This document shows positions 1 to 64,000 of a stretch of DNA of 64,000 bases, piece after piece. How positions within the stretch are numbered: position 1 is the first letter of the stretch; every line of letters starts with the position of its first letter. The stretch lies in IMG/VR virus record IMGVR_UViG_3300045772_000033, positions 13,873 to 77,872 of that record; one strand, written 5' to 3'. Source of the DNA: a virus. Under the pieces are notes generated by a model. It made no database searches. It worked only from the letters and a program-made list of their open reading frames with translations, and had not been told where the DNA came from. The translations under genes and the position numbers were made by a program.

Positions 1-1
1 C

Positions 2-1522
2 CAGGCTTACGGCTTTGAGACCAGTGATCGCTACCGCAAGATGATGTTCTCGCTGTTTCGCACAGCGTTGCATGAAAAAAGAGTTGTGACCAAAGACAAA
101 ATCTTCGTCGATCAGATGAAGAAGGCCAAGCTGGAGATGAACTGGCGGTGGACTGTTTCGGTTGGCCACGACGATGTTTTGATGTGCCTCAATCCAAAGG
201 AGTTAGTGGAAACTGAGGCCGGTTTTAAACCTATAAGCGAGATTCGTTCGAGTGATCTTGTGCGGACGCACACAGGTGAAATTCATCAGGTTCAAGGTGT
301 CATGTCTCGTGAAGTGAATGAGGAGATGGTTCACGTCGGAGTGATGGGAAATTCTGAACCTGTGCGAACGACGGGCAACCATCCTTACTACGTGTGCCGG
401 TACGAGTGGACCCGGCTGAAGGGCACGCGTAAAGTCACCAAGAATCAAGTTGAGTTCGCATCGTGGAAAGCTGCCGTAGACTTGCGTCTAGGGGACTCGG
501 TCCTGTTTCCAAAGCGGAAGAGCTTGCCGTCGGCCAGACTCCCCGGCGATCAGTTGTGGATTCTCGGTTGGTATTTAGCCGAGGGATCGTCTTGTCCGCG
601 TACTCGCAAGGGGAAGATGGGCCGTGGAGTTGCGTTCAGCCTAAGTTCAGCAGAACGAGATGTGGCGAAACGGCTATGTGAAGTGTTGCTCAAATACGAT
701 CCACCTAGCCGCTCTAACCAAAAGCCTCCACGTGTTCAAGAGATAGCGGGTAAGAACGCAATTCGAGTGGTCTACTCTTCGCGCTATTGGCACGGTTTCT
801 TTACGAAGCTCGCGGGAGGATTGCAACAGGTTCGGAAAATTCATCCCTCTGTTTACAATTGCTCCGGGCTGTTACCGCTGGCGGGAGCGTTCATGTCAGG
901 CGATGGATCACAACCGAGGGGGCAACGCAACGCGATCCATGCGAGTAGTACCTCGCGTGTACTAATTCATCAGATCAGGCAGATATTGATCGATGAGGGA
1001 ATCTGGGCCACCATCAGCAAGCCGAAGAGCCAGGACATTTGGACTCTATGCGCCTCCGCCGAGTTCATCGAGCGATTTGTTGGCATATCGAAGTTTCATT
1101 CTGTAGAGCGGAAATTTCACAAACGGCACGTTGTTGAGACGGACGAGGGCTTCTGGGCGCCGATCAAATCTCTGGAACTGGTTCCTTACTCAGGTCCGGT
1201 GTTTAATCTCGACGTTGAGGGGGATCATACTTATCAGGCACAGGGAGTGGCGGTTCACAACTCAGGATTTCTCGGTTGGATCGCTTTAGAACAAAATCAC
1301 CCGGCCCCTTGCCGATCCATCGCCCCCCGTAATGTCATGCTCACCAAAGAGGAGATTGAAAACGCCGGTTTCTCTCCGGTGCGCGGTCAGATGCCTGAAT
1401 GGTTGCGAGATCCGAGTGTGACGGGTTCAGGGATGCTGCTGACCAGTGGGAACGATCACCTGAAGAAGCTGGAAATCTACAGTAAGAAAAAGCAGCAGCG
1501 AAACCGCCTTGAATGGGTCTAG
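2..1522 (+). CDS. terL: Terminase large subunit, C-terminal nuclease part (5' truncated by the window), intein-containing
   Basis: Frame is open from base 2. GFETS..RK motif and GHDDVLM (HDD) nuclease motif; lies upstream of the portal gene. Confidence 0.8.
   Translation, partial: QAYGFETSDRYRKMMFSLFRTALHEKRVVTKDKIFVDQMKKAKLEMNWRWTVSVGHDDVLMCLNPKELVETEAGFKPISEIRSSDLVRTHTGEIHQVQGVMSREVNEEMVHVGVMGNSEPVRTTGNHPYYVCRYEWTRLKGTRKVTKNQVEFASWKAAVDLRLGDSVLFPKRKSLPSARLPGDQLWILGWYLAEGSSCPRTRKGKMGRGVAFSLSSAERDVAKRLCEVLLKYDPPSRSNQKPPRVQEIAGKNAIRVVYSSRYWHGFFTKLAGGLQQVRKIHPSVYNCSGLLPLAGAFMSGDGSQPRGQRNAIHASSTSRVLIHQIRQILIDEGIWATISKPKSQDIWTLCASAEFIERFVGISKFHSVERKFHKRHVVETDEGFWAPIKSLELVPYSGPVFNLDVEGDHTYQAQGVAVHNSGFLGWIALEQNHPAPCRSIAPRNVMLTKEEIENAGFSPVRGQMPEWLRDPSVTGSGMLLTSGNDHLKKLEIYSKKKQQRNRLEWV
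185..1261 (+). mobile_element. Intein (359 aa) with LAGLIDADG homing endonuclease in terminase
   Basis: Begins CLNPKELV; block B TTGNHPY; LAGLIDADG-like WILGWYLAEGS and LAGAFMSGDGS; ends VFNLDVEGDHTY..VAVHN followed by Ser(+1). Confidence 0.93.
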
Positions 1523-1532
1523 GAGAGTGGAG

Positions 1533-2549
1533 ATGACCAATGATCGAGCAACAAGACCGCAAGTTAATCCTGACCTTTCCGACGCCGGACTCGGCGACGA
1601 CCTTCGCAGCTTTCTTGCGTCAGATGTTCAGCCTGGCAGAGTCGTCCTTGCCGGCGGATCTGTCATCGACGACCGCGTTGAGCGGGGCACAGGCCGACAG
1701 CGCAATCTCCTCGCCACCTTCCGAGCCGTCCCTGGAGACCGTGCAGCCACCTCTGGTTTCCCCGGAACCCGAACTTTTGCCCCAGGCCGCGTTTCGCTCG
1801 CGCCACACCGTTCTGACCCCGGAGCGGCAGGATCAACTGTTCAACCAGCGGGCAGCGGGGATGTCGGCCAACCAACGCCTGCTCCGGGCTCAAACGACCT
1901 TGAGGGATGGCGTGCTGCCATTCAGCAAGCCGGGGCAGACTCCCGCGCCATCGGGCCAGCCGTCGCCGCGGCAGAGAGCGCAGACGGAGGGAGGCTTCGC
2001 GGATGGGGCGCCGAAGGCGCCCGCACTGCGGCTGGCAGTGTCGGCCAATCCCCCAGTGGGGCCAAAGGCGCTGGTCGAGGAACCGCGAAGAAGCCGGCTA
2101 AGGCCGGTCCTGCACTCCCCAAGGACATAGCGAAGCTGATTCCTAAAGACGCTGGCGCCGCAGCTCCTCGCGTGATTGTTCCCACCCCCACGGAACGCGC
2201 CACAGCCGCCTCTCTCTTCCGCGAGATCGGAGATCGATTCAACACCAATCGGAAGAAGAGCAAGACGGCGGCCTACGCCGGCTACCGTCACGATCTGATG
2301 GCCAACCTGGACACGCTGGTCATGGGCGGCGCGCTCGATCTGAAGGATGCGACCACGATCATCACCAACCTGGAGCAGTACACCAAGGAGACCGAGGCGG
2401 AATCGACTGAGACCCCGGCGACGATCCTGGGCCGCTGGCTCAGGATGAGCGCGGAGGAGGTGGCCGGGTTGGAAGCTCCTGTGGAAGAAGTTGTGGAAGA
2501 TGAGGAAAAAGTCGAGGAGGAAGAAGAGTTAGCTGAAGAGATCAACTAA
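1533..2549 (+). CDS. Hypothetical protein with helical C-terminal domain and acidic tail
   Basis: ATG at 1533 after GGAG. The 3' part (2131-2549) has protein-like composition and GC-rich third positions; start uncertain. Confidence 0.55.
   Translation: MTNDRATRPQVNPDLSDAGLGDDLRSFLASDVQPGRVVLAGGSVIDDRVERGTGRQRNLLATFRAVPGDRAATSGFPGTRTFAPGRVSLAPHRSDPGAAGSTVQPAGSGDVGQPTPAPGSNDLEGWRAAIQQAGADSRAIGPAVAAAESADGGRLRGWGAEGARTAAGSVGQSPSGAKGAGRGTAKKPAKAGPALPKDIAKLIPKDAGAAAPRVIVPTPTERATAASLFREIGDRFNTNRKKSKTAAYAGYRHDLMANLDTLVMGGALDLKDATTIITNLEQYTKETEAESTETPATILGRWLRMSAEEVAGLEAPVEEVVEDEEKVEEEEELAEEIN
1540..2130 (+). CDS. Hypothetical protein nested in an alternative frame of 1533..2549
   Basis: GGAG RBS upstream; GC-rich third positions; plausible N-terminal domain. 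Confidence 0.55.
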   Translation: MIEQQDRKLILTFPTPDSATTFAAFLRQMFSLAESSLPADLSSTTALSGAQADSAISSPPSEPSLETVQPPLVSPEPELLPQAAFRSRHTVLTPERQDQLFNQRAAGMSANQRLLRAQTTLRDGVLPFSKPGQTPAPSGQPSPRQRAQTEGGFADGAPKAPALRLAVSANPPVGPKALVEEPRRSRLRPVLHSPRT

Positions 2550-2749
2550 CTGAATCCTCTTTCCAATCCAGGTCATGCAAGGAACAGCCATCGAATTTCC
2601 TAACGATTTATAAACTGGGCCGTCGGCCGGGGGCTTGCCGTTGATTCGGATCTGGCTGAAGTAGTTGTCTGGAAATCCTTGTAACCGGCAGCATTCAAGC
2701 TAAAGCGGGGTCAGCCGACGGACTTGCATGGCTGACCCCTGACCTCCGA

Positions 2750-3418
2750 TCACAGAAGTTTTCCTCGGCGTTTCTGCATCGCGTGTTTGCTGCAGTAGCC
2801 GTTTGCATGGTACTTCAAGTTGCAATTCTGGATTACGCATGTCCTTTGTGGATTCGATTCTGTTTCTTTCCTCGCAGTGACAAATTGATTGTCCTTGAGG
2901 ATCAACGGATCGCCCCACTTCTTGAAGCGTTGATAGTGCTTGTCGCAGTATCCCAAGCCCTTCTGAGGCTGTCCACAGACTATACAAAAACGTGAATTGT
3001 GATGTCCTTTCATGTGGCAACTTCGACAAAGTCGTTCCAAGTTCTCTGAATTGTTGTTCTGCCAGTTTTCGTCTTTGTGGTGAACATCCACATTTTCTGA
3101 AGACCCACAGCGCGCGCAAGGTCCAGGAGGGCAAATTTTTCTCGCTCTGCGATGCGAGGCCATCCAGCCTACTTTTGTTAGTTTCGGCTTGGCCTCGGTC
3201 GCTTTTCCAAAACATATCAGATTGCAGTATTTCTTCTTGCCGAATGAGGTTAAGCATTCCAAGTCCCCATTCAGAGAACGACGTCTCTCCAACTTCTTTC
3301 CGCAGGATTCGCAGAATTTCAGTGGAGTCGGTTTTAAGTGTGCGCTCATTGAAACCATCATAATCCAAGGTATCAAGCAATGCAACCCGCGCTGGTTGTG
3401 ATTCGCCTTCGCGCCCAC
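2750..3418 (-). CDS. HNH endonuclease overprinted inside the methyltransferase gene (likely start 3349)
   Basis: CARCG..VHHKDENWQNNNSENLERLCRSCH HNH motif plus CxxC and C..H zinc motifs. Confidence 0.85.
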   Translation of the reverse strand: MGAKANHNQRGLHCLIPWIMMVSMSAHLKPTPLKFCESCGKKLERRRSLNGDLECLTSFGKKKYCNLICFGKATEAKPKLTKVGWMASHRRARKICPPGPCARCGSSENVDVHHKDENWQNNNSENLERLCRSCHMKGHHNSRFCIVCGQPQKGLGYCDKHYQRFKKWGDPLILKDNQFVTARKETESNPQRTCVIQNCNLKYHANGYCSKHAMQKRRGKLL

Positions 3419-3991
3419 GGAGGTTGAAGGCTACTGCCTGCGGCACCTGTCGCGCTTCGACTGTGTATGCCTGGTCGTCGGTTCTGATTCCCACGCCATC
3501 GGGACCGGCCAGCGGATTCTCGCAGATGGCGCGCTCCTGAATGGCGATTGCCACGCACTGCGGTTGCCCTCCTCCAGTTGGGGATTGCTTGGCGATTGTG
3601 AGCGCGCAATTGGCATTGAATTTTGGTGTTTGCTCTGTCGTGAATGCCACTGCCACCTGCCCGCCGGCATTTGCGTGGCTGCCGGAGAAGTTCATCGAGC
3701 GCAGGGTCGGGGAAATTTCTCCGGAGTCGAGGCCTGAGTCTTTGCAGGAGAAAGCGATTGCGTGAACGTCATGCCCGTGCATCGCGTTCAGTGTGAAGCT
3801 AGGCCCATCTTCCTGAGCGACGCTGTTGCCCTTGCTGCCCTGCATATTTAGCATGGCCACCGGCACCAGCGGCGTCCCAATTGGCTGTGCCTCTTCTGCT
3901 TCGTTCCAGTATCCTCTACCCGAAGCGACGAAAGTCTCGCTCTCGAAGTCCAGCCGTCCGTTTGGACCGCCATGCGCGTTGCAGGCCGTGG

Positions 3992-4558
3992 CTACGTCAA
4001 TAGGTCCGCTAGTGTTGTTGCCGCCGAAGCCGGTGGGGACAAGGCAGTCCTGGTCGCGGGTGTCGCCGGGTCGGTCGAAGCCTCGGCCACTTGCTCCAAT
4101 GCAAGGCGCAAGGTCATAGGTAGGGCTTTCCCTCTTTTCTCGGCTCGGCGGAGTATCCCCCGACAGGCTTTGGCGCTCAAATAGAACCGCTGCGGCACGG
4201 CGCCAGTCTCCAAGATGTCCGACAAGGAAGACGCGACGGCGGCGCTGTGGAACTCCAGCGTATTGAGCGTCACAAACGCGATAGGCGAACCCATACCCGA
4301 TTTCCCCCAACGCCCCGATGAAGGCTCCAAACGTCCGTCCTCCATCAATTGACAGGACACCGGGGACGTTCTCCCAGACCAGCCATCGGGTCCGTAAGCG
4401 TTCAGCAAGTCGAGCGAATTCAAGGGTGAGGTTGCCACGAGGGTCAGCCAGTCCAGCTCGGAGACCGGCGACGGAGAAACTCTGGCAGGGGGTTCCGCCA
4501 ACGAGGATGTCGGGGCGGCAGGGGAGATCGTCGAGCGTGATTTTCGTGAAGTCGCCAT
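3992..4558 (-). CDS. Alternative-frame ORF inside the methyltransferase gene, putative second (beta-type) subunit
   Basis: SSLSDILETGAVPQRFYLSAKACRGILRRAEKRGK resembles the LSDILE..YYLS segment of C5 methyltransferases. Confidence 0.6.
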   Translation of the reverse strand: MATSRKSRSTISPAAPTSSLAEPPARVSPSPVSELDWLTLVATSPLNSLDLLNAYGPDGWSGRTSPVSCQLMEDGRLEPSSGRWGKSGMGSPIAFVTLNTLEFHSAAVASSLSDILETGAVPQRFYLSAKACRGILRRAEKRGKALPMTLRLALEQVAEASTDPATPATRTALSPPASAATTLADLLT

Positions 4559-4730
4559 AGTTCTTTACTCCTGGGTAATGATGAGCGAGGACTGCGGAAG
4601 GAAATTTGTCGATTTCGGCAAAGCCAACAGGTTGCCAGCCGAGCGGCCCCCAGGCAACCGAAGCTGCTTCGATTCCAGAGCAAATTGACAAGTAGGTTAG
4701 TGGATGGAAGCCTTCTGGCATAATGCTCAA

Positions 4731-4759
4731 AGTTTATTGCAAACTTAGCCAGAAGTCAA
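4731..4759 (-). promoter_or_regulatory. Sigma70-type promoter for the methyltransferase
   Basis: TTGACT-17 nt-TAAACT just upstream of ATG 4721. Confidence 0.55.
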
Positions 4760-4848
4760 ATTTTTCATTGGTGTTGTGTCTCAATTTCCCGCCCCATCTC
4801 TTTTTCAACTATCCTTCCCCTAGCACCGTTTTCGGAGGCACCCGCCTT

Positions 4849-5052
4849 ATGTCCACTGCCCGCGCCAAGTATCAGACTACCGCACCTGCTGAGTTTTCTT
4901 CAGCCCTCCCTGAGAACCCACGCAAGGATTACACCGATCCTGACGCACGCCCCCCTGGCCGCTCCGGCGGCGGCCCCCCGGTTTCCACGCCTCACCGCGT
5001 CTCGACCTCGCGCCGTAAGACCGCGAAGAAAGCGAGCCGTCGCCGTGGATGA
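4849..5052 (+). CDS. Small basic protein
   Basis: GGAGG RBS; ends SRRKTAKKASRRRG. Confidence 0.6.
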   Translation: MSTARAKYQTTAPAEFSSALPENPRKDYTDPDARPPGRSGGGPPVSTPHRVSTSRRKTAKKASRRRG

Positions 5053-5404
5053 TTACGATTCTGCCCCTCCCGAAGTGACCATCGAGCCGGCTGACAACGG
5101 GTTCGTCGTCCGCCACCAGCAACGCGGCAGCAAGAAGGACGAGCCAAGTCGTACCGTCCGCCGCGTAGCATCCTCTGCCGACGAGGCTTTGGACCACGCC
5201 CGAACGGCGATCAGCGGCGGCAGTAAATCGTTCAAGAAAAGATCAGTTAAACGAGATGGGCAATCAGGCGTGATGTCAGACGCCGAGGGGGAGTCAGGCT
5301 CGGCCTCCTCCCCCGCTGCCCATGCGGCGGCTGCCCACGCAGCGCGCGCTCCCCGCCGTGGCTCAGCCCGGCGCCGTCGCCCCAGAATCGGAGGTCGTAG
5401 ATGA
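5045..5404 (+). CDS. Hypothetical protein with Arg-rich tail
   Basis: Overlapping start/stop with neighbours; VTIEPADNGFVV beta segment; ends RRRRPRIGGRR. Confidence 0.65.
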   Translation: MDDYDSAPPEVTIEPADNGFVVRHQQRGSKKDEPSRTVRRVASSADEALDHARTAISGGSKSFKKRSVKRDGQSGVMSDAEGESGSASSPAAHAAAAHAARAPRRGSARRRRPRIGGRR

Positions 5405-5541
5405 AGAAGGAAATTTGCACACCAGAGAAGGACGAGACACCTGAAATGGAAGGTCGCAGTCATCCGGCCAGCTTTCTTCGCAAAGCAACCCGCGTGGCCG
5501 AGAAGAAGTCCGGCAAGCGCGCGGCCAAGAAGCGGGGCTAG
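5401..5541 (+). CDS. Small basic protein (46 aa)
   Basis: GGAGG RBS; ATGA overlap; MKKEICTPEK...KKSGKRAAKKRG. Confidence 0.6.
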   Translation: MKKEICTPEKDETPEMEGRSHPASFLRKATRVAEKKSGKRAAKKRG

Positions 5542-5544
5542 TTT

Positions 5545-5730
5545 ATGCCCTGGACCGCAGCCGAGGCCACCAAACATGACCGTGCGGCGAAGTCGCCGAA
5601 GCGTAAGAGGCAGTGGGCCAAGACGGCCAACGCCATTCTCAAGCGAACAGGCGATGATGCCCGTGCGATCAGGGGAGCGGATAGCGCGGTGAAAAAGTCT
5701 CAGGCCAAACGCGCACGCAAGCGGGCATGA
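5545..5730 (+). CDS. Small basic protein
   Basis: MPWTAAEATKH..KRQWAKTANAIL..ARAIRGA; sits directly before the portal gene. Confidence 0.7.
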   Translation: MPWTAAEATKHDRAAKSPKRKRQWAKTANAILKRTGDDARAIRGADSAVKKSQAKRARKRA

Positions 5731-5764
5731 TGCTAAGATAGATTGCAGCAACGCTGAGGGTTAG

Positions 5765-7537
5765 ATGTCAAATTTGGTCTTCATTGGCGCGAACAGGAAA
5801 TCCGCGAAGCAGGAGTCCATCGACCCCAGGAGCCGTCATGTGCAAGATTGGGTAGAGGCTTCAGATTCTGCCCGCAATAAAGCCCTTGGCGAATCGTTTG
5901 CAAAGAATGCCGAAGACCTCTACAACCTCCAGGATGCGATGACCCCCGGCCCAGTGTATAGGCCATCCCTCTCAATCCCGATGTTGCAGCGGATCATGCT
6001 TGAAGAGGCGAACCAGGTCTCGAACCTTTCGCCGAGGATGTATGTCTTTCCTTCAGCCGGCGCGGGCGACCCGTCCTATTCCGGCGCCAAGCAGGCCGAT
6101 TCCTCCCTCAATCCTGCCTCAGCGCGCGACCTCGCCCGTGAAGTCTCCCTCCAGGCTCAGTGGCAAATCTCGAAGATGAATCTGCATCTGCTGATGGCAG
6201 GTTTGACCGCGCGCTATTGTGGCGCGGGCTGGATAGTAGCCGGATTTGACCCGGACCTCAGTCGCGCCCGCGGCGGAATGTGGGCACGCAGCATCGATCC
6301 TCGGTTGGTATTCTTCGATCCCGGAGCCGACTACACCTGGAATCCCAGCTACGCAGGCTGGGGCACATGGATGAATCTCGAAGATGTCCGGCTGAAATGG
6401 CCGGAGACTTCGCGCGCGATTTCCCCAAGGCATACGTCCGGCGGCTTCCAGCCATTCTCCGGCGACTCTGGTTACGGGATATCCCAGCCGCAGGGGCCGA
6501 TGTCTTCGATGCCCAACGTCTCCGGCCAGAACGCCCGCACCCAAAGTTCTGAATGGCGTGTGTTGGTTCGACACTGCTTCTGCCGCGACTATACGCGCGA
6601 AACGGTCGAGAAAGACGATGTTCCCGCGACATCTCTGATTGACCCGGAAGTTCGTTTGAAATATCCCAACGGCCGCTGGCTTGTCGAGTGCGAAGGGGTG
6701 ATCCTGCAAGATGGCGACAACCCCTACCCAAAGCGCCGTGATATTTCCGCGCCTCGGTTCCCCATCTTCCCCAATTACGTTCTCCCACCTCTTTTCGGCC
6801 CGTGGGGCATCCCCGTCACACGCATGACCGAGAATATGCAGCGGCTGGCTCAGCGGTTCTATTCTCAGATTTTCGAGAATGGCCTGCGCATGAACAACGC
6901 GCTCTGGGTGATTGAGGAGAATACGGGGATTGACATCGACGGGTTTGGCGGGCTGCCGGGCGAGGTGGTAACAATCAAGCCGGGTAGTAAGCCGCCGACG
7001 CCGATTACGCCCAACGCCCTTGGCAACGGCGCGCTCCAGGGTGCCGAGAAACTCCTCTCACTCCAGAATGACGTGCTTGGATTCTCAGCTTCGCGCCAGG
7101 GTGACCCCGGCGCGGGCAATGTTTCAACCGACCTTTTCGACAGTGCGGTGCTTCAATCTTCCGGCCTGCTCCAACTCGCCGGCCGGTTCCTCACTGAGAC
7201 GGCGCAGATGGCTGGCGAGTTCTTCTTCGATACGATGTGCAAGTATCAGCAGAAAACGACTCTGCCTTACCGCGGGCCGGAGGGGATTACTCTTGCAGCG
7301 TGGAATGGCCAGATTGATCCCTCAACATACGATGTTGCGCTGGACGAGGCCTCTGTCCGGCCTCTGTCCGAGGCGATAGTCCGCAAGATCACGCCTGATT
7401 TGATGTCAAAGGGAGTTGTTGGGCCGGAGCGTGGATTGCGGACTCTTGGTTATCCTGATCCCGAAGGAATTGCCCAGGAGCAGCAGACGAGTCAAGCCCT
7501 GGCCGCGCTGGCAAAAGTAAAGAGTGGCCGTAAGTAA
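5765..7537 (+). CDS. Portal protein
   Basis: 590 aa between terminase and scaffold/capsid; IDPRLVFFDP and YPNGR..EGVILQDGDNPY segments typical of podovirus-type portals. Confidence 0.8.
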   Translation: MSNLVFIGANRKSAKQESIDPRSRHVQDWVEASDSARNKALGESFAKNAEDLYNLQDAMTPGPVYRPSLSIPMLQRIMLEEANQVSNLSPRMYVFPSAGAGDPSYSGAKQADSSLNPASARDLAREVSLQAQWQISKMNLHLLMAGLTARYCGAGWIVAGFDPDLSRARGGMWARSIDPRLVFFDPGADYTWNPSYAGWGTWMNLEDVRLKWPETSRAISPRHTSGGFQPFSGDSGYGISQPQGPMSSMPNVSGQNARTQSSEWRVLVRHCFCRDYTRETVEKDDVPATSLIDPEVRLKYPNGRWLVECEGVILQDGDNPYPKRRDISAPRFPIFPNYVLPPLFGPWGIPVTRMTENMQRLAQRFYSQIFENGLRMNNALWVIEENTGIDIDGFGGLPGEVVTIKPGSKPPTPITPNALGNGALQGAEKLLSLQNDVLGFSASRQGDPGAGNVSTDLFDSAVLQSSGLLQLAGRFLTETAQMAGEFFFDTMCKYQQKTTLPYRGPEGITLAAWNGQIDPSTYDVALDEASVRPLSEAIVRKITPDLMSKGVVGPERGLRTLGYPDPEGIAQEQQTSQALAALAKVKSGRK

Positions 7538-7542
7538 GAAAG

Positions 7543-7815
7543 GTGGACGAGAGAGTGGCGACGAAAGCAGCATCCCCCCAAATCGATCTGGTTCCAGTTC
7601 CAGATCGCGCTACCTCTGCACGTTCCGTTCCCGGCTACAACTGGCACGCACACTGGCTGACTACAACTGAGTTCGCCCGTATGATGGGCCGCAGCCCGTG
7701 GACCGTGCAAACATGGCTTCGGAACGGCACGTTGGCCGAATTCGGATTTCCTGTATGCCAGTTTCGCAGCGGTGGGCTGCATTCAGGGCGGACTTTTATT
7801 CAGAATATCTTCTGA
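7543..7815 (+). CDS. MerR/excisionase-like HTH protein
   Basis: WLTTTEFARMMGRSPWTVQTWLRNG. Confidence 0.65.
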   Translation: MDERVATKAASPQIDLVPVPDRATSARSVPGYNWHAHWLTTTEFARMMGRSPWTVQTWLRNGTLAEFGFPVCQFRSGGLHSGRTFIQNIF

Positions 7816-7942
7816 TCACATTCTCTGCTTAGACTTGGTGTTGTGGAGACGGGGTTCCATTCCGCCTCTTTCCGTTCTATCCTCTCCTTAATCGCACATT
7901 CCTCGGCCTCACGGCCCTGGCTCGTGCAAAAGGAGAAACACC

Positions 7943-7984
7943 ATGGCCAAGCGTCACGTTCGCAAGGAAAAGAAGCGGAAGTAA
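7943..7984 (+). CDS. 13-aa basic micropeptide MAKRHVRKEKKRK
   Basis: Strong RBS AAGGAG at 7-nt spacing. Confidence 0.55.
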   Translation: MAKRHVRKEKKRK

Positions 7985-8088
7985 TCAGCGCAGGAGCTGG
8001 GCAGCGGATTATTTCCGCTGCCTACGCCTCCTGGCCTGATTCCTCCCTGCCTTAGTCGCGCACCCACTCCCGAAAGGAGACCATCCCG

Positions 8089-8220
8089 ATGGCCGGAACC
8101 CCCTCGAAATCAGATTCTCGTCTCATCAAGGACTTTGGTCAGCCCCGGAAGTTTCTGCGCGACGCGCGTGCCAAGATCAGCAGCCGAGCGAAGAAGTCCA
8201 GCTCGGCCCGCCGGCCCTGA
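8089..8220 (+). CDS. 43-aa basic peptide
   Basis: AAAGGAG RBS; ends ISSRAKKSSSARRP. Confidence 0.6.
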   Translation: MAGTPSKSDSRLIKDFGQPRKFLRDARAKISSRAKKSSSARRP

Positions 8221-8339
8221 CTCATCCCGGAGACGGCGCTGCTGGCCTTCGCGCCCCGTCTTCTTAGCCGCCGAGAGGTCAGCTTCAGGTCAACTTCTGA
8301 CTGACTCCGTCTCGGCACCCCGGAGCGAAGGAGGTACGC

Positions 8340-8399
8340 ATGGCACAGCGCGGAGGAAGACGGTCCGTTCGGCGTCGGCGCACCGCCGCTCGCAAGTAG
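8340..8399 (+). CDS. 19-aa Arg-rich micropeptide MAQRGGRRSVRRRRTAARK
   Basis: AAGGAGGT RBS. Confidence 0.6.
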   Translation: MAQRGGRRSVRRRRTAARK

Positions 8400-8565
8400 G
8401 ACTAAACTGGTTCGCCAGCGTGGTCCGTTCGGCGGCAAGGGTGGGAACTGGTGGGGGACTAGACCTCACCCCTCTCCGCCGAAAGCGTTCGATGCGCAAG
8501 ACAGGAAACGGCAGGGGAGGTGGCGGTAACCTCGCTCTCCTGCCGAATCCCAAGGAGACGTGAGC

Positions 8566-8646
8566 ATGAAATCGACAGGCGCAATTCCCCGGATGACCAA
8601 AAAGGTTGACCGGCGCGTGGGCAAAACAAGGGTAGGCAGGAAGTAG
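8566..8646 (+). CDS. 26-aa basic micropeptide MKSTGAIPRMTKKVDRRVGKTRVGRK
   Basis: AAGGAG RBS. Confidence 0.55.
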   Translation: MKSTGAIPRMTKKVDRRVGKTRVGRK

Positions 8647-8719
8647 CCTAGCCAGTCAATTCGCCCGATAGACCAACCAGTACGACGACCTCAGACCCCG
8701 GCACCAAGGAGAAACGGCA

Positions 8720-8908
8720 ATGGCAAAGATCAAGGAAGCGATGGGCAACACCTTCAACGAGGAGATTTTGAAGTCCCCCCTCACTGTTGGCCGTGTCGGT
8801 AACGAACCCGGCCCTGACGTACACAACAACCCGATTGCCCAGCCGCGCGATCCGCTTGGCCTGATTCCCGAAGGCGGCGACAAGCCGTACTGGTCGGGCA
8901 AGAAGTAG
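8720..8908 (+). CDS. Small hypothetical head-module protein
   Basis: AAGGAG RBS; 62 aa. Confidence 0.7.
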   Translation: MAKIKEAMGNTFNEEILKSPLTVGRVGNEPGPDVHNNPIAQPRDPLGLIPEGGDKPYWSGKK

Positions 8909-8950
8909 GCAGCGAACAAGCAGTCTAAAGGGTAGATGAGAAGGACTCAG

Positions 8951-9481
8951 ATGGCAACCGCACCTCCAGCCTTAGCACAAATGATGGCCAGGCAGTTGAT
9001 CGGTAAACTTGCCGGTGGCGGGCAGGGTGGCCCTGGCGGACCCCCTTCCGGACCTGGGGGTCCGATGCCTCCGCCGCCTGGGATGATGGGCCAAGCCGGG
9101 CCAGGCGCTCCAGGAGCAGGCGGCCCTCCCGGACCTGGTGGCGGTCCTCCTCCGCCCGGACCCAATGCTCCGCCTACGACTCCGGCCGGCCTTCAACTCT
9201 CTCAGCAACTGGCTGAACTCCAGGGTGCCGATCCCGATGCGATGGTGAAATCTCTGACATCGATCAAGACGGTAGCGGTTCAGCTTTACACACGCGCTGC
9301 ATTCACCATGCCTGGTGTTACGCGCAACCTCGCCAACGTCGTCAAGTATCTCGACAACTGCATTCAAGAAGCGGAGAAGGCTGCGGCGACTACCGCTGCT
9401 GCCGGACCCATTGCCAACAACGCAGCCATCCCTAACCCCGCCGGTCAGTCAGGTGGGCTGGGATCACAACCAGGCGCATAG
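8951..9481 (+). CDS. Pro/Gly-rich hypothetical head-module protein
   Basis: AAGGA RBS; low-complexity N-terminus and helical C-terminus. Confidence 0.7.
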   Translation: MATAPPALAQMMARQLIGKLAGGGQGGPGGPPSGPGGPMPPPPGMMGQAGPGAPGAGGPPGPGGGPPPPGPNAPPTTPAGLQLSQQLAELQGADPDAMVKSLTSIKTVAVQLYTRAAFTMPGVTRNLANVVKYLDNCIQEAEKAAATTAAAGPIANNAAIPNPAGQSGGLGSQPGA

Positions 9482-9502
9482 TCGCCGAAGGAGTCCTCCC
9501 CC

Positions 9503-10477
9503 ATGGCTTTAAGCGACATTCTCAAGAACGGCAAGTATCCCGACGACATGGTGCTGAACTTGCCGGACGGCTCGACCGTCAATGTGGGTGAAATTCGCGC
9601 CTTGCCCGCCGCCGAGCGCCAAGCCTTGACTGCACAGATTGAGCAGCGGCAGAGCGCCCTTGGCCAGGCCGAATTAGCTTTTGCGGCCAAGTTCCAGCAA
9701 GCGATTCAGTCAGGCTGGATGACCCAGGACGGCACAGTGGTCGCTCCTCGGCAGCAAACCCAGCAGGTTGCTCAGCCGACCGTGGCCCAGGTTCGCGCCG
9801 CTGCCGCAACCGAGTTTGGCCTCGACGAAAATGACCCCCTGCTTGGGCCAGTAGTGAAGCTGGTCAAGCAGGAATTGGCATCCCGCGATGCCGTTATTGC
9901 CGAGCTTCGCGCCAAGCAGGACGCAATGCCCGGCCAGTTTGATTCCCTCAAGACGACCCTGACCGACGGCCTTGGCCGCGTGACTGGCGTCGTCAACACA
10001 TCAGTTGGGCGCTATCTGAACGACCAGTATCAGTCGCAGTTCGCCGCTGCGACCAAAGACCTGCCCAAGGGCGTCACGGTGGACTACGAGACGGCATACA
10101 AATATGCCTCCGACCACCAGCTCAAGGACAAGGATGGTTTCCTTCAGGTCGCTGACGCAGTGGATCGGCTGACTTGGAACGACCGCAAGAAGGCCGAACT
10201 GGCCGAGGAGCGCGCGGCACTTGTAGCCAAGACCACCCGCGAACTGGAGGACAAGAACAAACTCGCCAGCCTCACTCCCCCCTCATCGCGCAATCCTCTT
10301 CACACCACCCCAGTCAAGGACGGTGAATTCAATCCCTTCAACGAGCGGACGAATGCCAAGGGCGAGAAGGTTCGCGAGGTCAAGTCTTTCGAGGAAGCGA
10401 TGTCCGCGGCAATGGGCGACGAAGACGTGATGAAGTCAGCAATGTCGTCAGCCAGTCTTGGCGGCGGCGTGAACTAG
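9503..10477 (+). CDS. Putative capsid scaffolding protein
   Basis: Helical/coiled-coil, 324 aa, directly before the major capsid gene. Confidence 0.6.
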   Translation: MALSDILKNGKYPDDMVLNLPDGSTVNVGEIRALPAAERQALTAQIEQRQSALGQAELAFAAKFQQAIQSGWMTQDGTVVAPRQQTQQVAQPTVAQVRAAAATEFGLDENDPLLGPVVKLVKQELASRDAVIAELRAKQDAMPGQFDSLKTTLTDGLGRVTGVVNTSVGRYLNDQYQSQFAAATKDLPKGVTVDYETAYKYASDHQLKDKDGFLQVADAVDRLTWNDRKKAELAEERAALVAKTTRELEDKNKLASLTPPSSRNPLHTTPVKDGEFNPFNERTNAKGEKVREVKSFEEAMSAAMGDEDVMKSAMSSASLGGGVN

Positions 10478-10576
10478 ATCAAGTTTCTCTGGGAGAGGCG
10501 TAGTCAGCCTCCCCTTTAACATCAACCTTTAACCCGTCGGCGACCTCCCCCGTTTGTCCGACCAGGAGAACCTCCC

Positions 10577-11563
10577 ATGGCTCAGAGCGTGGTTGGACTG
10601 GGACTTGCATCGCCGCCGGTACAGCTTTCAAACACCGTGAACGCGATCTCCCAGAAATTTATCGTCCCTGTCCTCGGCGACAACGTGTTCAAGCCCAGCC
10701 CAGTCTTTTGGGCCTTGACCCGCGAGGGCAAGCGGTTCGGCGCCGGCGAATTGATCTTCCCGGAAATCTATCAGGAAGAGCTTCCCGGTGGCGCGTACTA
10801 CGGTGACCAGCTCCTCGACACTTCGGTCGTGGACTCGGTGCAGCCGGCGAACCAGCAATGGAAACCCTACCGCCAGCCTGTGGTCATTCCGATCACCGAC
10901 ATCATTCTCAATCGTGGCGGCAGCAACAACCTGGACATCATCCGGGCCAAGTTCCAGACAGCCAGCGGCAGCCTCCTCCAGAAGCTCTCGCGCGCGCTGT
11001 GGCACACATCGCCGCAGAATACGTCCCTTGACGTGGACGATCTGAACTCGTGGGTGGTTTCGACGACCAACACCATCGCCGGAATCAACCGCGCCAGTTC
11101 CGCGAATGCCTGGTGGTTGCCCGCAACTGTTGCCGCTGGTGGCGGCGGCGCCTTGACCTCGGCCACTGCTGAGCCCGCTTATCAGTCTGTCACCTGGGGC
11201 TATGACGAGCCGGATCTGTTCGTGATGAACCGGACCAGTTACGCCGCGTTCAAGAACAACTTCGTCAACAACATTCGTTTCGGTCAAGGGATGCAGGATG
11301 ACGAGGCCTTGCAGGTCGGTTTCCGCAACCACTTCCTGTTCAACAACGCCGTGACCGTGGCCGACTTTTTCGCGACCGCGAACCAGGCGCTTCTGTTGAA
11401 CTCGAAGTACATCTTTCCGGTCTTCCACGAAGCGGATTACTTCAACGTCGATCCGTTCCTGAAGCCCTCGAACCAGCGCGTTCTGGTCTCGTGCATGTAC
11501 CTGACCTGGAACCTGTCGTGCATCAGCCCGCGCATGAACGTGGCAATCACGCCGATCACGTAG
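10577..11563 (+). CDS. Major capsid protein
   Basis: 328 aa, strong RBS, strongly biased codons; DNVFKPSPV, AGINRAS..WW, PDLFVM and F-NNA motifs typical of HK97-fold coats. Confidence 0.85.
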   Translation: MAQSVVGLGLASPPVQLSNTVNAISQKFIVPVLGDNVFKPSPVFWALTREGKRFGAGELIFPEIYQEELPGGAYYGDQLLDTSVVDSVQPANQQWKPYRQPVVIPITDIILNRGGSNNLDIIRAKFQTASGSLLQKLSRALWHTSPQNTSLDVDDLNSWVVSTTNTIAGINRASSANAWWLPATVAAGGGGALTSATAEPAYQSVTWGYDEPDLFVMNRTSYAAFKNNFVNNIRFGQGMQDDEALQVGFRNHFLFNNAVTVADFFATANQALLLNSKYIFPVFHEADYFNVDPFLKPSNQRVLVSCMYLTWNLSCISPRMNVAITPIT

Positions 11564-11643
11564 GACCGATTCAGGAGGAGGCGGGCAGACTGGGCTAGGC
11601 CCAGATTCAGCCTTCCTCCTCCCACACCCCAAGGAGATTCCCA

Positions 11644-12075
11644 ATGGCTCTTCCTTTTGCAAATCCAATCTCGCAAGCTATGCCGGGGTTCGGTTCGCCT
11701 TCGTGCTACGGTGCGGCGACTCAGACTCCGACCACCACGGCCGCAGTGACGCTGACCATCGGCGCGACGGCCACCACGCCGAGCACCGGCGGCACGGCAT
11801 TCAATCTCAATGGCGGCCCGGCGCCGAGTTCAGGCAAGTGGCACCTGCGTGTGACCAATGCGACCTCAACCCTGACCACGGCTCTGACTGTTCAGGTCTC
11901 CGATGGCACGAATACCTGGACCGTCGCCACGGTTCCGGCTTCGGCTGCAACCGGCTATGTTGACTACACTGGCGAGTTCAAGACCGACCTCGCGATCACT
12001 TCAGTGATCTTCGCTGTGACTCCGGGCGGGACCGCTTCGAGCATTCCGCTGGATGCTGAAGTCTCACTCGTGTAG
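11644..12075 (+). CDS. Putative capsid decoration / virion protein
   Basis: Thr/Ala-rich beta protein after the capsid gene, followed by a terminator. Confidence 0.55.
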   Translation: MALPFANPISQAMPGFGSPSCYGAATQTPTTTAAVTLTIGATATTPSTGGTAFNLNGGPAPSSGKWHLRVTNATSTLTTALTVQVSDGTNTWTVATVPASAATGYVDYTGEFKTDLAITSVIFAVTPGGTASSIPLDAEVSLV

Positions 12076-12120
12076 CTTCTGATTTGGCATCGTCGCCTCG
12101 GCTGTGCGCTGCCCACTGAC

Positions 12121-12160
12121 GGCGACCGCTCTACCTGACCGGGAGCGGTCGCCCTTTTTG
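12121..12160 (+). terminator. Rho-independent terminator
   Basis: GGCGACCGCTC...GAGCGGTCGCC followed by CTTTTT. Confidence 0.7.
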
Positions 12161-12175
12161 TAGGAGGAAGTAGCC

Positions 12176-13459
12176 ATGAGCCAATGGTCTTTGGTCGGTG
12201 ATATTTTGATGGCCTTGCGCGAGCAGGCGGCAGATCCCCCGTCTTCGCTTCCCGCGCCTACCTCGGTCACAGTTACCCCGGTCCCGACTGGCTCAACATC
12301 GATCTGGTTCACGGTCACGCAGCTTACCCCCTGGGGCGAGTCTCCTGCCTCAGCCGAAGTTGCCCTGACCAACGGCGCTATCGGCTCGACTTTCACCGTG
12401 GCTGGTAATTGCTCCTTCGCTGCAACAACCATTCTCATCTACTTTACTCTCGGCGGCGCGGGCGGCGAGGACCGCTATCTCCCCTACACGATCCCAGCCG
12501 GCGGCGCCGGTGCGTTCTCGATTCCCTTTACCCTCTCCACCGCTGGAATCACGCAGGGATTCCCGCCGGCGCGCAGCTCGGCCTGGCTGCCTGACACCGA
12601 CGGCACGGCGCTCTCGGCGGCGGCTTTGTACAGGTGGATCAATGAGGGGCTGGACGCCTGCACTGCGATCACAGAAGGCATTCGGGACGTAACCGGAATC
12701 CCCTCGACCGCGGGCCAAGCACAATACCAGGTCATCGGCAACTGGCGCTCTCTAACCTCCGGCTCATACGATGGCTGGCCCTTCACCTTTGGCAACAAGT
12801 CCGATATTTTCCGGCACTCAAACGTCAAGGGGATCAGCGGAACAGCGGTGATGAACCAGGACTCCGTGGTTCAGCAGATCGAACTCTATCCGCAATCGTC
12901 CCGGACCTCTGGTGTGGGTGTGCTCTCCGGCCCTCTGGCCGCTGCGGCGACCGCGATTCCTTATACGCCTGGTAGCACAGGCTGGGTTCTGGGATTCGGA
13001 CTGGCGCTGCTCGGTCCTTACCCATCTGACCCCTCGCTCAGCGAGCTGGTCTACTATTCCAGCAACGTCTCGAACCAACTTGCACAGGTCACCCGCGGTA
13101 TGGGCGGAACTGTGGCGCAAGCATGGCCCGCTGGCACTCCGATCTCTGAGTGCAACATCTACATGTCCGGCATCCGCTATCCGATTCACTACCAACGGGG
13201 GCAAGCTACGGTCCAACTCAGCCTTCCTCCGGCGTGGATTGACGCCTTGCGCGACTATTTGTCAGCGCGGTTCAAACAGGCTGAGCAAGACACCGAGGGC
13301 GCGCAGGCGACGCTCAAGCAGTTCGAGCAGAAGTGCCAGGGGATCAAGGGGAATCGGCAGGTGATGTCGCCGCGGCGGGTGCAGGCTGGTGGAAGCAGTG
13401 GAGTTGAAATCGCAGGCGGCGGAACCGGAGGATTTTTTGGAGGCGTGATTTTGCCATGA
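12176..13459 (+). CDS. Head-tail adaptor-like virion protein with inserted beta domains
   Basis: LYRWINEGL..TAGQAQY..LPPAWIDALRDYLSARFKQAE adaptor-like motifs; synteny. Confidence 0.55.
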   Translation: MSQWSLVGDILMALREQAADPPSSLPAPTSVTVTPVPTGSTSIWFTVTQLTPWGESPASAEVALTNGAIGSTFTVAGNCSFAATTILIYFTLGGAGGEDRYLPYTIPAGGAGAFSIPFTLSTAGITQGFPPARSSAWLPDTDGTALSAAALYRWINEGLDACTAITEGIRDVTGIPSTAGQAQYQVIGNWRSLTSGSYDGWPFTFGNKSDIFRHSNVKGISGTAVMNQDSVVQQIELYPQSSRTSGVGVLSGPLAAAATAIPYTPGSTGWVLGFGLALLGPYPSDPSLSELVYYSSNVSNQLAQVTRGMGGTVAQAWPAGTPISECNIYMSGIRYPIHYQRGQATVQLSLPPAWIDALRDYLSARFKQAEQDTEGAQATLKQFEQKCQGIKGNRQVMSPRRVQAGGSSGVEIAGGGTGGFFGGVILP

Positions 13460-16164
13460 GCGCCAAAGTCGTCAGTCAAAAAAAGTTCGCTAAATTAACG
13501 GCCAGCGCGGGAAGCCTGAGCCAGCCGCCCGGCGCGCTCTCCCGCCTCTCGAACCTTGCCTTCACGCAGCGCGGCAGCCTTCAGATCGCCGATGGCTCTC
13601 ACTCCATTGGCCAGCTTCCATCTCCCTTCCTGACTGCTCGTGCTCTTGCGGTATTCACCAAGTTTGCATCAGGCAATTATCCGCTCTATCCAGTTCTTGC
13701 TGCTCCGGTCGGCGGTTACCTTCTGGCCAATCCACAGAACTTTACTCTCAGCGTCGATGCCTCCGGGTCCACTCCTGCCGGAACGTATTACCTCGCTATC
13801 GTTGCACAGGCCACTGTTCAAGGAGTGACGGTAACCAGCGGGCCTACCATCACGTCTATTACCGTCGCCCACGGATTTACACAGATGAGTTTCCAGTGGT
13901 CCCCGGTGTTGTTTATCGGGGGGACTCCTTCGTATACGATCTACTATCTGGGGTCAACTCCAGCCGCAGTGGGCTATGTTCTCCTGTCCGGTGTCAGCGG
14001 TGTACTAATTGGGGGGTTCCTTACTGATCTCTACAACGGAGCCTTTTCTCACGGTACTACTCCAATTCCACAGACCAACGCCTCAGCCCTGGTTCAACTC
14101 TTGATCGGCAACGTGACTCCACCTTCGCCGGTGGTAGCTTTCACTTCAATTTCGTCCGCGCCATTGCCGGGCACCGCGCCGCAGCCGGCGCAGTTAGCCC
14201 CCGGCGATCCAGCTTTTGTCTTTGACACCATAAACACCAATCAGCAGACCTTATACCCTTCTGCATCGGGTGGTACAGCCAGCGCCATCGCCAACTCAGG
14301 TACTCCCTCGGCTACACAGACAGTGTCAGTAGCGTCGGGGTGGGCCTCTGCGGCCACAGTTACAGGTCAACAAGCCACAATCTACATCACCGTTACCGGA
14401 ACTAACTCGCTCTCCGCCCAAGGAGGCGGGTCTGTTCAATATCAATACTCGACAGATAGCGGTTCAACCTGGGTTAATTTCGTTTCGTTTCCTTCCAGCA
14501 CAGCAAACTGGAATCAAAACCTTTCTTTCTCGGTTGACGCTTCATCCTTGACCGACTTTTCTCACCTCCAAATCCAAATTGTAGCTACTGCACAATGGGG
14601 GCACGGACTAGGGAATATCTCCATCTCCGGTTCCGCCAGCGCAGGGTCTGTCTATCTCTCCACATCCACTTCAGCATCCTTCTCTCCATACGGAGGCATC
14701 CCCGGCCAAGTCAACGTGATTCCGCAACTGGTTCAGTTCGCCGGGCTGGAAATCCTAATTCTGGGCAACGGTTACGCGCCTCAGTCTTGTGACCCCACCA
14801 AGGTAGCCAACGCAACGCTGACACCGCTCGCCAATACCTTCCAAGCCGCCTATCCGACTTGGCAATCCGCTGTGGATTGGATCACAGGCGCGCAGGTCAC
14901 CGACGGGACCAACCACTACACTGCGACCCAAGGTGGTGTCTCCGGCTCTACCGCCCCTTCATGGAATACCGCCCTCGGCGCTGAAACCTCTGATGGCTCG
15001 GTCATCTGGACTTCGCAAGGTCCGATCATCGCTTCCACCGCGCCCCGTGGCGCCGCGCACGCTGTCGCCTACGCTGGTTCCCTCTGGCTGGCCAACACGT
15101 CTCCGACCAATACCGCTGACGGGATCGATGGTCCTTCCTGCCTGAAGATGTCCGACTCGAACAATCCGAACTCGTGGAACCCGGTCAACACCGCGTTCAT
15201 CGCAAGGCAGGACGGAACGCAGATTACAGGCATTTGCTCATTCACTATCGCTGCCCTTGGGATTTCTCCGACTGGTTCTCTCTGCGTTTTCAAGGAATTC
15301 ACGACCTACCAGGTGATTGGCGTCTTTGGGTCCACTTCGTTCGAGATACAGCCGGCGCAGACCAACCTCGGCTGCATCGCCGCGTGCTCGATCCAGTTCC
15401 TCCCCGGCTTTGGTGTCGTTCGATTCACCCACTTGGGCTTCGCTGTCTTCGATGGGATCAATGACAGGCTGATTTCGGAGGACATCCGGCCTTACTTGTT
15501 CGGAGGAGTAGACTCTGAACACGATCTGACCCCAGTGGACCCGACATACGTCTACCTTTCGCAATCGGCTCAGACCATTGCCCCGCCGATGTACCTGTGT
15601 GCGATGCCCTTGGCCGGCGCAAATGGCGCGCTCACCCGCTTGTTCTGCTATGACCTGGTGATGAAAGCCTGGACCGTGCTGGACTTGCCGTGGGCAATCA
15701 GTTCGATGGGGACCGTCTCGGCCGGGGAAGGATACCCGCTGGTCCTCGCCGGCAAATCCGACGGTACGATCCAGCGGTTGCAATCCGGTGACTTGAATTG
15801 GGACCAGGGGGACGTGAATCAGTCAACAGTCCAGTGGTCCTTTCGCAGCCCGGAAGTATTCGGTGAGGGCGGTTCGCAGCGGCTTTTTTATCAGCAGGCT
15901 GTGATTCGGGGCTATGGCAATTCGGCCATGGTTCAGTCGATCGTTGCAAAGCTCTGGCTGGACGGTGTGCAACTCGGCTCGCAAGCGATCGATGTTGTGC
16001 CTGTGGGGGGCAACACCTTCGAGGCCAACGTCAAGATTTTTCTCAACGGCCAACGGGCGCATCTGGACATCAGCGGAAACAACGGTGGCGCGACCGGGGT
16101 GATCGACGGCATCGACTGGGCTATCGTACCAAAGTCGCCGCTGGCCAGGAGGGTGATTTCGTGA
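13456..16164 (+). CDS. Tail tube / packaged-DNA stabilisation protein with inserted beta domains
   Basis: 902 aa; propeller-like C-terminal half (LCVFKEF, NLGCIA, ISEDIRP, CYDLVMKAW); synteny. Confidence 0.6.
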   Translation: MSAKVVSQKKFAKLTASAGSLSQPPGALSRLSNLAFTQRGSLQIADGSHSIGQLPSPFLTARALAVFTKFASGNYPLYPVLAAPVGGYLLANPQNFTLSVDASGSTPAGTYYLAIVAQATVQGVTVTSGPTITSITVAHGFTQMSFQWSPVLFIGGTPSYTIYYLGSTPAAVGYVLLSGVSGVLIGGFLTDLYNGAFSHGTTPIPQTNASALVQLLIGNVTPPSPVVAFTSISSAPLPGTAPQPAQLAPGDPAFVFDTINTNQQTLYPSASGGTASAIANSGTPSATQTVSVASGWASAATVTGQQATIYITVTGTNSLSAQGGGSVQYQYSTDSGSTWVNFVSFPSSTANWNQNLSFSVDASSLTDFSHLQIQIVATAQWGHGLGNISISGSASAGSVYLSTSTSASFSPYGGIPGQVNVIPQLVQFAGLEILILGNGYAPQSCDPTKVANATLTPLANTFQAAYPTWQSAVDWITGAQVTDGTNHYTATQGGVSGSTAPSWNTALGAETSDGSVIWTSQGPIIASTAPRGAAHAVAYAGSLWLANTSPTNTADGIDGPSCLKMSDSNNPNSWNPVNTAFIARQDGTQITGICSFTIAALGISPTGSLCVFKEFTTYQVIGVFGSTSFEIQPAQTNLGCIAACSIQFLPGFGVVRFTHLGFAVFDGINDRLISEDIRPYLFGGVDSEHDLTPVDPTYVYLSQSAQTIAPPMYLCAMPLAGANGALTRLFCYDLVMKAWTVLDLPWAISSMGTVSAGEGYPLVLAGKSDGTIQRLQSGDLNWDQGDVNQSTVQWSFRSPEVFGEGGSQRLFYQQAVIRGYGNSAMVQSIVAKLWLDGVQLGSQAIDVVPVGGNTFEANVKIFLNGQRAHLDISGNNGGATGVIDGIDWAIVPKSPLARRVIS

Positions 16165-16631
16165 GCCCTGCCGTCCGAGTTCGCAACCTTCGCGCAGGCG
16201 AGCAGGCCAGCCTCCCCGCTGCTTTACGCGACACCGGAATGTTTTTCTTGGCCGAGGAGTGGGTCTGGGTCGTAGAACGCGCAGCGTTGCCTTCCCCGCT
16301 CGGTCCGTTCGGTCCTCCGCCTCCCGCTCCTTTCGCCATCGTCGTCTGCTCTTTCGCCCACGGGTGGTTGGTGTTGTGGAGACTTTTGTCTATCTCGCCA
16401 CTTTCACCCGGAATACCGCTAAACTGGTTCAAGGAAGCCTTGCCGCAGGTCTTCGCCGAGGCGCGTCTGCGAGGGTGTGTCGGATTTCTTACTCTGCTCG
16501 CTGACAACCGTCCCGCAGAGGTGAAGATGGCCCGGATTATTGCCTCTCTGCCGGGTGCGACTCTGCTGCCGTTCCAGGGGTCACTGGGGGTCGGATTGCT
16601 GAGCGAGGCCGGGAAAGGGGAATCACGATGA
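16161..16631 (+). CDS. Hypothetical protein, possibly GNAT-like
   Basis: Coupled overlaps; VRVRNL start and EARLRGCVGF segment. Confidence 0.5.
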   Translation: MSPAVRVRNLRAGEQASLPAALRDTGMFFLAEEWVWVVERAALPSPLGPFGPPPPAPFAIVVCSFAHGWLVLWRLLSISPLSPGIPLNWFKEALPQVFAEARLRGCVGFLTLLADNRPAEVKMARIIASLPGATLLPFQGSLGVGLLSEAGKGESR

Positions 16632-17095
16632 TCGTTGCTGAGGCTCAGGTCACCATTCTTCCCGTATCCGTCGATACAATCTTCGACGCGCCGAATGCCA
16701 CTGCTCTGTTTCGGGCCAACGCTGAAGAATGTCTTGTCCCGGAGGCTGATCCGCAACGCGCATTCTATTTGGCAATGGAGCAAGCCGGAGTGCTCAAATG
16801 CTTTGCATCTTACGCGGGCGTCCGACTCGTTGGCTTCAGCGCGATTCTTTGCACAGATATGCTCGATCACCCTGGCAAGAGGCTTGCCACCGCCAAGAGT
16901 ATATTCGTCGATCCCGACTATCGCGGCACAGGAGCAGGCGATCTTCTGCTTGATGCCGCTGAGCAGTACGCAACGGAAGCCGGTTGCATGGCTTTCACCG
17001 CCTCAGCACGAGTTGACAGCGCGTTTGACAAAGTTCTTTCTCGACGCGCTGGATACACGCTAACCCATTCGCAGCATACGAGGTGGCTGGCATGA
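16628..17095 (+). CDS. GNAT family acetyltransferase
   Basis: SIFVDPDYRGTGAGDLLLDAAEQYA (acetyl-CoA motif A). Confidence 0.85.
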   Translation: MIVAEAQVTILPVSVDTIFDAPNATALFRANAEECLVPEADPQRAFYLAMEQAGVLKCFASYAGVRLVGFSAILCTDMLDHPGKRLATAKSIFVDPDYRGTGAGDLLLDAAEQYATEAGCMAFTASARVDSAFDKVLSRRAGYTLTHSQHTRWLA

Positions 17096-17562
17096 GCGAT
17101 TTAGCCATCCCGCTTCCCACTATCGCCGCGCTTGTGCCCCCTTCGCCCGCGACTCTTGACAAGCTGGCTCAGGCTTTGGAAATCATCAAAGCACAGCCAC
17201 AAGTCCCTCTTGCCACTGAGCATCTTTTTCATGGGGGGATGTACGCGCGCACAATCCGGCTGATCCCTGGCGAATGGATGATAGGATCTCGGATTAAATT
17301 GCCAACCGTACTAATCGTCCATGGCAATTGCACAGTCTTACTCGGCGACGAGACAGTCAATTTGTCTGGTTACAACATCATCCCAGGCTGTGCGGGAAGG
17401 CAGCAGCTATTTCTAACCCACAGCCCGGTCGAGATGACACTGATCTTTCCCACTTCGGCTGTGACTGTTGAGGAAGCGGAGAATGAAGTGTTTGCCGACG
17501 CTGACCAACTGATGTCGCGTACAGATGCTAGTCGAGACACGATCACTATTACCGGCCAGTAA
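17092..17562 (+). CDS. Cupin-like phage protein
   Basis: EHLFHGGMYARTIRLIPG..TVLIVHG beta-barrel pattern. Confidence 0.6.
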   Translation: MSDLAIPLPTIAALVPPSPATLDKLAQALEIIKAQPQVPLATEHLFHGGMYARTIRLIPGEWMIGSRIKLPTVLIVHGNCTVLLGDETVNLSGYNIIPGCAGRQQLFLTHSPVEMTLIFPTSAVTVEEAENEVFADADQLMSRTDASRDTITITGQ

Positions 17563-17585
17563 GGCCGAGGAAAGGAGACAGCGCG

Positions 17586-18125
17586 ATGGCAGGAACTTTA
17601 GCGACAGCGTTAGCAATCGCCGGCATTGCGGCTGGCGCCGCAGGAACTGGAACAGCCATCTACGAAGGCGATAAAAACCGCGACGCATCCGCTGCCGCTA
17701 CTACCGCGCAGCAGACTGCTCTGCTCAAGCAGCAGCAATCTCAGGCTAACCAGGCCAACCTTTCCAAACAAGAAGCGGTTATGGGTGCGCAAGGCCAGTC
17801 GCAGCAGCAAACTGGCGGATCGCTGACTGACGATGGGACTTCGGCTATGACTGCCTTGCTGGCCGGGTATCCGGGGTATCAGGCGGGAGCGAGCGGATCT
17901 GGTACGAGCACAGGTGCCGGGATTGGCAGCAGCGGAGTTTCCGGCAGCGCACCTGCGGCCGGCTCGACTGGAACCCCAGACATTGCAGCACTTCTGAAGA
18001 CTCTAAGCAGCGGCGCGGGCGGCGGCCTTGGCTCCAATTCCCCATCTTCGATTTCCGGCGGCAACTGGCAAACACAGCCCTCTGCGCCGCAGTCCAGTTT
18101 TGAGTTGGCTAACCCGGTCGTCTAG
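17586..18125 (+). CDS. Putative ejection (internal virion) protein
   Basis: Gly/Ala hydrophobic N-terminus, Gln-rich helix; synteny. Confidence 0.55.
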   Translation: MAGTLATALAIAGIAAGAAGTGTAIYEGDKNRDASAAATTAQQTALLKQQQSQANQANLSKQEAVMGAQGQSQQQTGGSLTDDGTSAMTALLAGYPGYQAGASGSGTSTGAGIGSSGVSGSAPAAGSTGTPDIAALLKTLSSGAGGGLGSNSPSSISGGNWQTQPSAPQSSFELANPVV

Positions 18126-18145
18126 CCGGAAGGAAGGATTTACCC

Positions 18146-18862
18146 ATGCCCGAAGGACTCACAAGCGCGCTCCAGTCAATCCAGCCTGAGCTTCAGGCTG
18201 GCACCGAGGTCGCCGGCCTCGGCTCGACGGCCTACAACATGTACAACCAGTACCAGAACCAGCAATACCAAAACCAGCTCCGCTCCTTTGCGCAAGACCC
18301 GGCGAAGATGAACGCCTACGCTGCCCAGTTCACGCAGCCGCTGACTGCCGGGCTGCAAACCGGCGTGGCCAACAATACTCAGGCTTATTTGGCTCAGCGC
18401 GGGCTCTCGGACTCGCCGGAGATCGCGCAGCAGGTGCAGGCCCAAGCCATCGCCCCTTATATCCAGCAAAATCAGCAGAATGGGTATCAGAACGCTTTGC
18501 AGGCGCTTCAGGTCGGCGGCGGAGCGGTCAATCCGAATACTCAATCGGCAAACAACATCTCTGCGCTGGCCAAAGCGTTTGCGGCGCTCAGCGGACCGGG
18601 GTCAGCAGGAACACTTATTACTCCTGCCCAAATCGCAGCCATGACGCAGCAACTGAACGCACCGCGGCAATTGCCCAATATGTATCAGCCGATAGCAGCC
18701 GATCCGGGGCCAACGGCGATTGACTCAAGTGGACTGTCCCCGGCACCTGACTTGAGTGGGCTGTTCCCGACGAATCAGCCAAACGTAACAACCGACTTCA
18801 CGCCAGACCCTACCGACAGCTTTGTAGCGGCGCCAGCGTGGTCCGGCGTCGGAGCGAGCTAG
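18146..18862 (+). CDS. Putative ejection protein
   Basis: Gln/Asn-rich helical protein with LAQRGLSDS motif; synteny. Confidence 0.55.
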   Translation: MPEGLTSALQSIQPELQAGTEVAGLGSTAYNMYNQYQNQQYQNQLRSFAQDPAKMNAYAAQFTQPLTAGLQTGVANNTQAYLAQRGLSDSPEIAQQVQAQAIAPYIQQNQQNGYQNALQALQVGGGAVNPNTQSANNISALAKAFAALSGPGSAGTLITPAQIAAMTQQLNAPRQLPNMYQPIAADPGPTAIDSSGLSPAPDLSGLFPTNQPNVTTDFTPDPTDSFVAAPAWSGVGAS

Positions 18863-18895
18863 GCGGCTGGCAGCTAGACAGCAAGGAGGCACGAC

Positions 18896-20254
18896 TTGGG
18901 ATTCTGGAACGCACTTTCGGTACTCGCACCTGTCGCGCCGGCGATGTCGGACGCGCAGGATATTCGCGCCCAGCGCGCGCAGGATCAACAGGACTTGGAG
19001 TTGAAGAAAGCGCAACTGACGACGCAACAGTTCGCGGCACAGAATGAACAGCAACGTCTTCGCGCCGGCACACAGCCCATGTTCAAGGCTGGCAGCCAGC
19101 CTGAGTTTAACCGCACATCCGGTACATATCAGCAGCCGGCCTGGGACGACAAGAAGCAAACTTACGCGATGGTGGACGTACCTGGCGTTTCGCCAGAAGC
19201 CCAGCAGAAGCAAGCACTGGAGTCTCTCAAGCGAAACCGTGCCGCCGCGAAGGAGCTGATGCCCCCCGGCACGTCGGACGAGAACCTGGATTACCTCGCG
19301 TACACCCTCAGCGGAATGAATCCCCCGCCTAGCACCAAGGTCACTCAAATGACCGGCGACGCAGGCAAGCCCTTCAAAGGCAACGACGGCCTGTACTATG
19401 TCAAAGGCAAAAATGCAGACGGCACCAGTGTGGATATACCGATGGGGCCTAACTACACGCCCCCGGCACCGAAGGCGCCTACTTCTCCCACTTCGCAGTA
19501 CGCCAATCTCCTGACCAAGCAGATCCTCGCCAACAGGAAACAAGGGCCGCCGCTGACCAACGAGGAGGCAGCGCAGTTACCAGCACTCCAACAGGCTTTA
19601 GACGGTCCAAACATCGCTCGTATGAAAGCAATGGCCGAGTATAACGCGGCAAACCGTCTGTTTATGGCGACGGACCCAAGCACAAACATGGAAATCGCTG
19701 TTCCAATATCCGCTGGAGTTGCCGCGTTCGATCAAGGGACTCCTTTCCTCGCTGGTGCGGTTTCTTCCCCGACCGGAACAGAAAAGAGTAGGCAGGACTT
19801 CTCTAATTCAGGAATACTGCAAGTAAACACGATGCGCAACATCATCGGTAGAAACAGCGGCCTGTTCGGTCCGGGAGCGGGCCGGTTGCAGAACTTTGTT
19901 AATTGGGTGGGGTCCAACAGTCCTGACGCACAGAGATTCCGCACAGCGGCACTCATTTTGGCAGATCACTCGGCAGGCTCATTTGGTGGACGCTCTGTGA
20001 AAACGGTGGACGAATTGAAGGACACCATAACAGCCATGAAGCTAACCCCCGAAGCGTTGCTTGCCGGATTAGACCAGGACGAGATGACGTTCAACGCTCT
20101 GATGAACGCCAGTGGAAGGCTGGGGCCGAGGACGGGCGGAACAGGCGGTGCCGGCGGAGGCCAATTCGTCGTGATTGATCCGGCCGGTAAGCCTCACCGC
20201 TTCGATACGCAAGCCCAAGCGGACAACTTCAGAACTCTGATTAGGCCCAAATGA
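18896..20254 (+). CDS. Putative ejection protein
   Basis: TTG start after AAGGAGG; 452 aa, helical. Confidence 0.55.
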   Translation: MGFWNALSVLAPVAPAMSDAQDIRAQRAQDQQDLELKKAQLTTQQFAAQNEQQRLRAGTQPMFKAGSQPEFNRTSGTYQQPAWDDKKQTYAMVDVPGVSPEAQQKQALESLKRNRAAAKELMPPGTSDENLDYLAYTLSGMNPPPSTKVTQMTGDAGKPFKGNDGLYYVKGKNADGTSVDIPMGPNYTPPAPKAPTSPTSQYANLLTKQILANRKQGPPLTNEEAAQLPALQQALDGPNIARMKAMAEYNAANRLFMATDPSTNMEIAVPISAGVAAFDQGTPFLAGAVSSPTGTEKSRQDFSNSGILQVNTMRNIIGRNSGLFGPGAGRLQNFVNWVGSNSPDAQRFRTAALILADHSAGSFGGRSVKTVDELKDTITAMKLTPEALLAGLDQDEMTFNALMNASGRLGPRTGGTGGAGGGQFVVIDPAGKPHRFDTQAQADNFRTLIRPK

Positions 20255-22767
20255 GCGGACAAAAGCCACAGATCGACTATGACGCACTGGCAGACCAAGC
20301 CAGAAAACAAGCTACGTCCGCAGTTCCCGTCCCCAAAAATGCGGCGCAGCCCACTGCCGTCGATTACGATGCGCTGGCGGCGCAGGCGAGACAAGCGCAA
20401 GTCCCTGCGCCACCTGCTCCTACTGTTGCGGCGCCAGCGCCTCAAGAAGGCTTCTGGGCTTCCGCTGTCTCCCCTTTCGTGGGAATGGCTCAGGGTCTCA
20501 AATCGGCTGTCTACGAGGGTCCGCAGAATCCTACTGAGGCTGCAATCGTAGGCGGACAACCGGGAGTGAGCTTGTGGGACGATGCGACCCCTATCATTGG
20601 TCGGGCGGTCTTGGCAGCAAAGAGGATGCTGGTCGATCCACAGATTGATCAAGGGAAACAGGCGGCGAGTGCATTCAAGCAGGCGGCGCCGCTGTCTCTG
20701 CATCCAACTCCAGGGCAATTGGAGCAGCGACAGCTCGCGCTTGGGCACGGTCTCGCTGCTGCAATTCCTATGCTGGGGCCGTGGGCCGCAAATGTGGGCG
20801 AAAAGGAAGGCGAACAGCTCGCGGCTGGAAACTACCTGGGTGCTACCGGCACAGCGTTTGGCAACGCTGCGCTCGCGCTTGCACCCAAAGGAATATCCAA
20901 AATGGCGGGAGCTGCTCCTGAAGCCGCACAAGGCCTTGTTCGCGTCGCCACCGGCACTGGTACAGGCCCAGTCAAAGAACTCGTCAAACAGCGCCGGATC
21001 GCCAACGCAGGCATCGACGAGGCCAATGCCGCGGCTGACAAAGCTCACGCCGGTAACACGCAAGACGCACTGCATGAGCAACGGGGCCGCGAGATCGAAT
21101 ATCAGATAGCTGTTGACAGCAAGACTCAGGAAATTGCTCAAGCAGATCAGTCCGAGGCTGGGCAACTTGCTGCCAAGCAGTCCGCTGCCGAGCGGAAGGT
21201 CACCGCGGCCAATGAAGCCATCAGGGCTAAGCACCAGGCTGTTGCACAGAAGGTGGCCGACGCCAACCGTGCCGCCGAAAACGCACTTGAACTTCGACGT
21301 CAGCTTGAGCAGACTTATCAGAAGGCTACCGCAGACCACTACGCCAAAGAGCAGGCTACCGACACGCAAGCCAAGGCTGAAGAGAATACCGCCTGGCAGG
21401 GTTGGAGACAGAAGACCGCGGGAAAGACTCTCGATGGTGGGCTGATCGCCGAGCCACTTCAGAAACTGCGCCTTGACTCACCTGAAGTGGACCGGACGCT
21501 AAATCAACTTGAACCCCGCGGCGATGAAGTTCCGCAGGAATCGCCTTACACACAGATACGCGCGCAAGCAGCACAAAAGCAATTCGGCAAAGACTACGAA
21601 TCTCTCATCCCGGTCAAGCAAGACGAAATTGATGACTTGCTTCATTCCAGCGGATATTCTCCGGAGCCGATTGCGTTTGACCCCCAAGCTGGGCAGCCGA
21701 TTTCCATCGATCGAGTGCAGCGTGCGTCTTCTATCCTTCAGCGATATATACGCAGCGGCCGATTTGAGGGGCCGCTGCTCGGAGAAATGAAGCAAGTGGC
21801 GAAGGTGTTGCGTAATGCCGTGACGCGGGCCTCTGCCGATGCTGGAGCTACTCCTGAGCTCGATGCCGCGCGCAACTCTACCGTTACCTATCAGAATGCC
21901 TTCGGCCGGGAACGTAATATGCCCGCCACTGCGCGCACCATTCGTGAAAAACAACTCAATCCGGAGGCCTTTCAAGAGCGCGCGGACGAAGAGCGCTTAG
22001 CCAAGGCGCGTCGTTACGACCCCACCCTGGTCGATTCTTACCGCCAGGTCAAGGCCGCGCGCAAGGCGCTGGATAGCCTTTCTCCTGAAGATCAGATTCG
22101 CAAGAGATTGCGCCAAGTGCCCCCGCCTCCGACCGTGAATGATCCCCGACCTGGGTTCCGGCTGACCGCTCCGCCGCAGCGCACTCCCGCCCGGCCGGCA
22201 TCTGGTTCCCCTGCCGAACGCGCGTTTCAATCGGTGGATCAGCCTTCACGTCCCAATTTCCCTGATCGGCCTATTCCTGATCCTCATCAGACCATCTCTG
22301 CCGGCGACATTGCTGCCGCCAAGAGAGCGGCCGTTGAAGCCAGCGCAGGAAAGTGGTGGACTCGCGGACGCTGGGCAGCAGCCGCCCCGATCATTTGGGC
22401 CATGCGTGGATTCTTCGGCGGGCACATCCCTTCTATCCCCATGGCTGGTGCTGAATCCGGGGGCATTCTGGCTGCCACTCACGTTGGGGTATCTCTTCTT
22501 CGCTACCCGCCGTTGGTTGATTTCCTGGTCAAGGCCCGACCCAAAGACGTTGCGGTTATTCCGTTGGAACTCCGTGGTGACTTACCTGGTCTGGTCTCTC
22601 AAGCTCAGCGACAGGGGATCAAGGTATCTCCGGCACTGCTCGCAGCGACAGGAGGGGCGCTGGCTGCCCAAAAGAAAGAAGGGCCTCAAGGCCTTCAATT
22701 ACCCATTCCAGTAGCGCAAGCCTTACAAGCTATGCAACCTACCTTCTCGCAAGGAGCAACTCAATGA
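20251..22767 (+). CDS. Large putative ejection protein
   Basis: 838 aa, Ala/Gln-rich coiled coil with duplicated DYDALA motif. Confidence 0.55.
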   Translation: MSGQKPQIDYDALADQARKQATSAVPVPKNAAQPTAVDYDALAAQARQAQVPAPPAPTVAAPAPQEGFWASAVSPFVGMAQGLKSAVYEGPQNPTEAAIVGGQPGVSLWDDATPIIGRAVLAAKRMLVDPQIDQGKQAASAFKQAAPLSLHPTPGQLEQRQLALGHGLAAAIPMLGPWAANVGEKEGEQLAAGNYLGATGTAFGNAALALAPKGISKMAGAAPEAAQGLVRVATGTGTGPVKELVKQRRIANAGIDEANAAADKAHAGNTQDALHEQRGREIEYQIAVDSKTQEIAQADQSEAGQLAAKQSAAERKVTAANEAIRAKHQAVAQKVADANRAAENALELRRQLEQTYQKATADHYAKEQATDTQAKAEENTAWQGWRQKTAGKTLDGGLIAEPLQKLRLDSPEVDRTLNQLEPRGDEVPQESPYTQIRAQAAQKQFGKDYESLIPVKQDEIDDLLHSSGYSPEPIAFDPQAGQPISIDRVQRASSILQRYIRSGRFEGPLLGEMKQVAKVLRNAVTRASADAGATPELDAARNSTVTYQNAFGRERNMPATARTIREKQLNPEAFQERADEERLAKARRYDPTLVDSYRQVKAARKALDSLSPEDQIRKRLRQVPPPPTVNDPRPGFRLTAPPQRTPARPASGSPAERAFQSVDQPSRPNFPDRPIPDPHQTISAGDIAAAKRAAVEASAGKWWTRGRWAAAAPIIWAMRGFFGGHIPSIPMAGAESGGILAATHVGVSLLRYPPLVDFLVKARPKDVAVIPLELRGDLPGLVSQAQRQGIKVSPALLAATGGALAAQKKEGPQGLQLPIPVAQALQAMQPTFSQGATQ

Positions 22768-25145
22768 AGAATTTCGTCCACGCACTTACGATTGCAACGA
22801 TCCTGCTCTTTGCCACAGCATCCCCGGCGCAGATCCCCTCCGGCTTCGTCCAGACCACGGCCACGGTTCCTGTCCTCGCCGGCGGCTCGTTCGGCGCCTC
22901 GTGGACCAACCTCTCCTCCTCTCCTCAACTTGGCCTTCTCGGTTGTGTCTCGACTTTTCAGACTACAGTAAACGGAGCAATCGACTCCTACGGTCACTTT
23001 TCGACCCTTTTGGCTGACACTGCGCAAATTTGCCCCGCGCCATCAACATGGTCTTTCACCCTGTCCTGCCCAGCAGTGGCCCCAGGTTCGTTCCAGATTC
23101 AGGTTCCGATTACTGGCGGTGGTGGAACAGAGGACATCTCCGCGCAGATCACCGCGGCGCTTCCGGTCAACATTTGCAATGGCAGTGGCAGTGGTGGTGG
23201 AATTACGCCTATAACAAAAGGCGGCACTGGCTCAACCACGGCAGCAGGGGCTTTTACGAACATCGTAGCACCTGGCGGCACGTTTACCGGGCCGGTGACA
23301 GTGGACAGCACCTTGAATATAGGCGCTCCAATTACTCCGCCTGAGTTCTCTATGGAGCCACTCGGCACGATCCCAGCCTCATGGACTTTGGACGTGACGA
23401 CTCCTGGCACGGCGCTGGCGAGTCTGATGAGCGGAGGTGTAGTCTATCCGCCTCCCGGCACAGGCACTATCAGCGCGGTGCTGGCCAGCAACACGAAGAT
23501 CGTACTCAGTCCCGGCACCTACTACGATAACTTGGTGCTAAACAACTTGCAGAGTGTGTGGATTGAGGGCGCGGGAGGAGGCGGCGCTGGAATCGGCACA
23601 TCCGAGGGCGTAACGATTCTAGTACCGGCAAACACATCACTTCCAGCAATCGAACTGCTCAACAGTGGTTCCGCTCAAGGAAACAGTTTCATCACACTGA
23701 AAAACTTCAATTTGCTTTGTCCTGCGACAACGGTATGCGCAGATGGCCTTGAAGTGACTGGAGAAACCACAAGTATTGCATCTCCTGAAGGCTTGAACGT
23801 GATGAACGTCGATGGCCTGACTTTCTCATCTGGCACTGAGTACAATAGCAACTATGGCTTTTTCAATGACATTGATTTCAATGCTGCTGAAGTGCTCTAT
23901 GTTCATATAGACCACTCTGTCCTTATGGGTGCAATGAACGATGGAATCACAATCACAAATTCCTTGAGCGGTTTTGCGTCTGCTGTCAACGATATTCATA
24001 TTGACAACTCTACGATTCAAAATGCGGTCAAGTACGGTTTTTACTTCGCCACCGGCGGGGCTGCCTCAATACATATTGACCACTCTGTGGTTCAGGCCAA
24101 TAATCACAATGGCGCTGCCCCTTGCGCTGGAGTTTTCATCAATGGCGCTTGGTCTATGTCGATTGACCACTCCTACTTTGAAACCAACTGTGCAGGAAGC
24201 AGCGATCTCAACCTTGCCGATGTGCGCGTAACGGGTACAGGGACTCAGAATCAGGTGAACGCCGTAAACTCTATTTTCTTGGATGTGTATGGCCAATGGG
24301 GTTATTACAATGATGCCCTCGAAACAGGAGGCGTAATATCTGGAAACACCTTCTCAAACACCGGCCACGCGGTCTATGTCAGCACAACCCATGCTCTGAG
24401 TAACGTCCACATCGGTGAGAACTTTGGCATGGGAGTCCCTACCATAATAAACACTGGTTCAGGTGGGAATGAGGGCGACAACGCCGTTTCCACAACAGGG
24501 CCGACAGGTGATAATTCTACTTTTGTGAGTGCTATATCTGGTGGACAATTAAACCCCAACAGCCGCGACATTGTTAAATTATACGACGTAAGCACTACTC
24601 CAATAACCACTATCTCTGGGGGGTACGATGGGAGATTGCTAAAACTCTACTCGGCAGAGTATGGGCCGGTCATACTCCAAACGGGTGGAGCTTCACCTAA
24701 CGGTATAAAATTGATGGGCGGATCTTCAAGTGAGTCAATCCCAACAAATGAGTTCGTTACACTCTCTTACTCGGAATATGACTTGGCGTGGCATGAGATT
24801 GGCGCGAGCAGTGGTTATTACCCTCCTGTCAACACCACAACTGGCACCTTCTCAGGTGCTGTGAGTTCTGCGTCTTTTCTTCCGGCACCTACTAATACCG
24901 TGACTATAACAACGCTAAGTACACTAACAAATTTCATCTCTTACAGTAGTTTTGGCTTATATGTGTTTAGTGAAGCTGCAACTAACACGACTGCGGTATT
25001 TCTTTGTGACGCAGGAGTAGGTTGCACGTCGCTTGCAAATCATATAACGGGGGGATTCACTGTAGCCCAGAATGGTACGAGTTTCGCTGTTGAAACCACG
25101 AGCGGCGCAACTGGAAGAATCTTTACGTGGGCAAGAATTCAGTAA
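22764..25145 (+). CDS. Tail spike-like beta-helix protein with N-terminal signal peptide
   Basis: LSPGTYY and repeated IHIDHS/IDNS parallel beta-helix motifs; starts MKNFVHALTIATILLFATASPA-Q. Confidence 0.7.
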   Translation: MKNFVHALTIATILLFATASPAQIPSGFVQTTATVPVLAGGSFGASWTNLSSSPQLGLLGCVSTFQTTVNGAIDSYGHFSTLLADTAQICPAPSTWSFTLSCPAVAPGSFQIQVPITGGGGTEDISAQITAALPVNICNGSGSGGGITPITKGGTGSTTAAGAFTNIVAPGGTFTGPVTVDSTLNIGAPITPPEFSMEPLGTIPASWTLDVTTPGTALASLMSGGVVYPPPGTGTISAVLASNTKIVLSPGTYYDNLVLNNLQSVWIEGAGGGGAGIGTSEGVTILVPANTSLPAIELLNSGSAQGNSFITLKNFNLLCPATTVCADGLEVTGETTSIASPEGLNVMNVDGLTFSSGTEYNSNYGFFNDIDFNAAEVLYVHIDHSVLMGAMNDGITITNSLSGFASAVNDIHIDNSTIQNAVKYGFYFATGGAASIHIDHSVVQANNHNGAAPCAGVFINGAWSMSIDHSYFETNCAGSSDLNLADVRVTGTGTQNQVNAVNSIFLDVYGQWGYYNDALETGGVISGNTFSNTGHAVYVSTTHALSNVHIGENFGMGVPTIINTGSGGNEGDNAVSTTGPTGDNSTFVSAISGGQLNPNSRDIVKLYDVSTTPITTISGGYDGRLLKLYSAEYGPVILQTGGASPNGIKLMGGSSSESIPTNEFVTLSYSEYDLAWHEIGASSGYYPPVNTTTGTFSGAVSSASFLPAPTNTVTITTLSTLTNFISYSSFGLYVFSEAATNTTAVFLCDAGVGCTSLANHITGGFTVAQNGTSFAVETTSGATGRIFTWARIQ

Positions 25146-25156
25146 TGGGAGGAAAC

Positions 25157-27823
25157 ATGAAGAAGCTACTTGCACTACTCGTTTTACTGGCGGCTCCCGC
25201 CTTCGCGCAGATTAACATTGGCAATGGCGGCGCGGTGAACATCGGATCAGGCAGTGGTGGTGGCGGTATCCCCTACCCCGGCGCTGGGATAGCTTGCTCA
25301 ACTGGCAGTGCATGGTGCTCTGCATACAGCGCGGGCAACCAGATTCCGTCGAGCTATCTGAATCTAAGCGCGTATCTGACGACCACAAGCGCCGCTTCAA
25401 CCTATCAGCCCATATCGTCAATGTCAGGCTATGCGCTGCTGGCGGGTGCGAATTTTACCGGGCCGGTGAGCCTTTACGGGAAGCAGTTATCTGCTCCGCT
25501 GCACGTCAATGCTTCTACCGTGCCAGGTTTTGTGAGTGACGGCGCAACAGATGTAACCAGCGTTATTCAAGGGTGGTTAACATCGAATCCGAATCAAATA
25601 TTAGACATTCCGTGGGATGGTGTAACAGGTCACTGCGCTCTAGTTTCCGCTCCTCTTCAAATCTCTAGTGCCGACGCTGGTATCTGGGGCAGCGGAAAAA
25701 ACGTAAGAGGGAGTGGTGGAATATGTACCAAGACGCCAAACATCTCCCTCATTAACCCATACAACACGGGCGCTTATCCCGGCTCTATCTCGGTGCATAA
25801 CCTGAATCTAAGCTATGTCGGCACACTGGCATCAGGAGCAGCGGCCACAGCCACAATCTCAACTGGAGCAGGGGCAGCAGTAACCTCCTATACTGTCACG
25901 GCGGGCGGCACATACTACGCGGCTAATACTTCCGTTTATGTTAATGGGTGCGCCAACACTCAAGGTTTGGAGACTTTCAGCGGGGGGACAATCACCGCGA
26001 TTAGTCCGGCAACGGGCAGTCCGGCTCAGGGTACTCTCGTTACGGCAGCTTCAACCGGGAATTGCATTGATATAACCAACACCGCTAACCAATGGCAGAG
26101 TGGCGCGGCTTATGCAAAGTATCACGCTATTGTGGTCAACGTAAGTGGGACGAATTATATTTACGCAGCCGCACAGCCAATCGCAAGCGCGGCAACGCAA
26201 CCATCATGCACAACTTTTGGCTGTACGAGTACAGATGGCAGTGGAACGTGGACTAATGGTGGTGTGTTCGGCACGGTAGTTTTACTTGGAGGAACCACTG
26301 GCGATTCGACAGGTGAAGCTACTACCGGATGGGCGATTGACGCATCGGGGATCTTCGGCTACAACGAAGCGTATCTCGACGTGGACAATGTTTCTTCGTG
26401 GGATATGGGCGGTCTCATTCGCGTTAACGGCGCGTCGATCAATCGCATTTACAATGCATCTGGAAGTTATAATCAAGACGGCAACGGTTACTGCTATGAG
26501 AGTACAGGTTCTGCTCAACAATCCAATCGCCTATGGGGAGTATCTTGCACCACCAGTGCGGGATGGAGCGGATACCTTTCTGGACAAGGTGACTCCTACG
26601 TAATGGGAGATATGGGGGGAGCGACTGGTGGAAACTATGGTGTCCAAAAAGGGTATGAAATCAACGGCCTCTTATTGTCGGCAGATTTCGGGAATAATGA
26701 ATTGATTGCCGGATACTTCTTACTGATGGATGGCAACTCTTCCCTGAATGTTACGGGCGGATATATGATGCGAACAACTCCCAGCGTTGTTTCAAACATC
26801 GCATTTGCAGGGAGTGGAACGCTGCACTACAACGCGGCTGGATTCGGCAGAGTAGGAGATGATTATGGAATCCCGATGGTGACTCAGTTGTCCGGGCATC
26901 CCAACGTCAGTGCTTCTGGGTTTATTCAGACCGCTGGTCTACCTGATCTTGGGGCACGACAGCTTGTAGATGAGAATGGTGTGCAGAGCGCGATTGGCCC
27001 ATTAGAGGTGAACGACAGTTTTGTAACGCCAACTGCAACCTCCAGCACGGTCAACAGTCTGGTATGGCAGAATCCGGCAACTGTAGGAGCGATGGGGCAT
27101 CTGTGGGCTATGTACTATGGTACTGGCGGCGCACTTACCACAACGGATATTCTTCCGATCCTTAACTCTCCGTCAAGCGGCACAGTGAGTCCCGGCTTTA
27201 GCTACGGACCTTGCGTCTACGGTAACTCTACAAGCACAACTTGCGGCCCAGTGCAGGCAGCGACGGGGTTAGCCGCGCTAGGGATCAATACGACAGACGT
27301 AACGGCCAGCGCGAATCTGCACGTTAATGGGGTTGGGACAGCAACTAGCTCCGCAAACGTAAACTCCAGTTATTTCATAGTGCAAGGCTATGCGTGGAAT
27401 CCGAATCTTGGCACTCCGGCAAGCAACTATTTAGCCATTGACTGCCGTCTACTCGTGCTAGGTCTCACAGGTTCACCGACTGCCACATATAACTGCCAAC
27501 CTTCCGTACAAACTGCATCACCACCTCTGACGCCGAACTGGGCGTGGGCTTTCAATGGGCATATTAACATGACAAGCACAACCGCGCCGACGGCATCTTC
27601 TTGCGGCAGTGGAACTGCTGCGGGCAACGACAATGCGTTTCAGGTTACAGGCATCTCAGCTGCCACATCTTGCACGGTGACTTTTACTTTTCCTTTGCAG
27701 GAAGGTTATTGCACTGCGAATGGAGCCGTGGGGTTGGTAACTGAGCCGACTGGAACGCACAAGAGTTCTATCGTGTTTGGCATTCTATCGACGGAGACGA
27801 CAATCACAGCACATTGCTTTTAA
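25157..27823 (+). CDS. Tail spike/fibre-like protein with N-terminal signal peptide
   Basis: GFVSDGATDVT pectate-lyase-3-like start; Gly/Thr/Ser-rich; starts MKKLLALLVLLAAPAFA-Q. Confidence 0.7.
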   Translation: MKKLLALLVLLAAPAFAQINIGNGGAVNIGSGSGGGGIPYPGAGIACSTGSAWCSAYSAGNQIPSSYLNLSAYLTTTSAASTYQPISSMSGYALLAGANFTGPVSLYGKQLSAPLHVNASTVPGFVSDGATDVTSVIQGWLTSNPNQILDIPWDGVTGHCALVSAPLQISSADAGIWGSGKNVRGSGGICTKTPNISLINPYNTGAYPGSISVHNLNLSYVGTLASGAAATATISTGAGAAVTSYTVTAGGTYYAANTSVYVNGCANTQGLETFSGGTITAISPATGSPAQGTLVTAASTGNCIDITNTANQWQSGAAYAKYHAIVVNVSGTNYIYAAAQPIASAATQPSCTTFGCTSTDGSGTWTNGGVFGTVVLLGGTTGDSTGEATTGWAIDASGIFGYNEAYLDVDNVSSWDMGGLIRVNGASINRIYNASGSYNQDGNGYCYESTGSAQQSNRLWGVSCTTSAGWSGYLSGQGDSYVMGDMGGATGGNYGVQKGYEINGLLLSADFGNNELIAGYFLLMDGNSSLNVTGGYMMRTTPSVVSNIAFAGSGTLHYNAAGFGRVGDDYGIPMVTQLSGHPNVSASGFIQTAGLPDLGARQLVDENGVQSAIGPLEVNDSFVTPTATSSTVNSLVWQNPATVGAMGHLWAMYYGTGGALTTTDILPILNSPSSGTVSPGFSYGPCVYGNSTSTTCGPVQAATGLAALGINTTDVTASANLHVNGVGTATSSANVNSSYFIVQGYAWNPNLGTPASNYLAIDCRLLVLGLTGSPTATYNCQPSVQTASPPLTPNWAWAFNGHINMTSTTAPTASSCGSGTAAGNDNAFQVTGISAATSCTVTFTFPLQEGYCTANGAVGLVTEPTGTHKSSIVFGILSTETTITAHCF

Positions 27824-27871
27824 TTGCAAGCGGAGCACGAACGCGGTTAGATAGTATCTGAGGAGAACACG

Positions 27872-36215: not shown

Positions 36216-36418
36216 TTCGCGCCTCCGTGCGCTGTGCCGGATCGTCCGGCGGGCGTGGGCTGGCCGTCTATGCGGCGCTTATGCTCATCATTCACGATGA
36301 TCCTGATGCAATCTAAATCGCTTTGCCTCATCTCGTGAATGTTCCCGATTATGAGCGTCGATCCCCAATCAGCCTTTTCAGCGGCAGTGCGCTGCATAAA
36401 GCCCATGTGTTCTTTCAT
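36212..36418 (-). CDS. Hypothetical protein
   Basis: GGAGG RBS; the 3' end runs through the repeat element. Confidence 0.55.
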   Translation of the reverse strand: MKEHMGFMQRTAAEKADWGSTLIIGNIHEMRQSDLDCIRIIVNDEHKRRIDGQPTPAGRSGTAHGGAK

Positions 36419-36727
36419 TTTTTGTTTCCTCCCTTGAGAGCGATCACCTGTTTAGCTAGGATGAGCGCCGCCGCTTTCATTTGCATATACGGCATAAGCA
36501 CGAGGCCAGGGTGTTCGGTTACGGCCTGTTCAACGGCCTCCTGCAAAAGATTGTGCGATTCGTGATCGTATTCCATTTTTTCTGCTCCTTATGCGGTTGA
36601 GTACCGCTGTCCTGATGGTTATGCTTGAGCAACGCCGAAAATCTGCGCGTAATAGTCTCCAAGGCTAGGAGCACCATCAACCTCGTAGTGGTATCCCTTG
36701 CGTCCATACGTGCGCTCGCGCGCCGGG

Positions 36728-36922
36728 CTATCCACGGCGGGTCCATAGCGCCAGCGCAGTTGCCCGGTCCTTCTGTGAGTTGATCGTGCAGCCGCATTGA
36801 AGGTTGTTGCACTTGACCCAGCAGACAGAATCACCATATCTGGGCTGATCCTCGTGCAGGAACGCCTCGTCTCCGCACAACGGACAGGCTGCCGCTTTTG
36901 CGCGTGTCACTACAATTTTCAT
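36728..36922 (-). CDS. Lar-family restriction alleviation-like protein
   Basis: CPLCG..WVKC..CG..ALALWTRR. Confidence 0.7.
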   Translation of the reverse strand: MKIVVTRAKAAACPLCGDEAFLHEDQPRYGDSVCWVKCNNLQCGCTINSQKDRATALALWTRRG

Positions 36923-37633
36923 CGATCTTCCTCCTCATCCTTCTCTCAGAACATCGTCCAAACCCTGCCACGTCGCCTGAGTCCGGCTCTCGTGGTCTTC
37001 GTCCCAGGCGCCGAGCATCGAGACCAGATCCCTCTCGGTCGCCGGCGCCCCGCCGTGCCCAAAGAATCGGGCCTCGTGCTTGCGCAAGGCGGCGACCCAT
37101 TCGGGCGGGCTAATCGGCGCCGGCGGGGGCGTGGGATAACCGTGTTGTCTGGGCATCAGGAGGCATCCTTGGTCTTTGCTGTCTTCTCTGCCTTCTCCGC
37201 CCGCTCTGCCCGCTCATCAGCCAGCTTCTTCTGGATCGCCTGGACCTTCCCGACCACGTCCGGCCAATTGACTGGCGGCCGCGCGCCGGGCGGATCTGCC
37301 GGCTGCGGCGGAGCAAGAATGGAATCGTTTGGGCCATTGATTTGATCGGTCATTTGTATGCGTGCCCAACGCAAACTGGCCTCCGAGAGCTCCGATCGAT
37401 CCCGCCACGAAGGTCCGCAGCATAGCCATAAAACTCCGCGCGGTTGACTCTGACGACTTGACTGTTCTTCACGTCGTCCAGGCAGTCCAGGCAGTCCTGG
37501 CAATCGCGACGAGTAGCCTGATCCGGCATTGGCTCGAAATGAACCGACGGACGATGACGCCCGGCCTCGAACTTCTTCTTCTTCTTCTTCTTCTTTACTG
37601 CTTTGACTTTCATACCAGTCCTCCAATTCCTTA

Positions 37634-37662
37634 ACGCTATCACCCTTTTTCATTCTTGTCAA
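37634..37662 (-). promoter_or_regulatory. Sigma70-type promoter
   Basis: TTGACA-17-TAGCGT with extended TG. Confidence 0.6.
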
Positions 37663-37664
37663 TA

Positions 37665-37871
37665 CTATCTCACAATTTTTCTTGGCCGGACGAATTCCAC
37701 GGCAACGCGGCGGTCGTTCTCGTATCGCTCCACATCCTTCTCGCGGTAGACCACGCGCCGGCCCAGCTTGACGTAGGGGCAGCCCTTCCCCTGGCTGCGC
37801 AGGTTGGCGAGGTAGCCGCGGGAGGTCAGCCAACGTGCTGCGAGCTGATCAGATGTGAGGATATGGCTCAC
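37665..37871 (-). CDS. Excisionase-like HTH protein
   Basis: LTSDQLAARW..LANLRSQGKGCPYVKLGRRVVYR. Confidence 0.8.
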   Translation of the reverse strand: MSHILTSDQLAARWLTSRGYLANLRSQGKGCPYVKLGRRVVYREKDVERYENDRRVAVEFVRPRKIVR

Positions 37872-38458
37872 GAGAATACCTCCGCGAGAAGACGCGGTTT
37901 TTTGAGCGGACAGTAGATTGTCTCGCCCTCATAGCACTCTTTCCATTCGATGTTTATCCAGACCGTCCATAGAACTTCCATCGTAGGACTGCCTGACTTC
38001 GCCCCAAACAGGAAATCCGGCCTCCAAGTCAAAGGTAAAACCATCTGCGGCTGAATCTCTTGGAAGAGTTTTAGACGTGATGCGCTGTGCCAGTATTGAC
38101 TCTTGAGCAAGAACGCAAACCCACAACGAGGCTTCAACTCCTTTGCATGACGAATAAACTCCTCGGCTGCACAGAATGGCGGGTTGGTAACGATGAACGA
38201 TTCAGGACACTCCTTTGTCTCCAAAAAGTTTGTCCCAGTCTGAATGTCCGTGCCTCGCACATTATAACCATTGCCCCGAAGTACACCCACCATCTTCCCA
38301 TCGCCACAAGCCGGTTCCCATATCGTGTGTTCCTTGGGAATATCAAGAAAGTCGATTAATGCCTGCGTCACATTGGAGGGAGTAGGAAAGAAGTCGGTTG
38401 CTGGCCGATCACGCCAGTTAGCAGAGGATGAATTAGCTAAAGTCACTGTCATACGCAA
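37868..38458 (-). CDS. SAM-dependent DNA amino-methyltransferase
   Basis: DFFPTP, WEPACGDG (motif I), TNPPF (motif IV). Confidence 0.85.
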   Translation of the reverse strand: MRMTVTLANSSSANWRDRPATDFFPTPSNVTQALIDFLDIPKEHTIWEPACGDGKMVGVLRGNGYNVRGTDIQTGTNFLETKECPESFIVTNPPFCAAEEFIRHAKELKPRCGFAFLLKSQYWHSASRLKLFQEIQPQMVLPLTWRPDFLFGAKSGSPTMEVLWTVWINIEWKECYEGETIYCPLKKPRLLAEVFS

Positions 38459-38612
38459 CCCTCGAATTCTCTTAAACGAGGAAAAGACTTTTGGATGATG
38501 GCCCAGGCTTCAGCATCCGCTGCTTCCTCGGTGCCGCCGCCGTTAATTGCATCAGAAAAAGATTGCACCCACAGTGCGTTTTCTTCTTCCGTCAAAACTG
38601 CTTTCGCCAAGC

Positions 38613-40817
38613 TCATTCCGCCCATGGAACTTCACCCCCGATGTATTTTTCAAATTCCTTGCGCATGGTATCCAGAGACCCTTTGAAGTACGCATAGCTC
38701 GTGTCACCTTCCTTCAGGCGCGCGCCGCCGATCTTTTTCTTCTCGAAGCTCGGCGCCATCTGGCGGAGGATTTTCCCGAAGTTCACGTCGTTGGGCAGGC
38801 GGCCCTTGATGTTGCGATTCCCAACCCATCGGCGAAGGGCATCCCTGAGCCGGTTGGTTGGAATTGAATCCGGCCATTCCCCACCCCAGTCGCCGCCGGC
38901 GATCAGCCCGGCCGCCAGGGTGTCGTACCACCACTGGGGAACAGGCTCCAGAGACGATATTTTCTGAGAGACGAGGCCGACCGTGTTGGGTGCCAGGTTC
39001 ACGTCCTGGGTGATCTTGTAGTCCATCAGGTAGCGCAGCAAATGCGCGGCTCCGCCGCGCTCGTCCAAGCCCAGGCGCATCTCCATGAAATACTCCCTGT
39101 CCTGCTTGCGGCCCTCGCCGACCTCGAAGACCGCCCAGCGGCGCTCGTCGGCACTGGCCGGCACCAGCCACTCCTCGTTGCCAATCACGACCACCCTGGT
39201 CAGGTTCCGAACCGTGAAGGACTCCTTGCCTTTCAACTCGATCAGGTGTTCCGTGCCGGTCACCAGATCCTTGACGACGCCCTCGGCTTCTTTGTCTCCA
39301 GACCAAAAGGCCTCGTCGAGAATGAACAGCAAGCACCGTTGCAAATGTGAGGTAAAATTGCCAACCAAATACCGGCGGCGGGATGTGGTCATGGCATGGC
39401 CGCCCAGCAGCTTGCTGACGCGCTCGACCAGCGCGTTCTTGCCCACACCCTTGCCGCCGCGGAAGACAACCGCCACCAGAGGCTTCTCGTAAGGCTTCTG
39501 GATCAGGTGAGCGAACCAGCAGGTGAGCCAATCGGCCAGATTCTTGTCCCGGCTGCAAATGTTCTCGAAGAGGTGCTCTTTCCATCGCTCGACCATTGGG
39601 TGCAGAGGCACGCCGGAACCTGCCGCGGCGGACGCGGGTGCCGGTTCCACGGCGAAGCCGCGCCACAGATTGAACCAGCGCGGCCCAGCGTCTATCTCAG
39701 GCTCGAAGACCAGGCCGTCGAAGTTCCTGCGGCCCTTCCACTCCATCCACATCTGGGCAGTGGGTTTGGACTTGTCGCCGCACTGCAACTTGTTGGCTGC
39801 GTGAATGTCCAGAAAGGACTGCTTGTTCATCAAATGGAAGGCATAGTCGCCCTTGCGATCCGTGGTCTCCCAGAGGATGTTCCCGGTGCCCCCGGCAAAA
39901 ACGAAGGCGAAATTCTTGTTCAGCTTCGTGAGGGGGTGAATGCCCTCCGGCTGGTCGCTTTCAGGTGTTTCCTCCACTGGAGGAAACACAGCTTCCGGGG
40001 CTTGTATGCCTTGTGGCTCTTTTCCGTATCGGAATGCGTTGCGAACTTTCGTTTCGAGTTCTTCGTGGCTCCATGGGGGAAAGCAACGCTCGTTCCAAGG
40101 AGCCATCAACTCAAGCGCCTGGTCGGCATCGCAGCCAAGATCCTTCAGATGCGCAGCCACCTTGAAGGTCTCAGCGTCGCCGCCCTGGCCTTCGGTCGCT
40201 ATTGGGGCATAGGCTGCGAGCCATGCCTGAGCGCGCTGCGCGGCGCGCTCAGGCTCGACGCCGGGGAGAGGCTCGGCTGAGGCGTCGGCGCGGCTGCGGG
40301 CGGCGCCAAGGCGGGCGACAAGCCAGTCTGGGGCCGGTACGGGAGGAATCTTGTTAGTAACCTCGTAGGGCTTGCCGTCGATGATACTGCCTGGGCCTAA
40401 AACATATCCGCCGAGGCTGCGGATGTCGAGGCCTTGGCCGAGGGTGTCGGTGCCCTGCCTCAAGGCCTTGGGAGTCCGGTAGTACAGGTGCTGGCCGCCC
40501 GATGGTGTGGAAACAGTGAACGTGGCGGGCAGCTCGAATCCTTCAAGATCGAGGTTGAGGAGGCTCAGGTCGCCGCGCTTGCCGGCCTTCACGTCCACGT
40601 CCACGACCACCAGCGCCTCGTCCGCAGCGAAGTGGGATGTGGAGATGCCCACGTTTTTCGGACGTCCGTTCCACCAGGATTCGACCCGCTTCGGGTCCGT
40701 GGTCGCCCGATTGGGGAAGTCCTTGATCGCTGGCAACTTGCCATTTTCAGCGCATGGGAAAACCTGAAACCCACTGGCGGCCAGACGCAACGCGAATTCT
40801 GATTGAGGCGTGGTCAT
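38613..40817 (-). CDS. Bifunctional primase/polymerase fused to an SF3-type (DUF5906-like) helicase
   Basis: VFPC..GKLP, VVVDVD, TPSGGQHLYY, DIRSLGGYV; Walker A GGKGVGKN; ILDEA. Confidence 0.9.
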   Translation of the reverse strand: MTTPQSEFALRLAASGFQVFPCAENGKLPAIKDFPNRATTDPKRVESWWNGRPKNVGISTSHFAADEALVVVDVDVKAGKRGDLSLLNLDLEGFELPATFTVSTPSGGQHLYYRTPKALRQGTDTLGQGLDIRSLGGYVLGPGSIIDGKPYEVTNKIPPVPAPDWLVARLGAARSRADASAEPLPGVEPERAAQRAQAWLAAYAPIATEGQGGDAETFKVAAHLKDLGCDADQALELMAPWNERCFPPWSHEELETKVRNAFRYGKEPQGIQAPEAVFPPVEETPESDQPEGIHPLTKLNKNFAFVFAGGTGNILWETTDRKGDYAFHLMNKQSFLDIHAANKLQCGDKSKPTAQMWMEWKGRRNFDGLVFEPEIDAGPRWFNLWRGFAVEPAPASAAAGSGVPLHPMVERWKEHLFENICSRDKNLADWLTCWFAHLIQKPYEKPLVAVVFRGGKGVGKNALVERVSKLLGGHAMTTSRRRYLVGNFTSHLQRCLLFILDEAFWSGDKEAEGVVKDLVTGTEHLIELKGKESFTVRNLTRVVVIGNEEWLVPASADERRWAVFEVGEGRKQDREYFMEMRLGLDERGGAAHLLRYLMDYKITQDVNLAPNTVGLVSQKISSLEPVPQWWYDTLAAGLIAGGDWGGEWPDSIPTNRLRDALRRWVGNRNIKGRLPNDVNFGKILRQMAPSFEKKKIGGARLKEGDTSYAYFKGSLDTMRKEFEKYIGGEVPWAE

Positions 40818-40915
40818 GAGAGGATCTCCGCGAGAATGCGCTTGTGGGCCAGAGCGATGTAGTCCGGGTTCAATTCTATGCCGATAAAGTCCCTTTGGTG
40901 GCGCAGGATCTTCAT
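40814..40915 (-). pseudogene. C-terminal remnant of a beta-class DNA methyltransferase
   Basis: MKILRHQRDFIGIELNPDYIALAHKRI. Confidence 0.65.
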
Positions 40916-41190
40916 CACTCACCCTGAGAAAAGTAAAATTCGAGCATTGCATTGAAAGCAACTGCCCCTAAATGCCCCTGCAAATCCCCCGTTTTGTCGT
41001 GCCTCATGCCGTCCTCGTAGAGCCACAGGTGCTGGTGGGCGTGGCGCAGGATCTCCGCCTTCTGGTGGCGCGGAATCCTGCGTTGCGGGCCACTCGCTTC
41101 AAAGGCGTCGGCGCCGAAAGCCTCATGGCCGATGCGGCCGATGTCATTCATAAGAGCGAGAAAATTGGGATCGAGGAATTCGTAGGTCAT
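40915..41190 (-). CDS. dATP/dGTP diphosphohydrolase-like (DUF5664-like) protein
   Basis: G..AFG..ILRHA..H..HLGAVAFNAM. Confidence 0.5.
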   Translation of the reverse strand: MTYEFLDPNFLALMNDIGRIGHEAFGADAFEASGPQRRIPRHQKAEILRHAHQHLWLYEDGMRHDKTGDLQGHLGAVAFNAMLEFYFSQGE

Positions 41191-41519
41191 TTTCCACCCA
41201 CTTCCATAAACTCAACCGGAATGCCGAGCCCTTGAGCGATCTGAATCTCAGCCTGAACGCCTCTTGACTCCAGCCAGCCATCCATCTTGGCGACAATTAA
41301 CTTTTCGCTTGCGCGGATGAACTCATGGTCGAACTTCTGCCAATAGTCCCAGCCGCGGGGCAGATCGCAGCGCACGGCAATCGGGTGCGTGTGCGCGATT
41401 GGGCAAAAGACGACAAGCCCTTGGGCCATCAGGCCGCCGGCGATTCGGCACGCCTCTTCAAAGCGGGCCTCCTCGACGTTCTTATCGGGGTGCGAGTATG
41501 GGGTTGCGAGATAGATCAT
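41187..41519 (-). CDS. DUF1937 / nucleoside deoxyribosyltransferase-like protein
   Basis: IYLATPYSH, VFCPIAHTH, GWLESRGVQAEI. Confidence 0.8.
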   Translation of the reverse strand: MIYLATPYSHPDKNVEEARFEEACRIAGGLMAQGLVVFCPIAHTHPIAVRCDLPRGWDYWQKFDHEFIRASEKLIVAKMDGWLESRGVQAEIQIAQGLGIPVEFMEVGGK

Positions 41520-41787
41520 TGAAACCCCTTCTTCGGGTCCGGCTTGTACCGCTCCCCACATTTGCTGCAATATGCCTCGCGCTCCTCGAAGTCAAACAGG
41601 ATGCGCTCGCCGGGGTCTATGTCGCGGGTACAGGAGACGCATTCTCCTTTGAATTTTGCTGTGATCCAGTTCATCGATTTTTGTCCTCCGTTGCCATGAT
41701 GAATTTGTGCGTGGCCACCGCTTCCTTTTTTCGGATAGCCGCTTTAGCTCGCTTTGCCTTGCGATTTCCCTTGTACATCTCGGCCCC

Positions 41788-43842
41788 CTACTTGCGATAC
41801 CTCTTTGCGTGGAACCCTTCTGCGGCCAGCGGCAGTCCCTTGGCCCAGGCTGGCGCCACAGACATCAGCGCTGTCATTCTTTCCAAGGCATAAGTTGCCC
41901 TGAACTTCTGAACTTCGACCACGATTTCATCGTGAACGTGGAAAATTATTTCCAGTCCCTCAGCCTCAACAGCGCGCATCGCATCGGCCAGCAGATCACG
42001 CGCGATCGCCTGGGTCATGTTCTCAGCGAGCGACCCGCCGTAGGTGGAGACCCTCTGCCATTTGCCTCGCGAATTCGGATCGGGCAGGATCTTGGCCTTC
42101 TTTTTCTGAGTCATGTCCACCACGGTCATGAAGGTGAGTTGCTCTTTCTCCTCGCCCCATGGCGTCGTGACCATTCTCAGCTCAGGATAGGGGTAGCACA
42201 GAGCGCGCCCGCTGGGCAGCAGAGCCCACAGGAAGGAACCGGCCTTCCTGAACTTCACTTCCCTGCCGCGTGCGCCGGCGCTCGTGACGCTGCCATTCTT
42301 CATCGCGCCAAGAACTGCTTCTTCCAAATCGTACCAATACTGCACGATGCGCTGGTTGACCGCTCGCCAGGCTTTCTTGATCTCGTCAGCTTCTTCATCC
42401 GTGATCTTCACGTTGTAAGTACGTGCCATGGCCTGAAAGCCGCCTACACCTGAGCCGAATCCTAAAGCGAGGATCGCGACCTTACCTCGTTGCCTCTGGT
42501 CCTTCGTTACTTCATCCAGAGGCACGTGGTAAATGCTTGACGCCGCGTGTTCGTAGATTTTGCCGTGAGTACGGAAGATTTCAAGAACCGACTCCTGCCC
42601 AGCCAGCCACGCCAAAGCGCGCGCTTCAATAGCGGAGAAGTCACAGGCAACCAACTCATTGCCTTCGCCAGCGATCAGCATCCCACGGATGCAGTCAGTA
42701 ATGGCGTCCATGCTTGGGCCATAGAATAAGTCGAGTTTCTCCTTATCATCCAGCATCGAGAACATGGCCTCAACATCTGCGTAAGTGTTTCCGGGTCTCC
42801 CTCTAAAAAGATTCTGGATCTGCACTCCCCGCCCGGCCCAGCGGCCCGTGGACGCGGCGTGGAACTGGTGCATATTGCGGACGCGCCCATCGGCGGATGC
42901 CTTCTCGCGCATGGCGATCAGCTTCGCGGTCGAGGACTTCGCAGCCTCCTGGCGCAACTCCAGCGCGCGGCGGACTGCCGGGGGCATGATCTTCGCCCAC
43001 GGCGGGAGTTCGCCTGCCTCATCTGCCTCTTTGTTCACTACGTCGGCGGCCAGTGCATTCAGCACGTCGGCCTTGGCCAAGCCGTCCATCTCGACGCCCT
43101 GGGAGGCGATCCATTTGCCGAGCATCTGGACTTCGGTGCAAGCCCCGACCACACCGCCGGTGACGCGCAGCATCTCGCCGTCCAGCCGCTTCTTCTCCGA
43201 CTGGATGATTGTGATCGCCTTATCGACACTGGCGAGGTCGCATAGCACGCCGCGATTGTTGATCTTGTAGTCCAGTTCCCACAAAAGCGTCTCCGATGGA
43301 GACAGTTCCATCAGCCGGTCGAGACAGGCCAGCTCCGTGCGCACGTCCTGTTTGTTGTAACTGTAGAGATTAAGAAACTTGTCGAGGTCGTCTTCCCGAC
43401 GCCACATCGAGCCATCTTTTTTGGGTTTGCTGAGTTGCAGCATGACCCGGTGGCCCTCAGCGTCCTTGCGCTGGTCCACGCCGAGCGCCGGGGCTGCGTC
43501 GTCCAGCGCGCCGGGCAGCGCCATCGCGTAGGCCCGCACCATGGAGCAGCGGACCTGACGGATGGGGAGGGGAGGCCAACCATATTTCTTGACGCAGACC
43601 TCGTTCCAGATTGCCAACTCGAAGGCTGCGTTCCAGGCCGTGATAATGCCGCCTTGGGTTATGTGATCTGCGAGATCCTGGGGGAAGGGCTCGCCTTCGA
43701 CCCAAGTCCTGACACTGTCAGGACTTGAACCGTAAGAGAGGCAGTGGGCCCCGGTGGAGGGATCTGTGGCGTAGTTATGGAGACCTGCTTTCTTCAGGTC
43801 TATTTCGGAATAGGTTTCAAAATCTGCGCCGAGGCTTTGCAT
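41788..43842 (-). CDS. DNA polymerase, family A (phage type)
   Basis: DFETYS exo I, AWNAAFE, TGRWAG, CDFSAIEAR, RQRGKVAILALGF, HVHDEIV. Confidence 0.95.
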   Translation of the reverse strand: MQSLGADFETYSEIDLKKAGLHNYATDPSTGAHCLSYGSSPDSVRTWVEGEPFPQDLADHITQGGIITAWNAAFELAIWNEVCVKKYGWPPLPIRQVRCSMVRAYAMALPGALDDAAPALGVDQRKDAEGHRVMLQLSKPKKDGSMWRREDDLDKFLNLYSYNKQDVRTELACLDRLMELSPSETLLWELDYKINNRGVLCDLASVDKAITIIQSEKKRLDGEMLRVTGGVVGACTEVQMLGKWIASQGVEMDGLAKADVLNALAADVVNKEADEAGELPPWAKIMPPAVRRALELRQEAAKSSTAKLIAMREKASADGRVRNMHQFHAASTGRWAGRGVQIQNLFRGRPGNTYADVEAMFSMLDDKEKLDLFYGPSMDAITDCIRGMLIAGEGNELVACDFSAIEARALAWLAGQESVLEIFRTHGKIYEHAASSIYHVPLDEVTKDQRQRGKVAILALGFGSGVGGFQAMARTYNVKITDEEADEIKKAWRAVNQRIVQYWYDLEEAVLGAMKNGSVTSAGARGREVKFRKAGSFLWALLPSGRALCYPYPELRMVTTPWGEEKEQLTFMTVVDMTQKKKAKILPDPNSRGKWQRVSTYGGSLAENMTQAIARDLLADAMRAVEAEGLEIIFHVHDEIVVEVQKFRATYALERMTALMSVAPAWAKGLPLAAEGFHAKRYRK

Positions 43843-43886
43843 AATGGGGGATTCTTTCTTGATGAGTGGTGATCTGATCTTACCGC

Positions 43887-45113
43887 TTAGGACAACGGAT
43901 CGACGCCACCTGGCAGAGCCAGCCCTGCCGGTTCTGGCAGCGCCTTGCCTGCGATGCCTTGCAAGTCACCGAATACACCGCTGGTGGAAGTGAGCACGCG
44001 CTCGATCTGCGCGGTGCGCTTGGCCCACTGGCGCTGCATAGCCTTCTGCTCCGCCGTCAAGTCTTCTTGCATCGTCGTGAACGCTTCAACTAGAGCCTCG
44101 ATGCGACTTTTGAACTGTGGGCCGGTCACGTAGCCATATACCTCTTCGGCCTTGGTGGCCATGCCCGCCTGTACCTGCCGGGTATTATGCACCGCCAGCA
44201 AAGTCGCCCGGAGCGCAAACGCTACTGAGATGGCCGCGACCGGAGAGCATACCCACACGCTGTCGATGCAACCGAATTGCGATGTGCCGAGTTCTTCCGG
44301 CAGCGCAGCGGAGACGATCACCAGTGCGTCAGCGTGGGCTTTGCGCCCATCGTCGCGGAGCTTCGACAGCCAGCCGTCGCTCCAGTGCTTCGTACGCTTG
44401 GACTCCCACAGGACCATGCCGCACGCGGCACCCGACGGCGCGCTCACGCCTTGGGTGATGTCTGCGCCGTTCACACCCTTGGCAACTTCGTTGATGGTGT
44501 CGTAGGGGAACTTGCCGCGCAATTGCTGCTCCAGATCAAGCTCCTGAACCTCACCTTGAAGCTGCTGGCTGCCCTGTTCGATCTTCTGTTGCAATTCGTT
44601 GATCTTGGTTTGCAACGATTGAAGGGTAGTGTCCTTCTCAAGCAACTTGAGACGGTTGGCATCCTCGGCATCGCGGCGCGCGGCTGTGCGCGCAGATTCA
44701 ATACCGGCGCTGACCTGTTTTTCAACAGTCAATTCCAACTCGCGCTCTCGATCCGCCAACTCGCGCTCTTTGCGCATCGCTTCAGCCTGAGCCTTCTGAG
44801 CAGTGGCGATCTTCATATCCGCAGCGGATAACTGCGCGCGCAGGCCAACCTGTGCGTTCACGGCTTCTTCGGCCTTTTGCTGTGCTGCTCGAATCTCTTC
44901 GGCTGCTTCAGCCTTGGCGGCGATCTTCCCTGACGCTGCGGCTTCGATGCGCGCTTTGGTGACGGCATCATCGGCGCGTCTATTCGCGGCGGCAAGGTCT
45001 TCGGCTGCCTGTTTCTTCGTTGCCTCCAGCAGCGGCCCCGCTAGGGCGGCTACATCGAGAGCAAACACCTCTCCGCATTTAGGACAAGTCACACCTGAAA
45101 ACTCGTTTGCCAT
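43887..45113 (-). CDS. DUF2130 family protein
   Basis: CPKCG, coiled coil, GSQQLQGEVQE, WESKRTKHW, QRQWAKR. Confidence 0.85.
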   Translation of the reverse strand: MANEFSGVTCPKCGEVFALDVAALAGPLLEATKKQAAEDLAAANRRADDAVTKARIEAAASGKIAAKAEAAEEIRAAQQKAEEAVNAQVGLRAQLSAADMKIATAQKAQAEAMRKERELADRERELELTVEKQVSAGIESARTAARRDAEDANRLKLLEKDTTLQSLQTKINELQQKIEQGSQQLQGEVQELDLEQQLRGKFPYDTINEVAKGVNGADITQGVSAPSGAACGMVLWESKRTKHWSDGWLSKLRDDGRKAHADALVIVSAALPEELGTSQFGCIDSVWVCSPVAAISVAFALRATLLAVHNTRQVQAGMATKAEEVYGYVTGPQFKSRIEALVEAFTTMQEDLTAEQKAMQRQWAKRTAQIERVLTSTSGVFGDLQGIAGKALPEPAGLALPGGVDPLS

Positions 45114-45144
45114 TTTGTTCACCTGTCGAACTGCGTTTGATGTG

Positions 45145-45221
45145 TGGTGGACGCGGTAGGACTTGAACCTACAACCTGTCGGTTAAGAGCCGAATGCTGC
45201 TACCAATTGAGCTACGCGTCC
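45145..45221 (-). tRNA. tRNA-Lys (CTT)
   Basis: GGACGCG acceptor stem, anticodon loop CTCTTAA, GGTTCAAGTCC T-arm, encoded CCA. Confidence 0.9.
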
Positions 45222-45249
45222 AAAAAATCGGGGCGGCCGAGACCGCCCC
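45222..45249 (-). terminator. Rho-independent terminator after the SSB gene
   Basis: GGGGCGG-TCTCGG-CCGCCCC followed by GATTTTTT on the - strand. Confidence 0.65.
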
Positions 45250-45264
45250 AGGCTGCGTCATGGG

Positions 45265-45846
45265 TTATCCAAAGATGCTGGTGGCAGTCTTCCCGCCGCC
45301 GTTGCCGGCTGCCGCGGGCACATCGACAGGCTCGAAGGCCTTGGATGCGGGAATGCGACCACTGCCAATCGGGTCGTCGTCGCGCAGCTTCTGCACGTTC
45401 TGGAGGCCGAAGCTGACGCCCTTGTTGCCGGCGTTCTCGTAAGCGAAGGCGCGGACCTGAGCGCGATACCAGGCGCCGGAGTACACATCGCTGTCGTCGA
45501 TGATGTCCTGCAACTTGGCGTCCACAATGCCGGGGCGCCGGTCTTCGTTCGCAGAGAAGCTCATAATGACCCAGTCGTCTCCGATGCCGACGATGGGGTT
45601 CTCCAGTTCTTCGTTGAGCCGGAACGGGCTGCGCAGGGTCTTGGGGATCTTGTCGCCCCACTTCTCCTGTGCGGCAAGCAAGGCTTCCTTCTTGAGCGCG
45701 TCGAGCTTCGCTGTGGGCGGGAAGGCTGCGCGTATACTGTACTTCGGCTTGTTGACCGATCCGTCAGCATTCTTCATGCTTGTGGCCTTGAAGACGCTGA
45801 TGAAAGCGGCGCGAAATTCCGGTGTGATCTGATTGTCTGCGGGCAT
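45265..45846 (-). CDS. ssDNA-binding protein (DUF2815 / T7 gp2.5-like)
   Basis: KYS..P, VYSGAW.RA, GNKGVSFGLQNVQKLRD. Confidence 0.88.
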   Translation of the reverse strand: MPADNQITPEFRAAFISVFKATSMKNADGSVNKPKYSIRAAFPPTAKLDALKKEALLAAQEKWGDKIPKTLRSPFRLNEELENPIVGIGDDWVIMSFSANEDRRPGIVDAKLQDIIDDSDVYSGAWYRAQVRAFAYENAGNKGVSFGLQNVQKLRDDDPIGSGRIPASKAFEPVDVPAAAGNGGGKTATSIFG

Positions 45847-45936
45847 GTATTGCTCCTTTGTGAGTTGTCGGTTGAGGGTTGTGGTTGTCGATTATCGGCT
45901 GGGGAGCGTGGTGCTCGTGCCTTACGAAAAAGTTGG

Positions 45937-47283
45937 TTAGTCCAGAATATTGACTCCCGCTGCAATAGCCGGAGTCTCTGCGGAGCCTGTATCCGCAGCC
46001 AAAGCGCCGAACGCCGCCTTGGCGTCGATCCGTACAGGTTCCCTCTTGTCGCTGACGTGGACCAGGGTGTGACCGCTGGATTCGCGCTTGACGAATGGCT
46101 CGATTACGTCGTCACGTTCCTTGGCGTTCTTGCCGGGAGCGAGCTTCACGGCGTCGCCGATGTTGATCAACTCGGCCGGTTTGAAAAGTTCAGTGGCCTC
46201 CACCCCAAGAGCCTTCGCGACGCGCGCCGCAACGACATCGTCTTTCCACTTGCGGACAGCAGTCTTCTCGACCAGTTTGTAGTCGGGGATATTGTTGCCC
46301 TTCTCGGCCTCCTGATAGGCGAACTCACGGGTGTTCTTGATCCAACCTTCCAGAATCGGAAGGAAATCGAGAGTGCGCGCGAGGGCCAGCGGGTCGTAGT
46401 ATGGTTTGGCCGCGAGACATGTGCTGTTGGCGGGGGGCAGGACTTCACCCACCGGAGCCACGGGCACAGGCTCCCCAAAAAATACCTGCTTGGCGAGTGC
46501 CTGGGCTTTGTTCTTGAGCGCGGGGCATTTGGGAGAAGCCAGGCACCAGCGGCAGCCTTTTTCGGATGGAGTGAGGAAAGCTGCGTCCCAACCTTTCTGG
46601 CCTTGAGATGTTTGCACCTCGGCCATGTTCACTCTCTGCACCGCTTCGACGACATCGGCGTGCAGGTCCAGGAGTTCCGTGGTATCGAAGTCGATGCTGC
46701 GCACCAGGCCGTCGGGGTGGTCGTACCGCGGTTGGACGATGCCAATGTTCACGACCTTCGCCGGCAACTTCATGGTCATCAGCGCGGCCAAAGCGTAAAT
46801 ACGGAGTTGGGTGTTCCGTTCGACAGACACGGAGACGCCTTCGCCATACTTCAGATCACGCACGTAGATGGTGGCTGTGCCTGGATGCCACGCGATGAAG
46901 TCCGCGGTCCCATAAACATCTTCGTTGACCTTGACCTTCTTCTCGATGAAGACTCCGGACCCCTTGATTGCAAGGCCGACGCACTCGTCAACGTATATCT
47001 TGACGTGCTTTTTGATCTCCACTTCTTCCGGGGTAGAGGGGGTCGGCTCGCTGCCATGCTGGGCGAAATGCAAGGTGAGCCATCGCTCGGCAAAAGCATG
47101 GGCTCTGGTGCCTTCCGCAGCATACTCGGAATCGGATTGGGGCATTCCTTCGCTCAGGACGACCGAGCCGGGGCAAGTCATCCAGCGTTCTGCTCCTGAC
47201 GGAGGCAGTTTGGAGTGCTCCGAGGGGCCGGTGGCGGGTGTGGGGACGGAGTTACGGGTCGCCCCGGACCCGTAACTACCCAC
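45937..47283 (-). CDS. DUF2800 PD-(D/E)XK (Cas4-like) nuclease
   Basis: HSKLPPSGAERWMTCPGS, GTAD, DLKYGEG, QLRIYA, CRWC..CP. Confidence 0.88.
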   Translation of the reverse strand: MGSYGSGATRNSVPTPATGPSEHSKLPPSGAERWMTCPGSVVLSEGMPQSDSEYAAEGTRAHAFAERWLTLHFAQHGSEPTPSTPEEVEIKKHVKIYVDECVGLAIKGSGVFIEKKVKVNEDVYGTADFIAWHPGTATIYVRDLKYGEGVSVSVERNTQLRIYALAALMTMKLPAKVVNIGIVQPRYDHPDGLVRSIDFDTTELLDLHADVVEAVQRVNMAEVQTSQGQKGWDAAFLTPSEKGCRWCLASPKCPALKNKAQALAKQVFFGEPVPVAPVGEVLPPANSTCLAAKPYYDPLALARTLDFLPILEGWIKNTREFAYQEAEKGNNIPDYKLVEKTAVRKWKDDVVAARVAKALGVEATELFKPAELINIGDAVKLAPGKNAKERDDVIEPFVKRESSGHTLVHVSDKREPVRIDAKAAFGALAADTGSAETPAIAAGVNILD

Positions 47284-47899
47284 GGAGCGCCTCGGCGAGC
47301 TGGTTCAGCTTTTCCGGTTCCAGGGAGAGGGCTTCGGTGACACGGTTGCAGCCGAACGCCTTGAGTTGGCTGATCGCATCTTCCATCGAGTGCTTGGCGA
47401 TGTAGCCGTTGAGCAAGGAGCGGAGGGTGCCTGCATCGACGGGCTTAGCAGGAGCAGTGGATGGCTGCGCAGTTGCAGACTGTGTGGTGCCGCTGGCCGC
47501 CGCATTGGGTACAGCGGAGGCGTTCGTAGGGTCCGCTGGCGTGGCCTGGGTGCTGGGCGTGGGGGCTGTCTGAGTGGTAAGTCCTTGAGCAGCCTTCGCC
47601 ACGGCAGCTTCGTCGGCGGCAATCTCAGCCTTGGTGCGGCGAGTGCGCCTGGCGGATTCGGGTGCGAGATGGATGATGGAGACGGGAGCAGGAGCAGAAT
47701 TTGGCGCCGCCGGCTCTGCCTGGACAGAAACGCCGAAGATAGCTTGCTCCTCGTTCGCGGGTAAGATGGCTAGGGGTTGGGGAACTGGGCCTTTGGGCGC
47801 CGGGCCGGCTGTGGCTGTGGGAAACAGAGAGGACAGAAGTGAAATAAGCCCTTGTGCCTCCGCCTGACCGATTTGTGAAGTTTCAAATTGAATGTTCAT
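47276..47899 (-). CDS. Pro/Ala-rich protein with small C-terminal domain
   Basis: Usual position upstream of DUF2800 and SSB genes. Confidence 0.65.
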   Translation of the reverse strand: MNIQFETSQIGQAEAQGLISLLSSLFPTATAGPAPKGPVPQPLAILPANEEQAIFGVSVQAEPAAPNSAPAPVSIIHLAPESARRTRRTKAEIAADEAAVAKAAQGLTTQTAPTPSTQATPADPTNASAVPNAAASGTTQSATAQPSTAPAKPVDAGTLRSLLNGYIAKHSMEDAISQLKAFGCNRVTEALSLEPEKLNQLAEALRG

Positions 47900-47944
47900 G
47901 TTTGATGTGCCTTTCAGATTTGCGTAGCTTGTGACTTCCAGATA

Positions 47945-47973
47945 ACTGTAGATAACCATAGCGGGTTTGTCAA
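47945..47973 (-). promoter_or_regulatory. Sigma70-type promoter for the replication operon
   Basis: TTGACA-17-TACAGT. Confidence 0.6.
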
Positions 47974-47999
47974 GAACTATTTTTGAGGTGTGCTGGCCA

Positions 48000-49382
48000 T
48001 CACAAAATCTTGGCTAACTCCTTCATTTTACGTGCTAAAACCTCAGAAATTCTTTCGTCCGATGAATTGAACAACGAAAAGACTCTGACGCGAACAGGGA
48101 ATTTCTGGTTAACACCTTGAAGACGTTTAACAGCCTGAGCGTTGTCCCCAGGGACGAAAGAGCATTCGAGAAGAACGCATTCAATACAGGGCGTAAGATC
48201 GATACCCACTCCGGCCGCTATCAAATTTCCAATAAAAACTCGGACTTTCGGATTGGTGCGAAATTTGTCGATATTCTCTTGGCGCTTCTTGGCGGGCGTT
48301 TCCCCGTAGAGTGTCACCACGCCGAACTTTTTGAGTCGCTCGGTCATCCATTCCACACCCACCTTGAACACACAGAAAATTACGATCTTGTCAATCTCCC
48401 CGCTTTCCAGATCGGCCTCAAGTTGATCGCCGATTGATGGCAGCTTCATCATCAAAGTGAATCGCCTTAAAGTCGTCACGCTGCTCGCGGTGCGTTCGAT
48501 CATGCTGACCTGTTCATCAGGCGCAAGAGCGGCCAGAGCCGCTTGAAGGTCTTTGTCCTGCTGGGCAATCTGAGGCATTAACGGGATGAACTCCGGGTCC
48601 AAGGCGGCGTCCGACCGCGGCACGGTGACAGTCTCAAAAATGACAGGGGGCAGGTCAGGCATAACCTCCGCGAGAGTGCGCCTGCGCATGAACCCGGAGA
48701 GGCGCGCTTTCAATTCATCAAGGTTTTTTGATCCGGTAATCTGAAAACCCCAATTCGTGTCAAACCCAGAACAGAAATGAAACGTAAAGTCCCAGTAACT
48801 CTCCGGCGACAGGCCGGCAGAATGGAGGTGGGTCCAGAGTTCTGACACATTATTTGGGCACGGGCTGCCACTGAGACGCCATACACGCTTCGCGCTCGCG
48901 ATGATGCCAAGGGATCGCTTGCCGTAACCATACAATGCCTTCGTGCGCGCGGCGGTCCTTTCTTTTGCCAGGTGAGCCTCATCCGCCACGACCAGATCCC
49001 ATTGGACAGACCTGAGAAGTTCTTTGTGAGTCACAAGCGTGTCGTAACTAATAATAACCACATCAGACGTTCGCGGGGTGTCTCCGGGCATAACTGCCTG
49101 AGTTGGGCGGTCGAGCGGGGAGAATCGCTGGAGTTCTCTTGCCCAGTTGACTCGTACCGAAGCCGGAACAACTATTAGGCAGTTCTTCAAGCCGAGTGTG
49201 TCGATTGCCCTGATGACGGCCGGGGTTTTTCCAACTCGCATCTCATTGGCCAAGAACGCGGAAGTCTTGGAAGCGAGCCATTTTGCGTCTTCGATTTGAA
49301 AAGGAAACGGCGTCAGGAGTTCGGGGTGGAAATCCGCGGCGGGGATCGCGGGTGTGCTAACATTCTGTTCTGGGGTTGCCAT
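48000..49382 (-). CDS. SNF2-family helicase
   Basis: LANEMRVGKT, VADEAH, LSGSP, MRRR, AGVGIDLT, QAVKR. Confidence 0.9.
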   Translation of the reverse strand: MATPEQNVSTPAIPAADFHPELLTPFPFQIEDAKWLASKTSAFLANEMRVGKTPAVIRAIDTLGLKNCLIVVPASVRVNWARELQRFSPLDRPTQAVMPGDTPRTSDVVIISYDTLVTHKELLRSVQWDLVVADEAHLAKERTAARTKALYGYGKRSLGIIASAKRVWRLSGSPCPNNVSELWTHLHSAGLSPESYWDFTFHFCSGFDTNWGFQITGSKNLDELKARLSGFMRRRTLAEVMPDLPPVIFETVTVPRSDAALDPEFIPLMPQIAQQDKDLQAALAALAPDEQVSMIERTASSVTTLRRFTLMMKLPSIGDQLEADLESGEIDKIVIFCVFKVGVEWMTERLKKFGVVTLYGETPAKKRQENIDKFRTNPKVRVFIGNLIAAGVGIDLTPCIECVLLECSFVPGDNAQAVKRLQGVNQKFPVRVRVFSLFNSSDERISEVLARKMKELAKIL

Positions 49383-49443
49383 CGAACGGCCCTCCATTGG
49401 CCTAGAGATGCGTGGCGCTGCCCGCGCCCGCAACCCCATAATA

Positions 49444-49986
49444 TCAGATCCAGCCCTGCTTCGTGCAGAAAAATCTTGCCAGCAGCGCACTTTCTGCCCG
49501 GCCGTCGTCTTTCGCGCGGGCGAACAAGGCGGCACTCTCAGGCCACAGGCGGCTTGCCAGCTCGCGCGCTCTCGTCTTGGTTTGTGCCTGGGCCTCGTTC
49601 GTGAGGCGGTGCAATCCGGTCGCGCCCTTCCAGACGTTTGGACTCACGAGGGTAAATGGAATTTGTAACGCGCCCAGCACTCCGTGGATGACGCCGGCGG
49701 AGACGCCGAAGTTGAAGGCGCCAGCTTGGCGCGGCATTGAGGAAACTAGTTCGACCGCGGCGTGGGTCGTTCCCTGGAGTTGGCACATCCCGACGATTAA
49801 AGCGAGGCGGGCGGGGTCCACGCGACCTTGGATGACGGGCATATCGTGCAGGGATTCGATGGCTCTGGTAGACACGTTCAACAGCGCCAGCGCGCCGCCG
49901 AGACCTGGATCGATGCCCAGGATATGCGCCGGCGCCGGCGCCTGAACCGGCGCGTGTGTGGCGGACTTGGGTTTAGGAGTTCTCAA
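49444..49986 (-). CDS. RuvC-like Holliday junction resolvase
   Basis: ILGIDPGLGGALA, AVE, FNFG, PNVWK, DGRAESALLA; start uncertain. Confidence 0.85.
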   Translation of the reverse strand: MRTPKPKSATHAPVQAPAPAHILGIDPGLGGALALLNVSTRAIESLHDMPVIQGRVDPARLALIVGMCQLQGTTHAAVELVSSMPRQAGAFNFGVSAGVIHGVLGALQIPFTLVSPNVWKGATGLHRLTNEAQAQTKTRARELASRLWPESAALFARAKDDGRAESALLARFFCTKQGWI

Positions 49987-50239
49987 CTCTTCGCCTTCCC
50001 AAGAACCTTGACGCGGAGCCAGGGGTCTTCGTCTGTGATTTGAACAATCCAGCCGGCCTTTGCTGCCTCGGCGTGGATTGTTGCCGGGGGGAACTTGGCC
50101 TTGGGTGTGCGGAAGACAGAGCCGGGGGCCGACAGCTTGAAATTGGCCTTGAAAAATTCGGTGGGGCGCTGGGAGCCTTTTGTCGGATGCGTGTTGTCGT
50201 CGTCCCAGTCTCGCTTGTGCGTCATAAGGTGACGCCTCC

Positions 50240-50620
50240 TTAGCTGAAAATGTCTGGTGTCCTGCTCGACCGGAGCTTTGATTTCTTCGGCTGCTTTTTT
50301 GAGGGAACACACAGTCGAGTCTTGAAGCGCAGGACGCGATTGGGCGTGACCTTGGACATCACACGCTCCCTCTGCGGGCCCAAAGACGTTACCCGGATCG
50401 TGTCGAGCGACGGATGCTCCACTATCTTGATCCTGACCCTCGCGTTGTCCGCCGCCCTCTGTATCCTGGCTCGATCCACTCTCAGAGTCATGCGGATCAG
50501 GAGGTCTTGCCCTTTAACCATCCCGGCAAAGGTCTTCAACAAATTCGCCCGATTGTTTTTGAAGCGCACGATAAGGGCATACGGTCGCGAGAACGGGATT
50601 ATAACCAAAGGGCGCTTCAT
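50240..50620 (-). CDS. Hypothetical basic protein
   Basis: Coupled overlap with the upstream gene. Confidence 0.55.
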   Translation of the reverse strand: MKRPLVIIPFSRPYALIVRFKNNRANLLKTFAGMVKGQDLLIRMTLRVDRARIQRAADNARVRIKIVEHPSLDTIRVTSLGPQRERVMSKVTPNRVLRFKTRLCVPSKKQPKKSKLRSSRTPDIFS

Positions 50621-50907
50621 TTGGATGTCTCGGCTTTGCGAGGCTGGTCAAAGATGTCGAGGCCATCATCAAAGATGCCGGCGGGCCGCGGCGGGCCGTC
50701 CAGCCGCCACACAGTCGTTGTGCCGGCGCCCGAATCCCGGACGGTGATCCTGGCGCCGGCGTGCCTGGCGGCCGAGTACGCGCTCGCCTTCTTGTCGCTC
50801 GGCATCTCAAAACTGTCGTTTTTGTACATGTCTCGCAGTCGTTTTGTGAGTCCGTTGCGACTGGGATACGGGCTGGGCAGTGGTCTGTCATGCGAAATAT
50901 CGTACAT
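50617..50907 (-). CDS. Small DNA-binding-like protein
   Basis: LRDMYKNDSF..AYSAA..ITVR..VWRL. Confidence 0.55.
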   Translation of the reverse strand: MYDISHDRPLPSPYPSRNGLTKRLRDMYKNDSFEMPSDKKASAYSAARHAGARITVRDSGAGTTTVWRLDGPPRPAGIFDDGLDIFDQPRKAETSK

Positions 50908-50981
50908 TTGTCACCTCAACTACTGGAGTGTAACTGCAAAGCGAGTGGAAAGTCAAGGGCCTGCGATAGCAAGACCCTCAC

Positions 50982-51047
50982 ATAAAGATGGTACAACTAT
51001 CGTATAAAGATGGTACAACTATCGTATAAAGATGGTACAACTATCGT
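50982..51047. repeat. Three perfect 22-bp tandem repeats (iteron-like)
   Basis: ATAAAGATGGTACAACTATCGT x3. Confidence 0.9.
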
Positions 51048-51680
51048 AGGAGACAAGATTATGTGTCTTTTACAAGTAGTTTACGAGTCGTTTACAAGTA
51101 GTTTACGTGTTGTCGGCGAGTGTCCGCATACTCGTTTTGATAACGCCAGACGATAGTTGGGCGATTGTTAGGTTGTATTAAAAATAGCCCGCGAACATAA
51201 AAACCGAGTGCAAACGCAAAAATCGTGCTGAGTGCGCCTAGAAATTCCGAGTCCTTCTAGGGCGTTCTAAGGGGCGAAATTCTATGCTAAACCTTTTATT
51301 ATCTATGACTTGGCTAGGTATTTCTGATCGAGATGCGATATTCCCGGTCCGTGGGGAGAATTTTGCATTACAGTGGGGAAGTGAGGCACCACCGGAGATG
51401 CCGAAAAGCTATTATTATATTTTATATTGATTGATCTTTCTTCTAGAATAAGTAAAGAGAGTAGTAAAGTGCTGATTCTAAAAGGCCGTTTTGTTCTGAG
51501 TAAAAAAGTTGTACTTGGAATCACTTGGAATTAATCGCCCCACTCAGCCGGTGGCCATCCTTTGCAGCGGGTCCGGGTTCCGCTGCGAATGTCGTTGCGC
51601 TACGGGCATTCGCTTGTGTCCATCGGGTGCGCTGCCTCGCGTAGGATGCCGTTGGTGCTGACGCCGACGACGATGAAGCC

Positions 51681-51737
51681 GAGCAGAATTACGATGACAA
51701 GGACCAATGGCTGACCCTTGTCATCGTAATTCTGCTC
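51681..51737. repeat. Perfect 22-bp inverted repeat with 13-nt loop
   Basis: GAGCAGAATTACGATGACAAGG / CCTTGTCATCGTAATTCTGCTC. Confidence 0.9.
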
Positions 51738-51909
51738 CTGTGGGTTTGATGGTTTGAGGGTTTGAGGGTTTTACCAAATAGGCAAAGGGGTCGTTAGCCG
51801 ATCACTATCGCCAGCACGCCCAGGAGCAGGGCGAGTATAAGCTCCAAGATGATGCGGACGAGGGATGGGTGGTGTGTGGCCGGGTCGTCGTAGGGGATCT
51901 GGTGGTGGG

Positions 51910-52239
51910 TCATTGTGCTGGCCTCCCGATGCGAAAGTTGTAGGGTAGGTTCCGCTCGATCTCGCTGCCGTGGGGAAACTCTGCGCTCAGCCAGTGGCGC
52001 ATGAAGGCATAGAGCCAATCCCGGCCAGATTGGCCGTGGTCGGCTTGAGAACGGAGACGCCGCCGGAAGGCTGGATTTTTGGCGTAGCAGTGTTCCGCCC
52101 GGTTGGCCAGATTGCCGGCCAGATCGCCGCTGGCCTTCAGTTCGATTCCCTTCCCGTGTAAGTAGAGGGCCAACTCGTGAATTACCGCGTCGGCCACCAC
52201 TGCCGGGAGGAGGACTGTTTCTTCTTCGATTGTTTTCAT
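51910..52239 (-). CDS. Hypothetical protein
   Basis: ATGA-coupled to the recombinase gene. Confidence 0.7.
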   Translation of the reverse strand: MKTIEEETVLLPAVVADAVIHELALYLHGKGIELKASGDLAGNLANRAEHCYAKNPAFRRRLRSQADHGQSGRDWLYAFMRHWLSAEFPHGSEIERNLPYNFRIGRPAQ

Positions 52240-52877
52240 GCCGCGGCCTGCCTTTCTTGTTTGGTCTTCAGCCAGGAATAGATGGTCTGTCGGGACACTT
52301 TGGTTTGGCGGGCCATCTCAGCCACTGGGGTGCTGAGGATGTAGAGGCGCTCCAGCTCGGCCAGTTTGCCATTGTTGGAGCGTATCGCCGGCGCACGTCC
52401 TGTATATTTGCTGGCGAAAGCGTGCGCTTGATGGTCGTGTTCTGCGCGGGATTTTCCACAGGTTACGCAGCGTTTTGCGATGGCGACGCCCTCTTTCATG
52501 CGCTCAAGCAGGAGGCTGCGCTCCATCTCCGCGAAGCCAGCAAGCAGTAAGAAAAGTAGTTTGTTGATCGGTGAGTCATTATCGCCGGAGAAAGATAGCG
52601 CCGGGTGTAGGAAGGTTACAGTGACTCCCTCGGCTGTCAGTTCTTCTACGATGTCCATGAGATCCCGAACGTTGCGTCCAAGTCTGTCGAGCGAGTGGAC
52701 GACCAGGGTGTCGCCTTCGCGTAGGAATTCCATGCAGGCTTGCAGTTGCGGGCGATTTCTGTCCTTTCCGCTCAACTTATCTTCAAAAATTTTATCAAGC
52801 GGCACATCTTCAAGTTGTCTTGCTGTGTTTTGATCCGCCGTTGAAGTTCGGCGGTAGCCTATGCGTTTTCCTGTCAT
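52236..52877 (-). CDS. Small serine recombinase (resolvase/invertase family)
   Basis: GYRRTSTADQ catalytic Ser, DKLSGKDRNRPQL, VHSLDRLGR, AEMER..ER, C-terminal HTH VSRQTIY. Confidence 0.95.
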   Translation of the reverse strand: MTGKRIGYRRTSTADQNTARQLEDVPLDKIFEDKLSGKDRNRPQLQACMEFLREGDTLVVHSLDRLGRNVRDLMDIVEELTAEGVTVTFLHPALSFSGDNDSPINKLLFLLLAGFAEMERSLLLERMKEGVAIAKRCVTCGKSRAEHDHQAHAFASKYTGRAPAIRSNNGKLAELERLYILSTPVAEMARQTKVSRQTIYSWLKTKQERQAAA

Positions 52878-53008
52878 GTTTTCCTTTCCTTTCCCGGTGT
52901 TTATTCAAAGCGGGCGAAGTCTCCGAAGAAGAAAGTCGCCGCCCGGCAATATGCTGCGTGGAGGCTCTGGAGATGGTGATATCTTGCCGGATACGCTCCG
53001 GCGGGCGG

Positions 53009-53206
53009 TTAGTACCACTTCGGCAAAGGTCTAACGATGATCCCCTGACGTTCGCAGAGATCAATAAAACTTCTTTCGTCGCTATGGTCTTTGCCGTATT
53101 TTCGACTCCGCTCTAACCTCTTCCTCGTGGCGAGTGCGTGTCCATCTGGCGTGTTGTGAAGCCGATACGCTGTCTTGTCTTTCTTACTCTGCTCTTGGGG
53201 TGTCAT
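53009..53206 (-). CDS. 65-aa hypothetical protein (copy 2)
   Basis: Identical to 53986..54183. Confidence 0.7.
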   Translation of the reverse strand: MTPQEQSKKDKTAYRLHNTPDGHALATRKRLERSRKYGKDHSDERSFIDLCERQGIIVRPLPKWY

Positions 53207-53247
53207 TTCGCGCCTCCATGCGCTGTGCCGGATCGTCCGGCGGGCGG

Positions 53248-53433
53248 TTAGGCCATTGAATCGTAAAGCTGAGCAGCGCGAGCCTTCAAAATCTGTATGG
53301 CTTCAAAATTCGCATGATGCTCTGAGGGCAAATGAGTGCGCAAACTCACATAATCAGACGCCATCAAATACTGCACGGCGTGTACGAGCTTAGTGACCAT
53401 CTCGCGGGCGATTCTCTTTTCTCTGATTGTCAT
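53248..53433 (-). CDS. Small hypothetical protein (MTIREKRIA)
   Basis: GGGAGG RBS. Confidence 0.65.
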   Translation of the reverse strand: MTIREKRIAREMVTKLVHAVQYLMASDYVSLRTHLPSEHHANFEAIQILKARAAQLYDSMA

Positions 53434-53538
53434 TGTTCCTCCCTTGCATGATTTGAGCCGGATACGCTCCGGCGGGCGGTTAGTACCACTTCGGCAAAGG
53501 TCTAACGATGATCCCCTCACGTTACTTATCGTAGTGTG

Positions 53539-53742
53539 TCAAATGTGCGATATTGCACCTGTTACAGCCGATCCGGGAGTGGATGGTTTTAGTTCCCATC
53601 CGTAAAAATTGTCGAAGCGTCTTTCCGGCGCTGTCTCACATCTAGAGACTCCCAGATTTGCTTTCTCCTCGGTATCAACAGAGTGCAAGATGCGTTTCCG
53701 GCCTTGTGCGTCTATCCGATAGATCAAATAAGTGTCTGCCAT
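53539..53742 (-). CDS. Small hypothetical protein
   Basis: GGGAGG RBS. Confidence 0.65.
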   Translation of the reverse strand: MADTYLIYRIDAQGRKRILHSVDTEEKANLGVSRCETAPERRFDNFYGWELKPSTPGSAVTGAISHI

Positions 53743-53767
53743 TGTTTCCTCCCTTGCATGAGTGTGT

Positions 53768-53941
53768 TTAGGCTGCGACGCGGCGAATCGTGGCCAGTTG
53801 ATCGTGATCGAAATTACCGCTCAACTGGTAGCAGCGGATACTCCACGCCGCTTTAGCGTTCACAGCCTCACGCCGATGGTCGTAAAGGCTCTCGGATGTG
53901 TGCTTTCCGTCGGTGATGGTCAACTTCCAGAGATACTTCAT
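53768..53941 (-). CDS. Small hypothetical protein (MKYLWKL)
   Basis: GGAGG RBS within the repeat element. Confidence 0.65.
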   Translation of the reverse strand: MKYLWKLTITDGKHTSESLYDHRREAVNAKAAWSIRCYQLSGNFDHDQLATIRRVAA

Positions 53942-53985
53942 TTTCCCGCGCCTCCATGCGCTGTGCCGGATCGTCCGGCGGGCGG

Positions 53986-54183
53986 TTAGTACCACTTCGG
54001 CAAAGGTCTAACGATGATCCCCTGACGTTCGCAGAGATCAATAAAACTTCTTTCGTCGCTATGGTCTTTGCCGTATTTTCGACTCCGCTCTAACCTCTTC
54101 CTCGTGGCGAGTGCGTGTCCATCTGGCGTGTTGTGAAGCCGATACGCTGTCTTGTCTTTCTTACTCTGCTCTTGGGGTGTCAT
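53986..54183 (-). CDS. 65-aa hypothetical protein (copy 1)
   Basis: Identical to 53009..53206. Confidence 0.7.
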   Translation of the reverse strand: MTPQEQSKKDKTAYRLHNTPDGHALATRKRLERSRKYGKDHSDERSFIDLCERQGIIVRPLPKWY

Positions 54184-54243
54184 TTCGCGCCTCCATGCGC
54201 TGTGACTCTGTTGTAGCTTCCTTCGGTTGCGGCTTGCGCCGGT

Positions 54244-54774
54244 TCACTCGCCGAAGTAAAGCTGCTGCACCCACTCAAGCATGATGTCGTCCTGGTCGCT
54301 GGTGGTCTGCGCGTCGGTCCACGGCTTAAACAAATCCTGAAACTGGAATATCGCCGTGTAGGGTTCGCCGTCTTGGAGTTCGCCCACGATCTGAGAAGCG
54401 GGGCCGCCGCCGCCCAGCGTTACCTTGTACTCGCCGTCACGGTCTGCGCCGTTCTCGCCGGGGTTGTGCCACTCAGAGCGAATCTGTATGCCGTAATGAC
54501 CTTCCTCGATTGCTTCCCGCGCCCGGTCTTCATCGTGCCACGCTTCCGGGTTTTCGTGGATGCACTGCTGGCCGGTCTTGCCGTCGCTGGTTTTGTATTT
54601 CTTGGTTTCGCTGCCCCGCTTGCAGGGCTTCCCGTTCGCCAGCTTGCCGTCGCACTCGCGGGCATGGTGGAGCGCGTCCAGGTCGTCTTTCATGGACTCG
54701 ATGCACCGGGCCGCATACTCGTTTGTGCGCGTCTGGAAGTCTTTCTCTTCATGCACTGCCGCCGCTGTAGTCAT
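54244..54774 (-). CDS. Hypothetical early protein
   Basis: AGGAG RBS; YKVTLGGGGPASQIVGEL..FQD..PW motif. Confidence 0.7.
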   Translation of the reverse strand: MTTAAAVHEEKDFQTRTNEYAARCIESMKDDLDALHHARECDGKLANGKPCKRGSETKKYKTSDGKTGQQCIHENPEAWHDEDRAREAIEEGHYGIQIRSEWHNPGENGADRDGEYKVTLGGGGPASQIVGELQDGEPYTAIFQFQDLFKPWTDAQTTSDQDDIMLEWVQQLYFGE

Positions 54775-54876
54775 TGTTTCAATCTCCTGCCGCTGGCGCG
54801 GCCCGGTTACGATCCGGCAACGGTTAGAAGCTACCACCCAAAAGCATTGTCCGGCTGCATTACGGGCAAGGCCCGG

Positions 54877-55548
54877 TTAAAGTTGATAGTTTTCTGCTTC
54901 CACTCGTGTCAAGAAAAAGTGAATGCCGGGGGCGCAAACGTCCCATCTGTTTTCGCTAAAAGAATCGGGAAGAACGGTGTCACCTTTTTTATATACAACG
55001 TGCGCGTCGTAGGAGCTCACCCCCGATTTTGCGCCATATACCTCAAGAACCACCACTTCGGACGACCGGCACTTTCTTTCTGCGCCGTGCGATCTTTTGG
55101 CGTGTTCTGGGATAAGCAAACGCACAATAACTCCGTTACAGCATTTTTTCCACCCTTCAAAGCTGCCTGTTTCTGGGATGAATTGAATCTGAGCTAAAGC
55201 CGCCGCCGCGTTCAAAGCGCCCTGCAAATCCGCGCCCTGCAAATACGCGCCCCGCAAATCCGCGCCCTGCAAATCCGCGCCCTGCAAATACGCGCCCCGC
55301 AAATACGCGCCCTGCAAATCCGCGCCCTGCAAATCCGCGCCCTGCAAATCCGCGCCCCGCAAAACCGCGCCCCGCAAATCCGCGCCCCGCAAATCCGCGC
55401 CCCGCAAAACCGCGCCCTGCAAATCCGCGCCCTGCAAATCCGCGCCCCGCAAATACGCGCCCTTTTTTACAGCACTCCCTACGGTTTCTTTGATGGTTGT
55501 ATTAGGCGAAGTGTAGAGCACAGCGCCGTAGATGTTTTTAATCTCCAT
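54877..55548 (-). CDS. Pentapeptide-repeat protein with DUF5758-like C-terminal domain
   Basis: 16 GA(D/Y/V)L(R/Q) repeats built from 15-bp units; GWKK..RKCRS..CAPGIHFFLTR. Confidence 0.88.
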   Translation of the reverse strand: MEIKNIYGAVLYTSPNTTIKETVGSAVKKGAYLRGADLQGADLQGAVLRGADLRGADLRGAVLRGADLQGADLQGADLQGAYLRGAYLQGADLQGADLRGAYLQGADLQGALNAAAALAQIQFIPETGSFEGWKKCCNGVIVRLLIPEHAKRSHGAERKCRSSEVVVLEVYGAKSGVSSYDAHVVYKKGDTVLPDSFSENRWDVCAPGIHFFLTRVEAENYQL

Positions 55549-55826
55549 TGTTTCCTCCGCTCTCCGACTTTCTCATCCCCAGCTTGAGATAGGGCAAAGG
55601 TGCGTTATGGCTCTCAGGTCGGTTACGATCCGGCAACGGTTAGAGATAAATTAGAACAAGCACGGCCAGGACGATTACAGCCAGGACGAATTTATCGAGG
55701 GTTGAAGTCTCGGAGGGTTGGCGCGCGGGCCTTTGGCCTAGGATGTGCGTTAGCCGGTCGGCGAATTGTGCATCTGCCACTTCCGGCCGATGTTGGAATG
55801 ATGCGTCTTTCATGTTCATTGGGTTG

Positions 55827-56255
55827 TTAGCTCCAGATTTTTCCATCGTCGCCGATGTAGAGGTCGAATTCGCCGAAGTTGTGAGAGACCGTGGTAAGAG
55901 CCGCCGCTGCTGGCTCCGCCCAGTCGCCATCCCAGAAGCCGGCGCCGTGGTGGTTACGGGTCAGCCAAAAGTCATGGCTGGCGCTTTCTTCCACGGTGTA
56001 GTCGTAGGCCGCCCGCGTCGGGGTCCGATGATCTTCAGCCAGATACAGGGCGCATTCGGCCAGGAACTTCTCACAGTCGGCGCGCATGGCCGCCGCCGTT
56101 TCCGGCGCCAGGTCCGCCGCGGTGTAATTGCTGTCGAGAAATTCATCGGCGTCATCTGCGCTTGACCAGAGAGCCGCGGTTACATAGGCATTGAAAAAGG
56201 CCGTTGCGCGCCGGGTTTGCGAAACGTTGCCCGCTGTTTTTGTCGCTTTGTCCAT
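55827..56255 (-). CDS. Hypothetical early protein
   Basis: AYVTAALWSS..HDFWLTRNHHGAGFWD. Confidence 0.75.
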   Translation of the reverse strand: MDKATKTAGNVSQTRRATAFFNAYVTAALWSSADDADEFLDSNYTAADLAPETAAAMRADCEKFLAECALYLAEDHRTPTRAAYDYTVEESASHDFWLTRNHHGAGFWDGDWAEPAAAALTTVSHNFGEFDLYIGDDGKIWS

Positions 56256-56276
56256 CTGAATTCCTCCAGTTTCTTG

Positions 56277-56305
56277 ACGCTATCACAAGTTTATTGCCTT
56301 GTCAA
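56277..56305 (-). promoter_or_regulatory. Sigma70-type early promoter
   Basis: TTGACA-17-TAGCGT with extended TG; same ends as the promoter at 37634-37662. Confidence 0.6.
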
Positions 56306-56450
56306 GTACCTAGTTAGACGGGCCGGCTGCCGGGCGGCTCAAGTCTTCAAACCATTCCCGCCCGCATTGGCCGCAGCCCCGCCGTTTGTTTTGTGGTGGT
56401 AGAGTCGCATTGTCCTTTTCTCCTTTTCTGAATTCTGGTACACTGTTTTC

Positions 56451-56855
56451 ATGCGCCCGTCCACTAACACCCGCTCCAAATATCCTCATCCTGAGCGAGT
56501 CCCAGCGCTTCAGGCTCGGAAATCTCCTTGTACCCCTGGCGGGCCGTTCGCCGATCTGCCCTGGGCTCAAAAGCGCGCCGCCGAGCAGTGGTTTTACAAA
56601 TTCTGCCAGAAGTGGGGCGATGATCTGCCCCCCTGGCGCCGGGCCATTTTGATGGGCGTAGCAAAGCGATTGGCAAAGAATCCGCCTGGTTTGAACTTCG
56701 GTTATCGACTTCATAACCACCTAGGCGCTAATGTTTTGGCCGCCCGGTGCAAAGCTGAAGGGCGCCCCCATCCGCGAATCGTAGCGATGCAGGCCGGCAT
56801 GGCTTGGAAAAAGGCAGGCCGGCCAGCTTTGGCTGTAAGGCAATTGGCGGTTTAA
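56451..56855 (+). CDS. Hypothetical protein (isolated + strand gene)
   Basis: 134 aa, basic; stop overlaps that of a convergent gene. Confidence 0.55.
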   Translation: MRPSTNTRSKYPHPERVPALQARKSPCTPGGPFADLPWAQKRAAEQWFYKFCQKWGDDLPPWRRAILMGVAKRLAKNPPGLNFGYRLHNHLGANVLAARCKAEGRPHPRIVAMQAGMAWKKAGRPALAVRQLAV

Positions 56856-56998
56856 TCGTCGCTCATTTCGGGCGAGTACCAGCCGGTTTCCTTAAAATAA
56901 CCGTCATCGTCCATTTCAGTCTGAAAAGCGTCTTGAATCGTGTCGCCGTCCAGTTTATCGAGGATCGCCAGCAGATACTGATCGCGGATGTGTTCCAC
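56852..56998 (-). CDS. 48-aa acidic peptide
   Basis: GTG start coupled to the upstream stop; 14 D/E versus 3 K/R. Confidence 0.5.
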   Translation of the reverse strand: MEHIRDQYLLAILDKLDGDTIQDAFQTEMDDDGYFKETGWYSPEMSDD

Positions 56999-57477
56999 TA
57001 TTGCACCTGACTTTCTGCGGTTAGTTCGCGCGCGGTTTCCACGTAATAGACCAGCGAATCCCTGAGTAGGGATTCAATCGCCGCCCGGAACCTGATAAAC
57101 TGGCGGCGCTCTGTCTTGTCTTCCACGTCCGGGTAAACCGCATATCCCTTGTCCGGGCCCTGCCCGGTCCATTCCGTGGCCAGTTTGCCGGCTGCATCGC
57201 GCTGGGTGTACGGTACTAACCAACCACTCGAGCGGCCTTCAGAGAATACGCCGCTGTAGCCATGTTCAACTGCGATTATGCCGGCGGATTGCCAGAATCG
57301 CTCTACGGCCTCATCCCAGGCCGCCGCGCGTATATCGTCCGGCGCGTCAACTTCCGGCGCCCGCTGTACCTTGACGTTTATTGCCGGGTGTGAGTGTGTT
57401 TCCATCATATTGTCTGAGTGGAATTGAATATCCACGTGCCTTGCCGCTGCCGCTTTGCTTTTCCCAAGAGTGTTCAT
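56998..57477 (-). CDS. Hypothetical early protein
   Basis: GAGG RBS; PAINVKV..EGRSSGWL. Confidence 0.7.
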   Translation of the reverse strand: MNTLGKSKAAAARHVDIQFHSDNMMETHSHPAINVKVQRAPEVDAPDDIRAAAWDEAVERFWQSAGIIAVEHGYSGVFSEGRSSGWLVPYTQRDAAGKLATEWTGQGPDKGYAVYPDVEDKTERRQFIRFRAAIESLLRDSLVYYVETARELTAESQVQ

Positions 57478-57526
57478 GAGCGTTACCTCTCCTTTTCTTC
57501 GCCGGCAGCTCCGCCGGCCCGGTTAT

Positions 57527-57703
57527 ATGTGGGGAATATTTTCCCCACATTTCAGCTGCCAAGTGTGGACTTTTAGCCACACTTATACTTAATTTCATAG
57601 ATGTGGGGAATATTTTCCCCACATCTCAGCCGTAAAGCGCGTTTTTCAGCCGCGCTTATACGTAAATCCATAGATGTGGGGAATAATTTCCCCACATTTC
57701 AAC
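57527..57703. repeat. Three near-perfect 24-bp palindromes at 73-74 bp period
   Basis: ATGTGGGGAA-TA(T/A)T-TTCCCCACAT at 57527, 57601 and 57674. Confidence 0.9.
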
Positions 57704-57736
57704 TTAATCGAATCGCGTTTCCGCCCGCGCCGCGCT

Positions 57737-58009
57737 TCAGGCGATAGGGAACGTGTCGCGGTTCACGATCCGCCGGCAGTCATCCGGCAGTGAATCGAAC
57801 GGAATTCGCTTGCCCAGGTGCCGGCCGGGCATAGCCGTACAATGCTGCCCGAATCCTTGAGGGTGGAAGGGGTTTTCATTCATTCCAACAGCCGCGAAAA
57901 GGCCTGCCCGTTCCGGCTCCGCCATATAGACGACCGTGTAACGGTCGCAAGTTTCGCCGCCGTTATCGTAGCAGCGTATCGGTTGCCCGTTTACCTTTTC
58001 AGTTTTCAT
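57737..58009 (-). CDS. Hypothetical early protein
   Basis: YDNGGETCDRYTVVY..PFHPQGFGQH..HLGKRI. Confidence 0.75.
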   Translation of the reverse strand: MKTEKVNGQPIRCYDNGGETCDRYTVVYMAEPERAGLFAAVGMNENPFHPQGFGQHCTAMPGRHLGKRIPFDSLPDDCRRIVNRDTFPIA

Positions 58010-58278
58010 TTCACGCCCGCCATTCTCGCCTTATAGTTGCGCGTGTTTTGTTCTGTGATTCTGTCCGCCCAGGAGTGCATTGCACTCCAGATTGTCGAGT
58101 GACCGGCGCGCCGGCCATTCAGGATAAAAGATGTCCGATTCCGCGAGTCTTTGCTAGTCGTTAGGGTTCCCAGCACGGCGCCGTCAAGGTCAATAATCTG
58201 ACAGATCCCAAACTTCGCCGCGTTAAAAACATCGGCGCGCCAACACATACCGCAAGAGTTTGCTGTGATTTGCTTCAT
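58006..58278 (-). CDS. Hypothetical protein
   Basis: GAGGA RBS; coupled overlap. Confidence 0.6.
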   Translation of the reverse strand: MKQITANSCGMCWRADVFNAAKFGICQIIDLDGAVLGTLTTSKDSRNRTSFILNGRRAGHSTIWSAMHSWADRITEQNTRNYKARMAGVK

Positions 58279-58350
58279 TGTCTTAGATCCTCTCTTCTTA
58301 CGAATTGACGGCGCCTTGCCAGGCCGCTTTGCGCGAAAGTCGGCAGGGTT

Positions 58351-58605
58351 TTACCAAATAGGTAAAGGGGATGGGTTGCGTTTGAACCAGATATTACCGC
58401 GTCCCTCAGTAACCAGTAGAAAAGAAAGAGAAGCGCCACAGCGTGTCAGGTTATGGTTGCGCGCGAATTCATCCGCCGCCAGATCAAAGGCCGCGATTTG
58501 AGCCGTGGTGGCTTTGGCTACTAGCGCGTCGTCCCATTGGAGGACTACTTCGTTTTCGCCGTGTAACAGAGCGGTCAATGTTAAACCAAAATTCTTGAAA
58601 GTCAT
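58351..58605 (-). CDS. Hypothetical protein
   Basis: AAGGA RBS; ends PLPIW. Confidence 0.6.
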   Translation of the reverse strand: MTFKNFGLTLTALLHGENEVVLQWDDALVAKATTAQIAAFDLAADEFARNHNLTRCGASLSFLLVTEGRGNIWFKRNPSPLPIW

Positions 58606-58637
58606 CGTGTTTTTCCTTTCTTGTTGGTTTTGAGTCG

Positions 58638-58856
58638 TTAGCCTTGCACGGAATGACGAATCATAGATCCGTGCTTATCATCCGAGTAGATGGTTCCGGC
58701 AAGTACAGCGCGTGCTGTATGCCTGGCGCTCTTATGCGCTGTGCCTAGCGGGCAGTCGCAATCGCCGCAAGTGAATTCATCATCCCAGATAATACGGTCG
58801 TGAGCATTCACTTGCTCTACTGTTCCCAACTTTGATTCGGCTTCAGTCCAAGTCAT
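58638..58856 (-). CDS. Hypothetical protein
   Basis: GAGGG RBS; CxxCxC motif. Confidence 0.5.
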   Translation of the reverse strand: MTWTEAESKLGTVEQVNAHDRIIWDDEFTCGDCDCPLGTAHKSARHTARAVLAGTIYSDDKHGSMIRHSVQG

Positions 58857-58946
58857 TGCTTCGCCCTCTTCACTCTCTGTCCGCACCCGCGGGCATGCTT
58901 TGCGGGGGATAGCGCCCCCGCTCGCTAGCAGGCGCCTACGTTTCGA

Positions 58947-59315
58947 CTATGCGTCCTCGTCCTCGTCCTCGTCCTCGTCCGCACCAGTAAATTCGTCTGC
59001 GTTTTCTTGCGCATCGGCGAGCGCTTCAGCTCGTGTATCGAATGGGCCAAACGCTGAGCTTTCGGGCAGGTATCCGGGCAGGCAAAGCCACCAGCACCAC
59101 CCACCAGTAATCGATTCCTCTTCTACCATGGCATTGATCATAGATTCACGAACCCGGCTATCCATGGTGTACAGCCGGAACTCTGAGCGCTTGCCATATT
59201 CATGGATGAGATCATCATCCTGAGCGGCAACCTCTTGAGTTGTGAGCCGGAAAACTTTTACATCCGGTAATGCGTGCGAACTGTTGGCGCGCGCTGAATT
59301 CGCGTAAAAGTGCAT
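58947..59315 (-). CDS. Hypothetical early protein with acidic tail
   Basis: GGAGG RBS; GW.WW.C.PGYLPES..GPF.T..EA; ends DEDEDEDEDA. Confidence 0.75.
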   Translation of the reverse strand: MHFYANSARANSSHALPDVKVFRLTTQEVAAQDDDLIHEYGKRSEFRLYTMDSRVRESMINAMVEEESITGGWCWWLCLPGYLPESSAFGPFDTRAEALADAQENADEFTGADEDEDEDEDA

Positions 59316-59813
59316 GGTGTATCCTCCAATGTTTTGTTTTTATTCCTGTTCCCATTCTCTTGTCAATAGCTATTTAGCATCTTAGATGTGATTTTCCTGT
59401 GCATAACTTACCTATCTTATTCTTTCCATGCGCGTTATCCTGTGCATAATTATTTTTCACGGTCTCATCTATATACGGTTGCGTCCGCCAGGTCATCCTC
59501 TGTGATGTGCGGCTAGCCTACACTCTAATCGATCGTGTGAGCATAGCCGGTAATGCGTCCAACTAGACCATCCTTTTATCAGATGGACGGGGAAGGGGTC
59601 AGCATCTTTGTATTCATATTGACAAGTGGTCCGGTTGGCGAGCTGGTGGGATTGAGGGTTTTCCCAAAGGTACCGGCGGGTGGTTCAATGCGGATCGTCG
59701 AGCCTCCGGCCGCGCCCAGAGGTGAAGGCCATCGTCTATGTCTAGCTCCTTAGATATTAAATAGACAAAATAATAGGTTGCAATTTTATTGATGACCGTG
59801 TTACTATTCGCCT

Positions 59814-61545
59814 ATGGAAAATTCAGGCACAGGAGCCGTCGTGACAAAAGCCTTCTGGAAAGCCTTCTGCCTCCTCTTTGGCCACTCCCCCACTCAAGTC
59901 CCCACCTTATTCTTTCTTTCTTGGGATGGCCTGATCGAGATCGGCTCTCTCCACTGCCAGCGCTGCGGCGCGATGACGGGCGAATACAAACGGAATATGG
60001 CGGAGCCAGTCCAATGAGCAAACGAAGGTTATCGGCGGGTAATATGGACTACGGCCGGACCTTTTATCCCAACGAGCCGGACGACTTGGCCTATCTGAAG
60101 CGACTGGCCAAAGATACTCGCGGGGACGAGAGCCTCTGGCCGGAGTTGAACCTGCGGATTTGTGGACGGCCAAAACCGGAGGAGCCCTCACTCCAATGAT
60201 CCCCCCATCCACCTACGACTGCCCCATCTGCGATCAAGTCTGCCCTAGCCTCGCGCAATACATCTCTCACTACGAGAAGGCGCACGATCGCAGCGCGACG
60301 GGTCCGGGTTCCGCCGCGGCGGCAGCCGAGGGCGCAGCCCGTCACGATGCTCCTGGCACCAGATACCCCAACGGTTGTCCTATTCTGGACGACGAAGGCG
60401 AGGAACGAGAATGAAGTCCCCCAACTTTCAAGACAAGATCGACGAGATTCTGGCCCCTTACCGCCAGGCGTGCCTGGCTCTGAAACTTCTCAAATGGGAG
60501 ATCGAGCGCGCGGCGGGTCCGGGTTCCGCCGCAATCGCGCAGGAAGGAAAATGAGGATGAGCGACAAAGAATGTGTTTGCAACGAGATGATCACCAAGTT
60601 AAATCACGAAGATGCGTCGGAGTTCACCGACAGGTACTACCATTCTTGCGTCTCGTGGGACTGCGAGAAGCACGGCAAGGTTTCGGTGGATAACCGCAGT
60701 GTCCAGCACACCCACCCGCCGGCTTACACTTCTAGCCGTCTTTTTGACCCGCCCAAGGCAAAGTTTCCAGATCGGAGAGTGCGAGGATGAGCGACAAACA
60801 CTACGAAGCCATGGCCAACATCAAAATTCCCGAACAGATGCGCCAAGCGGCGCTGGACGCCGCGGGGCCAAACTGTCAAGGGCTGCCCGTGGCAGGAGAT
60901 CGCGGAGGCCGCGGACGATCAACGCGACCACTCTTACCGATTCGAGTCAGCGACGCACCAGAGGAGGGTGTGAGAGATGATAGATGACAAACAGTCTCTG
61001 TACCAGTGTCCAAAGTGTTACCTCGGATTTCTGTCTTTGTGGGCGTACTGGAAGCACATGAGGGAAGTTCACAACGAGAGGGCGGTGGGAAAATGAGCAA
61101 GAAGCAATGCGTAGTACCGGAAGGGATGTTGAAGGCGGCGCATGAGGCCAACTTTTCACTTGATGCGCCTGTGAGGCAGATCGTCGAAGCGGCTCTGCGC
61201 TGGCAGTCTGAGAACCCGATTGTTCCCACACAAGAGCAGTACGAGGAGTTGCACAAGAAGTGGAGATATGATGGAATAACCAAGGCATCTTCGGCGATTG
61301 AGTTTCAGAGAATATGTCGCGCGTGGCAGCGCCAGATGCACCTCGCCCCGGAGCCGGAAGTGCCGGAGGATATTAAAGACCTTCTGATGGGGTCAGCCTA
61401 CACTCCCATGACTGGTATGGTGGAATTGAATCCTGAGTGGGATAAGAGAATCATCGAAGCCTACCGCCGTGGCCAAGCCAGTAAGGAATCTTCGGTTGTC
61501 AATCTCGGCAAGCCTCAGTATCTTTTGGAGAGAGGCAGAGTATAA
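59814..61545 (+). other. Run of small, tightly coupled hypothetical genes
   Basis: Overlapping ATGA/TGA-coupled ORFs (e.g. 60014..60199; 60196..60414 with CxxC..H..H; 60787..60987; 61093..61545). Confidence 0.5.
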
Positions 61546-61684
61546 GGCGGCGGTGGAGAAGCAGAAGATGAGGCAGGGCTGGGTTCCAGGACCGAATCTC
61601 TGACGCCCTGGCACAGAGTCCGTTTTTGCTCAGAACCCTTATCCGTCGTTCGTGCTACTCTAGGCATTGGGGGGGGCTCAGAGC

Positions 61685-62185
61685 ATGTCGCATGAACAGC
61701 ACGAAGCCAACGAAGTTCTTCATCAGATCCTCCATGAGTTGCGCGATATTCGGCGCGAACTGAAACACCGGCCTTCCCCTTTGCCCCAGCCCACCAGCCG
61801 CTTCAGTGCGGTGCAATTTACAGGAGATTCGATCATCATGCAGACCAACAACCTTACTCTCGCGGTTGGGCAGACCTCGACCGCCACTCCGGTAACTTTC
61901 CTCGCCGACGGCACGACCCTTGCCGGCGCAACCCTCAGCGGCGTCTCCTATGCCTTCTCTGATCCGAGCGCGACCGTGGCCATCAATCCGGACGGCATTA
62001 CCGCTCTGGTAACCGCCCAAGCTGCGAGCAACGGCCCGATCTCCGGCGCGGTCAGTTTTACAGCGACCGACACCGATTCTGCGGTTTCGCAGTGGACTCA
62101 GCCCTTCACCATTACCGTAACCGGGATCGTGCCTCCCGGCCAACTCTCCCAGTCGAGCGCGCTGCAATTCAGCGATCCCGTCTAG
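61685..62185 (+). CDS. Ig-like domain protein
   Basis: LAVGQT..ATP..FSDPSATV..ITVT (Big-2-like pattern). Confidence 0.6.
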   Translation: MSHEQHEANEVLHQILHELRDIRRELKHRPSPLPQPTSRFSAVQFTGDSIIMQTNNLTLAVGQTSTATPVTFLADGTTLAGATLSGVSYAFSDPSATVAINPDGITALVTAQAASNGPISGAVSFTATDTDSAVSQWTQPFTITVTGIVPPGQLSQSSALQFSDPV

Positions 62186-62218
62186 GCCAACGAGCCAAGC
62201 AAGTCCCCTCCCCCTATC

Positions 62219-62250
62219 AAAAATACCAGGCCAACCAGCCTGGTATTTTT
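62219..62250. terminator. Bidirectional terminator
   Basis: AAAAATACCAGGC-CAACCA-GCCTGGTATTTTT. Confidence 0.75.
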
Positions 62251-62254
62251 GTGC

Positions 62255-62283
62255 TTGACAGCGCGTACAGCTTGGGGTAAGAT
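62255..62283 (+). promoter_or_regulatory. Sigma70-type promoter
   Basis: TTGACA-17-TAAGAT. Confidence 0.65.
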
Positions 62284-62315
62284 CGGGAAATAAGTTAGTC
62301 AAGGAGTGAAGCACC

Positions 62316-62681
62316 ATGGACATCGGTCAGCCCCAACGCGAGATTATCGTCGAACCTCTCGAACTACCGGAGCCGCTGCGCGCGGAGCCTCGGCGCGCGC
62401 CAAAAGCGAACTGCTTCCGGTGCGGGGACCACGCGGCGCCTTCTCTATCCTGCAATTGTGGCTATTGGTCATTCAAAACGAGGGAGTTGCTGGAGGCTGC
62501 CCTGGATCGTTACGCCCTGGACGTTGAGGTGGTTGGCCAGGTCGAAATCTGGGGCCGCGTCATCGAGTGCGAGAATGGTTGGCGCAGCGAGTACGCTTAC
62601 CCAAAGGAGCTCTGGCTGCTGGACGAGGGGATGGAGAGCGTGTCATGGCGGTATGGAGTTCCAGTGCGGAGGTTAGGATGA
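62316..62681 (+). CDS. Hypothetical protein
   Basis: AAGGAG RBS; CNCGYW..VEIWGRVIE..GWRSEYA. Confidence 0.65.
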   Translation: MDIGQPQREIIVEPLELPEPLRAEPRRAPKANCFRCGDHAAPSLSCNCGYWSFKTRELLEAALDRYALDVEVVGQVEIWGRVIECENGWRSEYAYPKELWLLDEGMESVSWRYGVPVRRLG

Positions 62682-63373
62682 ACGACCAGACCACCACCAA
62701 AGCGCGTCCCGCGCCCGCTGCGCGCCCGCCACTCGCTGCGCGCCCGCCACTCCCCCCTCTTCCTCCAACCCCCACACTCCACCTCTCCTTGGCTGATCTC
62801 CAATCCGCGCGCAGTCTTCTTCCCGCCAATGACTTCCGGCACCGTCTTCGCCACACTCTTCTCTCCAACCCCACGATAACCTTGCGCCAGGTCGCTCAAG
62901 CCCTCGGCGTCACCCGGCAGCGCGCTGGGTCGCTGGTGGGCCGCCTCAACCGGCCAACCTGCGCCGAACCAGGGCCGCGTCCAGCCCCCCAGCGTGATCG
63001 GGCCGCCTCCCGTCTGGAGGAACTCAAGATCAGGGTTCAAGCCGGCGAGCCAGCCGCGCGCGCCGCGCGCGAACTTGGCATCTCTCTTCCCGTGGCGATG
63101 CACCTGGGATTCCGCGCCAAGGCCATCCGGCCTCCACATGGAACCTGGGATCGGGCCAAGACAAACTGCAACTGTTGGCGCTGCCGGGTGGTCTCAGGAC
63201 TGGCCACCCCCCGCGGCCCGCGTACCAGCGCAGCCCAGAAGGCCGCGGTCGAGGATTGGTTGGCCTACACCGACCCGGACGACAACAAGGGCCTGAGCCA
63301 AGCCAAGGTGGCGGGACTGGTCGGAGTTGGGCAGGCCGCGGTGAGCAGGATAGCGCGGGCGGTGGGAGAATGA
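62678..63373 (+). CDS. Multi-HTH DNA-binding protein
   Basis: TLRQVAQALGVTRQR, AARELGIS, SQAKVAGLVGVGQAAVSR; HG..CNCWRC. Confidence 0.7.
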   Translation: MNDQTTTKARPAPAARPPLAARPPLPPLPPTPTLHLSLADLQSARSLLPANDFRHRLRHTLLSNPTITLRQVAQALGVTRQRAGSLVGRLNRPTCAEPGPRPAPQRDRAASRLEELKIRVQAGEPAARAARELGISLPVAMHLGFRAKAIRPPHGTWDRAKTNCNCWRCRVVSGLATPRGPRTSAAQKAAVEDWLAYTDPDDNKGLSQAKVAGLVGVGQAAVSRIARAVGE

Positions 63374-63592
63374 GGCGCGTGGTGGTCGGATTTTCCGGCG
63401 GCAAAGCATATTGGTTGGCCGTTCTCAAGAATCGTCCAGACGTATTTGAGTAGCGATCTAAGTTGGAAGAAGAGTTTGGGGCACACATTTAACCGGCGCT
63501 ATTCGTTAGTACAGATCGCGCAGGAAGGATTGAAGCATGTGGTTAATCGCAAAGAGTCTATCAAACTTGGAAGCTGCGAATGCGGATCGTGA
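63370..63592 (+). pseudogene. PAPS reductase-family remnant (internal deletion, TAG, frameshift)
   Basis: MRRVVVGFSGG joined to KAYW..RPDVFE*RSKLEEEFG; the shifted frame ends GSCECGS. Confidence 0.65.
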
Positions 63593-63603
63593 GGAGCCCA
63601 GCC

Positions 63604-63846
63604 ATGCCTAGACAGCGAATCCTCTGGACTCAATCGGGCGAATACGCTCGGTCGATCCTGCGCCAGTACAACGGAGCCGATTACATCGGCCACAGGTTTC
63701 ACGGCCCGCATTACGTGGTCTACGAGCAAGGCGAGTTCACTCTCCGCCCTTATGGCTTCGCGGCGCGCTGGCGCTACTCTTTTCTTTGCCGCCCGCAGTT
63801 CCTGCCGGGAGAGATCGAGCCGTTGTGGACTTTTATGGTGCAGTGA
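63604..63846 (+). CDS. Hypothetical protein
   Basis: GAGGAG RBS. Confidence 0.55.
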   Translation: MPRQRILWTQSGEYARSILRQYNGADYIGHRFHGPHYVVYEQGEFTLRPYGFAARWRYSFLCRPQFLPGEIEPLWTFMVQ

Positions 63847-64000
63847 AAATTTCCTGAATTTTTCTCTTGCAAAGATTGCAACCAACGTGCTATTCTCCTT
63901 TTCGTAATGACTTCTCCCTCCCCCACCAACGGCCCCCAAGTCCTCCGTCTCGGCCCCTCCCCCGCCCAGGTCTTCTCCTGGCTCGAATGGGACCCTGCCT

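Follow-up and report, generated by a model that had tools for sequence, protein, structure and literature searches.

Gene content of the portal-to-scaffold interval

The stretch of DNA analysed here (hereafter the window, 64,000 nucleotides) comprises bases 13873-77872 of a 77,872-bp IMG/VR virus record, rated complete by CheckV, from an uncultured phage of peat soil. The major head (capsid) protein is encoded at positions 10577-11563 of the window (phrog_9953, 1.6e-25), on the same strand as an array of five short ORFs that lies between a portal gene (5765-7537) and a gene for a scaffold-like protein (9503-10477). This placement between portal and scaffold had been proposed in an earlier note made from the DNA letters. 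On the portal side it stood through the protein family: the window's own protein matched SU10_portal weakly (E 0.0064), but the call holds because four of nine family members matched P22_portal (best 1.8e-9). The scaffold-like protein was called from its position, size and acidity only. No head protease was found with PHROGs and Pfam among the ORFs scanned between the terminase and capsid genes. A contig of a Terracidiphilus (Acidobacteriota) MAG bears a capsid gene 96% identical to that of the window, and on this likeness Terracidiphilus may be regarded as a lead to the host.

The interval 7835-8908 is a conserved expression cassette within the head-gene block of this 77.9-kb phage. It comprises, in this order, a promoter-like element, a 5' stem-loop, p13, a hairpin, p43, an invariant hairpin, p19, a structured RNA of 150 nt, p26 and p62; a Gly/Pro-rich protein, the scaffold-like protein and the major capsid protein are encoded downstream. 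Reading of the sequence from 7600 to 9300, together with a listing of ORFs of at least 20 aa, revealed five plus-strand ORFs, each 5-9 nt behind AAGGAG or AAGGAGG. These are the ORFs of 13, 43, 19, 26 and 62 aa, each behind an AAGGAG ribosome-binding site (RBS), that the earlier note had described; its lengths, C-terminal residues and RBSs were correct, and two of its coordinates had to be moved by 1 nt.

The first of them, p13 (MAKRHVRKEKKRK; ORF 7943-7984, with RBS 7930-7984), has 13 aa, a net charge of +7, 62% Lys plus Arg (K+R) and a pI of 11.8, and is followed by p43 (ORF 8089-8220, with RBS 8074-8220), a peptide of 43 aa ending in RRP, with a net charge of +10, 30% K+R and a pI of 11.9. 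The 19-aa p19 (MAQRGGRRSVRRRRTAARK; ORF 8340-8399, 8328-8399 with its AAGGAGG site) carries a net charge of +9 with 47% K+R and a pI of 12.0, and the 26-aa p26 (ORF 8566-8646, with RBS 8552-8646), which ends in GRK, carries +9 with 38% K+R and the same pI. The last, p62 (ORF 8720-8908, with RBS 8706-8908), has 62 aa and ends in GKK; its net charge is 0, its pI 6.5 and its K+R content 13%. The label protamine-like, which had been given to the whole set, was therefore kept for p13, p43, p19 and p26 and dropped for p62. These four polycations (13-43 aa, net +7 to +10, 30-62% Lys plus Arg, hydrophobic segment absent) match the protamine-like class of virus core proteins, which are small, very rich in K+R and devoid of a hydrophobic core, and like that class they are encoded and expressed with capsid genes.

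Sites of the form AAGGAG-N4-9-ATG were found 14 times in the whole 64 kb, against 3.2 expected from shuffles, and five of the 14 fell within the roughly 800 bp from 7930 to 8722; two others lie at 9488, ahead of the scaffold-like gene, and at 11631, ahead of the gene that follows the capsid gene. A window-wide scan for SD-led basic ORFs (10-70 aa, SD score of at least 5, net charge of at least +6 and of at least 0.2 per residue) recovered the four basic ORFs of the array and three others, at 2003-2101, at 7293-7379 within the portal gene and at 61854-61931, all with a GGAGG or AGGAG site.

The promoter-like element (7835..7897, plus strand) consists of TTGGTGTTGTG, then TTCCAT-N17-TATCCT, then TTAATCGCAC; the blocks TTRGTGTTRT, a TTCCAT-N17-TATCCT-type motif and TTAATCGCAC were conserved in an alignment of 38 relatives. 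The pattern GGTGTT-N25-50-CTAYCM has just two occurrences in the window (4770 and 7837), where 0.24 would be expected, and an RNA contig of run X1 (see below) begins at 7904, just past the element. We infer a promoter function from this arrangement. The plus-strand stem-loop of the 5' leader (7898..7929), which may act as a 5' stabiliser, reads GGCC..GGCC in the window and varies in sequence, differing self-complementary sequences being carried at its position by the relatives. The second copy of the promoter-like element (4770-4814, plus strand) precedes four small plus-strand ORFs with basic tails, b67 (4849-5052, net +10), b119 (5045-5404, net +9), b46 (5401-5541, net +7) and b61 (5545-5730, net +14), which sit directly before the portal gene; b119, b46 and b61 were conserved in 53-62 loci. 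The earlier note was silent on these four proteins and on the conserved RNA structures between the ORFs of the array.

Profile searches left the products without a named family. Neither p43, p26 and p62 nor the upstream basic ORFs matched Pfam at E up to 10 (p13 and p19 are under the scanner's 20-aa limit), the PHROGs scan of p62, b119 and b61 and the PDB profile searches of p43 and p62 gave no match, and a search of the ESM Atlas with p43 gave no usable one. The expectation that gene callers would miss the module proved right for p26, whose exact sequence was missing from the public protein collection, but not for p43 and p62, which are there in exact form as hypothetical proteins, p43 in a cluster without a name and p62 among relatives that are likewise called hypothetical protein; p13 and p19 were below the length limit of this look-up. 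Among 1.84 billion proteins, p62 matched 22 representative clusters, 21 of them of 50-80 aa and the remaining one a weak 221-aa match (E 7.7e-4) in four stretches; no fusion hinting at a role for p62 was present among the 22.

Conservation of the micro-ORFs and of the RNA structures between them

Portal and capsid queries fetched 129 IMG/VR loci, which yielded 69 distinct portal-to-scaffold intervals with portal C-terminal identities from 96% down to 32%, and thus 70 intervals with that of the window. When these were scanned for short ORFs behind an RBS, a check that the earlier note had put forward, SD-led and strongly basic micro-ORFs were found in all 70, one to five per interval, at the same place and on the same strand, in every case between the genes for portal and capsid protein, with the scaffold-like gene downstream. 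The plus strand held 3.46 of them per interval on average, the reverse strand of these intervals 0.10. In-frame dN/dS (Nei-Gojobori) was 0.47 for p13, 0.41 for p43, 0.37 for p19, 0.31 for p26 and 0.18 for p62, whereas the two shifted frames of the five ORFs gave 0.69-1.86 (0.69-1.50 for the four basic ORFs alone; 0.69 and 0.92 for p13, 0.80 and 1.50 for p19). The ORFs are therefore to be regarded as translated genes under selection at the peptide level. Chance ORFs were rejected on the grounds of the conservation throughout the 70 intervals, the strand asymmetry and the low dN/dS in the annotated frame only; judged from the sequence comparison, the micro-ORFs are genuine conserved genes under purifying selection, and neither chance frames nor purely RNA-level features.

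The families differed in how much of the peptide was preserved. The p13 slot was occupied by a variable basic ORF of 12-26 aa in 46 of the 70 intervals, every time with an ATG and AAGGAG or AGGAGG. The p43 family, present in 47 intervals, shares a conserved core (VVKDFGQPRKFLRDMRAK), and K14, D15, F22 and R27 were invariant among 32 distinct sequences (alignment A2); AlphaFold2, run with the family alignment, predicted a single helix over residues 19-40 (mean pLDDT 85 for residues 11-20 and 89 for residues 21-30). The p19 family, RGGRRSxRRRRTAARK, was found in 53 intervals, in 48 of them behind AAGGAGG, with identities of 89-100% in the near clade. The conserved motif of p26, IPRMTKKVDRRVGK...RK, was found in 40 intervals, in peptides of 22-42 aa. 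The proline-rich p62, with the motif ILKSPLTVGRxxNEPGPDVxNNPxAxPxDPLxLIP, occurred in 67 intervals and showed 11 invariant columns (alignment A3); it was modelled by AlphaFold2 as coil (pLDDT 58) and is predicted to be unfolded.

Taken together, the 163 distinct basic peptides consisted of Arg or Lys in 38% of residues and of hydrophobic residues (I, L, M, F, V, W, C) in 17%. Met-Ala was the start of 96 of them and Arg-Lys the end of 90, an ending for which we have no explanation. A Lys codon bias tied to the phage tRNA-Lys(CTT) was considered and was not striking, AAG making up 76% of Lys codons in the micro-ORFs versus 67% in large genes.

An extra peptide of 30-48 aa (+10 to +14) was encoded downstream of p62 in distant clades, and clades with genomes of 54-58 kb had only one to three basic peptides; a scaling of peptide number with genome size was weak and confounded by phylogeny. 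The sole cultured phage with a similar capsid protein was Myxococcus phage Mx9 (26% identity). Its gene order is similar to that of the window, including an acetyltransferase in the virion block; a comparable micro-ORF array was not found in its portal-to-scaffold interval, and pairwise comparison of its portal and scaffold proteins with their counterparts in the window showed no similarity.

The plus-strand spacers between the ORFs hold several RNA structures. The hairpin between p13 and p43 (7985..8073; -39 kcal/mol, z -4.8 in the window) was not consistently strong in the relatives (median z -0.8). Directly after the p43 stop codon lies a hairpin of 48 nt (8221..8268), followed by TTCTTA, which was near-invariant in an alignment of 22 relatives (A4) while the adjoining p43 C-terminus was variable, and which is a candidate attenuator or 3'-end stabiliser. 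A variable hairpin and the start of a conserved block, CCGGAGCGAAGGAGGTACGC, occupy 8269..8327, and the block continues into the p19 RBS.

The structured element of about 150 nt after p19 (R1; 8401..8555) had minimum free energies whose z (median -4.3) stayed below -2 in each of the 31 distinct relatives. In its alignment (A5), 97.9% of cells pair, against 37-56% with the partners slid; compensatory changes were seen at nine pairs, a number reached in none of 500 shuffles, and the loop and junction sequences were near-invariant. Since 1-nt indels are present, the element is not coding. A genome that has it holds a single copy, on the plus strand, and the element is confined to the clade in which p26 is also present. 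Rfam gave no match with E below 1 over R1, and neither this element nor the post-p43 hairpin is in Rfam; the only two matches, at chance level (E 0.09-0.7), fell on the p13-p43 spacer, one to a microRNA and the other to a viroid motif. The two conserved elements are new candidate cis-regulatory or processing motifs.

RNA contigs over the array

Words of the stretch were shared by 21 RNA runs from peat, permafrost and wetland, eight of them at a share of at least 0.20, and four runs from four studies were compared with the array as assembled contigs, whose word depth is a rough and poor measure of expression. By this measure, in run X1, the contig covering p13, p43 and their hairpins (7904-8325) had a depth of 1231, against 62 for the contig 8355-10313, which spans p19 through the scaffold-like gene, 105 for the capsid gene and 4-17 for the portal gene. 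The corresponding rough figures, with the p13-p43 contig given first, were 243 versus about 30 in run X5, 251 versus about 10 in run X6 and 22 versus 6-9 in run X2. In three runs the p13-p43 contig was 8-25 times deeper than the capsid-gene contig, as far as contig depth can tell. The uneven profile argues against carried-over DNA. The array is apparently highly expressed, most deeply over p13-p43, contig depth again being a rough figure; its AAGGAG(G) sites point the same way. In some runs, parts of the portal gene had no cover by RNA contigs.

The end of one contig of run X1 at 8325 and the start of the next at 8355 both ran into adapter sequence, a hint of distinct RNA ends shortly before the p19 RBS. 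An RNA joint that skipped 8399-8471 matches the short form of R1 in the relatives L036 and L044 and represents strain variation.

Possible roles of the encoded peptides

The charge of the peptides, the position of their genes and their expression suggest that they probably bind nucleic acid. The role that best fits these observations, and which we favour tentatively, is packaging in the head as counter-ions for the DNA. The peptides would be produced in large amounts late in infection and would act in stoichiometric quantity, as polycations that bind nucleic acid; inside the capsid, where they would come to lie with the 77.9-kb genome, they would make packaging electrostatically less costly and keep the condensed DNA stable. 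p43 may dock on a protein surface through its conserved, putatively amphipathic helix while its basic tails bind DNA, and the conserved hairpins may determine the relative amount of each peptide, in that transcripts stop or are attenuated at them or are shielded at the ends. Together the four peptides of one set carry +35 charges in 11.7 kDa, and by arithmetic about 400 sets, one per capsid-protein subunit, would offset about 9% of the 155,744 phosphate charges of the genome; several thousand copies would therefore be needed for a large effect, a number with which the RNA depth is at least compatible. Points that we counted against the counter-ion model include the share of about 9%, the absence of a known loading route into the procapsid, the roughness of contig depth as a gauge of expression, the clades of 54-58 kb with few peptides, Mx9 without an array and the presence of RNA structures beside Arg-rich peptides.

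The last of these points belongs to a different reading, unlikely in our estimate yet the one to be taken most seriously among the rivals, in which the peptides rich in Arg, and p19 in particular, bind to structured RNA in the manner of arginine-rich-motif peptides, their targets being the elements of the array (with effects on late mRNA processing, stability or translation control) or host RNA and ribosomes. Two strongly conserved RNA structures do lie directly after p43 and p19 and are more conserved in nucleotides than the adjoining coding sequence, R1 and p26 always co-occur, and the RGGRRSxRRRR of p19 resembles in composition the arginine-rich motifs of lambda N, Tat and Rev. Peptides of the p19 family also occur in clades without R1 (for example L065, L093, L094, L110 and L114), however, which weakens the case for R1 as a general partner of p19; a peptide of 13-19 aa cannot hold the extra protein-contact regions needed by lambda N, and the very high expression of four or five different polycations speaks for a bulk role more than for regulation. 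It is rather less probable that the peptides are assembly cofactors absent from the virion, whose task would be to offset for a time the charge of the acidic scaffold-like protein, of the portal or of the capsid interior, or to condense replicated DNA in advance for the terminase. Such a function would agree with the location of the array in the head module, with its apparent co-expression with the scaffold-like, capsid and portal genes and with the acidity of their products (net charges -7, -4 and -4, respectively), but these net charges are small, so that a need for many polycations is not obvious.

That small, cationic and highly expressed peptides might instead be aimed at the host, as lysis peptides that disrupt the outer membrane (like the disruptin phiKT gp28), as compactors of the nucleoid or as blockers of host functions, is improbable. 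Holt et al. reportedly described cationic lysis peptides in phages in 2021; the array peptides, however, have only 17% hydrophobic residues, p13 and p19 by inspection seem unable to form an amphipathic hydrophobic face, and the genes lie in the head block, fixed beside the portal and capsid genes throughout the 70 intervals, and not in a lysis cassette. The combination that marks disruptin-type peptides, an amphipathic helix with a hydrophobic face and a gene in the lysis cassette, was thus not found. We consider it more improbable still that only the act of translation matters and the peptides are functionless, the ORFs serving as Arg/Lys-sensing leader attenuators or as ribosome-loading pads that shield structured RNA from Rho and nucleases. 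Short ORFs rich in one or two amino acids with hairpins immediately after them, and an abundant RNA contig that ends past the post-p43 hairpins, are what such a mechanism would produce; but selection reaches beyond K/R content, with dN/dS of 0.3-0.5 and conserved non-basic residues (including those in KDFGQP..FLRDM and IPRMT..VDRR), while a leader peptide would be unconstrained save for its regulatory codons, and the basic ORFs gave 0.31-0.47. Moreover, four or five serial units, each with a consensus RBS, are unlike known attenuators, and mutually exclusive alternative folds were not found.

The counter-ion reading has precedents outside the tailed phages and, with polyamines, within them. 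Packaged genomes are neutralised by small basic core peptides, such as protein J of the Microviridae, VII and mu of adenovirus and P6.9 of baculovirus, and by polyamines in T4 and lambda. Protein J (phiX174, G4, alpha3) is, like the array peptides, extremely basic, 20-40 aa long and encoded among morphogenesis genes; it goes into the capsid together with the genome, whose charge it neutralises, and a short non-basic part of it contacts the coat protein, as the helix of p43 could do. It belongs, however, to ssDNA phages with a T=1 capsid, 60 copies and a single gene, whereas the array consists of four or five peptides of a tailed dsDNA phage, and p43 and p26 left the Microvir_J profile unmatched in the Pfam scan at E up to 10. 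Adenovirus mu (pX) and VII and baculovirus P6.9 are protamine-like, Arg-rich and small, as are the array peptides, and condense a dsDNA genome in the capsid; they belong to viruses of eukaryotes, which package genome and core proteins in another way, and homology to the array is absent. Adenovirus mu is also cut from a precursor by a protease, whereas each array peptide has its own RBS and a head protease was not found among the genes scanned.

Among tailed phages, T4 carries IPI-III and the internal peptides II and VII, small molecules that reside in the head with the DNA and are injected with it. The internal proteins are of 10-20 kDa, with a capsid-targeting sequence that is cleaved off by the prohead protease, and the internal peptides are acidic; the array shows none of these features, its peptides being too short for an N-terminal leader plus a mature part. 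With N-boxB of lambda and P22 and with HIV Tat-TAR, p19 shares an Arg-rich stretch of about 15-20 residues beside conserved RNA stem-loops on the same transcript, but lambda N has 107 aa with further interaction regions, whereas in p19 the stretch is the whole product, and homologues exist without R1. Polyamines, which act in packaging in T4, lambda and T7, come closest to the proposed role, as multivalent cations that counter DNA-DNA repulsion while the genome is being packaged and afterwards; they are host metabolites, whereas the polycations of the array would be encoded by the phage.

In its widest form, which we put forward as a possibility and hold with less confidence than the packaging role itself, the proposal is that a clade of tailed phages may encode its own 'polyamines': peptides of 13-43 aa, in excess over the capsid protein, loaded into the head as counter-ions, with their dosage set by two conserved RNA structures not described before and with the upstream basic-tailed proteins as part of the system. 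No description of such a module was found in the literature that was searched for protamine-like or small basic packaged peptides in tailed phages. Since virus-encoded basic core peptides are already known, what would be new here is an array of several micro-ORFs, putatively with such a function, in a tailed phage.

Three of the five genes, p13, p19 and p26 (13, 19 and 26 aa), are under the length limits of common gene callers, and they are nevertheless apparently among the most abundantly transcribed parts of the genome, a case in point for functional 'dark' micro-genes of viral metagenomes. Since peptides of this length can be synthesised, the central claim is directly testable without culturing the phage. 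The charge of packed DNA in tailed phages is thought to be balanced by polyamines from the host and by metal ions. If the proposal is true, the system would be the first in the Caudoviricetes in which DNA-condensing peptides are gene-encoded, perhaps an adaptation to the ion-poor, acidic water of peat, and, for this clade at least, such phage-encoded peptides would alter models of the energetics of packaging and of the pressure in the capsid.

Structured elements within the array

Two RNA elements were located on the plus strand among the micro-ORFs, here named by their length in amino acids. Directly 3' of the stop codon of p43 lies a 48-nt hairpin (8221-8268), nearly invariant in sequence across 22 relatives and followed by TTCTTA on its 3' side. 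The abundant metatranscriptome contig that covers p13 and p43 ends at 8325, about 60 nt 3' of the hairpin, for which attenuation or 3'-end stabilisation is a candidate role. The spacer between p19 and p26 holds a conserved structured RNA of about 150 nt (8401-8555), with covariation in its stems and near-invariant loops (TGGTGGGGGACT and CGAAAGCGTTCGATGCGCAAGACAGGA). This RNA was without match in Rfam, occurs as one copy per genome and is restricted to the clade bearing p26.

A repeated motif and basic-tailed proteins upstream of the portal gene

The motif TTGGTGTTGTG was found three times on the plus strand of the window (4768, 7835 and 16368) against 0.39 copies expected, with TATCCT about 45 nt downstream of two of the three. 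It could serve as the operator for the HTH_17 protein, whose gene (7543-7815) is flanked immediately by the portal gene on one side and the array on the other. Just 5' of the portal gene, on the plus strand (4770-5730), the promoter-like element found upstream of p13 recurs and precedes four small basic-tailed proteins of 67, 119, 46 and 61 aa, with charges of +7 to +14 and the strongly basic part in their C-terminal tails. None of the four matched Pfam, and the 119-, 46- and 61-aa proteins are kept in relatives; the four and the micropeptide array may form a single functional group.

Other genes of the window

The gap between p62 and the scaffold-like gene encodes, on the plus strand, a 181-aa protein (8936-9481) with no family match, whose long central stretch is of low complexity and rich in Gly/Pro, whose C-terminal portion looks helical, and which relatives keep at the same position. 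At the start of the window, matches to intein-splicing, Hint and LAGLIDADG domains identify the plus-strand ORF at 41-1522, as judged from sequence, as a gene carrying an intein. A GNAT-type acetyltransferase (16628-17095, plus strand) lies within the virion gene block, as does an acetyltransferase in Myxococcus phage Mx9; the Lys-rich micropeptides or polyamines are possible substrates. The sole tRNA gene of the window, a minus-strand tRNA-Lys(CTT) (45145-45221), reads AAG, the main Lys codon in the Lys-rich micro-ORFs, where the bias is only slightly stronger than in large genes (76% vs 67% of Lys codons).

Variation of the micropeptides among relatives

Across the 70 portal-to-scaffold intervals (the window and 69 relatives), 163 distinct basic micropeptides were compared, 96 of which start with Met-Ala and 90 of which terminate in Arg-Lys-stop. 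These shared ends span families and distant clades (e.g. relatives' loci L101, L108 and L121). The number of basic micro-ORFs varies up or down in some relatives (L047, L107, L115 and L121): L047 has an additional 19-aa micro-ORF (MAKSTKVSRRVARKSAHRY) between the p13 and p43 slots, and L121 a run of four consecutive basic micro-ORFs. The micropeptide array is one in which units are gained and lost over time.

Follow-up and report, generated by a model that had tools for sequence, protein, structure and literature searches.

A plastic, cassette-like block of small genes lies at positions 52236-54243 of a 64,000-nt stretch of phage DNA (hereafter the window), and its genes are joined by a repeated connector composed of a stop codon, a hairpin and a ribosome-binding site. 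The window comes from the 77.9-kb IMG/VR genome (G000) of an uncultured tailed phage that has been detected in metagenomes from peat, permafrost and freshwater. The explanation that we favor, and consider probable on the basis of sequence comparison, is that the hairpin acts as a punctuation mark in the mRNA and doubles as a substrate for homologous recombination, in a manner similar to the PeSLs of T4-type phages. The array would then be a hyperplastic accessory-gene block of small ORFan genes within a leftward early operon.

All features of the array are on the minus strand, and they are described here in the direction of transcription. A leader with RBS module 1 (54184-54234; the part 54187-54234 shares 94% identity with a leader found ahead of a different gene in contigs L017/L022) precedes copy 1 of gene A (A1, 65 aa, 53986-54183), whose TAA stop codon belongs to a connector copy with CCGCCC and a hairpin with a CGA loop (53965-53989; 41.6 bits with model R1). 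A variant of RBS module 1 (53942-53964, repeat family D4) then leads into gene B (57 aa, 53768-53941), and the first copy of RBS module 2 (53743-53761) into gene C (67 aa, 53539-53742). Gene C is followed by a 3' stub of gene A, which consists of 41 nt of coding sequence plus TAA (53480-53523, repeat family D3); the TAA of the stub is part of a connector copy with a GCGTA loop (53457-53483, 50.3 bits). Next come the second copy of RBS module 2 (53434-53451), gene D (61 aa, 53248-53433), a connector copy with a CGA loop that supplies the stop codon of D (53227-53251, 41.8 bits), RBS module 1 as recognized by repeat comparison (53207-53226), copy 2 of gene A (A2, 53009-53206) and the connector copy that terminates A2 (52986-53012, GCGTA loop, 49.1 bits). 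Genes A to D were called as open reading frames without a known family: none had a Pfam or PHROG match, and for gene A the search for homologous proteins was empty and no relative was found among viral contigs. That these are early or anti-defence genes, as suggested in the initial annotation, is a guess. The array ends at a gene for a small protein of 213 aa (52236-52877). Its annotation as a serine recombinase agreed with the matches to Pfam Resolvase (PF00239, E=1.3e-33) and HTH_7 and to the PHROG 'DNA invertase' (E=2.7e-51). A search for related loci with this protein returned distant ones only (at most 46% identity).

The connector is built of three sub-modules: TAA-CCGCCC with a 6-bp GC hairpin comes first, a Shine-Dalgarno module of one of two types second, and the next gene then often begins with ATG-ACA-CC. 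We recovered the four reported copies of CTAACCGCCCGCCGGA-(CGA|GCGTA)-TCCGGC at the expected sites. The 16-mer CTAACCGCCCGCCGGA occurs exactly four times, always on the minus strand (52997-53012, 53236-53251, 53468-53483 and 53974-53989), against a chance expectation of 0.01. Its TAA had been described as a stop codon, and it is indeed the in-frame stop of A2 (53009), D (53248) and A1 (53986) and ends the A stub (53480). The two RBS modules, described as interchangeable, are both reused: module 1 precedes A1, A2 and B, and module 2 precedes C and D, with its repeated core TCATGCAAGGGAGGAA present only at 53436-53451 and 53746-53761. Elsewhere on the minus strand of the window, there is an outlying partial copy composed of the hairpin, RBS1 and ATGACACC without TAA (36208-36255; R1 25.1 bits over 36228-36255), which is read through and encodes the tail of the upstream ORF. 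A second connector family on the minus strand (CTAACCGTTGCCGGATCGTAACCG, repeat family D6) has one copy at 54804-54828, for which folding gave no stable structure, and another, found by repeat comparison, at 55620-55644, where the TAA is the stop codon of a small membrane-protein ORF. Based on sequence and folding, we also identified, again on the minus strand, a cousin connector with TAACCG, a different GC hairpin and a Shine-Dalgarno sequence ahead of a 159-aa gene (57500-57525).

The array had been proposed to be actively rearranging. Contigs of close relatives support a plastic array, in that they differ from the window by whole genes and the breakpoints fall within the repeated modules; insertions, deletions or replacements bounded by the motif were seen in L017, L018, L019, L022 and L032. 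In L019, D and A2 are missing, exactly 471 bp between two 67-nt repeats, and the A stub is present there too, immediately upstream of the recombinase gene. L018 carries a 666-bp insertion with four extra small genes between two RBS2 copies. In L017/L022, the leader plus RBS1 of A1 and a hairpin plus RBS1 are kept and the genes between them are replaced, while L032 has A followed by a different gene, yet another arrangement. In three runs, RBS1 continues into the L017-type gene at loose contig ends, and one contig of run X9 joins 53761 to 53961, thereby skipping B, although this junction is weak with only 20 nt on its shorter side. The breakpoints occupy several positions: some lie within the 3' end of the A coding sequence, some separate the hairpin from the RBS, and some cut RBS2 or the first codons. 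A mosaic junction at the element was found in a further contig as well, L048, whose homology with L007/L088 starts at TAACCGCCC.

The hairpin sub-module is not confined to this lineage. We found about 60 distinct instances of the core, (C/A)TAA-CCGCCC followed by a GC stem of 6-7 bp and a loop of the G-Y-R-N-A type, in other phage contigs from IMG/VR and metagenomes, with GC contents of 0.40-0.71; the phages bearing it came from peat, sludge and digesters, and one was a Bacillota prophage. Nearly all instances are co-oriented with the genes, directly after a stop codon and ahead of the next ribosome-binding site. In the sense orientation, an ORF of at least 60 codons ends no more than 45 nt upstream in 43 of 60 instances (10 of 60 in the mirror orientation), and a Shine-Dalgarno-led ORF starts within 90 nt downstream in 36 of 60 (mirror, 1 of 60). 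The TAA of the element is present even where the real stop codon is 17-40 nt upstream. Four or five copies occur in one operon of our phage and up to two per short contig elsewhere, and the flanking genes are mostly unrelated singletons. No protein family was common to the element-bearing loci, the best one being found in 8 of 61. The near-perfect identity over 23-27 nt among phages of very different GC content exceeds what a merely stabilizing hairpin would need and may point to horizontal spread or to recognition by a specific partner. The searches required exact matches, so part of this conservation is built in. Stem variants are rare and carry changes on both arms that compensate each other (CCCCGG/CCGGGG, CCCCTG/CAGGGG, GCCTGA/TCAGGC and GCCGCGA/TCGCGGC), two of them recovered by a pattern that left the 3' arm unspecified. 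On our best reading, the sub-module represents an element not described before that is widespread among phages and exerts its effect on the transcribed strand.

Searches of reference collections yielded little. Among 185,579 species genomes, the CTAA form had a single match, inside a prophage-like region of a Bacillota MAG; 50,697 GenBank phage records contained no true match to the element, just weak coding matches in Arthrobacter phages; Rfam 15 gave only chance miRNA-type matches, to a long hairpin at 51676-51740, over positions 51000-57000; and a full-text literature search for the element sequence found no paper. In one CRISPR array from peat, located behind cas1-cas2, a spacer corresponds to the element, and the element-bearing phage L008/L009 is matched by further spacers of this array. 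The idea that the element mimics the repeat of this CRISPR array was rejected, since the resemblance is loose and the ATTGAAAC tail is absent.

Folding predicted that the hairpin makes up 0.71-0.97 of the ensemble, with a dG of -11.4 to -13.6 kcal/mol; z-scores for 71-nt windows were unremarkable. The tails of the hairpin are A/C-rich and lack a U tract, and none of the four copies was called in a terminator scan, so a canonical intrinsic (rho-independent) terminator was rejected. A promoter scan of 52986-54234 gave no site in any connector. A pseudoknot between loop and flank (GCG with CGC) was also set aside; both parts are invariant.

Two alternatives concern the array itself. The identical 65-aa genes and the 3' stub noted in the initial annotation are present in the G000 assembly: 52997-53227 equals 53974-54204 (231 nt, 100% identical), and 53457-53523, the repeat with the stub, matches 52986-53052 at 99% identity. 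That assembly is the single source for the duplication, and the second A copy might be an assembly artefact of a genome with one A plus the stub. The perfect identity of the repeat would fit such an error, and L018 and L019, both from another sample, are compatible with one A plus the stub. Public Logan contigs aligned to the window stop at every repeat and none bridges the duplication, so they have no power to confirm or refute it; a hole over D in run X2 and depth ratios were left out as evidence. Against an artefact, assemblers usually collapse repeats rather than duplicate them, and a single crossover with a D-A unit, either circular or co-infecting, would produce exactly the order stub-hairpin-RBS2-D-hairpin-RBS1-A-hairpin. 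We consider the artefact unlikely; it would alter the copy number of A only and leave the reading of the connector unaffected. The other alternative, raised in the initial annotation, is that the adjacent serine recombinase drives the rearrangements, recombining pairs of hairpin elements so that gene cassettes are cut out or added, as in integrons. In favor of this idea, about 110 nt separate the recombinase gene from the last element, single genes are bounded by elements in direct repeat, and L019 differs from the window through the loss of one repeat-bounded unit. However, the 67-nt repeats at the ends of this deletion extend over 41 nt of the coding sequence of A, a pattern expected from homologous recombination, and other breakpoints are in RBS2 or the spacer, outside the hairpin. 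Crossover sites of serine recombinases (res site I, hix, gix) consist of two inverted half-sites of about 12 bp around a fixed 2-bp crossover. The palindrome arms of the element are 6 bp long and the spacer is 3, 4, 5 or 6 nt, varying even within one genome, and the element is therefore a misfit to such a site. A search for repeated candidate sites, inverted or direct, near the recombinase gene and across the window turned up nothing but chance 11-12-mers. Of the roughly 100 loci retrieved (flanks up to about 14 kb), the window and L019 of the same lineage were the only ones with the recombinase; L024 had a weak match of 28%, and three other element-bearing IMG/VR records, all incomplete, had no Resolvase domain. 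A driving role is thus very improbable, and the recombinase is best explained as a neighbor.

Two further alternatives concern the nature of the hairpin. It could mainly dock a specific RNA-binding factor of phage or host, as an antitermination site of the boxB/nut kind or a translational operator, with recombination as a by-product. Sequence conservation is seen in the loop and in the single-stranded 5' flank (TAA)CCGCCC, whereas the stem can covary, the strand bias is strict, and identity across GC contents of 0.40-0.71 suggests recognition over mere stability. The loop of lambda boxB is of the G-N-R-(N)-A type, and the common loops of the element elsewhere (GCGCA, GCGTA, GCATA, GCGAA and GTGA) fit it. 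The CGA and CGCA loops of our phage and its relatives, however, deviate from the common G-Y-R-N-A form, CGA being present in two of the four copies in the window. The copy numbers per operon and per contig are unlike those of nut sites, no boxA-like sequence was seen, the flank CCGCCC being unlike boxA, and the best protein family reaches just 8 of the 61 loci; docking as the main function is rather doubtful. Alternatively, the element could be a small mobile or selfish phage hairpin, similar to REPs or MITEs and copied as single-stranded DNA by a trans-acting enzyme. REPs and the ends of IS200/IS605 have a hairpin with a conserved flank on one side. The phage element shares this form and carries its own TAA even behind a real stop codon; identical versions are found in unrelated phages, and the several copies of one genome lie next to genes that are unrelated to each other. 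However, no enzyme is common to the loci, G000 encodes neither a Y1 transposase (PF01797) nor a reverse transcriptase (PF00078), no target duplications or empty sites were seen, and the strict co-orientation with transcription is unexpected for a transposing hairpin. The near absence of the CTAA form from the species genomes also speaks against it, and we regard a mobile hairpin as improbable. With the same results, a host REP element (one match in 185,579 species genomes), an IS200/IS605 end (PF01797 absent from G000) and a target hairpin of a diversity-generating retroelement (PF00078 absent from G000) were rejected.

The punctuation hairpin that doubles as a recombination substrate is still the explanation that we favor, although the missing U tract and terminator call, the unremarkable z-scores, the near-perfect identity across GC contents, the deviating CGA and CGCA loops and the single assembly behind the duplication of A weigh against it. 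We directly observed the repeats, the strand bias, the compensated stems, the presence in many unrelated phages and the strain-variant breakpoints within modules, and infer the RNA-level role and the recombination pathway. Most likely, the 3' stem-loop behind the upstream cistron would protect the message, attenuate transcription or insulate the cistron. Since the same stretches of 25-70 nt are found again and again between unrelated genes, copies could engage in ordinary homologous recombination or replication slippage, by which the genes in between would be deleted, duplicated, inserted or replaced. Such exchange may take place within one genome and between co-infecting relatives.

The connectors can be compared with several known systems. 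In T4-like myoviruses, to which they are restricted, PeSLs consist of a strong sigma-70 promoter joined to a terminator stem-loop (Arbiol et al. 2010, PMC2839356; Comeau et al. 2014, PMC4122927). Like our connectors, they are short regulatory cassettes of composite structure that recur between small, non-essential genes of hyperplastic regions (PMC2839356, PMC4122927). In both cases, recombination between copies can explain insertions, deletions and replacements among close relatives. The connectors of the window, in contrast, have no promoter-like site, their unit being a stop codon, a hairpin and a Shine-Dalgarno sequence; the phage is not T4-like, and the hairpin core is common to many unrelated phages. 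The SAS (13 bp) and ESAS (17-bp arms) of Cluster K mycobacteriophages are tied to start codons and confined to a single phage cluster (Pope et al. 2011, PMC3203893). As with our element, an asymmetric repeat is conserved, the ribosome-binding site lies within it, and it precedes a subset of genes in one orientation (PMC3203893), often with an inverted repeat of variable spacer ahead of it, and the associated genes belong to different families. The sequence is different, however, and the hairpin described here is tied more to the upstream stop codon and spans unrelated phages.

Integron attC sites also follow the ORF of a cassette and often overlap its stop codon, and CTAAC resembles the inverse core RYYYAAC. 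The phage element, however, has no GTTRRRY (GTTAG-type) core downstream. An attC site is an imperfect palindrome of 57-141 bp, whereas the phage element measures 25-27 nt with a perfect hairpin of 15-17 nt and a 6-bp stem. IntI is a tyrosine recombinase, whereas the neighboring gene here is of the Resolvase (serine) family. REPs protect upstream mRNA against 3' exonucleases and serve as recombination substrates; they occur in hundreds of copies per host chromosome and are paired with RAYT transposases. The phage element likewise has a GC-rich hairpin and a conserved flank right after stop codons within operons, but it is nearly absent from the 185,579 species genomes, and G000 has no Y1 (HUH) transposase. 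The early genes of phage T7 have RNase III processing hairpins between cistrons. Our hairpins are similarly intercistronic in a long early transcript and could define stable single-gene messages, but RNase III needs a stem much longer than 6 bp.

To our knowledge, the acquisition and shuffling of the many small accessory and counter-defence genes in early regions are understood in mechanistic detail only for a few model groups, such as the T4-type phages with their PeSLs. In the phage studied here, a different connector, composed of a stop codon, a hairpin and a ribosome-binding site, would fill the same job. More tentatively, TAA-CCGCCC-hairpin may be a horizontally spreading, strand-specific signal that is read by a conserved trans-acting partner, punctuates polycistronic messages and defines exchangeable gene units, in other words a universal connector of accessory genes, conserved enough to be targeted by host CRISPR. 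The spacer also illustrates that CRISPR systems can come to target a sequence that is conserved but non-coding. If the core is merely a spreading recombination scar, it shows how far short sequences move between phage lineages. A core with a specific function or partner would instead offer a new cis-acting RNA for study, as well as a marker that could be applied widely to locate the boundaries of cassettes in viral metagenomes.

All the features that the initial annotation had described in the array are present: four elements, a duplication, a stub and a recombinase gene as neighbor. The 16-mer CTAACCGCCCGCCGGA occurs four times, every copy on the - strand, against 0.01 expected. With loop and 3' arm, the element (TAA, CCGCCC and a GC hairpin) spans 52986-53012 and 53457-53483 with a GCGTA loop, and 53227-53251 and 53965-53989 with a CGA loop. 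Read along the - strand, a 176-aa gene is followed by a leader with RBS1 (one of two reused ribosome-binding modules), A1 (65 aa), an element with RBS1', B (57 aa), the other module RBS2, C (67 aa), a 41-nt 3' stub of A, an element with RBS2, D (61 aa), an element with RBS1, A2 (identical to A1) and the last element; a spacer of ~110 nt then leads to a 213-aa serine recombinase. A1, D and A2 each end in frame on the TAA of their element. The two copies of the 231-nt duplication are 100% identical, as seen in a single assembly, and the 67-nt stub repeat is 99% identical. Four different genes start with ATG-ACA-CC; the first codons therefore belong to the shared module. A fifth, partial copy of the element lies 17 kb off (36208-36255) and has no TAA; there, the preceding ORF continues across hairpin and RBS1 to a TGA overlapping the next ATG.

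The window covers bases 13873-77872 of a 77,872-bp IMG/VR virus record (CheckV completeness 100%). The genome encodes a major head protein, a family-A DNA polymerase, a primase and an exonuclease, and thus belongs to a tailed dsDNA phage; near-identical sequence was found in metagenome runs from 14 studies (peat, permafrost and freshwater). The array is part of a block of small leftward genes (~51.7-58.4 kb). Of 30 TAACCG matches in the window, 13 are on the - strand between 53006 and 57525, so most junctions in the block start alike. Among these are a second connector family, present twice and without a stable fold, and a cousin connector at 57500-57525 with TAACCG and another hairpin.

Other repeats were seen in this block and elsewhere in the window. 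A 26-nt direct repeat (51765-51790 and 58345-58370, 96% identical), one copy of which encodes the final residues of a gene, flanks the whole 6.6-kb accessory block including the recombinase. At 51681-51737, where the leftward early block ends, there is a perfect 22-bp inverted repeat with a 13-nt loop and no U tract, which yields spurious miRNA-type Rfam matches. Three palindromes (ATGTGGGGAATATTTTCCCCACAT type) at 57497-57701, non-coding, spaced by 73-74 bp and upstream of early genes, look like operator sites, and three tandem 22-bp units (GATGGTACAACTATCGTATAAA type) at 50965-51048, in a gene-poor stretch of lower GC, resemble iterons or operators. A hairpin family with a GGGTCCGGGTTCC core (51562-51586, 60293-60317 and 60508-60532) is not related to the connector. 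Gene 54877-55548 encodes a pentapeptide-repeat domain, specified by ~15 near-identical 15-bp units, fused to DUF5758 (Pfam 5e-42 and 5e-26), and two neighboring paralogous genes at 33336-34543 (86% identity over 300 nt) contain many 9-12-bp tandem repeats.

The element is not private to the array of the window, which changes its interpretation. Exact searches with the CTAA form matched 4 other IMG/VR contigs, 18 metagenome contigs and, among 185,579 prokaryote species genomes, a single prophage-like stretch in a Bacillota MAG (43% GC). Without CTAA, 81 IMG/VR stretches were matched, ~50 of them with one common loop type (GCGCA, GCGTA, GCGATA, GCGTTA, GCATA or GTGA); the others, in GC-rich phages, were matches to coding sequence or to ordinary hairpins of greater length. 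Together, the IMG/VR and metagenome matches from exact-word searches amount to ~60 distinct instances on contigs of 0.40-0.71 GC, several of which carry two copies. In the consensus, (C/A)TAA-CCGCCC precedes a stem of 6-7 bp, in almost all cases GCCGGA/TCCGGC, with a loop of the form G-Y-R-N(0-2)-A; A or C comes next. Such near-identity across unrelated phages is unusual, within the scope of searches by exact words.

The element was also found as a 34-nt CRISPR spacer on four peat contigs (L025, L029, L030 and L031) that represent one large array of at least 117 distinct spacers behind cas1-cas2 (e.g. L031:1-1336, with the array extending to about 9900), whose repeats end in ATTGAAAC. It is therefore real phage sequence that was sampled by a host. 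The best match of this spacer is L032, a relative of the window phage; none of the other spacers of the peat array matched the window itself. At least four others match the element-bearing viral contigs L008/L009 over 28-32 nt, which links those phages to the host of the array. Downstream of the element in these two otherwise identical contigs (L009:160-550), there is a gene of 33-nt tandem repeats (11-aa unit, APAWAEYERVT type) whose repeat number differs between them.

In sense orientation, an ORF of 60 codons or more ends no more than 45 nt upstream of 43 of the 60 instances, often on the element's own TAA, and a Shine-Dalgarno-led ORF starts within 90 nt downstream of 36; the mirror orientation gave 10/60 and 1/60, respectively. 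One family lies between genes that, from sequence alone, are taken for a putative prohead protease and a scaffold; here the actual stop codon is found 17-40 nt upstream and the TAA is kept, showing that TAA is part of the element. The flanking proteins are mostly singletons without kinship to each other, which rules out that a single mobile gene carried the element along as its untranslated tail. As RNA, the hairpin accounts for 0.71-0.97 of the ensemble at -11.4 to -13.6 kcal/mol. Covariation is scarce because most stems are identical. Four variant stems keep pairing by two-sided changes (CCCCGG/CCGGGG, CCCCTG/CAGGGG, GCCTGA/TCAGGC and GCCGCGA/TCGCGGC), two of them found by a search specifying the 5' flank and loop only; the chance matches of this search showed 3-6 mismatches where the stem would be. 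Because loop length varies and stem changes are compensated, a folded single strand is more likely than a double-stranded binding site, and the strand bias suggests that this strand is the transcript.

Comparison with relatives bears on the proposal of a rearranging cassette array, possibly driven by the adjacent recombinase. L019, of the same lineage, is equal to the window over 51252-53052 and resumes at 53457-53596; the 471 bp missing from it, which hold D and most of A2, lie between the two 67-nt repeats. L018, from the same sample as L019, contains the 176-aa gene along with A, B and C, with GCGTA in the A-to-B connector where the window has CGA, and carries an extra 666 bp with four additional small genes between two RBS2 copies. 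L017 and L022 retain the leader with RBS1 of A1 (94% identical) and the hairpin with RBS1, and have two other genes in place of A and B. In L032, A (95% identical) follows a zinc-ribbon gene without any hairpin between, and is followed by another gene and an IS1595-type transposase. Such transposase genes, named by eye from the sequence, lie in or beside equivalent accessory arrays (L032:1-1000 and L022:5966-6931). In another lineage, the homology of L048 to L007/L088 starts exactly at TAACCGCCC, and the genes upstream are unrelated. Weakly supported joins come from public contigs: loose ends in three runs connect RBS1 to an L017-type gene, and one freshwater-run contig connects 53761 to 53961, skipping B, with just 20 nt on one side.

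These losses, insertions and replacements uphold the rearranging array; the recombinase as its driver is not borne out. Breakpoints lie inside the coding 3' end of A, in the stretch separating hairpin from RBS, and in RBS2 or the first codons, a spread that homologous recombination on short repeats would produce and a site-specific enzyme would not. Among ~100 fetched loci, the recombinase recurs only in L019, with one weak match in L024, and three other element-bearing IMG/VR records, all incomplete, have no Resolvase domain. It is a small invertase/resolvase-type serine recombinase with the catalytic-serine motif and a Cys/His-rich insert (52416-52469; CxxC and several His), between catalytic domain and HTH, that may bind zinc. 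No repeated candidate sites were found around it or elsewhere in the window; it could act in inversion, resolution or integration.

The element sits tightly behind stop codons, is biased to one strand and forms a small, stable hairpin that lacks a U tract; an intercistronic mRNA signal would best account for this combination. Most likely, the hairpin would be a stem-loop at the 3' end of the upstream message, protecting or delimiting it in the manner of bacterial REP elements. The ribosome-binding module after it serves the gene that follows, and conservation of flank and loop would allow for a specific binding partner. No match for the element was found in Rfam families, cultured phages or papers; connectors between exchanged phage genes are already known as a general phenomenon. 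The connector is similar in layout to the SAS/ESAS repeats (start-associated sequences) of Cluster K mycobacteriophages and would share a recombination role with PeSLs, the promoter-early stem-loops of T4-type phages, but belongs to neither, having no promoter, another sequence and other phages as carriers. Judging from the relatives, the element appears to mark sites of gene exchange, in agreement with what was shown for PeSLs.
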